Shown: positions 1-64,000 of the stretch, piece after piece
How positions within the stretch are numbered: position 1 is the first letter of the stretch
Layout of the letters: the number at the start of each line of letters is the position of its first letter
Source: Ramazzottius varieornatus
Taxonomy: Eukaryota > Animalia > Tardigrada
Length of the DNA: 64,000 bases
Direction of reading: 5' to 3'
Assembly: GCA_001949185.1 (NCBI GenBank)
Contig: BDGG01000015.1
Span: 749,036-813,035 of the forward strand
The notes under the pieces: generated by a model
Database searches by the model: none
Seen by the model: the letters and a program-made list of their open reading frames with translations, nothing else
What the model was told of the DNA's origin: nothing
Translations under genes and position numbers: made by a program

Positions 1-1611
1 CGATCGCAGCAAATGAGCGATGCATCTGCGCGGATCCCGACGCTCAGTATCCCACAGACTCCGAAAGAAAACGTAGTGCAAAATGTAGTTCTTCTCGTCG
101 ACCAGCTGAGCTTTCTCACTCCTGTCAGGGTAACATAATACCCATCAAAACCCGTTACAAATAACAAACAATTTTCTTGTTGTTTTCTTACTGGACTTCA
201 GCTGTTGTGTAATCTTTTCTGGTCAGCGCGATGTCAGCTTCCAACCCACTCAACAGCAGCATGGCATCATGGTCCCCCTCTAGCACCTTTCTACCTTCGT
301 TCAAAGCCTTCTCTGCGCTACGAAGATCAGCGAGCTGGACTTGTGCATGTCCCAGGAAGAAGTACACCTGTTGATCCTTCAAGTCTTTCTTCACCTCTTC
401 CAACAGATCCCTTCCTTTCACCACACTTTCGTCACTCGCACTCGCACAAACTAAGGAGACACCTAGGTACTTCTTAGCTAAGACACTCAAAGAGGTCAGT
501 AAAGGTGTAGTATATACAGCCGGAAGGCTTGGTATGCCTTTAGCGTTGGACAGCGCCTTGTCCAAAAGGTCCGCGCTCTTCTCGTAGTTCCTCTCCACGA
601 ACGCCTGAAAAGCTTTACCTATCCGCACCAACGGATGCTGCTTATCTTCTAGAGCTACTTGATCTTGGTAGCTCCAATCCGGTCGGTCTTGGTTGGAAAC
701 TGTACCGGTCTGGAGGGCGCGACACAGGACGGCCATGTATATGACTGACGCGGCAAAGGCCGTGCCGAAGCGATCGCAGTAGTCACGAGCGACACGGACG
801 GCGTCGCTGGTCCGGTCCAGACGAAGAAGGGTGTTGAGGTGTTCTTGTGGGAAATGCTGGTCGAGAGAGGTTTGGTCAAACTCGCTGAGAAGGTCGTGGA
901 ACGTTTTGAGGAGGAGTTCAAGTTGAGAAGGCTCGAGCTCGCGAAGGTCCACCTCGTACTTCTTTGGCAGCATCAAACGGATTAGTTTCTGTCGGGCGTC
1001 AACTCGAGCTTCCTTGAAAGCTTGACCATCGCCGGTGAGGTCGATGAGACGGAGCAGGGCATCTTGAAGTCCTTCGGTCGAGCCTGCAGAAGAGGACTGC
1101 ATATTCGCACTGATCAGCCAAAGCAACGCATGACATAACCAGATTACATGGCAAAGCACGGAATGTACAATGACATAATGCACCACTTCAACGGTGAATA
1201 ACCGAAATTCGGATTTTTACCTTTCAGAATGAGTTGTTGCGTGTATCCGCGTAGCATTTCAATGATTTTGACTTGCAGCTTCTCGTCGTTGCCTATGCTC
1301 TCCAGCATTCTTCGATAGGCTTCCAAAAGCTCGTCGTTAGCCATGACTTCCGGTTGGTACTTGTTGAAGTATGCGATGATGCCTTGCCATCCCGGCATGG
1401 AGTCCGGTTGGCTTTTGACGGCGAAGCGAAAGCACTCAATGGCTTTCTCCGGTTTGTCCAGTTCGATCGCCGTCTTGCCCATCATGACTCGCGCCATGGT
1501 GTTGCCAGAATCTTCTCCGAGGATGCGATCGACGATGTCGTATGCTCGCTGCCATTCGTGCGAGTCGATCAACTCTTTTACTCGCTTCAGCCGCACTTTA
1601 ATCTCTCCCAT
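1..1611 (-). CDS. TTC37: TTC37/SKI3-like TPR protein (SKI complex), multi-exon, 3' part runs off the window start
   Basis: N-terminus MGEIKVRLKRVKELIDSHEWQRAY...NTMARVMMGKTAIELDKPEKAIECFRFAVKSQPDSMPGWQGI resembles the TTC37/Ski3 N-terminal TPRs (ending in a 'WQG' motif); the 188..1186 ORF carries further TPR-like helices; GT-AG intron at about 1086-1220. Confidence 0.8.
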
Positions 1612-1901
1612 GGCTTCAACGGTCGAAAAAGGCCCTGCGCCTGTCCTCCCAACCCTGTGTCGTAAGTTTCCTTGCGAAAACAGGTTTCAAGCTGCCAGCG
1701 AATGTATTCCTGTCAGAAAGTACAGAAGCAGAACATGAACACGAGATCTTTTTGTTTGATTTTCCTGATTTTTCAGGATAATCGAGATAAGCTGTGCCCC
1801 AGCCCCGTCGCCCTCAGGGGATCCAACAGGAGTTAACAGAGCCGTGCAATCCACCCTTGAGATACCAGGACCCTCCCCAGGTGGTGTCCTCTCCGATGTT
1901 T

Positions 1902-1909
1902 CCACGTCA
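1902..1909 (-). promoter_or_regulatory. Candidate UPRE (TGACGTGG, XBP1/ATF6-type) in the TTC37/SEL1L divergent promoter
   Basis: CCACGTCA on + lies about 330 bp upstream of the SEL1L ATG; SEL1L is a known UPR target. The same 8-mer also occurs elsewhere in the window, so it may be chance. Confidence 0.35.
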
Positions 1910-2242
1910 GAAATTTTTTGGTCATTCTGGAATCTGGAAAAGTAAACTCCCGTTTCTGCACTTTTTATTCCCCATTTTCTAGGTACGGAGCCAGATTTAA
2001 CAAGCACTTTTGGTACTTGCATTCAGAGCTACTGGACTGCACTGCGCGGGGAAGCGACGCAGCGACTGCTCATCTGGACAAGTTCTCGGCGCTGAGTGCA
2101 TCGTAACTCACCATCCTCTGAAGCAAGCCATCCCTCGGACAAGAATGATCAGCAGCGCAGTTAGATGGACGTTGTGCTGTAAGTGAGAGCTCTTGGCAGG
2201 AACATCTCGATACTGTTTGGACTAAGAGAAGCGCGATCCATC

Positions 2243-5678
<3,436 letters not shown>

Positions 5679-6253
5679 CACATGCCCAAGCATACCAATT
5701 TCTTTCAGTAGTTGCCAATATTTACGGACTAAGCCGCGCAGCCTTCTTTCCTCCTTGATTTCAGTCGGTATGGTCTTTTGTACTGTATGTGGTTGCCATC
5801 TACCGGTGCGGTGTCACGAGGGAAAAGGCGACCACTTTTTCTGCTTCAAAGACCCAAGCACCAGGCTTCTGGCGCTCCTGCCCTTTCATGGTTATGTTTG
5901 TAGTTTTATTCGCGCCTTCCAATTCTTTAATATAACTAGAGAAAAGATATCAAAATATTGTGGAGAAGGTGTCACCCTGCAAGATAGACGGAAGAGGGAG
6001 TAATGCTTGTTGAGTCAATACTTTTGCAGAAGCTGACAACACCGTACCACCCACTTTGAGTCGCGCATCACATCTTTCTGAAACTGCTTACGCTGAGCAG
6101 ACGTCTTTGAAAGTAGATTTCCTGAGCCTACCTCCTGTTTGTTCTGTAAAGATGGCGGAAAGCTTTGGTGCACAGACCTACCGACGTCATCTCCGCCTAG
6201 AGCATTCGAAAATCCTTTTCCTTAATGCCTTCAACGACCCACATGTTCACTCG

Positions 6254-7399
6254 CGAGTACTTGTCATATAGACTGGGGGGACCCATGGGAATGAGGACTG
6301 CTGAAAGTGGGCCGTATACGGCCCGGACCGCGACTAGCACCTGTATGAGGCTTCGTCAACAGGTACCATCCACTGCTGGACTCCTGCAACGTGACCGTCA
6401 AGCAGTGGGTCTTGATGGCGAAGAGCAGCAGGACGAGATCGACGGGTTGGTGGTGCTCCACGGGACAGACACCATATGGCCTACACAGCTTCGGCACTGT
6501 CTCCAGCATCTTGGCAAGCCGGTGGTGTTGACCGCTTTTCAGATTTTCCATCTTTGAACCGTGCAGTGACGGGCAGGATAACTTTATTAGGGTCTTGGTC
6601 AGAGCTGGGTCCTATGACGTACCGGATGTCATCATGTATTTTGACCGGATTTATTTTGCTGCGAGGGAACAGATGGACAAAAGAGGATAATAACTCATTT
6701 CATGCCTTCGAGACGCCGAGCCGCTTGCGCAATTGTCGGTATCCACATTACAGTAATTTCCAAAATCAGTAGGATTCACAAGAAAGCTTTTTCTGGATGT
6801 TTTTTGTCGTTGCCTTCAGCGTAGAAAAACGTTGGAAGCGTAGAAATGCTGACTTGACCAGTTCGCCGCGTGACACGAATCAGTCGACATCATAACATTG
6901 TGAAAAATTAGAGTGCGCACTGAATTACTTCGGCAGGTTAACTGGTATACGTGTACGGTGATTACCTTTCTTCCAGGTTGATCAAGACCTGGTTTTCCAC
7001 GATCCAACTGGAAAGGTATCTCCTGTGGATATCCGACCATCGAAGCGGTGACCATTCGTGCCACGTTGCAGCCGCCCCTACTGCCGACATTCGGAGGCGG
7101 CAACGGTCTTGAAAAACGAACGGATGTCATGGAGGCTTCGAGAGAAGCAGCGGGCCGCTAAGTTAAGTGCTCATTGTCAACATTATCGGCTGATGCAGCC
7201 AGGGCACAGTGGCCGAGTCCTACGAATCAGGCAAAGGCCTTGCAAACATCGGTGTCATTCATGGACACGACATGACACGCGAACCTTGGACAGGCTAAGA
7301 TCGGTTACGTTTTGGAAGGAGGAAGGAGGAACAACGAGCCATATGCTGCTGGAGAACCTTCGGGGCGAACTGACAATGGACAACAGCCAGAAGCACTGA
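6254..7399 (+). pseudogene. Decayed type I L-asparaginase (60 kDa lysophospholipase-like)
   Basis: Collinear motifs across changing frames: RVLVI*TGGT/MGM (canonical RVLVIYTGGTIGM), DGLVVLHGTDT/MAYTASALS, LGKPVVLT, LLRGNRWTKEDNNSFHAFETP, MLLENLRGELT; premature stop, frameshifts and deletions. Confidence 0.85.
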
Positions 7400-7772
7400 C
7401 GCAAGTACTGCCTTCATTACCGAGAGACAGGTCGTTACCGACACCATTGCACCTCTGAAGAAAGCATCACTACCTTGAATTGTCGAAACAGTTCAGTCCA
7501 ATTAATTTTCTAAAGCTCCCCTGATTGTACCGCACATGATTTTTTTCAGAGTTTCAGCAAATTTATCCCGCATTGCTACACGTCAACCATCCACCATCGC
7601 GTATCACAGTATGTAAAAGTATAAAGGTCACACAAAGTCCAAATGGTTCTTCTGGAATATATTATGTTTATTGCATGATACAAATTTTCAACCTCCGAAA
7701 AAGATTACAAAAAAAGGTCGGACAGATCCATGAAGTGGGTTTGCAGCAAGCGGCATTAGTTCTTGGTGAGCG

Positions 7773-10700
7773 TCAGCAGTTTTCCAGCTTCTCCAGGATG
7801 GGCTCGGTAGCCCGTCTGTTTTGCCTGCCGTAGCTGATCTGATAGAGGACCTGATCGGAAGTGACAGACAAGAGGCGGCTCATGGCCACGGACTGACCGT
7901 TCGCTTCCGAGGCCATGAAGCTACCGTTGCGTCGTGGGTCGCTGCCGACGGTGCCGTCGCGGATGCGGCGGATGGTGCTGTCAACCGACATGCGGGACAG
8001 CGCCGTCCGCAAGGTGGAACTGCGGCGCCGCAGCCAATCAATGTCAGTGGGGACCATCCAGCCGGCCTTGACGCACAAGCAGCAACAACAGCTGCGCAGC
8101 ACCCGCCGGTATTGCTCGCGGAAGCGATCACTCATGATGTAGATGAAGGGGTTGATGCATGAGTTCAGGAAGCCCAACATGTTGATTGTCAGCATTGTGA
8201 AAAACTAGGAGATAAAGGCCGAACATCTTTATAGTGTGGCCTTGTGGAATTAATGGATATATGCGCAATGTTCAGTCTGGGGAGGACAATTCGATACGGC
8301 AGTTTTCTTTACAAGAGGGGGTAATAACTTGATCACTTACAAATTGTCCCTGTGGGAAATAGTTGTAAATGTATTCTACCACCACCGTCACAAAAAAATA
8401 CGGCGACCAACACACTGCAAAAACACTGAATGGTTAAAAAACTGGTCACGATCGCTCTTCTGTTCCGTAAGTGCAGACTTACCAGCGAAGCCAAATGAGA
8501 CGATGATCATCATTGTGGCCACCTAGGGTAAGAAACACGTCAAAGAGAGGAGTGCCTAGGGCCAAGGTCATGGTATTTTATTTTTCAGGGCCCATGTTGG
8601 GGAGAAGTGAGTACACGCAGAACGAGAAACAATGGTACAGTAAATATTATGGGACAGGCTTTTTCGCTACGGCGGTACGGGAGCACGTACCTACGCGACC
8701 GATTTACAGTACTACATTTTTCTACACTTTTCTACGGTCGAATTTCCATCTTGCTGTCCTTTCCGCCTGTACCATAATTTTTACTGTACCACAATATCTC
8801 GTCCTGCGTGTACTGTGATGACCTGCTGAAGAAGGCTGAAGCCTCCATCTTGGGTATCAGTACCTTTCTACGGTTCTCAGCCTGACGTTGAGTGGCCAAA
8901 TCGCATTCTCGCGATATCAGTCCGCCAGTTTTGATCAGCGTCTTGACGATGAGGATGCTGGTGACGATGATGATCAGCATGGGAATGCAGTATAAGGCGA
9001 AAAAGAGAAAGAGGAAGTAGCCCTGCAACAACAAATCGTAGAAAAATGCCAGTCTGACTTTGGGAGTCGTTCTCCTGACTTGGCAGCATAGTTAAATTCG
9101 ATGAGCGTCGCACAACTAGTGAAAACGGTTTAAACTGATTCTCTCGAAAGTCTTTTTGATTGTTCTCATCAAAGTTGGGTTTTTTTCCCACCTATGCGAT
9201 TTATTACTAATTTGCAAGTTGACGGACTGACCTTGCGAAAATGTGGATGGACGGCGTCGTATTCATCATAGACGCAAATACTGACATCAAGATGGCCGTG
9301 GGGGCTGCTGAGGGTATAGGCCACATGAGTACTGCCGATCAGTGTCGGTCCGCCTGTCAAAGAAACCTTATTACCCATCCCAGCCTGTGCCCTTTTCTCC
9401 TCGGACAAGTCAAAGTCAACCGGCCATCAAAAGAGAACGTCTTGGCACTCACTTAATAAAGCAGCGACGATCCACGTCAGAGCGATGTACAGCTTGGTCC
9501 GGAAGCGTTTACTGAAACGCCGCGACTCCAACGGGTAGACGATAGCAAAGAACCTGAAGGAAAGAAGCCAAAGGTCAATGGTCGCAGACTACGTAAAGAG
9601 AAGTGAGCGTAAATCTCCATTATCGGATGGGTGTACAAGGAATGTTTGTCAACAAGAGCCTACGCCGTTATGTGGGGACGGATCTGGAAGAGTCAAAGGA
9701 GAATGGCGATACTGTGGCTTAATGCTTCTTCCAGCGGGCGGATGCCTTCCATCGCCAACCAGGGACATTAACATAATTTGGCGTTACATTATGCTAATGG
9801 ATGCCAGACATGTCACAGCAAGCTGCCTTTTATCGCTCCATTAAAACCAGCTACCGTGGAGGGTTTTAGTGGCCAACCTGGTGCGAAAAAACTGGATTCT
9901 GTACAGTAGGTTTATCTTGCAATCATTTTCTTCGGTAAATCACTTCGATCTCATGTCAGAACTTTCATGAAAATTGTGTCGGATGACGGCAAACGAAGCG
10001 TGTAAGATCGTTTCTCCCCAGTGGCGCACGTTTTTTCCCGGTGATAACAGAAAAGTGCGCCCCGTGGAAAAGACAGAACTGGACAGGATGGATTTTCCAG
10101 AGGCGCAGACTTCTGGCTAATAACAAGGCAAACGTGCGTCACTTGAGATAGCGATACACTCTAAGTTCTGTTCTGCCGACCTGGCAATTAAAATTTTGAT
10201 TCCGAAGTTTTTTTCGCCACACAAAAGCTTAAGTGATGTCATCGCGGAATAACGTCATAAAGTCTGATCTTTCTGTGGTCGAACTGCCCATGTCCGGTTG
10301 TACAGCCTCGATAGAGCGTTCTGGCGGGAAAAAACCACTCAACCGAACTTTAAAGGATTGATCGATAAAACTTATTGAGAGCGTAGTAGGATATTGACGA
10401 CAGTTTCTCGAAGCTGAATGGAAGGGAAATCTCCAGCAAGACCGCCATTATTTTTGTGCGATTGAGAGGAAACGGAACTACGGAATGTACTTGCGTGTGG
10501 CCCTAACTTGAACTATGATTTGAAAGCATCCCACTACGCTTCCTTCCGACGTTGAAAGCACTGGTACGCGCCGATAGTGGCGCAAGACCCACTGCCGCCA
10601 ATTTGGCTGCGCACGGTGACATTTACCTACCTTTCCATCGAGATGACCAGCAAAGTCAGGATGGTGGAGAAAATGGCCACCGATGTGGCAAACGTCAAGG

Positions 10701-13700
10701 CAGTACATAAAGCATTGTTCAGCAACCTATAACGGGAAAAAAAGATTTAGAAAAAGAAAGTTGCATGTTTTTCCGGAGCTCTACAACGAGTAATAAGAGA
10801 AATCAGGGAGCTGCGACCTACTCAGATGGTTTCGCTGGCCGACAGGACCGTCTCTTCAAAGCGGCGCACACTTCCAGCCAGTTACACCGAGAACGTGCGC
10901 CACTTGAGGACACTATCATATCGAGCTCGTTTACCAAGCTTTTAATTGGATCAATTTTTTTCGCCTGACTGAACGCAAACGCTAACCGTTAAGGATACTA
11001 TACAATGCACGCCCGGAGAATCAGCACCAAGTATTGTGCAATGGCGGGCTTGTTCAGTCGAGTGGACAAAAGGGCAAGGTTTTGCGAGCGAAGAGGAAAA
11101 TGGTTGTTCTTCTTCGGTACATATGCTGTCTTTTTACGGTCGATAAAGCCCGGTAATGAGGTTACCAGTAAACGGGGTAAACTGCGCCACGGTACACAAA
11201 GGATCATTGCTCCATCAGCAGTCAACGTCAGAGAACCCAGCTTCCCATTCGCGTTAACTGCTGCCGGCTGGCGGCAGCCATCTTGTTAATGAGGCAACTT
11301 ATCTATCATCACGTCTAGGCCAGAGGAAGCTACAAGAATCGCGACGGACGAGCTCTGAGCGTGAATTTGAACAGGCCTGTTTTTGACTGTCAAGCCATGT
11401 TTACCCTCAATTTTTATTGTCGACCTTCTTGATTGAGGAAGCCATGTTGGTAGATTGCGTGTCAAAGCGCGAAGTATCAAAACGATACATGACAGGGTTT
11501 CCCGACCACCAACTCGGTCAATTTACACACACGCTCCCTAATTTTCATCCACTAGCATGCAGATGCTTCTACGAAATTGCTGTCATTATAGTGTTCCCAA
11601 ACTGGGCTTTAATAAAAAATTTAGAGTCAAAAATAGAAAATGATTTTTTGAAATTGGGGGAAAACCGAAAGCTGGTTAGAATTTGCGGAAAAACTTACGA
11701 AAAATTAGCCGAAAAATATGAAGAAATTTCGGATTATTTCTAGAACAACAAGCTCGCAGACTGAGTTTGGAATTACATGTCGAATATTCTACGGACTATT
11801 GAAGCCATGTCGACACCTAGTGTGACAGAGCTCGATCGCGGTAAGGAATGGGGTATGACGGACTTGTTTTGACGGAACGCCGTATCATCGTCAGATTACA
11901 TGTTGCGAATATTTGATGGACGAGATGGACATTGTAACCGTCAGGGTTTTACATCACGGAAGACCCTGCTTCTGGCTGGCAACGGTACGATATGTGTAAT
12001 TTGATACTCACTGGAGATGAGCCGGCGCCAAGAGTTCCAGTAGTTTCATGGGTGCCACAAAAGCCCCCACCAACAGATCCGACACTACAAAAGGAGAAGA
12101 GTACAGTATAACGTAACAGTCAATGAGGGATCACTTTGCCTGCTCCTCTCTTCAAACTGTCATCTCGTTTTCCGGCCACCATAAAAGAAGTCTATCAAAG
12201 ACAACCGGAAAAAAATTCAAAGGACCCACCGCAATTACACCCAGCGTATCTTTCACAACGCGCTTCAGAAACGCTTGATTACTTTTGCGTCGCTTAACCT
12301 TAACTCGTCATGCTTTAATCTTCAAGTGTCATACAGAGGGATTACATAAAGGCAAGGACGGAAGAGCTGGATATGTGGAGAGGCGCGATCTCCTGTATTG
12401 AGATAAGTCTTGGCAGCAAAGAGGGGACCCCTCGATTAAAGACCATCAATGGCTTCTGACCGAGCCGTAATAAGCTCATCTTCTTTGCCAGACGCATATT
12501 GTCCCCGTAATCACAAAGTCCCTCGTTTGGCGATCTTGGGCTGTCTATTATTCATCTGTCGAGTCGAGAGTCGAGACGTTCTCTTGCCGTCGATCAATAA
12601 TTAAACAACCATCATCAACAGACTGCGCTTCAACATGTCAACATGGCCCAGTGCCGCCATTTATCATAACGCCTCATTTGACTATCCCGTCACTGGCAAT
12701 TTCTCCCATTAGACCATCCTCCACACTTATCACTATTGCCCGAATCAACATTAATTTTGTCTCCGTTACGCCGATTACAACTTTGACATGTCTTCCTTTT
12801 TCTCTTATTACACATCACACGATCGTGTCACTTTATAATCGGATCAAAGTTTTTGCTGTCCGTACTCTGGAACCGTAAAACTGTTTCCTGATGGAAGGTG
12901 GCCAAATGAATTCGGCCAGATCGTTCTTTCAACTGACGAAGGCTCACAGTCAATAACACTGAATTGCGCACCACTTGGCCAAACGATTGAAAAATACAGT
13001 AGGTTTCAAGACAGTAGGTACGCAATACAGTAGGTTTTCCAAGTGGCGCACGTTTCCATCCAATAACACCGAAAGGCTGCGCCAATTGAGACAGAAATGT
13101 GGTTCAGCTCACTTGGCCAGCTCCCGACGTAAGATCGACCTCGAAAAAAGTTCGAGAGCAACATGAATTCGTCTCGAGATCTAATATCCGGTCTAGCCTC
13201 TCGGAAAACTTGGGCAAGCTCTCTTTAGTGTTTCCACGAAGAAAGACCCAGCTCCTCAGGAGCTGTCATCCAAGTCTCGAGGTCAAAAGGAAATTCAGTG
13301 TCGATGACGGAAATACGATAATCAGCTCTTCCGCTTTTCTGATGAATTACGATTCAGTAGAGTCCGGAAAACGTCATTACGCAAACGCTTAGCCTGCGGG
13401 GACCTCTTCTCTTCCTCATCTAACAAAATCAAGGGCACAGTGGCTTTAATACCTACCTGCCAAATTGCAGATGAGATAGTTGACCGAGCTGTGCATCTTC
13501 TTCTGTCCGGCCACGGTATAGACCACCAAGGAGTTGCCACAGACCGTCAGGAAGATGATGGTGATGTAGACGACGACAAAGGTCAAGCGGACGGCGGGTA
13601 TTTGGGCATAGTCGGGATAATCCTCCAGCGTTACATTCTCGCTGATGGCCATATTAATCGCAGCCTGCAGACTAAAATTTGCCCCCAAGTCAAGGACGCT

Positions 13701-13847
13701 GACGTCTTGTTGGACAAGCTGACTTTTACAGCCGGCGGCATCGAGTTGGAGAGAGCGAGTGGCACTGCTGTTGGCGCACTCCACTCTGACATTTGAAGGC
13801 ACCTTATCCCTATCATCAAAGTTGGTACAATTTGATAGCTCCATCAT
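7773..13847 (-). CDS. Rhodopsin-family (class A) neuropeptide-type GPCR, about 9 coding exons
   Basis: Assembled TMs: TVCGNSLVVY...VNYLICNLA (13.4-13.6 kb), SDLLVGAFVAPMKLL (~12.05 kb), TILTLLVISMER|FFAIVYPL (10.63/9.55 kb), FFALYCIPMLII (~9.0 kb), VATMMIIVSFGFAVCWSPYF (8.3-8.5 kb), FLNSCINPFIYIMSDRFR, Cys cluster and Ser/Arg-rich tail. Confidence 0.9.
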
Positions 13848-15784
13848 TCGATCACCACGCGGGAGGTCCTCTTCTCTGCCTTGACAGCCAAAACTCTCCG
13901 TCGAATGTACGCTCAGGAATCACAAGTATGCCCTGTCCATCATCACAACATTATCGATAAATATACACCATACAGACTTCCTCATCCAGAAAAACCCACA
14001 AATTCCACAGAGGCAAACGATGCGCTCATTGCATTTCGTCGGTGAAAACATGTCCCCCACAAACAGTCAGATGGAAAAAGGACACAATCATCAAGCAATG
14101 ATTTTATAATAGTTTGTTCCCCCTCATGATCATGCAGAGAAGAAGCGGACAAATATGCATTCCGTGATGCAGTCGATGCCGACAATCAAATATTTAATAG
14201 CGCTCTTCGTTGTATTGTGCCGAACTGTGACTGCCAATATGATGGCTCGTCAACAATAGAGATGGGCAAAATAATGACGGATATTCGCTGAGCGTATCGT
14301 CCAACGGCAAACTTTATGGTGGCGTTCACGTTCTGCCTCATTCTCCGGGTAGAATATCAAGTGTGTCTACAGAAACACTGACGGAACGAAGGCCAAGGGA
14401 ATTAATCATTTAAGCTGAACGTCTTCCCTATCTTGAGCAAGCATTCAAGCAGAGATATCCCGACGACAGTATCCAAGATCTCCTTCGACAGTCAGACAAC
14501 AATTGCACATTGGCCCATCTGCCACGCTAACCAGCGTAACTGGCCTCTTTTCCTGATTGCGCTTGGTTACACTAGCCCCACCATACCACCGATATCGATG
14601 TAGGACTTTACCATGCCAAGATATTCAGGGATAACGATGCTACTCCGTCCATATCCGGGCAAGTGTAGCTTCTCGAACCTCGTGTGGGGATCCCATCGAA
14701 GACTTTATTCGTTCTTTCAAGCACAAAGATTCAACAAGGCCATAAGCATCCCTGATTATTGACTTGAGCAAACACGACGAGCCTCGAGGACCCAACGTCA
14801 ACAGGCAATCAGAATTCATCTGCATTCAAAGTCTACAGGAAAATTGGGGAAATATGTTACACGGTGCACGCACCATTCGAGTAATGATGCAGGAAAAGGT
14901 CAGGCTTGTTCTTGCCCAAAGGCGTGTTTCCTGTTTGTCAGATAGTTGCTCAAATCTATGTCGCTATTGAAAGAAATGGAGGAGCCGTGGTGATGTCGGC
15001 TGTCAGTTTGTGCAACGCCTGTCATGTAATGAGGAGACCCTGGTAAGTTCTCTGTTGAGAGGTTTGGAAGGTCGAGTGTGATGGTCGGAAGGTTGGTTCT
15101 TGGGAGGTGGAGGAAGCAAGAAAGCGGGTGGGCGCCAGTATAGGAAAAAGCATGGCGATAATTAGCCACCATCGCCGCTCTAATGTCCTCCATAAATCTG
15201 GCAGTTAGTAGTACTTTGCGCACCCCAAAGATACGCCGATATCGAGAGGCCTGTCACAACACCATCAGCCCTAACTGCAGTTTAAACGGCGGCGGCCTCC
15301 TCCATCCAAGCCATCTCGTTAACTGCATGCCGGCCTTTCTACTGTACCGATGATCCAACGGCGGCAAGAAAACGCATATACACACGTTCATCATCGTACA
15401 ATTACATCTTGGCTTCTTCTTCATCAAAACAGCTGACACACAATTATCTACAGACAAACGATTAAAAGAGATTTGTCAAAAAGTGACACACGCAAAAGGA
15501 AAGGTGGTAATGGAAGTGTCTAGACGATAAGAGGGAAGCTTGACAAACAAACTTGACAAGATTGCTCTCCCAATTGGCGCACCCGTCCAGCAAGTAACGC
15601 TGGAGACGTGCGCCACTTAGAACAACGGTCACGTGGAGTTTTATTACTGTAGTTTCCATATTGGCGCAAGTTTCAGTGTCATTAGCAATAGGCGTGCGCC
15701 ACTTGGGAAAAACGATCTTATAGAGTTGTCTGCCTAGGTCTGAAAAACATAAAACATGCGGACTAGGGTTTCTAGAAGGGTAAT

Positions 15785-16093
15785 TTAGTAGTAAAGTAGA
15801 CGAGAGGAAGTTTGTGGGCTGGGTTGCAGCTGGTAGTAGCCCATCGTGGGACTGTAGTAGGTGGCACTGGCGGGATAGGAAGACAAGGAAGTGAGCGGGG
15901 CGGAGTACCGTCCGGAGTCTACGGGGATAGCATATGGGTTACTGTAGGAAGAGGAAGACACGACATAGGGTTGACTGTAGTACGTCGGCTGGCCGCGAGA
16001 TGTCAAAGAAACATCAACAATCGTGGCGGACTCAACAACCGCGATCAACACCACAGCCACGAGGACAGAGAAACATGCAGATGAACGTTCCAT
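15785..16093 (-). CDS. Small secreted Tyr/Ser/Pro-rich protein (~102 aa), possibly cuticular
   Basis: MERSSACFSVLVAVVLIAVVESA signal peptide, then low-complexity YYSQPY/SSYSNPY/YYSPTMGYY; single exon. Confidence 0.6.
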   Translation of the reverse strand: MERSSACFSVLVAVVLIAVVESATIVDVSLTSRGQPTYYSQPYVVSSSSYSNPYAIPVDSGRYSAPLTSLSSYPASATYYSPTMGYYQLQPSPQTSSRLLYY

Positions 16094-16579
16094 GGTTAGT
16101 TTAGAAAAACTAGAAAAATATTCAACACTGAACAAAAAAGACGGACGATACAATTTCTCAGAACGAAAGTATTCTGAGATTCAAGGAGAACTCGATAAAG
16201 GTGCCCTTGAGACCTTGTCGGGACTTTTATAGCTGGCGACCTGCAAGGGACCTTGAAAGTTGACGGAAGTATGACGGTAGAGCCAAGAAGCTGCCCAAGA
16301 TGGACAGGAATCGAGGGCGAAACGTCAAAGTCAGGCTGAACTTGAGCCTTGAATAAGCCATCCATGGAAGAAAGTAGCTGAGGAAAGCACAAAATAGCAG
16401 ATTATCACGATAAGCTGTTGGATGCAAACAAACTTGAGAACTTTCACGCTCGAGTGGATGTCCTACAGCGCGATGAGTTCTTCGGCTGCTTACGTAAGTT
16501 TGATATTAGATCTCAAGGACTCACGAAACTCCAAGTGATGAATGGTTCTTTGAGTAAACTGATAAAAGCAGAACTTACA

Positions 16580-17249
16580 TTATTCATCGACTTTGTTGCA
16601 GGCGAGCTCCGGAAACCCGGTCGACGCATCGAATGGCCGAGTGACTCTCAAACCCGCGCAGTTCCCGATGACCACTTCGCAGGTCGTGAAGACGATCAGG
16701 TCTCCCATGACGTGCCCGCCGATGACTTTGCCGTCCTTGTCGGAAAGGGAGATGTGTAGATGAGCTTCTTCGTTCAATGTTCCAACCAGGGAGACGATTT
16801 CCATCTGCTCTTCGAAAGTGTGGATACGCTGAAACCACAGAATATCACTAAACAGTTCAACTGGCGCATACAGTCATTGCACTGACGAAAGTGCCGTCAC
16901 CCTCTCTGTCCAATAGGCAAAGGCCCATGACGTCATGACGTCATAGTTTGAATTCAGTGGAAAATACCAGCAACAGGTTGGCTTCGCTCGCACACTAATT
17001 AACACAGCCGATGATCGTTATCACACTTTGCTGAAGTGGAATTTACCGTCGTACATTTGTCGATGATCCGGCATCATGGGCAAAGCGTAAGGTGGCTTTA
17101 GTAACAGAGCCCACAGCGGTCATGACGAAGGCAGCTTGAAGCTTGTTCTTTTCGACGAGATTCTCCAAGCAGGTTTTGATTTCTTGTCCTGGACGTAGGC
17201 GAATCATGTAGGTTTCCGTAGTGGAACTCTTCGCCGAAACGACGTCCAT
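16580..17249 (-). CDS. Stand-alone PPC/DUF296 domain protein, 2 exons
   Basis: YMIRLRPGQEI...AAFVMTAVGSVTKATLRFA, then EIVSLVGTL...AHLHISLSDKDGKVIGGHV...VFTTCEVVI...RPFDASTGFPEL: typical DUF296 motifs (HxH, GGH). Confidence 0.9.
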
Positions 17250-17947
17250 CCTCCACTTACAGCAATACTTGAAGATACTCTGACTGAAGGAACAAAACAG
17301 GATACAAAAGAGACCGGAAGTGGTCCTGGATTAACAGAAAATTCAAGCAGGTGTAATCAGCTTGTTTTGGAACCGTGGTTCCGCACTCGGGTTCGGCTCG
17401 GTCAGAACTAAGCCGCATCTCTGCCACGACCATTGTCCACTGTCCAGTACCACCTGTCCTGAACTTCTTCCTGTAACATCAACCAACCTACATCGTTTTC
17501 CACTCGTCTGACTTGCACTTCCGGATCTCTTAACAAAGCCAGAATTTCTAGAAGGAACGAATGAGGCTGATAGAAGCCCGTGTAAACTCTCGGCTTTACA
17601 ATACAGTAAAACGAGAATGTAATTCTCGAACGATCATATTTGCAGGAAAGGTGAACTGTTCCAATCTGTCATCGGAGAATAGGAAATTGAAAATAGAAGA
17701 AGAAAGTTTATAGAGTGTATACAGTAACTCCCGACAGCGGAATGATGATTCTGACTTCGAGGTCGCTATCGACCAGGAAACCACGGCAGGTATAAATAAA
17801 TAGAGATATAATATACTGGGATTTAGAAATATGAGCAATATTTACAAAACGGGTCAAAACTACGAGTAGAAAAATTCGTAAATAAACAAGGTTTCCTCCT
17901 GGAACTCAACCAGTTAGTGGGTTTTGTTTGGGTAAACCACTGAACCA

Positions 17948-19467
17948 TCAGGCAAGCTGATGGGTCTTCCAGATGATGACACACACCGTGCAGAATCCCC
18001 CGAAGGCCAGCCCGATTTGCGACCAAGCTGGTCCAAACCACTCCATAACAGCTTGCTGCAAAATGAAACGTCGTCAAATGTTATTTATCAACGGTGGTTT
18101 CCGCAAGCGAAGAGACTCGGTTCTTACCCATCCACCGCGGCGCACGATCCACCAAGCGATGTAGGTCCGCATGATCTGTCCTGCCCACCGCAGGATATCC
18201 TTTATCCACGGACTGCCAAACGGACTGTTCTCCAGAGACTGAGGCAGAGAAGAAAATCGAGAACAAGATTTTAGGACGAGGCTTTCCGAAAGCGGACGAC
18301 AAAGGTTCTCGCCTCGTACCTGGCTTAGTTTGTTCCGCACCATCTTGCAGGCGAAGAAGAGTAAGGCGACGATCCTTCCCCAGTTGATCCCGTTGGCAAA
18401 CAAAGTCTTGGCCACGTTGCGCAAAGTTTCGTAGGTGAAGTCCTGTCCGTCGCTTGCCAATATCCTGGAAGACAGAAATTTACGCTTTTACATAGGTAGA
18501 AAGGATCATGAGATGCAGGCTAAGTGGCGCACACGTCCAGCCAGTAGCCACGGCAATGTGCGCCACAGGGGGAAAAAGATGTTGTCGAGTTTGACTATCA
18601 AACTACAAAATGTTGTCTACTTGATGGTTGTTCTCAACTGCTCACGTGTTCAGTTCTTGATCCGCTTCCAGGGCGTCGCCGATGCGTGCCAAGGCATCCG
18701 CAATTTCTTCCTGACAGGCGAGCTCTCTGGACTGGTAGGAGCGAGTCACACTGGTTCCACGAAACCCTACAAATGAATTAAAATCACAGAGTGATCAGAC
18801 GGAATTCCCACTCTTGTTTTACCATTCTGACGCGATGCACGAAAAGCTGGCTGGCTTTTTCGTGCGTTCAGGTATTTCTGCAGCTCAGAACTGACTTGAG
18901 ACTTTCCGCTGCCACTTCGTCCAAGCTCGCGAGCCAATAGGATCGCCAGCAAGTCTTGTCCTTCTTCTACCACTGCCAGTTCCTCGGGCACTTTGATGAA
19001 TCCGTCCGCCTCCTCCTCTTCCTCACCATCATCAGACGCATACGAGGACTCTTCCGACTTTCCATCTGCACGAATCGAGCATTTGGCATTGCAACGAAGC
19101 TCAGGCAAACAAAATCGCACAGATTGTTTTCTCAAGTGACGCACGCTTTCAGCCAGTAATACCGGAGACATGCGCCACTTGGACAAAAGTCATGGACGAA
19201 GTTGTTCCGCCAGCTTCCAAGTTTCAGAATACAGTGTACATGGGCCAGAAGGACTCTTACTTGTTGCTCTTGTTGGCAGTGGATAAAATCCCTTTGTCCT
19301 GTTTTCCAGCGTGAAATGCGCATCTGCAAAGATCAGTCAGCCAAGCACGATTGAGCATTATGAGTTTTGCTGAAAGGTAAGCGTCACACGACTGACTTAT
19401 AATTACCTGGATGCACGCTCGTGCTGGGTCCGTGCTCTTCCTCGAAATCATCCGATATGTCGTCCAT
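17948..19467 (-). CDS. Bax-like multi-BH Bcl-2 family protein, about 7 exons
   Basis: BH3 IADALARIGDALE (~18.68 kb), BH1 LFANGINWGRIVALLFFACKM, BH2 WWIVRRGGW, C-terminal TM WSQIGLAFGGFCTVCVIIWK; ATG at 19467 (MDDISDDFEEE). Confidence 0.85.
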
Positions 19468-20329
19468 GCTGCGGGTGTCTGGGTTCCTTCAAGCCAAAAG
19501 TTGACGAATTTCCGATGCGAAGAGTCTGAGACCGTTAAGCACTTACAGTCTCATGAGGAATGAACTCCAGCAACGATAAGCGATAGCTGATGTCCGAAAT
19601 GACCATTCTGACGAAACTGAAGCGATGAATAGTGAGCGATGACTCATGGCATTGATCAGGCGATGACTGCATTTGACCACTTCGACCACGCCCATCATCG
19701 AGATTGTTTATTCCACCTGAACTGGTTGATACGATATCCCGAAGGGTCCAGAAAAGCGACAAAGAACCCTATGAGTGTGGGATCAAGACCACCTTGGTGA
19801 GACCCTGAGAGTTGGCACCGACCAGTCTGGCAAAATTGAACGGTGGTTACACACTGATAACTGATAGATGGCGGAGCAAGTAAAAATGAACACAATGGGC
19901 AGTGGCCACTCCACTTGGCAGACTCTTGTACCCAACGTACTGTTCAAAATTCATATAAATTTTACCGCTTCTCGAAACCAGATTCAGGGTATGCAGATAA
20001 AAAAACGATAACTTTGAAAAGGTTCATTCTCATGAAGCATAGTAGAGCTCTTACCTCCGGCACAGGTGACAGGTCCAGGAGTAATCGAGATTCCTATCGG
20101 ATCACTGACGTTATGGGAAATCTGTGAGCCGGGGCTTGATTGGCTTGATTCGTTCAGTATCGTTCGATTGCCCATTGCTATTTGCAAAGAAAAAACAACA
20201 ACAAATCGATTTCTAGCAACAGTTGAGTATTTGGCTGACTCTCTCCATAAAACTTGTTCGTCTTCTTCGGAAGACCAGAGACTCTCGAGTGGGCAGAGTT
20301 TGCTATTGTTGCTGTATGCTGTAGAAGTT

Positions 20330-21583
20330 TGGCGGGATGGACCAGCGTTCTTTATCGACGACGTCCAGATCCGATGGCAGTTGGGGCAGCTCGCAGTCTC
20401 TCGGCTCGACCAGAACGCGCATCAGTAAGCTCCCTCTCGCAGACAATATTGTCCCCATCGGATAAACGGGTCTTACTTTGCAGTTGCTCCAATGAGGGAC
20501 AGGAAAGGCGAGCCGATTGGGAATCAACAGGTAAGAACGTCAACAGAAAACTTTGTGCGCTGCTTGATCGAGGTGATGACAGCAGTGATGGCAGCGTGAA
20601 CTCTTTCGCAGGTTTTTCGGCCTTCTGTCTTTCTGGATGGATCTTTTCGCTCAACCTGCGCGACAACGGACCGAAAGCTGTCTCCTTTCGACGATATGGA
20701 AAGCACCGCAGAAAGTACCACGTCGTCCGAAAGAAAGTTGGAACGAGACATCGAGCAGAGAGAAGAGCGTGCCAAGCCACGCGTCACGAAGAGCGGTAAG
20801 TTCACCCGTACACAACTTACTACACGAGCCCGCACCGAAATTCATGCGTGTGGCTTCGGTTGTTTCAGTTCTGTACGAAAGCAGAGAGCCGCAGAACTAC
20901 TTCAGCCCGAAGAGAAGCGATCCAGTGAAGCTGTATCACCAGTACGAGGCATACTGGAAAGCCCATGGGATTCCCGGAGACGATCCAAGAAAAGAACTGC
21001 GGTGGAACATTCGAAGCATGCTCATGACCAAAGACTACGAAACACCCGTGGTAAGCACATACTGTGAACTCGTTTTCTGAACTTCGCGAGACGGGAGCCC
21101 AGCAAACAAAAGTCGAACAGATCGTCCTTCAAACGGCGCACGCTTTCAGCTTATAACACTGACAACGTGCGCCATATGGGAAGATAATCTTGCTCGACAA
21201 GATTGCTTTCTCAAGTGGCGCCCGCGTCCAGCCGTTAGCCCTGAAAACATGTGTCACTTGGGGACACAGTTCTGGTGAGCTTGTTTGCCGAACTCAAAAT
21301 GTCTCCTGACTTTTTGGCTGTCGTTTCTGCGTCAACGACTTCATGTGTTTTCCAGCCGGCCAAGGGATTCGCTTATCCTGCTGAATACAAGGACGGCAAA
21401 CGAATTCCACGACCGCGACGATGGTCTTCGCAAGACACACTGGACGATTTTACCTCTGATTTTTCATCTGCCACCAGTAGCAAGAGTGGTAGCACAATAC
21501 AAAGCAACTGGACCCCGCCACCACCTTCAAGCTTCCGTCGGCCAGAAAGAAATATTTACAAGCTCATGTTCGGTAAACCCTGA
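20330..21583 (+). CDS. HYLS1: HYLS1-like centriolar protein (5' end uncertain)
   Basis: KRSDPVKLYHQYEAYWKAHGIPGDDPRKELRWNIRSML matches the HYLS1 C-terminal box; splice sites at about 20796/20868 and 21051/21355. Confidence 0.75.
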
Positions 21584-21677
21584 CAACGTTGCAGTATTCG
21601 AAGGTGAAACAGAACCTGTCCAAAGACGTTTGTGGCAGAACTAAAAAGCGATCTCACGTTCCATTCATTTAGAATAT

Positions 21678-23184
21678 TCATATTTTTTTTACGGGAGGGC
21701 GAGTGTTATCCCTGAAATCACGTATCTTTAGCCTTCTGTCGAACGTCAAAATTCTTTCTTCGATCTTGTTGAGGGCTGCCAGTGTCAGCACGAGCGTTTC
21801 GTGTTTCAACATACTGTAGCAATTCAGTCCTGGAAGAAGTCAAAGAAGATTTCGCAGTATACTCATTTAACAAACCGCAATAAATGATTCGTACTGTAGT
21901 GCAAAGCAGGAATTGATCTGTTATTTTTCTTACCGTAAACGGGCATCAGCGTGAAGCCTGGCCTTCTGTGGCACGCAAGCGCGATATTCTTCGGCATGAA
22001 ATCCGTACTGAAACGAAACCAAGTGCTTGATTTGCTACAAGTTTATCTTCCACCACGTCAAAGCAGCTCAGTTCGAATTTAAAGTCTTACTCGTCGACAA
22101 AGAGAACAGATAACCCCCAATTTCTTTTCGCGGTAAGAGCATCCAGAAACTGCGAGGGCAAAGAAAAGTCAATGATTGCTTTCCGGTGCCTAAAATGGGA
22201 GGAGTAATTACCTTAGGGTCTTCCGACGGAAGACTCTCGAAGCTATCCACGATATGGATGTCGTCCTGAGCTAATTTCGCCGACAGGACTGCTTTCAGGC
22301 CTTTGGATCTCATGTCGGCATGAAACAGATAAAAGTACGTTTTCGGTCCTCGAGGTCCTTTGGCTTTACCACCTCCCTTCCACAGTGGAGAACGAATGCT
22401 CCCGTGTCGCGCTCTCCCTGACTTCTTTTGCGGCCAAGGCTTGCGTCCACCACCAGGCATCTCTGCCCGGGTTCTCGCGAAGGAGTAGTCCTAATATATT
22501 TCATCGTTGAGATTAGAACGTAAATTATTGGCAGCGAAGTGTGTTGACGAGGAAAAATGAAAGCCCGGTAGACACAGTCGGCAAGATCGCTTTCCTCGGT
22601 GGCGCACATGTCTGATGTTAATGGCTAGGAGCATGCGCCACTTGGAGAACGATCTTGTCAAGATTGACCGTTTCTCCCAAGAACCGCACATTTGCACTGT
22701 TATTGGCAGAGAGCGTGCGCCACTTGAGAAAATAACGTTGTCGAGTGTGTTTCACTCAAACTACAATCATACCACGTGCTTGTAGAGTGTCTGCCATTTG
22801 ATGTTGGTGTGGATAACATCTATCCTATAATGTAATGAAGCTACGTTAGCCATGAGCATGTGGTTTAAATTAAGTAAACTGGCCTTACCGAGGGAATTCT
22901 GCAAATACCTCAGGATGAAGAGGAACCAGCCCAACTTTCTTGTCTTCGATCGTTTCAAGGCTTTCCACCCATGCTTCGCGTGAAGGCACAAAACCACTAG
23001 GAGGAAACCGGTAGTTTCTTTCCGTGATTAAGCCGGTTTTGCTCTCGGAACTCTGTAACCTAGAGGGAATTGTTCCAAGCGAAGACAGGAAGCCGGAGGG
23101 AATGGGCCCTTGTGCGGGATTCAAAACTTTAGTCCATTGCTTCGTGACGGTGCTTCTCAGCAAAGGCGAGATGAGCCCAAACAT
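21678..23184 (-). CDS. MRPL4: Mitochondrial ribosomal protein L4 (uL4m)
   Basis: Targeting-type N-terminus; REAWVESL...[16 protein letters not shown]; [35 protein letters not shown]; [15 protein letters not shown]. Confidence 0.95.
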
Positions 23185-23651
23185 CCTCGTGGCGTCGGGT
23201 GCTTCTCGTTCCTGCTGGTATCTTCCAGCAGTTCTGCCGAACCTGTGAATGACCCAGTGAGACCCGGAAGGAAACTCTGCAAGACTTGCCAAGAGTCCAA
23301 GACAAACTGAGAACAGACTTCCGGTCAATCAAATTCGGTCACCAATCAAAACAGATCAGTTTTCACAAAGGGGTATGCGATATCGGTTTGATTACTTGAT
23401 CATACTCACCGTGATTGTAATCTGATGGGGACACATTCCGACACAAGATGCCTTGCTATCGAGATGGATAAATCCACATGCATAAGCGTGAAAGTTATGC
23501 GAATGGCCGTCCGTCGTGCGTCATTGTTCTGTAGCCAACGACCGGAATTTTGAAACTCGGTTTTCCGACATTTCCCAGTTCTTCGTTTGTGGTTGCTTGA
23601 GCTTCTGAATCCTTCTCATCCGTTCACCTTCATCCCAAATCACCCGGAACA

Positions 23652-24368
23652 ATGGTAAGTGATGTTCTTGGTTTTCGGGAAAATCTGGAGAAAGTTTGTA
23701 TTGGGACAAGAAAGTTAAATGGACAGATCCAACTTCAACCGGTATCATGTGCCTAATGTTGGCACTCATTGATTGTTGATTCTATTGTAGTCTTCGTCGG
23801 AGAAAGTCAAAGCCAAACTCCTCCGCGGCAAGAAGAAGGAAGAGCTTCTGAAGCAGCTGGAAGAACTCAAGCAAGAACATGCCTCACTCAAAGTGGCCAA
23901 AGTAACCGGTGGAGCACCTGCCAAGCTTGGAAAGATGTAAGAACTTTTCACTTGTGTCAGACGCGAAGCTTCGTTCCATCTGGACGAAGCTACCTTTTTT
24001 GGGATCGTGTGATGAAAACTTAACGCTATACTGAATGTTCCTGATGGTGATCGATAGGACTGACTCTTAACTGTACTTTAACCTTGCTGAACCGAATGAG
24101 AAGAGGAACTAATAATTCGTGTTTTCTGTGTTGCAGCGGTCTTGTAAGGAAGGCCATTGCCAGGATCCTGACAGTCGTCAGCCAGACGCAGAAAGCCAAC
24201 CTGAGAAAGTTCTACGCTGGCAAGAAGTGGAAGCCTTATGACTTGAGGCCAAAGAAGACCCGTGCCATCCGTAAAGCTTTGACCAAGAGCGAACTGAACA
24301 TTCGTAACCGTAAGCAAATCAGAAAAGCTGCTCTTTACCCCAAACGATTGTACGCCGTCAAGGCTTGA
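23652..24368 (+). CDS. RPL35: 60S ribosomal protein L35 (uL29), 3 exons (ATG-only first coding exon)
   Basis: ATG|gtaagt at 23652; [25 protein letters not shown]...[12 protein letters not shown]; [11 protein letters not shown]...[18 protein letters not shown]...YAVKA*. Confidence 0.97.
24005..24067 (+). ncRNA. Candidate intronic box C/D snoRNA in RPL35 intron 2
   Basis: C box GTGATGA 24009-24015, D' CTGA 24031-24034, C'-like TGATGG ~24042, D box CTGA 24060-24063; GATCGATAGG before the D box is complementary to CCUAUCGAUC, recalled as a conserved LSU rRNA segment. Confidence 0.65.
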
Positions 24369-25366
24369 TTAATTGTTCTAACTGTTTTCCCGTAACATCT
24401 TGAACTGGCAGAACTGGTGGCTTTCTTTTACATTACTACTGTAATTTGTTCAGAGATTGGACACCATGGAGTTCTAAACGCGGAAATGAAAGCGATCTTT
24501 CGTAAACCATATTCAAACGGCGACGTGATGTTCTCCGCTTCTGTTTTGTGTTGAGGACTCTTCAGAGATCTTTGATACGCGGGACCTAGGCGAACAACTC
24601 GACAAGATTGTTTTTTCGAGTGGCGCAGGCTTGCAGCCAATAACAATAAAAACGTGCGCCATTCGGACAACAATCTTGCCTAGTTCGCCGAGCTCCCATA
24701 TCACAGTAGGACGGTGGAAGTGGCGCATGACTTTTGTCGGAACCGGGCAGATAGTTTCGAACTTTGCATTGAACAAGAATGTAAAATACAGTTTTGGAGG
24801 CGACGTTCGTTCGTCACAATCCAGTGGGTTCTTGATGACAAACAAACAGAAGAATTCAGAATGTGAGAAGGGACGGCTTGACGAGACGTTATCGAAGATA
24901 TCACCCAGAAACAGGGCGCCCAGGAACAAGGCAGAGAGATGTTATGGTTTGGTAGGATCGCTTTTTCTAGGTGGACATGTGGAAAGAATGCCTTTGGAGG
25001 ACATGTGACCAGGAGAGTGCTTATCGCTCCATCTGGTTTACGTTGTTCGCTGCTGGTGGACCCACTCATGGGCAAAAAATTTGTCAACAAAAACCGATCA
25101 CCAGTCTAGTCAGCAGCAAGTTTCCTTGTACGTCTCCCAATCGAAGAGCACTCTCAGTTCCTCAATGCGCAGTATTGCCTGAAGGACAGCCGCTTTTTTC
25201 CTTGCTCTTGACCATAAAAGCTCGAACTGTGTATTGCTCCGGTATTCCACTATTTCGAGAAACGTTTCGGTCCTTCCCATCCTTGCATCTCCTTCTCTAA
25301 TTGTGCCCTACAAAATCCGAATTCGACATCTCCGTCTTCCCTCGCTCCGATGTTTCATTGGGCACG

Positions 25367-27028
25367 ATGAATCCTCGGAAAATTTTGACAACTTCAACTT
25401 TGGCCAGCCTGGTTCTTCTGGTAATTTTACTTTAGCTGTGGTTTTTTGACCCTTGCAGTTGTGGTTGCAGCAAATTTCGCTTGGACTGTATTCCGCTTTG
25501 GGTGTAATGTTTGGCATTTCGTTTTCAGGCGGTTTCGATCCTTTCGGTGTCCGGAGAAGCTTGGCACACCTGGGGAAACTACTACCGTGTGGAAGTCATG
25601 TTCACCCGCTTGGAGAACGATGCAGGAATTATCGCCAACGGCAAGCGCTGCGACGTCTTCACCAAATGCGATCCCCGACTCTATACCTCCATCGACATGT
25701 AAGTGGGCTTTTCGAAATCAAACACCAACGCTCGATCGTTTCCAGTCCGATGCCATTTTTCCCAACTTCATTCATAACTTGAGTTATCGACAATCAAAGT
25801 GAACGTGATCTGTCAGCTCAAGTGGCGCACGGTTCCATTGAAAGCAGCCGAAAATGTGCGACGCTTGTGAAAGAATCCTGTTCAAGTCATTTATCGACGC
25901 CCATTCTCTCTTTCCATCTCTTAGCGATCAGCCGTACGCGGGATACCCCGGAGCAGCCACTTCCCCTGGAGACTTCTCGCTGATCCTGACGCAAATGGAT
26001 CGCAATGTGCTGGACATGAGCAACCAGATCATCAAGAACATTTGCAACCGTCCGCGTCCCACGGTACGTTCTTGCAAGCCTTCTCATGTCATTACATGGC
26101 TAAATGCGCTTTCCTGTTATCCGTTGTGACACCTCTAAATGTAGATTTCCTTTCTTGGTTGTAGCGTGTGACAGTGCGTGTTCAAGCCATGGACTACGAC
26201 TACATGAATGCCAACGATCTGATGGAGAACTTTGATTGCACCTTCAACTTTGAACCTACTCCACGCGACGAGATGCTCTGGTCTCCCACCACCGCCTGCC
26301 GCGCATACCATCAACCACACCGTATTCGGTATGTCCTTTCTTGCAATCAAAAAGCACACACAACTTCCACCAGTTTCCTTGTCATATTCTCATAAAGTTG
26401 GATGAAGAACGGAGTCGTTCATAATTTTAAGATCGAAAAAATTGATGAATTGCCTGCCTAATTGACCAGTCTTCTACAGCAATTCAGTAATCCGTAATAG
26501 CGAGTTTCAACTCTCTTCAACAGCTCCACGTTGCCGAAAAGTAAATTCTCGTGGCCAACTTTTGCTTCTTTCAGATTGTTTTACAAGTGGAGAATCATCC
26601 CGATCCACTCCGGCGAATGCTATTCCACCGGTTTGTTGAACCTGATCGCTCGAAGCACAACGACCACCACGACTACTACTACCACCAGCACCACTCCAAC
26701 CACGCCCACTATCACAACCACCACCACCACCACAAGCACCGAGTCCCCGACAATGACCACCGATGAAGTACCTATGACAGAGAATCTAACCACCGAAGAG
26801 GCAGTTGAACGAATGGAAACTGCCATTGCGTCTGGCGCCACGGAAGAAACCACGGAGGAAACTACGGTCCAAGTCAAGGTGACCGCCAACGACACGACCA
26901 GACTGGTGGTCTTCGACTTGCCGTCCACGACCTCTGCCGATCCTGCTGAAGCTGGCGACGTGGTGTACCACGACTACGAGGAAGGGGAGGTTTTCACCTA
27001 CTCGCCTTACCTTCCTGCCCTCAACTAG
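25367..27028 (+). CDS. Secreted AMNP-like (tardigrade Mn-dependent peroxidase family, C2-like fold) protein with Thr-rich tail, 5 exons
   Basis: Exons ~25367-25420, 25529-25699, 25925-26063, 26165-26328, 26575-27028: signal peptide; RLENDAGIIANGKRCDVFTKCDPRLY..YPGA..ICN..VRVQAMDYDYMNANDLMENFDC..WSPTTAC..RLFYKWR..EC; then poly-Thr and acidic tail. Family call is from recalled sequence pattern. Confidence 0.65.
26658..26740 (+). repeat. Coding ACN trinucleotide repeat (poly-Thr)
   Basis: ACA/ACG/ACC/ACT run encoding TTTTTTTTTSTTPTTPTITTTTTTTST. Confidence 0.9.
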
Positions 27029-28465
27029 GCTCTTGTATTTCCCCGCCATTTCATTTTTACCACCGCGAAACATTGTTAAATAACCAGCTGTTTATGGGCC
27101 GGTTTCTGTTGTGGCCAACAGTGTTTTGGTCTGTTGTTGAATCTCTTTGGTTTCTGTACGTACACGTACAGAGAGCTACTTGGTTTCAGCGGTGTTGGTG
27201 GCGCCATATATGGGCAGGCTTATCAAGTTCCGGCTGTTGTCCCGTGTACAGTGATGTCATTTTGCAGATAAATGATGGATTGTTTTCCTGAGGCTTTCTG
27301 CATCAGGACCAGTCAGAAAGAGAAGCAGGGTCCATATTTCAAGACTTGGCCAGTTGTGAGTGGGGAGGTTGATATCAAACTTGACTAGCGTAGGATATTT
27401 GATTAGTGCTGATGATTTGCTCCGCCCACTCCTTGCTCTAATCACCAGAAGTTGAGACTCGCTGATCGAAACCCGCGATTAGCGTAAGTTTTCCGGGAGC
27501 ATTTGCGAAACAAGCACCATCTTTCGAAGATTAGTTCAGATCGAGATATCAAACTGAACAAAACTTCGAATTCGAATTGGCAAACGGGTATGAGAGATTG
27601 TCGGTTGTGGTTCTGAGAGCTGAACCGGATCAGTCATCAACTTCTATTCTCTGAGAGTAGTCACAATTGAAGGTAAAGTGAAGTTGAGAAAGCGGTTAAA
27701 GCTGCAGTCGAAGAAACAGTGTCTGTTGTGGTAAACCCACAGTTAAACGTGAAGCTTCGTATGATTTCCCGAAGCTGCAGTCACACCCACAGTTACAGTG
27801 ATAATTTTCAATGTTTTGTTCGATATAAAAGCCGCAGTCAAGCGTGCAGTTGTGGGTGTAGTTTGACGAATAACCCATGAGCGATGTCAGGCCTCGAAAG
27901 ACACAGTTAGAAGAGCAGTTGGTACTTCATTGAGATATCATGTGAGATACTCTAAAATTTGGAAAGAGTCTTGGAAAGAAATAGCCGCAGAAAAGCTTGG
28001 TCAAAAAGCTACTCTAACTCATTACTCACTGGATTAGCGGTCCATATGTCTTAATCAAGAATCAGGCATGGATTAGCGTAGTGAGTTCAAGTGATTCGGC
28101 TCCACCAGCATGCTCCATCTTGTTTGGCTGATTCCTGCTCAAATCAAGCTCGCTACGCTAATCAAGTTCGATATCAACCTCCCCAGTATGAAGACAGACT
28201 TTATCTGACGAAGAAGTCCGCGCGCTGTAAAACTGCAAGTCAGGCGACGTCTTTGAATGGCAATAGTGTACTTTCCAGAAATGAGCAAAGTCCATTCTTG
28301 CCAACCTCTAGACGAGCTTTATAGCGGCTATCGGAAAGATAAACTCTGATAGAGATATCTGAAGAAGCTGCTTATCGGTCTCACCAACGTCGACATAGAC
28401 AGCCCAGAAAATTGTGCAGAAATTTATTACTGTACATCAGCGGTACTTGGTACAGCACAGAGCAT

Positions 28466-29610
28466 TTATCTTCTCCACAGTTGGACAGCGCGTCCAGTGT
28501 TGACACACGTTTGCAACAGGCCTCTGTGCTGGAGAGACTCAGAGGACTCGGATGTCAGGGTGTCGGTGGTGGTGCTTAAGCCGCCGTCGGTCACCGGACC
28601 ATCCGGCTGTGGCGGCGGTCGTATGGACTCGGGGTTGGTGTTCTCACTCAGAGCTACTCCAGCCACCGCCGCCAAGTTCCTTTCCGACCCCACTTTGAAG
28701 CGAAATACCAGCTAGAAAAATGATTGAAATTAACCAACTTGAAAACAAAAAGACGTGACAATGATACGAGTGTTGACGAGGACAGTAGTACTCGATATGT
28801 AACCTGGGTTGTGGTCGTTCCCGCTTCCGGACACAACAGCAAGACGTGGTACTTCCAGCTGACGGCATTGCGGTAAGATCCGATGACCACGTCAGAACCT
28901 CTGGGAGGATGGAGAAGTAACTCGACCGTGTTGGCACTCAGTTCGAACTTTTGCTGGAGAATGAAGAAGGAGAGAATTCGCGGAGCGGTCAGCGTGAAGG
29001 GCTCACTGCGAAGCTCCGCCCACGATTCGTGTTTCGACGTCACATATGCATACCCAGCATAACCTGTGCCAACCCAAAAAGCTTTATTCACATTTCCGTG
29101 ATACCTTCCCTCACAAACTCGACGTAAATAAATTCTCATTCAGATTCTAAATAAGAAAATGTCTTGTTCACGATCGTTTTTCCAAGTGGCGTACGCTCTC
29201 AGCTAAAATTACTGGCAACGTGCACCACTTGAGAAAACAATGGGTCCCGGCACGATCGTTTTTTGAGTGGCGTACATCTTTAGCCAGCAGCAATGAAAAT
29301 GTGCGCCATTTAGGAAAAGAGCCATATTCAATTGGTTTGCCGATGTCGACCTAACTGAAGGATTGTTAAGTAAACCTTGAGCTTTATTACCTTCCGGCGG
29401 ACGAATGTTCAGCACCGACTCCGTTGTCCAGGCCCACTGGCTTCCAGAGACAGTTCCGGTCCAGCCGCAGAGATTACTGGTAAAGTTGCATGTAACAGTG
29501 TTGGTGCTTCCCAGACCATCTGCTCGGTGCAAGGGAATCGCATGCAGAAGGCTGAAGGTGCCGAACAAAAGCACACTGATGCCTCCAAGTCCAGCTATGC
29601 TTCTGATCAT
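28466..29610 (-). CDS. Secreted single MAM-domain-like protein, 3 exons
   Basis: Signal peptide; TCNFTSNLCGW...WAW...GYAYVTS...AELRSEPF...LSFF...SWK...LVFRF..AVAGVAL follows the MAM pattern. Confidence 0.75.
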
Positions 29611-31647
29611 CCTGCCCGTTAGCGTGGTAGAGACCTGCTCCGCAGGGAGAAAGCAATCTCACGTGTCGCGACAATAGTATAACCCTGACCTTGATCGGCC
29701 ACACACCGGCCTTAATTCTTGGCAAAGGTTTGTCGAAATATATCCACCTGCAAAGGCCTCACGTTTACAAGTGTGACTGATTGTTCAGCATAATCAGCCG
29801 TTTCTTGAGGACTTTTATACGTATCCGTTTGAACCTGGAGTAGCCGCCGTGATTGAGGAAGTTGACGAGGAACAAGACAATGGACGGGCCGCCACAGTCT
29901 ACACGGTTATCTAGCCAGGAGGAAGTATGCCGATTGTTTCTGGCGGTTCCACCATGTCCCACTTTGTCCAGGGCACGCGTCGCGTACATTTGGCTGCGAC
30001 TTCGCACTGACGAACACTGCAAACGAATTAATCTGCGAACTTTGAAAGCGTGTCTACTATTCAAATACATCATTCACGCACCATGCATACGGATACCGAG
30101 AAGCATCGTACTCTGTGCGGCCAAGATCAAGTCCACATGTCCGACTCCATGTACTAAAATGTAAGTTGTGAGCCAACGTCGAATGCGGAAGAGTAGAAGC
30201 CGCAAACGAAGAATGGTCGTGCTGACGAATGCGCAAAGTGGGCTTTCGTCCTTTGTGGAACGTGACTTCCTCATGCCTGGACTTGCCAGATAATGACCAA
30301 CGGGTTATGATTAGCCCATATGACGCAAGAGCTGACGACACGGACTGTGCCGCTGTTGCTCCGCGCTTGCGATCCCTCGGATAGGCAACAAGCATATTAC
30401 TCCTCATGATCTATCTAGCAAATAGAAATAACATACTTTGACACGAACCCCACAGAACGATGGCCCCGCATCTGGCCCTTGTCCGAATCGACGTCACACG
30501 CCGGCGTTTGAGCAAAGCCTTGCTAGCAGGGTTCTCCGCTACAATGGCTTCGATTTGAAGAACATGCAGTCGACCTTCGTTCACAGCTGCATGCCGGTCC
30601 TCCAGCCAAAAATATCATTGCCTTTGCGACTGGAACGCCGAGAATGATAGATGGGATTAGACGCCGATGAGAATATTGACGAACTTCTAATTCGTGAGGG
30701 TCTTGCCCAGCGTACGGGAGTTGCTGTCATAACGACCTGGGCTTTATTCTGCCTCTGTTTGCTGGTCTTGCAGGCTTTTGGCAGACAATGCAGTGACTGT
30801 TGTTCAATATACCCATTGTGACCTTTCTGGTTGCTGACCCTCTCATTTGCTGGTAAATGGCCCGCCGTTTCCCAGCCAGAAGAACTGTACCATCATACAG
30901 GGAACAACGAAATCGACCCACACCATTCCTAACTGTACTATCCGGACCATGCGGTCGCCCTTGTCACCTCTGCAGCAGCAACTACCGCGCCCTCTGTCCG
31001 TCTTCGACAGCGCCCGCACGACAGTGAGGAACAATGCTATTGCTCTTGGAAATTCAGCGTCTGCACACGTATGATGGGAAATTATGGGACGGTAAATATT
31101 ACGCTGGAAAGAGGTTTTGACTTGTAGTGGAAGGGATCATAGGAATACATCTGAAGTCGGCCAAAATCGGCTTGACAATGGTCGAGCGTTCTGACTTATC
31201 GTGCGCGCCTTTTGACTGTTCACATACCGGCACCAACTCACCTGTGACCTGCCTAAGAAAATCACACAAAACTCACAAGGGAAGAATTAAGAAAACAGTG
31301 CTAAAGCGCTACAAGATGGAAAACTTTGCCTGAAGCCAAATACCGCAAAAAAGGTTTGACGCATAGCACCGTCGCGAAAGTTGCTTGACCACTTGGCGTT
31401 AGCCATGTGCTTCTCCATCCATCTTGCGAAGATGCTAGTCTATTCTGTCTCGGCCATCAACGAGCTGTAAAACGTGTATCCACATTCACGCTTGCGTAGT
31501 GCGTACTTTATATTTGAAAGTCAATACAGACGTTCAGTTTCCAACATTGCAAAATAACTTCCCACCTTGCACCCTCGACCAGTTTCCACTTTGTGACCAT
31601 TTGAGGAAAGTGCATCGGCAGGAGCTTTTCCATCTTGCGGGTCAAAG

Positions 31648-32387
31648 ATGGGCCTGGTCTTCTCGCGTGGAGTCGGACAGCCTCGCTTCAACCCAGGATA
31701 TCTCAAGGGTCTCGGTGGAGTATTAAAAGTGCTGGAAGTTGTCTTCGCCCTCATTGCATTCATCCTTGCCTTCAGCGGATACTTCAACTATGGCTACTTC
31801 TTCAATTCGGCGGGATGGGTCAAGTTCGCCACCGGTGTGGCATGGATCAGCAGCTTCCTCTGGTTGATCATGTACATGTGCAACATGTACCCCTGGCTGC
31901 TGTACGAAGCCATCTTTGATTTCATCCTGGCCGCCATGTTGCTCATTGCCGGAGCTGTCATGATCCGAGGTACCATCCAGCAATCCCAGCCCCAACGAGA
32001 TGGGCCAATCTGCTATTGCATAGCGGAGCATTGTACAAACACATTACAGTAAAACTTGAAAGGAGTGTTCTCGATCGTATTACTGAACAAAACTTGTTGG
32101 AGAAAATACAGTCTTTCCAACAGAGATAACTCATCGAAATCGAAGCCGTAGAATCCGTCAGGAGAAATAATTAGAATGATGAATCTCCCACAAACTTTGC
32201 ACTGATCGTAGGAGCCGACTTTGATTCGACGCGAGGAGCTTGTGTATTTTTCTGCTGGGCCGCCATGATTGTCTACATCATCGACGGCATCTACAATTTA
32301 CGGTTGAGAAGAAGTGGAGTGACCAACGCGAGTATCGGTAGCGGCAATGTTGTGACCACGACGCAGACCACCGTTATCAAGACATAA
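31648..32387 (+). CDS. MARVEL-domain tetraspan protein (plasmolipin/CMTM-like), 2 coding exons
   Basis: FNPGYLKGLGGVLKVLEVVFALIAFIL...; four hydrophobic helices; last exon GACVFFCWAAMIVYIIDG; intron at about 31970-32211. Confidence 0.85.
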
Positions 32388-32575
32388 GCATCAGCCTTTA
32401 TTTCATCTGACAATTTTTATTGGTGCCAAATGACGAATGCTCTAGTACTGTACAAGTCATGAAAAGAAAGTGCATTTTCTACTGTATTCAAAATGTCATG
32501 GTTGTGCTAGTAAACTGTAACTTTTTTGAGTTCATCAAAAAACAGAGTGGCAAGAGTAAAAAGACGACAACAGAT

Positions 32576-35459
32576 TCACATTTCCATTTGGTCGGAAAAG
32601 CCGTAAACTTCCATGACGGATGTTTCAAATTCGCCGCGTTCGCACAGCGGCGCATTATCGAAGGTTAGGCAAGGACTGGAGAAGCCGCGAGCCAGACTAC
32701 CCTCGAAGCCGATGGCCATACCGCCACCTCCGCCGCCGATCGACAGGTTGTGACTGTCGGCGGCCAAGAATAGGCTCGACTCGGCCGTCGTCCGCCGTCC
32801 GCACAGACCGACCCACGGATACAGCCGCAGCTTCGGGTCAAAGACAAACAAGAAAGTTTCACCCGTTCCGAAGAAAAGATACTCGCGTTTCTGAAAAGTA
32901 TCACGTACAATCGTCAGTAAAGCTTTTCGCACATTCGGAAGCTTACCAAACGAACTTGGAAAGATTATTTTCCCATGTGGCGCATGTTTTCAGTGTTACC
33001 GGCGGGAAGCTTGCGCCACTTGGAAAGCGACCATTCTTGTCAAGTTTGCTTGTTGTCCCAAGTGAGGCACGCTTTGGTTATCAGTGGCTGAAGGCGTGGC
33101 CCGCTAGAGAAAGGAATCTCGCCACGTTTGTGGCCGAGGTTTCCATTCTTAGCAAACGATTTCCGTGTGAACTTACTCCGAGAGTCCGTTCGCCCCAGCT
33201 GCTGCCGCAGAAGGCCCCAAAGATTTCTCCCTTCATGGTTTTCACCACCATGATTGTGGAAGAATAGCCACTGACTGTGGCTAGAAAGTTACTAATGCTC
33301 GTTCCGTTCTCATCGGTTGAGAAAATCAGGAAGGGTTGGTATATACGGTTGCGGAACGGGAGGAAAAGCCACAGCTCTTGGAACTGGAAAAGCATACCAG
33401 TCAGAAAAATTAATACTGGAGAAAAACGGAATGAAACCTAGCTTGTGATACTGGTGCGACTACATGAATATACTGGTGTACCTGGGGATATGCAAGGATA
33501 GTTCCGACAGGATTCAACAAAAACGCCGTGGAACTCTTGTTCTTTTTCAGGGCTGGTTCTGCTGGTACGGTTAGGCTGGTCTTTGGTGTCCGACGGAAGA
33601 GTCCGGCTGCGGACAGGGACCGCGAGGACTTTAGAGGCCTCAGCTCGTAATCGGCCGTTCTCGGGGTGACGATCCTCGGCGCTTTGGACTGGCTCTTCAC
33701 CAGCCTGTCCGTCAGACTGCCAATGTACAGGAAAAAGTTGATGGCGTAGTTGAGCAAGCAGATCATGCTGACGACAGGCCACCACAGAGCGATGAAGTCC
33801 TCCGAAAGACTTATGGCGCAACTCGGATAACTATCCAAAAAAACAAAAGAAAGATGAAATGAACATAACGAATAAGGACGGGAGCTCGGTAAGGTCGTTT
33901 GTCCCAAGTGGCGCCCGCACTTAGCCGGTAACACTAACAACTTGCGCCACTTGAAATTGACAAACTCGACAAATTATATTCACCAGGTGGCGCACGGTTT
34001 CAGTCAAGAACACTGGATGAGAACATGCGCTACTCGGTTCAAACGATCTGGACGGGTTTGTCTGCCGAGCTCTCACATATAAAATCGGGTAAAACCCATA
34101 AAAGAACTATGAATGGAAAATGGAACTTGGGAATAGAGGAAGAGAGTTTCTGTAGTTCTCGTACCTGGCGAAGCGAATGGTGAAAGTGAAGAGTAAGTCG
34201 GGTAACTGTGTTACGAAATAGAGAATACACGACCGATGGAGCATGGTCCATGTCGGCACAACACCCTGCGAAGCATCTCGTTCGCCAGCTAAACGGACAA
34301 TAGACAACGCCACAAAGACCAGCAAGAGTACTGTGAAGGTGATGGCTTGGACAATGAGTTCGTAGTGAAAGAGCCCGCTGGACTGGTGGACGCGCGTGTA
34401 TTTGTGGAACCAGTCGACCAGCAGCACCACCCGACAGCTCGTACTCTCGCCATTAGTCACCTCTTGCATTTGCACCAGTGCACGTTGGTAAAAAACAACA
34501 TGGGGAATCGACACAACGACTGCGACAATGGACAGAACAATACAGACAATCACCGCTTGTTTCGCTTTTGTCTTCGCGGGAGAAATGCGCCATTTTGTCG
34601 GGAGAAGCAGTCTTTCAACGATGGACGCTATTAAAATCCTGCAGAAAGACAAACAAAGAGATAAGTAAAACAAGGTCGAGTGAAGTTGAATTTACGTCAA
34701 TTCGGTTGCTCGAAGACCTTATCGTACCAGCTGGACATCAAGATAATCGTCTGCTGAACCCAGACTAGTATTCCAAGAGTGCGTTCCATGGCGTCCATGT
34801 ACTGCATGTTCAGTTGGACCTTCGGAAAGTACGTTCCGGCGTATCCCGGGATGTGAAGCCATCTGGAAAGAACGAAGGAGCAGATCAGAACAAGCCAGCC
34901 ACTCTTATCGCGAGTTTTGCTCAACTCGCGCATCGAGTCAGTTATTGAACAGCCGCAAGTGCGCGACTTCGAACAGTAACAGACTCCGCGATGACCTCAC
35001 AGCACATTTGGTACGCCGTATGGTTCTACCAGCCCGTTTTGGTCGCCATGGGGACCACTAGACAGTTTGACGGGATGGTCGACCATAGTCCCATTCAATA
35101 CTGATTGTTTGCTTTGGTCAGACTTACAGAACAAAGACATTGGCCAGGCATAAGCTGGTCAAGTAGACAATCAGTGATTTCCTCCGGATTTCCCTCATGA
35201 AGGTATGAATGTAGAAAAAGTTCCCGACGGTGCCTAGGATTAGGAGGATGGGAAAGACGGCTTGGGCAATTTGAGTCGTCGAATGGATGCCTGCATGCTC
35301 CAGCTGAGTTCCGTTTGCATAGTCCAGTTGCCTGCCGCAAGTGTCCACTTGATTGGTCGATGCATTGACTAGCCACAGTCCTGCAACACGGCGAGTAACG
35401 GGATCAGCTGATAGCGGACACGATGACGATGGCGTCCCTTTCTCCTCTCCTCCGTCCAT
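32576..35459 (-). CDS. Class A 7TM receptor fused to a C-terminal TLDc domain, 6 exons, ~603 aa
   Basis: Exons 35459-35128, 34862-34728, 34638-34165, 33830-33482, 33383-33177, 32890-32576 (1812 nt; all GT-AG; phases 2,2,2,0,0 consistent). 7TM motifs LGTVGN, YLTSLCLAN, SSWILIASIVER, SIPH, FVTQLP, NYAINFFLY; TLDc motifs LWLFLP..LIFSTDENGTSI..EIFGAF..FFGTGETFLF..LSIGGG..SPCLTFDN..EVYGF. Confidence 0.8.
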
Positions 35460-36603
35460 TTTCCTCGTCCTTCAGGACGCTAAAGGATCACATGATGCAA
35501 CAGGTGAAAGGATGCCTGGAAGCAACAGGTTAGTGGAGGCATTTTTCTAATTATAAAAACTGATCAGCCGATCTGAAAGCAAACAGTACAAACTTGCGCA
35601 GCACCGCTTTCTATTCATGGTTTTGACTGCGCCAGCACCGACTGCAAACTGCGAAGCAGTCATGCTTGACGACTTTTACCGTGCTGCATTTTGTTTGCTG
35701 GTCCTCTGCTGCGCAGTTTTGATGACTATCTACAAACTATACACAGCAAGTTGGGCTTAGAGCCTTAGACACACAGACCGTTGCTTTGTATTCATAGTAA
35801 GGTACCATATAAACCGTGCAAACGAGCAGCGAGAACGAATAGATGCTTGAGACTTTCAGGCGGACGAGGAATAAGAATAGCCTTGAGGCTTTCCACAGTG
35901 AGCTCTGCCAGGCTGTGAATGAAAGTGTCTGAACGGAAACTGTCCAGGCAGATCAGCCGAAAAAAAACTGCTGTATTCCCTCGATAGTTCTGCGAATTGC
36001 GTCATTATGCCAGTAAATTACACCCGCACTGGTATTCCTGATTGTTTGATTGTCGCCCATCATTACACTTGACTGAGGAGCAGTCTTTGATTGGAGGTAT
36101 AGATACTTTCTGTTCCCCGCCGGATAATATTTACCATGACAGTCACGTGATTCGCAGAACTTTCGAAAGAATACAGTACATGATGCGAAATCGGGATTCG
36201 GGAAGCTCTTCCCGCTTTCCCGCTGACGAGACAACCAGTTCGCGCATGGCGTCAGTGGGAATATTTTTCTAACCCACGCACAATACGGTTGAACAAGCGG
36301 ACTATGACGTCTGCGCGAATTAATTTAGGGCAGCATATCTTGTTCTCTTGATTGGCCATTATGATGGAGAAGCTAGAATATTTTTTTAGTCACAGTAGAT
36401 CTCCTTTTTGCTCAGAGACACCACGATACGTGCAGAGCACAATAACGTCGATAGCAAATTATCCTGGTCACGATGACTAAAACTCAAGGTGAGAAAACGT
36501 TTCCAAATTTCGAAAAAAGTAAAACAAAAAAGAAGCCTAGCACAACGTCGATTATTCAAGAACTGAAAAATGTGTTCATTTTTCCGGGTTTTCAGGCAGA
36601 ATA

Positions 36604-37812
36604 TCATCGGGAGCTCGAGTCCCTCCGAAGTTGGTTCAATACTGCTTCGGCGTCGGCGAAAACCTCGGTATACCTTGGCTGCCTGTCGGACTCTGAGGTA
36701 CGTGAGGTTCTCTTTAGCCTGGTTGCCACGCGTTGAGGTGGACGCTGCTCTTGCTGTATAGATTGTCGCTGGCAAAGCTGCTGTTCCTGGTGTGTTTGTG
36801 ATTGTTGCTGTTGCGGTTGTTGAAATTGCTGGTGGCCCCGCTGTTGGGAAACTTGTGGTGGTGGCGGTGGTGGTGGTGGCGGCTGCTCTGTGGCTGTCTC
36901 CACGTACAATTGCTGTTTTTTCAAGAGTGTCGACGTGGCCGAAGACACCGACGATCGTCGTCTGGAAACTTCAACGGGAAGGACCATTTCTTTCGGTACT
37001 TCCGGTTCAACCTCGAACATCTGGCTGACACCTTGATGAGGTCCCATGATCTCTTCTACAATAGCATTTGCGATTACGTGAGTGTTGGCAGATTCGGTCG
37101 AGTTCCTCTTGGATGGCTGCTGACGAAGAGCCTTCGGTCCAGCGGACGATACAGCAGAGTTCACTTCCGCAGGTGGTTGAATAGTGGACTGTGTCTTCTC
37201 AATCGGTACGAGTACCGAGATCTTTGAAGCAACTTTACCGGTAAACGGACAATTAAAATCGGCTTTGACAGGTGTCGAAGGAGCACAAGGGCATTTTAAC
37301 GGAGGTACAGGCTTGACAGAACAGTCTCTGGGAACGAAAGGGGGCATCGGCTCAGGAACCCATTTGGGCGGACCTTGCTTGATGAGGCTGGCAAAGTCGA
37401 CAATGGTCTTCCTTCGGGCGAAAATCATGTCTTTCAACTGTACCATGTCTTCAGCCACTTTATCGAGTATACCATCGATATTGTGTATGCGAGGTGGGAT
37501 AGCTTCTAGCCGGGTTCGTAGCTGTTCGATCTCGGGATCAGGGACCAACTTGCAGGCAGGGACGGGGTCTTCCAGGCACGGACACTCCCAGTCCGCTTTG
37601 AGTACTGGTTTTTGACAAGGAGAAAGGTGACGGGTACTTTCTGGTCTCGGAAGGGAGCTGCTGTTCGGCTTGGGACCATTTCGACAGGAGTGGTTGTCCC
37701 GTCCTTTTTCGGGAAGGCTTTCTTGCCCGGTGTAAAATGCGTGGGCGGCCATGGCTGTTTTGTTGTGCGGATCATGGAAACTGAACCTTTGGACATCTCG
37801 TCCTGTACGCAT
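36604..37812 (-). CDS. Hypothetical Pro/Gln-rich protein (~400 aa), no recognised family
   Basis: 1.2-kb uninterrupted ORF with a helical segment (IEQLRTRLEAI..ILDKVAEDMVQLKDMI), polyP and polyQ; true start uncertain. Confidence 0.65.
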   Translation of the reverse strand: MRTGRDVQRFSFHDPHNKTAMAAHAFYTGQESLPEKGRDNHSCRNGPKPNSSSLPRPESTRHLSPCQKPVLKADWECPCLEDPVPACKLVPDPEIEQLRTRLEAIPPRIHNIDGILDKVAEDMVQLKDMIFARRKTIVDFASLIKQGPPKWVPEPMPPFVPRDCSVKPVPPLKCPCAPSTPVKADFNCPFTGKVASKISVLVPIEKTQSTIQPPAEVNSAVSSAGPKALRQQPSKRNSTESANTHVIANAIVEEIMGPHQGVSQMFEVEPEVPKEMVLPVEVSRRRSSVSSATSTLLKKQQLYVETATEQPPPPPPPPPQVSQQRGHQQFQQPQQQQSQTHQEQQLCQRQSIQQEQRPPQRVATRLKRTSRTSESDRQPRYTEVFADAEAVLNQLRRDSSSR

Positions 37813-38075
37813 CCTTTAATCGTGGTGTGAACGCACAACAGTACTTGAAGATTCAGATGAAATGTTCGTGGAGAAATCAATAGTTCTGTAGAAAGCAGTG
37901 GGTAAATAGTACGGTTTGAAATTTACATGTTCAATACTGGCTTGATAATACTACAAGAAAATGTACAGGGTGGCGTCTACATCGAGGAAAAAGTCGTTCG
38001 AATAAAAGCCGTCGGGAAGTTGTGAAACGTTGTCATGTTGACAGGAGTCTTGCGAAGAAGGGGTACTTTCAACTT

Positions 38076-39370
38076 TCAGAAGGAAAGGGCTTCGGTGCTG
38101 GTCCACAGTCCTATGAGAGGTCCAAAAAAGACAAAGGTATCTTCTGAAGTTTGCTTTGAGTATGATGCTTCGCTATTCCGTAAGTTGGGTTCTGCAATGG
38201 AGGAAGATGGGCAACCACTGTGAAGACCGAGACTTATTTTTACAGTTGGTACATTCCATGGTGGATTCTCAATTACCTTACCAATGTGAATGGGAACAGG
38301 TGCAATGACAGAGATGTGTGGTCTCAGCACGCCTCGTACTTCCAAAACGTAGCTTCCCGCTCGTCGGATGCGTATGTCAGAGAAAGTGGCCACTGAAGGT
38401 ATTCGTGGGCCTTGTGGAATCAGGGACGCAACGGCAGCTCCGCTGACTTGAGCACTTCCGCCTTCCATTGAGTGAACCACCAGCTGCACATTCTCCCAGG
38501 CGTCGGGGTTGGACTGTACAGAAATGGCCGAGATGCGACACTTTTCCAACCCGGTCTTCGTCGGTAGGATTAGCCATTCCAAACTGGACAGATTAGCCAC
38601 TACAAAACAAAGCTGTGTGGCTGTTTTCAGCCAGACTGGTCGAATGCGAGCTCAGCAAACAAACGCGATAACATCTTTTTCTCAAGTGGCGCACGTTGAC
38701 AGTGTCACTGGTCGAAAGCGTGCGCCACTTGTAAAAAACGATCTTGTCGAGTTGCTCGTTCTTAGAAGTGGCGCACATCCTCAGTGTTATTGTCTGAAGG
38801 CGTGCGCCACTTGTGAACATGATCTTCGAAGTTACGAACCTTTTTTGGGGATGTACGCTGGAAGTCTGGCGACAGGTGGCACTACGTTTCCTGGGTGCCT
38901 TATGGGAAACACAATCTGCGTATGGGACTTTCGGAGATCGTCCGTCCACTGGTGTTGTCGCGATAAAATCCAGTGGTACAAGTCTCGCGCATATCTCTTG
39001 AGACTTTTGTGTCGGAACCCAAAACAGGAGAGGCTGTATGGGCGGAAGTCCGACTCGTTCTCGCCGTTGATTGCGCCGTACCGGTTCTTATCGAGGCTTT
39101 TTTGGAAGAACTGAACTTCTTCCTCCCCTTCCGAGTCCTGTAGTGAAAAAATTTTTTGGAATTCTCTAGCGGTCGCTTGTTTTTCCACAGGTTCGTGGCG
39201 AGGAAAGAAAAGTCAAACACGAGCGAAAGTCGGCCGGCTACGTTATCAAGGCAAAGGTCAAAATATTGCGGTATACATACCTGATGACCAGTCCCATCGC
39301 TGTTGGTGCTGTGATTTGTGGTATATTTTGATCCCAAAAGTAGCGGAACGTTTTCCAGGTCTTCATCCAT
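38076..39370 (-). CDS. Hypothetical multi-exon protein with a beta-rich C-terminal region
   Basis: Plausible exons ~39370-39281, 39139-38840, 38599-38282 and a last exon ending at 38111 (or read-through to 38076); segment VATFSDIRIRRAGSYVLEVRG. Confidence 0.5.
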
Positions 39371-42300
39371 GTTCGTTAGGAATCAGAAAGCAAGTTGATG
39401 CATTAACACATTGGACAGAAAATTTAACACAAGCAGTGCTTTTTCGCCCCAGTGAGACCAGACTACTACACGGAAGCGACATGGACAGTAGCCGGCCAGA
39501 AAAGTTATGAGAAAGCATCGCGACGCTCAGAATGAGATACGTGTAACTTTGATCGTCTGGAAGCTCATCTTGAGACGGAATTTTATGACTGACCAAGACA
39601 AGATGGACAGAGGCAGCTGAACTGCTTTTGCGCGGTGGTTTCTTGTCGATAAGACAGGATAAAGTTTATAAGGGTATTTTCACGAGCAATTCCTGAGGAA
39701 AGGCAGAGGAAGTTGTGGGAAAGAAGACAGCGGACAATCAGTCTTGATTATCATCATAATCTCACCGTGTGATATCTTTTGGCTGTCCATCATAACAAGA
39801 GAAGTGGACACGGGACAGGACTGAAACGAAAGACATACAGTACAGTGGCTCCACCGGAGGACCCCACTTTAGTGCGGCATTAGTATCGATATTCATCTTG
39901 GTGGCGCCAGTTTCGCCCTATGTGCGTCCCTACCCCACTTTCGAACTTCCAGACTTTCGAGGTGTTTCATCAGACATTCGAAATGTATCAAACAAGCGCC
40001 GAGATTGCCGGAAGCCATTTTTGAAGCCTTATGTCAGACAGCATCGTCCCGCTATTGGCTGTACGTGCTGCCATTTACAGTTTCGCGATTCCGACCGCCG
40101 AATGAAGTTGTATTCTGGCGTACTTTAATTGCTTTTAGCTTAGAGGAACGAAGCCAGGTGGTACGATCTCGAAGAGAAGTTCGGGTTGGCTACGTGCCAC
40201 AAGCACTTTCCCCAGTCCGGCGCGTAAAATCGTACATTGTGAGCTGTGGTCCTTACCTCAACATCGGCTTCAGGAATGGGAGTTAAGGTGGGTAACTGTG
40301 CGACCCAAAGGGCAGTATGAAAGTTAACTGAGGGATGGCCGGGTGCGTTGATTGCATCATAAAGGGTAAATGGGCATTTTGCGTTTCAGCATGCGCAGGA
40401 AGGATGGGCAGGTTGAAGGGAGCGGAAATTGTCGGCCTGGGTTAATTGTGCATTTGGCGACTTGGCAATTGGATCGATTGGGAGGTGAAGCTGCCACCGT
40501 CATCTATCATAACACTTTTCACAGCGATCCATGGCGGAAATTACAGTCAGCTAAACAAGCTTGATGGCTTCTTGCTCGATGCAATTAGATGGCCTATAAA
40601 GCATTCTTTAACGCGCGACAAATGACTATTTTACGATTGGCAAGGACACTTTGCGCCTAATAAGCTCTCAGTCTCACACTGTAAACCTCGGAATCAATTT
40701 GACGCGGCCTGAACAAACCTTGTACAGAGGGAATTGCGTATCGACTAAACGAGATTTGCCCCCTAACGACCTTTTATTGCTTTTTTCTCCCTTCCGGTCG
40801 GCAACACTCAGCTGTCCCTCATCCGGCGCAAAGTGGGAGGAGGAATGATGGGCAAAGGGGAAACACAGTCATTACAAGCTTGGTCACATTTCCAAATTTA
40901 CGTTTGATGAATGAGACAATATGATAGTAAATTTGCACGTTATTGCACTCCTTTCCCCTTTATTTGCTGCTTCCCATCTCCATACAATTTGGAACCAAAG
41001 AAGCAATTTTCCCAGTTGCCCAGTTTTATCGGCGCCCATTCGTTGCCTGAAAACCAGCAAGGCTGCGAACTCGGCAAACAAGCTCGACAGGGTCTTTTTC
41101 CAAGTGGCGCATCCGCTTGATGTTCATGGCTGGAAGCGTGCGCCATTTGGAAAAACACCGAAGTCGACTGTGTTTGCTCAGTTCCCTGTTGTAATATATT
41201 TTTAAGATTTCCGGGCAGTTTATCAGTTTTTAAATTGCTCGCAGTCAAAGCAGAATAGTTTTAGGAAAAAGCCACTTTCGAAATGATCAAGAAGCATTAT
41301 GTCGAGGGACAGGCCGGCGTTGTTTTGTTGATGGTTCTGGCTGATCCTCAAAGGTCGCCGAGACAGGCTATCGTGACAGTGACGATGACGGTGTCTCAAA
41401 GGCAAAGTACAACAGATTACGTCAACAGTCTAATGAATAGACAAAAGGTCTCTTCTGATGACAATCAATAGTGTTGCCTTATCGGTCTGTTTTGTATCCC
41501 GTATAACTGCAGAGCCCGGCAAGGCGATCGCGAGGCGTCGCGACAATGCATAGCGGCGCTCTTTAGGAAACCGATCTGTTTGGTCTGTTTTGTTTTGCCA
41601 ATTTACCAACAATTAACACACAAGCGGTATCTTTCGATTCTTTGACGTGGAAAGAAAACTGTTCTGTATGAATTTTCCAAGATATATGAAAGCTCGCCAA
41701 AGGAAAGGTGCAAGATTGTTTTCCCATGTGGCGCAGGTTCACAACGAAAAACACTGGAAGCTTGCGCTACTCTGGCAAACACTCGAAATCGACATGAACG
41801 TTTCTCGAAGTGGCGCACGTTGTCAGTGTTGTTGGCGGGAAGCGTGCGCCACTCGAGAAAACGATTTGGTCGAATTCTTTTGTTGACTGCCGCTTTTTGA
41901 CGCCATTCTCGGCCTTGCCAGAGAACTTTGCCATGATGGATAGGCAACACTTGTGCATACAAGATGGAAGATTATTTGGGGCGAGCGCAGCGATGGAATG
42001 CTCATTAGCACACCAACGTAATTAAACATGGCCCAAGTCAGCAAGGAAATGCGCGGCTCTGATAATGGCCCTATAATGTGCCGCTATGTAATGATAAAAC
42101 TCATCAGTGCCGATTATACCCGACTACACAATTGCCCATATCGTCGCCGGCAACTGTTTGCCCATTATCTTCTTAATTTGCCTTCCATCACCAAGAAATT
42201 TATACGGGCTTCGTAATGAGTTTCTCGATCGAGAAGGGCAGTTCTGCCTAGTCCTTCATTGTCCGAACCATCCGCCAGTCCTTCACGTCGAAACCTGAAG

Positions 42301-42536
42301 ACATGAAAGATTCCATGATAAAAAGTTTCCCAATTCAGGAATTTTTATTCGACATTCGTTCAGTTCGAGGCAAGAATTCAGTTTTGGCGCAGGTTGGAAG
42401 TTCGAGTGTATTGCCAAACTGATAAATTTCTATATTTCTGCGGAACCAAGATGCCGAAAAGACGTTCGGCATGGCAAAGACAGATATGGAAAAATGACCA
42501 AAGTCATCAAGTTTGCATCCTTGATGAGACTACACG

Positions 42537-44176
<1,640 letters not shown>

Positions 44177-46539
44177 CCTTCAATCAGCCAGCGCAATCAG
44201 CTATGTCTTCTGGCCTGGGTAGGAATGGAATGGTGAGGTCAAGCGTTGATGGAGAAACCTGTTTGGTTGTAGAGTGGGAGAAAATTGACGGCAAGCGAGC
44301 GCCCGAGGTCAGTGGATATGATATACACCTATCCCTTTCCTGCTGTCAGATAGACTAAAGATGGTGGATTGTTGGTGAACGAGCAGGCCTTTTTATCAGC
44401 CTTCCGTGCTGAAGTCATTTAGCCGCGATCGACGATAGTGTACATCGGCTTGACGGATGTATCTTTCCCTCATCATCGGATACAGATAGGGCTATGAGAA
44501 TACAAGTTCGCAAGCTGTCCTGTCCTGTGCTGGCCTTTCAGGAAGAAGAAGCGGCCATGATTGCTGGCAACTGCTCCTTGCTAAATTAAGGGGTGGAGCC
44601 ATGTCCGCAGCACCCGCATTATCCCCATGCCATCCCTCTTCCTCACTATGCCAGCAGCAGCCCTCATTCCTCTTCACTTTGTAATATATTCTTTACTGAC
44701 CTTCCTTTCCCCTCTTGCAAAAAACGAAAAAAAGGGCTTTGAAACGTTTGCTACAAACATGTACTGTATGACAGCGTGAAATTCCAGTTTCTTCCAGTTA
44801 AAATTCTGTGCTCACTGTGAGTACGCTGGTAATCTGCAGCTTGGTATTCAGGGTGTTAAAGAACGTGCTAAAGCCGTACTAACTCAATTTTCATGGATTT
44901 TTGAGAAGAGGAATTTGGCGGATAAAAATGAGAAAGTGGCTGGAAGGTTGGGCGGATATGACAGAAGAAGGTATGGAAAGGACAAGGCCGTAATGTAGAT
45001 GGGCTAGCCAGGCGAGCAATTTGCCGTGGCTGAATAGTGTCATGGCGGCTGGCAGGATGGATGATTGGATATGGATGAGAAAGGATGTGGCATGGAGCAT
45101 CCATCCATCATTGGGGCTGTTACAGCCGGGGGAGAAAAGTGACATTTTGTAACATTTCTCTGTCGTCGCCTTTCCCGTCCTTCCAGCGCAGCTCCCATCA
45201 ACAGGCAGTCCACCGTTATGTTGCCAACCAATTTCAAAGACATGCCTTACGCGCCGGCAAATTATCCGTGACTTGTGCTGCCGAGGTCTCGACACTCCAA
45301 GCCAGAGATGGACCGGTCTTTGCCAATTGCCCCCTTGTGCTTTGCCAATTAACGACAAAAATGTGCAACACAGCTGGATGGACCTTTCTTCCCCATCCTT
45401 CACACTTTTGACAGCCACATTACTTCACCAATGTATCCACAAAGAGATGATACAAGTGCCTGCAAAACGATGGCCATCAAATTTACATTGCGTGACAGAA
45501 ACACAAACTCGGCAATTTATACCGACACCCATATTACAACCATTCCGCTTCTCCGAACAACTCGCGCATCACCTCATGGACCTGACGCCGAAGCTCACTA
45601 ACTGCAAGAACGGAGCGCGCAAAGGAGGCTATCTTGAGGAACTCAAGATGGCCTCCTTTGCAAAGCTTTCCACTCGGAAAATTTTGCCAGCGTTGCCTGC
45701 ACTGGTTTTCCCCATTTTTTTTTGCGACGAGATGACTTTTTCGTTCGTAAATGAAATTTCCAGCCAGGAAGAATATTCAGATTGATTTTCTGTTATGACA
45801 CCGAAAGGTCACAGAGGACGTCGGCCATGTTGGGGCAGCAACAAACAGCAAAATTAAAGCGTAATCGGCGTTTAGGTAGGACAATGTTGCCAAAGGGAGA
45901 TATTTGTGAGACAGCTGGTGATGAGGATAAATTTTCGGGCCATTTGTGAGAGTTGCGGACCACAATTGGATATATTTATGAGCTTGTGCGTGCAAGAGAA
46001 AAGTGCGTTACAGCGTGATCATGCGTTGTTAATCATGACGAATGACTTTAATGGCTGAGCGAATGTCTTGCCAACTGAAAGCGATTGTCGCCCAATGTGT
46101 TCGCCAATATCATCTCACTAAGTGATCTCAATTTACAGTAGCCCATTTTTCTTCCTTTCCCCCAACCCGACTGTCCACCCGGTGTCGCTTGACAAATACT
46201 CTCCAGTGCCGCGCATCATTAGCGCCAAGCTTGAAGTGCCTCGTATTACAGGAATACGGAAGCTGGCGGCGACATTTCCAGCCAAACGATCCGCTGGATA
46301 AACGAAAGTCTTACGGAGGCGGCTACAACAGTAATGCGCCTTTTGGCCGCAGAGGCCTTGTCGGCACTGAACAAAATCTCATTAGACGAGACAATACACC
46401 CACAGATAATTATTGCCCACCGCCGCTTAAGCCTGTTAACTTGATCTCCAACGAGCGCCTCCTCCATGCTGAGCCTAAACCTCTTCCCTGACAGCCAAAA
46501 TTACGAGCAAAAACTTAGTCTTTCGTAATACAGGATCTC

Positions 46540-46810
46540 GGCAAAAGAACTCAAACGGGTCGTTTGTCCAAGTGGCGCACCTTTTCAATGTTAGTGGCCG
46601 GAAGCGTGCGTCATTTGAAGAAGATCTTGTCGAGCTTCATTACTTTCCAAGTGGCGTACATTTTCAGTGGTATTGGCTGGTAGCATGCGCCACTGGGAAA
46701 CCCAGTCTTTTCGAGTCTTGTTTGTCTTCCCAAGTCGCGCAAATCCTCAGTGATACCGGCTGGTTGTGTGCGCCACTTAAAACGACCCAACCAATATTGC
46801 TCGCCTGGGT
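46540..46810. repeat. Three tandem copies of the palindromic element (intergenic)
   Basis: Cores at 46570, 46649, 46732, same spacer orientation. Confidence 0.9.
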
Positions 46811-48847
46811 CCCATTTGTTTTTGGATTTTTGAAGTGAGCTTGACGAAAGTCAAATTTGTGGTTCTTCAATGCGTGACGATTGTGAGTGCTGACCGAATT
46901 TGCTGGTCTGTTTGCAGAGGAGCTTGGGGTCATGGAGTGAAACGAGATATGGCTGGTGAAATGGATGCTGTGGGCCATCAAGGCAGGCATAATTGTTGCA
47001 AGCTGACCAACATCAATCTTCATTTTGGCAAATTGATCGTTAGAATTGGAACAAGTCATCAAGTCGCCAGCAATTTGCCCCAGCGTTAATGAACAACATT
47101 GCCGATAAACAGCTGCACACTGACACCAAGGCCATTATTCTTTGTTTCTTCCATGTATCCTTGACAATCCCAATACTTCGGCAAAAATAATGCCATTCTT
47201 TCACCCATTAGAATAATTTTTAACCGGAAGAGATAACTTCAAGCAGTTCAACGTACCGTACCATACATCTAGAATCTAGATTGCCAAACAGAGTTTCAGG
47301 TGCCCAAACCCTCTAATCGATTTTCTACGGTTTTTCAACATTTAGCATCTGATTCACTTATTGACGAAAAGGAGTACGACTTGTGAAACGTTCCAATGAA
47401 GTTCAAGTCTTCTTTTTATTTCTTTGATGATGCGACGCTTCTTCTGGTTGATGTTGGCGGTTTGTAGGGGGAAAGCTTGGAAGCCACCCAGGAAGGTTGA
47501 GGCCGGCGTTGGGGGGTTATATCGATTAAGCCGGCGACAATCTGTGGTAATTGGAGAGCTTAGATATTGGCTGCTGTCTTTGCTGATTATAATGGCGGAA
47601 GAGGTCTGGGCAAGTGAGCAGACAGGCAAAGTTTAGCTAGGATAATAATCGGGCCATGGATATGCGGGGAAGGTGACAGCGGCTGTATCACTCCATTGAC
47701 TTTCATACACAGCTTCGCATCAAGGCATTTCTGGCCTTCCCTCCATCGTCCCATCGGTAGACAAAGCTGAAAAGCTAAAGTCAAAATGATTGTGGGCAAG
47801 CGGGACAATTGACATGGAAGTGATCCGTTTGTCCAGTGGAGAACAATCCGGTAATTGATCGTCCCTCTTTTCTCCTCTCTGCAGTTACTCTGTCTCTGTA
47901 TCCGTGCCGCCTGGCTACTTTCCTCCTTTTCCCCCTTTGACTACCCTGACCACTGTCCAGCTATATTATGGATGGATGGCCAAAGTATGAATATAAATTG
48001 ATGCATAAACCCTCAAATGCCTCTTTGAGAACTTTTCTTTAGGCTTGACTTTGGTGGAAGCTTCTGTGGACGACAAAGATCGACCAACAAAATGGCCAAG
48101 TATGGCCTCCATTATTTATTCTGAGACTTTGGTCTCATGATGGGGCGAGTGGCAATTAGAGGCCGGTTAAGTGTCCCCGTCCTCTTCAATTAAGAGCAAA
48201 TTCCACCCCTACCAACACTCATCATTTGCCATCAAGCTTCCAACATTATTCAAAGGACTCCTTCCACAGTGATGATATTCTAATTCCTTCACGCACTGGA
48301 ACAAGGTCTGAACATGACCAGCGTTTGACAATGGAAATGAGCGTGGAGAAGAACGGCCAGGCAGTCAGGCAGTAGCCTTCGACCAGTTCTCCGGCAAACG
48401 AGGAACAGTCCCTTGATGTTCGAACATGCTGGGCCTCAGAATTTGAGAGATTTCATGTCAACTTCGATTAGGCAGTAGGTCGATTCTCGTTTCGCCCAAC
48501 TTTTTGTCGATTGTTTTACGCAAGCGCCAACCAACGACCAAAGTTGCAGAACAGCCTGAAAGCTGCAGTATATACTCCTCACATGATCCTGATAACTTTT
48601 ATGTCGATCGAGAATGAAACCGTCCAACAAAAGATCAGCAGAAACGAACCTTACAAAAAGAATTTCAAAAGTACGGCACTGCTCTCTGAACATTACTTTC
48701 GATCATAGAATGCATCAAAAAATCAATGGGACGAGACGTCGATCATCTTTGGTATATAAGAGCATCGTCACACTTAATCAAGCGAATAACCGTTCCAAAT
48801 GTAAAAGTAAACCATGGAAAGAAAACCAAAGACGAAACTCGTTGCAA

Positions 48848-51800
48848 TTATTGCAGATACAGCTGGATCTTCTCCATCCATTCTTGAGCAGTGGCCGGAT
48901 CTTTGGCGCACAGATTGAAGGTTCTCTTCAAAGTGCGGACATCGAAGCGCTTCGGTGCCCCTTGCAGAATAAGACTGGCGCTACTCAGACCCACTGACAG
49001 AACCTCGGACAGGTCGATGATGCCGCGAACGTGTGAATCACTATTGGTCTCATAGTACCGCAACTGCAAGCAAGACATTCCTCGGTTTTTTTCGACATGA
49101 GAACTCGGCCAACAAACTGGACAAGATGACTTTCCCAAGTGGCGCACGATCGTGCAAAAACACCGGAGAAGTGCGTCACTTAAGAAAAGAAACTGTTCAA
49201 GGTGGATCTTCCAAGTGGCGCACGCTTCCAACCAACAACACGGGTAGTGTGCGCGACTTGGGTAAACAACCTGGTTGAGTATGTTTGCCGAGGTTCCATG
49301 ATATGGTGACCATCGTCGACTGAAATTGAAAAGCCTACCTGATGTTTCATGGAATCGAGTACGAACCACTTGGGCTTCCAGGATTTCAGCACTGCACCGC
49401 GCTTGAACAGGTAACCTTCCATTACGCGGCTCTCCGAAGCGGAAGGGTGGTCGGCTGAGTTTTGTGACCGTGATGGCGCTGTAGAACAATGTCAAAATTG
49501 TGCAAATGAAGACGACGGTTGCAGAAAATTGGACAAAATTATACCCTATCAATTCACAATCTAGCGAAAGTAGCAATGGATCCTTTTTTGGCGATGACAT
49601 TGTGGTGTTTTTCTATGCAAAAACTTACTTGAAGGTGAAGCATCTCGCAGACCTTGCCGGCTAACATGATGACTTCTGGCAGACTGTATTCTTCCAGCCT
49701 CGACCTCAGCAGCAGTAGCCGTCTGCACTTTGACCTTGGAACAGCTATTGGGAATCTGCTCCTCGCATTTCTCATGGGCGTGAAAGCCACAGTCCGCACA
49801 TATTAGTGCTAGAGCAAAGAGCAAACCTGCCTTGTCAACATATTCCACTTCAAGACTTTAGAATTAAAATGAGATGCTTACCGTTGCCCCACAGTACTTG
49901 ACTGCAATGGCTACAGTGACTGGGTGTGGTGTAGGTCTGCCTGACGAAGCGATGTGGGTGTCCCAGGGCCAACGAGCCACTGTCGGCGTTCTTGCCTTTA
50001 TCCAGAATCTCCATCGTCATCTGCGTCTGTAACCTCCGACTATGCGAGCGGATCATTTGTGACGAGGGTGTGGCTTTCTGTAGGGGAACGATCAGCTGGC
50101 CATCTTGGTCCATCCTGTCCCAGTGCTCCTGCCAGTCTTCCACCCCCACGCCCATCTCCGTCTCCAGCTGACGGATCTCCGTGAAGAGTGTCGAGAAGGA
50201 AGTGAGGATGGTCTGCGAGGGGTTGTTGTAGCAGCTGTTGACGATGCGCCGTGACCGGCCACCTTTCCTCATGTCACCCAGGTCAGGTTCCGCGGCGGCA
50301 TCGATCAGCTCCAGGTCGTACAACGAACCGAATGCCAGGCTTTCTTCCAAGTAGAAATCCCACAGCTCAATGTTCTGCGTTTCTGTGAAGGGTCTCAACA
50401 CCTGCAAAACAAACAACACTCCCAAGAACGCTAACAAGCTTAGATAATCCAACTCGACAAGATCGCTTTTTCCAGGTGGCGCACGCTACCCACCAGCGAC
50501 ACTGGAAATGTGCGCCACTTTGAAAGAACGGCAGCAAGCTTGGCCAGATTGTTTTCCCAAGTGGCGCACGCTCCCAGCCAGTGACACTGGAAACGTGCGC
50601 TGCTTCGGAGAAGAATCTTGCCGAGTTTGTTTGCCGAACGACCGTCTCTGTTTCTTCGACGGGTGCCTTTTTCAAGATGTTATTCTCGATGGAATTGACG
50701 AACCTGGTCGTCTTCGGTGGCAGCTGCATAGAGGAAATTGAAGAACTTTGAGTTCTTGCGATTGAGCAGCTCGATGTAGTCCCAGACGGAGCCGGCGCTG
50801 ACGGGCCATTGGTTGACATTGGGTTCATAGGGGCTATTGGGACTTCTCCTGTTCTCAGTCAACCCCAAGTCTACTCTATCCGACTCGCAGTCCGTCAGAA
50901 AGTTGGTGAATCTATTGGACATGGAATGAAAGGCCAGGTACTTGAGCATGTACTGGTTAAACTCAAAGGACATGGGCAACTGTCGCTGCACTTGGGCCAC
51001 ACAGTCCAGAAACTGGATGAAGATGGGGGCGATGCCGTTGTTCTGGTCAGCTTGAGTCAGGTTGTTGCGATGGGCCAAGCGGTGACCAAAGGCCGAGAAC
51101 TCCTTGTCAACCAGGTCGGCGAAACCTTGGATGGTGCGGTAGTATGGGTCCATTAGAAGTTGAGATAGGGCGGAAAGTTGGCAGGTGGCGTCCCAGCCGT
51201 CTTCTAGGGCCAGCAGGACCGAGGCACCTTGCACGTCCATCAGATCCACCACAGCACCGGCCAGCTTCAGAAGCCGCTGAATCTGTATGACAGAACATCA
51301 ACGCCTCAATGTATGTGGGTATATCACAGACAGTATATGAACGTTTTGTAACCGAACTACTGTATGACGACACAATGTCAGGAAATAGCGTAGAAAAGTT
51401 TCAAAAACCTGAAAGGCTTCCGGCTATCAACTTATCACCGAAACTGAATTTGAAACCAGAAATTTCTCAATAAAATTCTCGCGCAAGTAATCTCGGATCT
51501 ACGTTTTATAACCCGACGTACCTGTTTTAGCCAGTCGAGGCTCTCTACTTGCTTCAGGTACTCCAACGGTACGTGGTCCTTGGCAGTCTCTTTTCCACTG
51601 GGCACCAGGACCTGAAGTAGCTTCTTGTGGCCAGCCTTGACTCTACGGATATCCGGATAATCCAGCGGGATGAATTCACACCGAGAAGGTTCCTGCTTCA
51701 TCGACTGCAAAAAGATCAAGAGATGGGTCACTGATTTTATGGTAGCGTCAAACAATCTCGGCAAGACTGTTATACCAAGCGGTCCACGTTGTCGGTGTTA

Positions 51801-54800
51801 TTGGCTAGAATCGTGCGCTACTTGGAAGAAACGACCTTGTCCAGTTTGGTTGTTTTCTTAAGTGACGCACGTTTCTGGTGTGGGTGGCTGGAATTGTCCG
51901 TCACTTGGAAAGATGGACAAGATTGTATTGCCAAGTGGCGCACGTTCCTAGTGGTATTGGCTGAAAGCGTGCGCCCCATAGAAAACCGATCTTACAGACT
52001 TTCTTTGGCGAGCATTCAATTTGTTCTGTTTGCATACCTTGATGTGGGTTTTGTCAGCTAGGACGAAGAGCGTGCTCTTCAATTCCATCACCATATGGGA
52101 CAGCGACGCTCCATCCAGGTCCGAGTAGTTATCTCCGCCCGACCCAGAGGAGACGGTTAACTCTGACGTCCCGCTGCCGGCATACATCAGACTGCTGCCC
52201 CTATCACTGGGGAAAAGCATGGCGCTGCTGCGTTTACTAACGGTCCCCTTACCCGAGCCGGTCCTCAGTGTCTGCACCGCCCTGTTCCACGGGGTGATGC
52301 TGATGGAACTGGGCTGCTTCCTGCTGGAGTCGGGTGTGTGGAGTGCGTAGGAGTTGGTGCTGCCGTTGAGCATGGCCGAGCTGGTGGACGGGCGACGCGT
52401 CATGGCGTTGGCCGTGGTGCGGACAATGGCTGACAGGTACTTCTCAAAGTCGGCTTGCGAACTGACGTAGGCCGTTTCTACTTGTGTACCAGTGGGGATA
52501 GTCATCAGGGAACCGGCAGCCGACATGCCGGAACTCTTGAAGACGGAGGACATGCGCGTCGTCTGGTAGCTGCCCGAACGAATCAGGACGGCTTTCGAAC
52601 GAGCATGCTGCCATGTCACAGCCGGAAATCTAAAAAGAACGCCGTAATATCTTCAAACAACAGAAAACCATGGGAAAAGTCCGACGGAAACCTGGGAACG
52701 CTGACAGAATTCACAACACGGTTATTAGAGGCTAACAGAATTGTCGTGCGGAAAGTCATATGGGCAGCGACAAAATTGTGACATTTTTCTACGTTATTCC
52801 GATAAAGTGGTTCCAACATAAAGTAGCTGGAAACTGCCTCTTACCGGTTTTCACGGAAGTGCCGAGCAAGCGAGCGGATATTATCGTCCGACAAGAAGTT
52901 GGGAACGACCAGCAGAGCTGGGTATGTTGGGCAGACTTTATAGTTGATATTGACTTGTGACAGTCTGAATTGGTCCACTCTGCAAAGCTACCACAATTGC
53001 CCGAATTTCTCCCACTTTGTCTTGAAGTGAACCATACCGTTTCGCCATGTTGGAGCCAGCAGCGATCAGGCCAATCCGTCTGTAGTCTTTGATGTAGCTT
53101 CTTTCAATGATGCGTTCGAACGACTGCTGTTCCCTGCCATTCGGTCCCAGTGTGTCGCTGTCGTCATCCGAACCTTCTTCTTCAAAGACCGGCCTGGGTC
53201 TTCCGTCAGGACCAGCCAGCGTCAACTGCATTCGGCGATCCGGTAGGGGAGTAGCTGGACTGTAGAATTTCATGTCTTTCTTCACTGAAGTCTTCGAAGT
53301 TTTGATACCTACATACAGAAGTAGATCAGAAACCGGCAAAAAAACAAAATTGGTTTTGCTAAGTGGCGCACGCTATCGGCCAACAACACTGCAAGTGTGC
53401 GCCACTCGGAAAACACTGAAGTCGAGTTTAATAAGCCGAACCACCAAACTTGGAAAATCAAAAATTAAGGATCAAAATCTAATATGAATAATCATAAAGA
53501 CCCGAACAAACAAATCCAGGGATTAATACAGCCGAAATCAACTGAAGAAAAAATAAAGTGACGGATAGATCCTATTTACCTGCTGCGCGGGCTGTACGCT
53601 GTAGAGTCTTCTTGGCGAAGCCTTTGATGCCTGCCTTCTTGCCACTCTTGCCGGTGGCCGTGACGGTATGGGCGGACAGGCCATGGTTGAGGATCTCCAT
53701 AACGTGAAGAGGGTATCGCATGCGTTCCAGAAGCTTGCGGAACTGCTCGATCAGCTCGCTGGTCACTTCCTCATCGAAGCCGACGCGCAGCAGCTGGAAG
53801 GTGGCTGAGCGCAGTTGAAGAGCTTCTGGCGAGAACTGGTCGACTTGGGTGATGTACTGCCCGGAGAGACGCTTCTCTTTCGTCAAGGAAGCCACCGGAA
53901 ACGACCGCAGGATAACATAGTCGGACACTGCGAAAACAAAAGCGTTCCCGAATTTTGAAGAATCAATTTTGAAGTAGCTGGGACGTCGACAAGCGAATTA
54001 ACCCAGATCCTTTTTTCCAAGTGGCACACACTCTCGACCATTAATAATGATAGCGTGCGCCGCTTGCGATAACGATATTGTGTGAGATTCTCTTAGCCCT
54101 CTTTCCACGAAGTTTTCAAGAAAACATGGCACCACGGCCCTGTCTTCAAAATTTGTAGAAAAAGGTGATCAATCGCGAGCTACAAATTTCAACAATTTTT
54201 TTCGGGAATTCTGTCACACACAGCCGACGGACCAGCCAAATATTTCAGAGCTGCTGTTTTCAAAGGGGAAACGATAGTTGGTACCGTAAGAGTCGACGGG
54301 TGATCCCATGAAGATGACCCTATAGGTCGTCAAGAAGAGCGCGCCTTCACAGGGTAGCAAGCTCGGTCCCCCATGGACACCTCCCGTCCCTTCATCCCGT
54401 CCATCCAGCAGTAAATGACACCTCAAGCCATCAATGACCATTTCTTCACCCACTAACAGTTGCGGTTTGACCAATTTGGCCTTCTGTATGGGTTGCAGAT
54501 GCTTACTCTCTTTCCATACCGCTTCCAGGCCCTCGATGTGCATGGCCACCACCCCTGGCACCATCTGATGCAACTGCCTGACATGTTCCTCCGTCACCAG
54601 ACTCTCCCCGCAAACCTTATCCACAAACTTCATGACGAACTTAACCACGTGATTGTTGGTCTCTTTCTGCGTCTTGCCATCGTCCTCCTGGAAGCCGCTC
54701 TCCTCCGAGCGGACACTGCCATTGTCACTTTCGGGGAAACTGTTGGCAAAGTTACTGTTACTGTCTCTGTCAGTGCCCACAGAGTTTCTCCTGCGGACTC

Positions 54801-57800
54801 TGGAGGAGTTGATGTCGAGTGGCACTCGTAAGTAGACTATTCTGTTGGCGTAGTGTATGGCTTGACTGAAGACTGTGGACTCTTCCCTGTCTATAAAGTC
54901 TTTCTGTTCGTTGGGACCGTTGTTCGGCCATGAACGTAACTGTTCAGCGGCAATATCTAGAGCTGTGGTGGACGTGACTGTGTCGTTATGATGGTTTTTC
55001 CCACGTCTGAGTGGGGAAGACGTCAACATGGCTGGCCAGTATAGGGCCGTGATTTGATGTTGCACGTCTTTGTAGAATGCCGACTCCCTAAAACAATAAT
55101 TTCCCTTAGTTTGGGACCCAGGCAATCAAACTCGGCCAGATTATTTTTCCAAAGTGGCGCACGCGTTTAGCCCATAACACCGGAAACGTGCGTCACTTTG
55201 ATAAAACATCAAACTCGGCCAGATTGTTTCCCCAAGTAGCGCATGTTTCCAGTTATACTGACTGGCAGCGTGCGTCAATTGGGAAGGCAATCTTGTCGAG
55301 CTTGTTTGTCGAGTTTTCAGTTTTGAATCTAAACTTCTGAAAATGTAAAAAATATAATCTATGGTCAAGTGCGTTTGTTGTGAGTGTAAAGTACCAGAAG
55401 GCGAGGCTGCTCCAAATCTCGTGCTCTTGGACGCGGGTGTAGAGGAACTGGATGACGCCGGTGCACAGCTTGCGGCAGAAGGCGGTGATGAGAGGCAGAA
55501 AGGCAGCGGCGACCCCGTACTCGTCCAGAGTGCTGTCATCTTGCAGTGCGGCGTTGATCAGCTTGACAACCAGCTCGAACTGCTGGTGATCCAGCATGGC
55601 GCGGTTAGACTGCACGCGGACAGACAGCTCGTTCGACAAAGCCAAACGTGCTGACGGCGACGCCAGCACTCTAATCACAGCGGGCAAAAGCTACAATCAC
55701 AAAAGTCCTACCGTAGGTGACTTCGGACGAAAGCCGAGCAGAAGTTCGGACCATTTCTATTGTCAATTTTGACACTTTCATTTGTAATAAAGCACAGGAA
55801 AAACACTGGTGTTGTAAAAAAACTATGCGACCATCCAACAAACGAACAACGAGCAAACAAGGTACCTTTTTGGCGTCGTTGATTCGACTGTCGAAAATGT
55901 AGTTGATGCAGTTGGACAGGACTTCCAGTCTCCTATTACTGTTGGCCGCCATGTTCCTCGACAGGGCCGTGCTGAAAGTGGCACATCCCAGCGGGATGAC
56001 CACGTTGGGTGGCTGGCGTATGGACGGCCATTTGTTCAGCTCCAGTTGTTTGTTCAAGCCTTCTTGTAGAATGTCATCAACCTACATTCACCGAAACCAA
56101 TCAGTCAGTCAACAAATCCAACACGCAAAAGTACACTGATGAATAACAGTACCATTCGGGCGTCTATCCATGGAAAGGGCGGAAGAGGTTTGGTCTGAGC
56201 CAACGTTGCAGCGGAAGGCTTGGGGTAGTTCCCAGAGAAGGGTGCTGCTGGAGGATTCTCATTGGAGAAGAGCCGACTGGCGATTTCTTTGCTTCGCTCA
56301 AAAGGATATCCCATCAGTGAAACCAGATCGTCAGGGTTCGGAGTCGATGAGCACACTTCGTGTTCGGCGTAAATCTGCAAATAAAACCAAGGTCAGAAGC
56401 GGAAGGCTTTCATTGTCTTCAAGCACCTGCATACAGAAGCACCTGCGCTGACAATAGCAAGCAGGTATGTAGGTACGTGAGAACACTGTCTCTCATGGCC
56501 GTGCACACAGTAGGGTCTGCAGAACCAGTGGCACACGAGTATGCAGATCGATGAATGAGATTCTAACACGACTAACCTCGTCGAACAGGGACTGTTTTCG
56601 GTAGGGTGATGCGTATTCATGGACGAAGCGTCCGAACGACATGGAGCTGACGACTTTCGAGACGAACTCGTCGCCGACGAAGTTGCGCATTCCAAGAAAC
56701 TGTGCTTTCTGGAAGGTTATGACTGGTTCGGGGTGGATACGGACCACCGTCAGGCAAGACCGGTAGCCCGCGAAGACATCACAGAAGAACTGTAGCTGCA
56801 CCGCTCGAAGTTCTTTATCGAGCATCTCCCTCCGGCTGGCCTCGGAAAAACTCCGGCGAGGTGTCGCCGAAGTCGAGTCCTCGGGAGGGAAGGCGTGATC
56901 ACAGGTGAGCAATGTCGGATCCAAAACCTGGCAAAACAATTGAATAATTTATGGTTCTTGTATGTTTCATGAAAACAATTTTGTCAAATTTACTTGCACG
57001 CTTCGTATCTGTAGAGAAATTTCAGCTTCACAATTTCTCCTCATGGTAAAGCGCTCTTATTACTCTCCCCAGAATTTATTTGAGCTGTCAGCGGGAAACC
57101 AGTAAAAATAACTGATCTTCTCGACCAATTCTGGGTTTCAAAAATATTAAACAAAAATATGTTTTTCAAACTGAGCTTACCCGTTTGAGGGAAGAGAGTG
57201 TGCGCGAGTAAATAGGTTCAGGTGCCAGCGAGACCGTGACACTTTCTGGGACGTCCACGCGACATCCGTCCAGATCAACAAATATCACATCCAGCTGCGT
57301 CCACAAACGAACGCCCATTAATACAAATATTCACCCACATAACACACTTTTCGCCTTCTGTCGTATCATTTCATTTTACCAAGTCGGCCACTTGTTCCCG
57401 TAGTGAAATGTGTATGCCCATTATAAACGGCGTAGGACTGTTCAACACTTCCAGTAACGGCGCGGGCAAGACAGGCACATAAACATGACTGCAAAGAAAA
57501 TAATCGGATAGATGAAAGATATTCACTAGAAAGAATAATCCGATTTTTCAAAACATTCTCGAAATCGAGAAATAAATCGGGAGTTCGCAAACATATCGCC
57601 AAGTGGCGCACGCTTCCAGCCAATGACACCAACGACGTGCGCCACTTAAATGGAAGCAGTCTTATCAGGTTTTGTTAGCCGAGCTCTCAATTGTAAAAAA
57701 GCTCAAGTACCTGTATTTTAGGGGGTACATCATGGTGATTAAGGCATGACTAGCAGCTGCCAGTCGCAGGTAGCTAGAGGAAAGGAAGAGAATTTTGGTG

Positions 57801-60800
57801 TCGGTCAGGGCGGCACACAGCAGCAGCATGACGTTGCTGACGCCGATTTCGCGGCAGAAGGATGCCAGAGTATCCCTGGAAATGGGAAGACTAGAGGAGA
57901 GTGGCGGTTGAATGGCCTGGGAATCACCGGCGCCGATGCTGAAGCGCGTTTGCGGACCACCGGCGGGAGGAACCTGCACGAAACCCAGCAGGTTGCCGAT
58001 CAGCACCTCCAACCGGAAAGGAAGCTGGTCGGCGTAGACGGCAAATATCACCCCCAGACATTGCTAAAAACACAAAGACACGCAAAATGGTTTAGTCACT
58101 TTCACCGTATATAAAAACTTACAAGGCTGTTTTATTAAACCACACTTTATTTTTTGTATTTTGATTTACTAAATTCCAGTGGTATGTTTCGGCCATTAAC
58201 TTCAGTTTTCCGTGTCTACGTCAGTACGTCACTCCTATCAATACTAAACCGTTTTCGTACGAGGCATCCATATGCGATATGTCCACCCATCACAGAAATC
58301 AAACAACGTGAATTCGAGAACATACGAGGGAAAGGTTGTAAAGTTAGCCACCATACCGGGTTTGTAAAGTTAGCCGTCCAAGTTCGCCTGTTCTCTCCTT
58401 ACTCCCAAACATTTATGGATAGATCATAGATAAAATAATGGGCTATCGAATGATCTTAGTCAACGAGAAGATTCGGAGAATCCAAGAGATCCGCAATTAA
58501 AAAAACGTTGAATCCCATGTAAAAAAGCGAAGACTGACAATCAAATGGTCAATCAACGATAGACGCTACAGCCGTGGCTAACTTTACAAACCCGGTATGG
58601 GGCGGCTAAGTTTACGACCTTTACCTCGACCGTTAGGTACGAGGTCTCTGAAACATCGTATGTGAATTTTTGAAATTACCCTAAATGTGTCGAAGTATTC
58701 GTGTCTGGAAATGAGACAGAGGCTTTTGGGTGCGAAGAGGGTTTGGGGTGCCGCGGGAGTTGCCTCTTCGTCCTCGTCATTTCCGCTGTTGAGTAACGGC
58801 GAGTAGGGTTCGGTGAACGTGAGGCAGGCGCAGTAGTGTCGGAAGGCGTCGATGTCAGTGAGGACTGAAATGAAGAATTCCGGCACCTTTGGTGATTGGT
58901 ACGTTCGCCATCCTTGCGGCTGGCAGAACTGCAACCAAGAAAAAACAAGACCCATCAACCCCTGGATCGGATGGCATATGGCGGATCGGATGCCAGTGGT
59001 AAAAATAACCAGAAATTGATATTGGCATTCTCTGAAAGCATTACCATCTCGATGCCTTGATGGAAGGGTGTATCAGACCAGTCATTTTCCGGAAATCTTT
59101 GGCGGACTTTTCCCGCTTCTGCAAAACAAGGAATAAAAAGTTCATGAACGCACACACTTCAAAATCAGGATCCCGCCAAACAAAAAAATCGACAAGATCG
59201 ATTCTCCAGTGGCGCACGCTTCCAGCCAATAAGACCGAATACGTGAGCCACTTGACAGAGCAATCTTGTTGGATTGTTTACCGAGCTCGTATTTGATCTG
59301 TTCTTTACGCAGAACCCGAATTCAAATATTTTCTGATTATTTTTAAAGTTTTTTCGCATCATTTTTGGTGGTTCATTTTCGGGTTCTTTTCCGACGTTTC
59401 CAAGACTGATAGACTGTCATTAAATTACAGGACGAATTTGTAGGCATTTGGCTCTCGACATGGTTGTTTCAGCTCATAAAGCATGTCATCAAAATGGTAA
59501 TTTAACGATGATTACCGACTCGTTTGTCCACCTATGGTATTTTCTTGAACGCTTACAACGATACTATGTGCTCGCATGTAATGTGTAAGGGCCGAACTTG
59601 TCGCCGTAACACTAACTTCCTGTCTGCGCATCATAAAGACGCGGCGAGCGAGCGTAACAATTTCTACGAGCCTGTAACACTGCACATCTTGAAGTGCGGC
59701 TTAAAAGGCAAAGATCATCGTAAATTTACAGCGAGTGCGGCGAAGTGGACACAGAAGCTACGCCAAAGCGCGATGGGAATGATGGTTTGAAATCTCGACG
59801 ACAGCCGATGCATGTCACACTTTTGACAATGATTAGCCCTGACAGAGGAGCGTCAAGCCTGTAGAAATCCCTCAAGATGGCTCACTTAAGCCCACTTTGA
59901 GAAGAAGGGACAGGCGAAAGTTCAAAACGCGAAATCGATATAACGGATTATCATTCTCCACAATTCCTTTCCTGATGTGCTCTTTTTTTCTGAAGCTTTT
60001 GGGGCCAATGGGTTTCTAATTAGTCATGCCATGGCTCAAACTGGGTCTGAGAGTACCCATCGAAGCAGATAAATCAGTGGCGCCTAAAGGAACGACAAAA
60101 AACAGTCGAAAAGACCCACGAGTAGTCAAGCGCGAAGTGCGCCACTGAAGTAAAGTCTGCTCGCCTCTGCTGTCCAATCGATCATGTAGCGTTTATTGTC
60201 TGAGCAATTTCCCCATTCTCCTTTTCACTGTTCGCTTCCGTCCGACTGAGCGTTGTTTGCTAGCTCAACTGGCACGAGACCCCCATGTCGCGTACTCATA
60301 CTTGACCGAGAACAACGACGCTAATAAACACACCACCCATTTTTGTCCTCGTTGCTGCCTACAACAATCAGAATCTGGTTGGGTGGATAAACAAAAATAA
60401 TAAGAAATGTCGCCGCAAGACGCACGGAAGTGTACGACGTCTCATGGACAGGATTACAGGAGTAATACTGTCAGTTCCATCACTCTTGGCGAGATGATCT
60501 ATGGCCGGTCAGAGCAAGATCAGGCCAGCTACGAGACATTCCAGCTCGAGCTGTGCTTTGTAGGTAAAGTCAACATCGCCTTTTCAATCGACGTGTTTAT
60601 TCAGCCCAGCTTGACTGCCAATCATCCCCGTGTATCAAATCCAGAATCAGAAGAAGCGTCCTCGTAGGTATGGAAAGCCTCCGGGAAGAATTCCAGAAGC
60701 GACGACGCCTTTTCTACCAATTTTCTACGAAGCAACCTCCAAAACACACTGATCAATCAATAAGACTTCAATTCATCTATTACTTCAATTGATTGCCAAT

Positions 60801-61085
60801 TTGGCCGGATCAATCGTCGGTCGCATGATCCTCTTTATAAAATGTATGCGCAAGATCTATCCGTCCGTTCGCTCTAGAACCTTTCCTCAAATTTCTAAGG
60901 CTTTCACTGAACATAATACCCGGAAAGAAACTCGGGACTGACTATCTCAGCCAGCGCAGAAACTGGTTGCTTTGTAGCATTAGTTGAGCTTGACCGGTTT
61001 GAAATAGAGCACAAACGTTCTTTCACTTACTTTCTTTCTCCTGGTCATATTCCACAACGACAAAATAATCCACGAGCCTGGACAT
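48848..61085 (-). CDS. Sbf: SBF (MTMR5/MTMR13) myotubularin pseudophosphatase: DENN, GRAM, inactive phosphatase, C1, PH; about 20 exons
   Basis: Start MSRLVDYFVVVEYDQEKE (61085); RFPENDWSDTPF..FCQPQGW; ALTDTKILFLSSSY; SNRRLEVL; LLPCEGALFLTTYRVIF; dead P-loop LEDGWDATCQL; C1 HRF..[30 protein letters not shown]. Confidence 0.95.
58325..58628. mobile_element. ~300-bp MITE-like element with ~50-bp terminal inverted repeats in an Sbf intron
   Basis: 58325-58375 CGAGGGAAAGGTTGTAAAGTTAGCCACCATACCGGGTTTGTAAAGTTAGCC is near-complementary to 58576-58628; left end reads TA|CGAGGG (mariner-like). Confidence 0.7.
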
Positions 61086-62006
61086 GTGGACGCAAAGATG
61101 GGAGAAAGTAAGATTTGGTACCCAGTGATAAATCGATCAACATGATCGACGGAAACTGTAAGAAAATTGAGGCGCAATATTTTCTTGTTTTGGCAAGCTG
61201 ACTGGACCAGCAACAGCGAGCAGGCAAAAGATTCGCCGTCAACCAGGCCGAAACACCTTGCGCAGTGCCAAAACGTCGATGAGTCATAATTCCGTCCGTC
61301 TGTTCACGGTGGACCAATAATTTGTCCTGGTTTGGCAGGCCGAACTGTGAGTGAAGACGGATACGGATCCGTTTTATGCACTGCAGAATCCAGCCGAGCG
61401 CTCTGTGGCGGATGAATGTGCCGACGGGCTCAAAGTTCACGTGGTCGTTCCCAGTCTCGATATTTTTGAGAAGTGAGTCACGTGTGCCATCAGTCTGAGT
61501 CCGTTTGACAGCGGCTCGGAGCGGCACCGGCTGGAGAAATTATTTCAGTCTGCGGAACGGAGTTGGAACAAATTTTTCGTCAGTTTTTCGTTTGGAGAAA
61601 GTTTGTGTTTTTCATTCTTCTCGAGACTCGAGATTTCCTTGTTCTTACTGGTTAGCTTCAATCTCCCAGGTAATCACGAAACACCTCATGTGGGTTGTTC
61701 AGGTATCCTTGACATGTATGCCGTAAAAGCGCATTGTGAAGATTCACAGAGAGAATGATGCTTTGGTAAATGTCAGCAGCAGAGGGTTTCCAGGTGTTGA
61801 GCAGTTTTTGGCACGCAGTTGTGGTTTTTGTAGCCGTGTGATGGCTCCGTCGATAGTTTTGGAGCTGTGACAAACGCAAAGCAGCTTTGTCTAGCGTACT
61901 TCGGATTATTTCATGGAGTAAAACCTGGCCAGAGTGTGGATTTACCTCGTAACCTGTCAGAACCGAGTCTTGCATTGATTGTTGATTGGTCAATCAGTTT
62001 GGCGAA

Positions 62007-64000
62007 ATGACTTTGTCGGGCCGAGAAGCCGTGGAAGTTGCCACTCGGGTAAGGAAAGGACTCAGCTCCTGTTGGCGTTTTCCGTGCTCTAAGAATCTTC
62101 CTGACATAGGTCGGCCAGTTGATGCGTGAAGCCAATGCTTTACAAAGTGTCCCGGGACGAGAAGATGCCCGACTCCAGCTTTTACGTGCTGTAAGTCTTG
62201 CCAGGTTGCGCAATACGTCATGCCTGCTGTGCACTCGTAACGTCATACGCTAGACCTTGTGCATCTTTCTGATTTTCCTCCTTTTCCGGTCGAGAACCCT
62301 GATGTGTGTTTCAGGCGAAAGACATCATCCTAGAAAAGAATCTCGACCTCATCGACAACTTCTGGAAAGAAATGACCGATACATCGAAAGAAAAGTCAAC
62401 GAGTTTGGTGGTTTTCTGTCTCGACTGGATGCGAGAAGCTTGGTAAAAAGCGCCCTATACCTTCTCTCAAGATGCGAGTTGCCAATTTCTTTTCGCTGAA
62501 TTCTTATGTATTCTGCTTTGGTGTTTTCAGTGCGGTTGAACCTACTTACCTGAAACCTACTCGTCTGATACTGTTTGACTTGCTGGAACACCAGTCCGCC
62601 ATTGTGCAAAAGCAGAGCCTAATGACGACCTTGTTGCTGTACCAGGATGCCTACCGGGTACGCCTGTTGACTTCTGATCCTCCATGAATCGTTTCTTTGT
62701 CCCTGAATGTATGTTTGTGTTCCAGTATATAACATTGCCCTCCACAAAGGAGAAAGATGCAGAAGTTGTATGGACAGAGTTAGCGGAAATCAAGAAGCTT
62801 GTCATCAGTCCGTTGGAGATAGGCGGTTTCGAGTTCGCCGGAATGCATCTTGCCAAGCGCCTTCTAACGTACAAGTTCATCGAAAGTGTTATCATGTGCC
62901 AGAGCCCCCGGGATCCGGTAAGTAAAATGCGCTACCGTTGTGGAAAGTATGGGCAGCTCGGCAAAGTCGACAAGATCGGTTTTTTAAGCGGCGCACGGTT
63001 GCAGTGGTAGTGGCTGGTAGCGTGCGCCATCAATTCAGAGCTGGTTTCTTTTTCAGAGCGTCCCCACAAGGAACGACAACGAAGACCGGTCAAGTTCTTT
63101 GGATATGCCGACCCGGTTGCAGTTTACCTCGAAAGAGAAGGTCGAGGCGGAAGGGATAAAGCTGCTGCAGATCCTTGAAGACTGCCTGATGCTTCCTCAA
63201 CCAGAAATTACCTAGTAAAAAATACTAGCGGAGACCTTGTTTTGAATTTGAAATGGGTCAAATTTGTTCTTGCTGTTTAGCATTGACCGTGAAAGTATTT
63301 GCGGGTGCCTGTTTCATCTTGCGCGTCGGAGGCCGCAGTTTCTGCCACGAGTCATTCAGAGGATCGAGTTTTTAAACACAAATATCCCCAGGAGTATCAA
63401 CAAAGTAGGCACTGAAAGTCTACGGAAGTATTTCCGGGCCAGCTTGATAAATATCCTGAGACGTTCCGATGATGGTGACATGCTGGCCCGTATAGCCGAC
63501 TTCCTGGCGACCCTGGGTCTGACTCCGCTTGAGGCAAGTGCCATAACAGGAGACTTTCACTCACAGGCTCAATAATCTTTCATGTCTTTCCAGATCAACC
63601 GAATACGACCAAAGTTACAAGAAGCACTGAAGCAAAAACGTCCAACGACGGAATCCGAGCTACCTGCCAAACGACTGAAGGTAGCATCTCGTCGATGTGG
63701 CTGATCGTAGCTTCCACGAATGTATCTTTGTTTTACAGATGGAAGGCAGTTCGGAAAGTACCTCGAGTGACCTCGTCGGGACAGACCTTCAAGCACTGGC
63801 CATGGACCTCAACATGAAAGCCCTTATGTCTAAAATAACACCACAGAAAGTCCTAAAACTTCTCCGTTCGAATTTGGTACATAGTAACCACTATAAAACG
63901 TCGTTTCGCGATGGTTCACTCTTTTGTCGCTTTTACTGTTCTGTTCTGTCTTTCCAAAAGCATGGCTATGAAAAGAACAAGATCGAGCTGTCTGTTATTG
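62007..64000 (+). CDS. SYMPK: Symplekin, 5' part (continues past window end)
   Basis: MTLSGREAVEVATR|VGQLMREA..|AKDIILEKNLDLIDNFWKEM...DWMREAC; YKFIESVIMCQSPR; LFHLARRRPQFLPRVIQRIEFLNTNIP...SLRKYFRASLINILR resemble the symplekin N-terminal domain. Confidence 0.85.

Follow-up and report, generated by a model that had tools for sequence, protein, structure and literature searches.

A minus-strand gene model of the tardigrade Ramazzottius varieornatus combines a seven-transmembrane (7TM) receptor and a TLDc domain in a single reading frame. The gene is located at positions 35459–32576 of the window, which is the whole 64,000-nt stretch of DNA analysed (BDGG01000015.1). It is probably a lineage-restricted chimeric gene, whose product would be one 603-aa membrane protein composed of a receptor and a copied TLDc domain that may act on the V-ATPase. 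The earlier note on this DNA had proposed six exons with canonical splice sites and matching phases in one open reading frame of 603 codons. The gene model was confirmed by direct reading of the sites and phases (Table 1). The spliced coding sequence of 1812 nt consists of 603 codons and a TGA, with no internal stop. All five introns are of the GT..AG type (265, 89, 334, 98, and 286 nt), and exons 2–6 are entered in phases 2, 2, 2, 0, and 0, respectively. All similarity searches took single exons as queries, and the joined model of 603 aa served only to examine frame, hydropathy, and motif spacing. In exons 1–3, 5, and 6, as well as in the TM7 and linker stretches of exon 4, the codon-usage score was above zero in the model frame (+0.19 for the linker) and below zero in both alternative frames, the 24-nt tail of exon 4 being too short to judge. 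The score of introns 1, 3, and 5 was below zero in every frame. The repeat pair of introns 3 and 5 is 50 nt long and 78% complementary. Many copies of this CAAGTGGCGC-motif repeat are present in the window, and one is found in the homologous intron of the closest TLDc paralogue.

Table 1. Features of the 7TM–TLDc gene; positions are those of the window.
Feature	Positions	Strand	Description
Exon 1	35128–35459	-	ATG; N-terminal ectodomain of ~62 aa (sequons NAS, NGT); TM1 (GN motif); short basic loop; TM2 (LCLAN)
Exon 2	34728–34862	-	First outer loop and most of TM3; without cysteine; no Pfam match by itself
Exon 3	34165–34638	-	End of TM3 (ERL replaces DRY); TM4; long second outer loop (one Cys); TM5 without Pro; third inner loop of 14 aa; TM6 (VTQLP)
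Exon 4	33482–33830	-	Third outer loop; TM7 (LNYAINFFLY); basic Ser/Thr/Pro-rich tail of ~70 aa (linker); first TLDc strand (VGTILAYPQ); donor CAG/GTAC
Exon 5	33177–33383	-	TLDc, Pfam profile positions 14–76
Exon 6	32576–32890	-	TLDc profile positions 81–169; glycine-rich bend GGGGGG; six further residues; TGA
Stop if intron 4 is retained	33410–33412	-	Possible receptor-only product of ~454 aa (ORF 33410–33940); early polyadenylation would be another route
ATG in intron 4	33393–33395	-	12 nt before exon 5, in frame; possible TLDc-only start (ORF 33081–33395)
Two AATAAA hexamers	32397–32421	-	Candidate polyadenylation signals (sequence reading), ~155–180 nt past the stop
Short dispersed repeat copy, intron 5	32974–33023	.	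CAAGTGGCGC motifs; inverted partner copy in intron 3, 33904–33953

The junction of the two halves is inside one exon. As the earlier note had read it, exon 4 contains both TM7 and the first TLDc residues (GTILAYPQ), and no stop interrupts the stretch from one to the other. Residues 9–91 of exon 4 were aligned with TM7 and the C-tail of L014, a receptor-only paralogue, and the alignment ended 2 residues short of the L014 stop. There is no in-frame Met between TM7 and the TLDc domain. The linker showed no significant similarity to the exon preceding the TLDc domain in the TBC1D24 orthologue except in its last ~10 residues. The claim that no arbitrary splice is needed for the join also held, and the genomic support for the join is stronger than the earlier note had known. 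The intron after GTILAYPQ is inherited from the TBC1D24 parent, and the linker is the former C-tail of the receptor.

Judged from its sequence, the C-terminal half is certainly a TLDc domain, and its assignment to the TBC1D24/Skywalker type was upheld by the Pfam matches, the solved relatives, the paralogue identity, and a shared intron. The Pfam TLD profile (PF07534; cut-off 24.5 bits) matched exon 5 with an E-value of 4.4e-15 (56.5 bits) and exon 6 with 7.6e-14 (52.4 bits), and profile positions 1–13 fall on the last residues of exon 4. Among solved structures, the TLDc domain of Drosophila Skywalker (6R82) is the best relative, with E-values of 1.3e-15 for exon 5 and 2.1e-24 for exon 6; exon 6 also matched NCOA7 at 5e-13. 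The genome contains four TLDc loci. The closest one, on contig C5, is 48% identical and has a RabGAP-TBC exon upstream. Because of this exon, the C5 gene is regarded as the TBC1D24 orthologue. The intron before the F..LW motif is at the same codon and in the same phase in three TLDc paralogues, and the residues preceding it are homologous (GTSRILSEDQ, GGQILSDDR, and VGTILAYPQ). The donors are near-identical, being GTACAC in intron 4 and CAG/GTACGC in the TBC1D24 orthologue. The intron inside the TLDc domain is located between the same blocks as in the C5 gene in the tblastn alignment, a match at the level of blocks and not of the exact position. No exon matched a TBC domain in Pfam, and the upstream exons of the C5 gene have no similarity to the fused locus. 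The 48% identity and the common intron position, phase, and donor indicate that the TLDc half derives from a partial copy, at the DNA level, of this resident TBC1D24 orthologue.

The residues related to V-ATPase binding were compared through an alignment with NCOA7-AS (7OBP). Mutation of G815, S817, G845, G896, L926, or E938 of NCOA7 weakens or abolishes the V-ATPase pull-down (PMC8608904). All six residues are identical in the fused TLDc domain. Three aligned relatives have His in the EHG motif, where the fused domain has Asn. In the case of mammalian Tbc1d24, the isolated TLDc domain gave no V-ATPase pull-down, whereas the full protein co-precipitated with V-ATPase (PMC8608904). The interaction of TBC1D24 with V-ATPase is reported in the same paper and in another (PMC8608904; PMC11699390).

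The receptor half proved to be a divergent rhodopsin-like 7TM protein, as had been proposed, on the grounds of the class A motif spacing and the scores against paralogue profiles. Pfam 7tm_1 aligned with exon 3 at an E-value of 0.033 and 14.1 bits (cut-off 30.5), collinearly over profile positions 95–223 of 260; exons 1, 2, and 4, scanned singly, did not match this profile. The nearest Atlas clusters of exon 3 are also 7tm_1. Exon 1 scored 36.5 bits against a profile of three paralogue TM1–TM2 exons (5.5 for the best of 1000 shuffles), and exon 4 reached 24.3 bits with a profile built from the last exons of nine paralogues, the best shuffle reaching 7.1. The donor of exon 1, CT/GTAAG, has the same place and phase in the paralogues, and intron 1 is common to both. 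The last exon of one receptor paralogue matched Pfam Srw at 7.5e-16. The exon profiles place the receptor half in a tardigrade-expanded, Srw-like class A subfamily, of which it would be a very divergent member. A kinship with FMRFamide/sex-peptide receptors had also been suggested; exon 3 matched neither a named receptor nor, in a search of solved structures, a solved one, and the sole named link is Srw, through the paralogues. With a profile built from 17 of the genome's ordinary single-exon 7tm_1 genes, hmmsearch barely detected the exons. With hhalign, exons 1, 3, and 4 gave P values of 0.015–0.04 against this profile and exon 2 one of 0.54, and the GN, LAN, and NFFLY of exons 1 and 4 fell on the columns of N1.50, D2.50, and NPxxY. 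No close paralogue of exon 3 was found, and AlphaFold2 modelled this exon alone with a pLDDT of 54.

The hydropathy scan with a cut-off of 1.5 gave six hydrophobic stretches corresponding to TM1–TM5 and TM7. The predicted TM6 is below the cut-off and was located through the VTQLP motif. TM1 is preceded by two sequons, and the C-tail carries 14 K/R. Therefore, the N-terminus is predicted to be outside and the TLDc domain to be cytosolic. N1.50, R3.50, and P6.50 of the class A receptors are kept, and the changed features are D2.50 to N, ERY to ERL, CWxP to TQLP, and NPxxY to NFFLY. Exon 2 is free of Cys, so there is no Cys3.25 at the start of TM3 for the disulfide with ECL2. The Asn of TM2 (LCLAN) and the TM5 without Pro, which the earlier note had pointed out, were both borne out in the sequence. 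D2.50 is kept in the paralogues. ERL, TQxP, and NFxLY are common to intact paralogues. The unusual motif of TM7 characterises the whole paralogue family and is not a private decay of this gene.

Relatives of the fused gene were searched in protein and metagenome collections. The only outside relative found is P0001, an ORF of 138 aa on a 578-bp ENA metagenome contig, which is 79% identical to exon 3 with the loops included. By this identity, exon 3 is evidently conserved in another species. Word searches with exons 3, 4, and 6 gave no spliced fragment, exon 3 yielding P0001 only, and the length window of these searches excludes 603-aa proteins for single-exon queries. Metagenome scans with exon 4 and with the alignment of exon 3 were blank. 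The search of representative proteins with exon 3 returned only the 138-aa fragment and no fused relative. Since the searches gave no fused relative, the fusion is known from one genome. The Atlas search with exon 6, skipping TBC, LysM, and GRAM, gave TLD-only clusters, an outcome that is neutral on other 7TM–TLDc proteins. In the literature on TLDc combined with GPCR, tardigrade, or transmembrane architecture, nothing relevant was found and the 7TM–TLDc wiring was not found described.

Three other explanations of the locus were weighed. The receptor and the TLDc domain might be made as separate products, a receptor-only form and perhaps a TLDc-only form of ~177 aa, with the fused protein minor or absent. 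Both alternative frames are indeed present (Table 1), the donor of intron 4, GTACAC, is not a strong consensus, the linker resembles an ordinary receptor C-tail, and no fused transcript fragment appeared among the word-search matches with exons 3, 4, and 6. However, the TBC1D24 orthologue uses almost the same donor. The first strand of the domain, conserved in the last part of exon 4, would be missing from a TLDc-only form, which would also need a promoter within the 98-nt intron or exon 4. Moreover, had exon 4 never been spliced to exon 5, nothing would have kept its last residues TLDc-like. Separate products are thus rated as rather unlikely.

A chimera that is non-functional or in decay, in which the receptor or the TLDc domain is a relic not under selection or the gene is unexpressed, is very unlikely. 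The loss of class A switch residues (D2.50N, ERL, and no Cys at the start of TM3), the lack of a close paralogue for exon 3, and the absence of the gene's products from the protein collections searched would fit decay. On the other hand, 603 codons are without a stop or frameshift, all ten splice signals are intact, and codon usage is coding-like in every exon. The TLDc domain is intact with its key residues kept despite ~52% divergence from the parent, the exon 3 relative in another species retains the loops, and the ERL, TQxP, and NFxLY motifs are also found in intact paralogues. An assembly error, with a TLDc fragment misplaced beside a receptor gene, is extremely improbable. Nothing specific speaks for it apart from the dispersed repeats in introns 3 and 5, whereas the junction is inside a repeat-free exon with a continuous coding signal. 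The TLDc copy is not a collapsed or misplaced C5 gene because it is only 48% identical to this nearest paralogue.

In the preferred explanation of a chimeric gene, the N-terminal 350 residues would form a divergent Srw-like class A receptor with an extracellular N-terminus and a cytosolic C-tail, and the last 180 residues an intact TLDc domain. The 3′ part of the TBC1D24/Skywalker gene, two introns included, may have been copied as DNA and have landed at the coding end of the receptor. The stop codon of the receptor would have been lost, and its Ser/Thr/Arg-rich tail would have become a flexible linker of ~70 residues. The 7TM part could hold the TLDc domain at the membrane, where it might bind V1-B of the V-ATPase and change the pump assembly locally, and the receptor conformation may gate the action of the TLDc domain on the V-ATPase. 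Because of the TM2 Asp to Asn, DRY to ERL, and NPxxY to NFFLY changes, the 7TM part may be an anchor or sensor more than a classical G-protein activator. We infer that the fused protein could couple ligand sensing to the V-ATPase. A further reading, that the receptor signals without G proteins through its own V-ATPase regulator, the ligand or the membrane state directly switching pump assembly at its membrane, is considered quite unlikely.

The predicted protein can be compared with known systems. It shares with TBC1D24/Skywalker, a TBC RabGAP with a TLDc domain, the TLDc type, the 48% identity to the genome's own TBC–TLDc gene, and the position, phase, and donor of the intron. In contrast, the fused gene has no TBC domain or remnant of it, and its membrane part is a 7TM receptor. 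It would resemble mEAK7 and yeast Rtc5p in having a TLDc domain tethered to a membrane next to the V-ATPase. mEAK7/Rtc5p are characterised by an N-myristoylation tether, an EF-hand-like fold, and a C-terminal helix entering the catalytic hexamer. The fused protein, however, starts with MDGG (residue 2 is Asp), has no EF-hand match, uses a seven-helix anchor, and ends six residues after the TLDc domain. Seven hydrophobic segments, the GN of TM1, the Arg at the end of TM3, the Pro of TM6, the N....Y of TM7, and the class A spacing are common to Srw-like and peptide-receptor-like class A GPCRs (Pfam clan GPCR_A), from which the fused receptor differs by D2.50N, ERL, NFFLY, the missing Cys at the TM3 start, and the folded domain after the C-tail. 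GPCRs with a C-terminal effector or regulator domain on the cytosolic tail exist in protists and plants, such as GPCR-PIPK and the AtRGS1-type 7TM-RGS proteins; their partner domains and lineages are other than those of the 7TM–TLDc protein. To our knowledge, there is no example of an animal 7TM receptor with a TLDc domain.

The weight of the finding is limited for now, with the fusion seen in one genome and its expression and function predicted. Nevertheless, the locus would be a clean and datable case of chimera origin, in which one gene's 3′ exons, together with their introns, were copied onto the stop codon of a second gene. The fused protein would also provide a rare instance among animals of a class A receptor whose C-tail carries a folded effector domain. 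TLDc proteins are currently viewed as direct regulators of V-ATPase assembly, the cues for the place and time of their action being unclear. A natural protein that joins a TLDc domain to a receptor would offer an existing example of a pump regulated by a receptor. If the G-protein-free reading is true, an external cue might be linked to organelle acidification or oxidative-stress protection in an extremely stress-tolerant animal.

The six-exon frame of the studied gene is intact and coding-like, and it encodes a Srw-like 7TM protein followed by an intact TBC1D24-type TLDc domain. It arose when a DNA duplication joined the 3' end of the TBC1D24 gene to a receptor gene, at the latter's end. The five introns are 265, 89, 334, 98 and 286 nt long with GT..AG borders in all five, and the joined frame has 603 codons and a TGA without internal stops. 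Two AATAAA hexamers lie 155–180 nt past the TGA. Trained on 17 receptor genes of this genome that have a single exon, a codon-usage score favoured the model frame (positive) over the two other frames (both negative) in exons 1–3, 5 and 6. The same held for TM7 and the linker within exon 4, whose 24-nt tail is too short for the score. The linker of 70 codons scored +0.19 per codon with a GC3 of 0.70, and introns 1, 3 and 5 were negative in all frames. Therefore, judged by frame, splice sites and codon usage, the earlier note was accurate in describing one six-exon frame joined at canonical sites. Similarity searches were carried out exon by exon, and the joined 603-aa sequence was used for frame, hydropathy and motif spacing only. 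The genome searched was the 55.8-Mb assembly of 200 contigs, in which the window is C15:749036-813035.

Positions of the exons, neighbouring genes, receptor paralogues and shared TLDc intron (C, contig; unprefixed positions are within the window; / marks the exon–intron boundary)
Feature	Position or boundary	Strand	Remark
Exon 1	35459-35128	-	open stretch, canonical splice sites
Exon 2	34862-34728	-	entry phase 2
Exon 3	34638-34165	-	entry phase 2
Exon 4	33830-33482	-	entry phase 2
Exon 5	33383-33177	-	entry phase 0
Exon 6	32890-32576	-	entry phase 0
Convergent neighbour gene, MARVEL-domain exon	31648-32052	+	Pfam 1.1e-11
402-aa open frame just upstream of receptor gene	36604-37812	-	without Pfam family
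Srw-like family members, own genome	C1:7059k, C4:732k, C5:3201k, C7:2031k, C5:2571k, C2:4264k, C12:1685k, C1:4464k, C1:6497k
C5 TLDc intron boundary	...GTSRILSEDQ/gtacgc
C3 TLDc intron boundary	...GGQILSDDR/gtaaga
Studied gene, exon 4 end and intron 4 donor	...VGTILAYPQ/gtacac

The hydropathy scan (cut-off 1.5) gave six hydrophobic stretches, TM1–TM5 and TM7; TM6 fell below the cut-off and was assigned by its VTQLP motif, which brings the predicted helices to seven. The landmarks follow class A spacing, namely the TM1 GN (residue 80), LCLAN (107), ERL (164–166), VTQLP (302) and NFFLY (345–349). Asn replaces the TM2 Asp, which is kept in all three paralogues whose TM2 was read. Exon 3 matched Pfam 7tm_1 weakly yet collinearly (E 0.033, positions 95–223 of 260), and exons 1, 2 and 4 had no Pfam receptor match in the exon-by-exon scan. 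No receptor match to exon 3 was obtained among solved structures, and no close paralogue or exon-3-like sequence was found elsewhere in the genome. A profile of ordinary 7tm_1 genes from the same genome barely detected the exons. In the Atlas feature search, 7tm_1 clusters were nearest to exon 3, which serves as a lead only.

The affiliation of the receptor half came from its paralogues. Exons 1 and 4 weakly matched three loci, C1:7.059 Mb, C2:4.264 Mb and C5:2.571 Mb. The gene on C1 (L014) encodes only a receptor: TM3 ends in ERL, TM6 contains VTQAP and TM7 contains LNYSLDFLLY, and a tail of ~60 aa, rich in Ser, Thr and Arg, runs to the gene's own stop. Its last exon as a query retrieved a family of ~10 genes, one of which matched Pfam Srw (7.5e-16) and 7tm_1 (8.6e-6); two more matched Srw or 7tm_1 weakly, and most fall short of the 7tm_1 cut-off. 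A profile of nine paralogue last exons detected exon 4 with 24.3 bits, against 7.1 for the highest-scoring of 1000 shuffles, and also aligned TM6 of exon 3 in the correct order. A profile of three paralogue TM1–TM2 exons detected exon 1 with 36.5 bits (best shuffle, 5.5), and the donors of these exons, CT/GTAAG or CT/GTGAG in phase 2, match that of exon 1. Because of these profiles, the shared donor and the Srw match of a paralogue, the 7TM half is judged to belong to an Srw-like class A branch that is expanded in the tardigrade. Most of this branch has NFxLY, within N(Y/F)SxNFxLY, in place of NPxxY, and ERL stands for DRY in L014, the sole member with TM3 read. For the N-terminal ectodomain and TM1, the nearest match is G000:C15:706776-706943 (L061), 42 kb before the window. 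It is 43% identical over residues 34–93, shares a VD-x-CGRQ motif and loses likeness past TM1; partial duplication, or strong divergence of a paralogue, might explain it.

Exons 5 and 6 matched Pfam TLD with 4.4e-15 (profile positions 14–76) and 7.6e-14 (81–169). The best solved relative was the Drosophila Skywalker TLDc, 6R82 (1.3e-15 and 2.1e-24, respectively), with NCOA7 and OXR-type domains well below it. Both domain assignments of the earlier note are supported, the divergent class A receptor indirectly, through the paralogue profiles, and the TBC1D24-like TLDc directly, through these matches. The genome has four TLDc loci. The C5 locus is the TBC1D24/Skywalker orthologue, because it is the closest to the studied gene (47–48% identity) and has a RabGAP-TBC exon upstream. 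At the studied locus, no trace of TBC exons was found by Pfam scan of the exons or by comparison with the paralogue. The C3 locus is 32–39% identical. This third TBC1D24-type copy (L010, G000:C3:2103171-2103829) shares the intron positions and has no TBC exon upstream; the ORFs ahead of it are low-complexity, Pro/Ser-rich and without a Pfam family, and this locus may represent another TLDc gene that was rewired.

The C5 locus, the C3 locus and the studied gene all have an intron just ahead of the F..LW motif at an identical codon and phase, and the residues before it are homologous in the three. From this agreement, intron 4 and the last stretch of exon 4 were inherited from a TBC1D24-type parent, and an inherited intron implies that the copying template was DNA, not mRNA. 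In exon 4, residues 9–91 cover TM7 and the linker; they align with the L014 TM7 and C-tail (29% identity, pairwise E 1e-6) to two residues short of the L014 stop codon, and the final ~10 residues of exon 4 are TLDc-like. The break point is therefore placed roughly 10–25 codons ahead of the exon 4 donor, near the former stop of the receptor. Introns 3 and 5 carry copies (33904-33953 and 32974-33023) of a short repeat that contains CAAGTGGCGC motifs and is dispersed; the C5 locus has another copy in its corresponding TLDc intron (L009:6713-6819), and many more lie in the window, e.g. near 21130, 49200, 50550, 55250 and 59200.

The locus might instead yield separate products, a receptor that retains intron 4 and stops at 33410 and a TLDc that starts at an intronic ATG at 33395, or it might be a decaying chimera or an assembly error. 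There is no in-frame Met from TM7 to the TLDc. Against both separate products and decay, the end of exon 4 conserves the first TLDc strand and the donor, the TLDc is intact despite ~52% divergence, and the linker carries a coding signal. We lean towards translation of the fused gene as one protein with a cytosolic TLDc. Two N-glycosylation sequons precede TM1 and the tail past TM7 is basic (14 K/R in 65 residues), so the C-terminus, and hence the TLDc, is predicted to be cytosolic.

V1-B is the V-ATPase subunit to which TLDc domains bind, and they drive disassembly or assembly of the pump (PMC12139955; PMC8608904). Mutation of G815, S817, G845, G896, L926 or E938 in NCOA7 weakens or abolishes V-ATPase pull-down (PMC8608904), and the equivalents of all six are kept in the alignment of exons 5–6; in the EHG motif, Asn replaces His. 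In the TLDc family literature, mEAK7 and Rtc5p are held at the membrane through myristoylation, whereas in the studied protein seven helices would tether the TLDc there. The state of the receptor might then govern TLDc access to the pump. Classical G-protein activation is doubtful because D2.50, DRY and NPxxY are all altered.

Outside the genome, a HMMER search with exon 3 against 1.84 billion representatives gave one true relative (P0001), a 138-aa ORF on a 578-bp ENA metagenome contig. It is 79% identical to exon 3, with loops conserved along with helices, and ends where the exon 3 donor falls. This identity shows that the receptor half is constrained in a second species and is silent on whether the fusion exists in that species. 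No further relative came from two metagenome scans or from word searches in which exons 3, 4 and 6 were the queries. Neither the literature nor an Atlas search with exon 6 turned up a receptor-TLDc protein or cluster; the fused protein may be present, unremarked, in the annotated proteome of the species. In the 7TM-TLDc gene, two known domains are combined in what is probably a new way.
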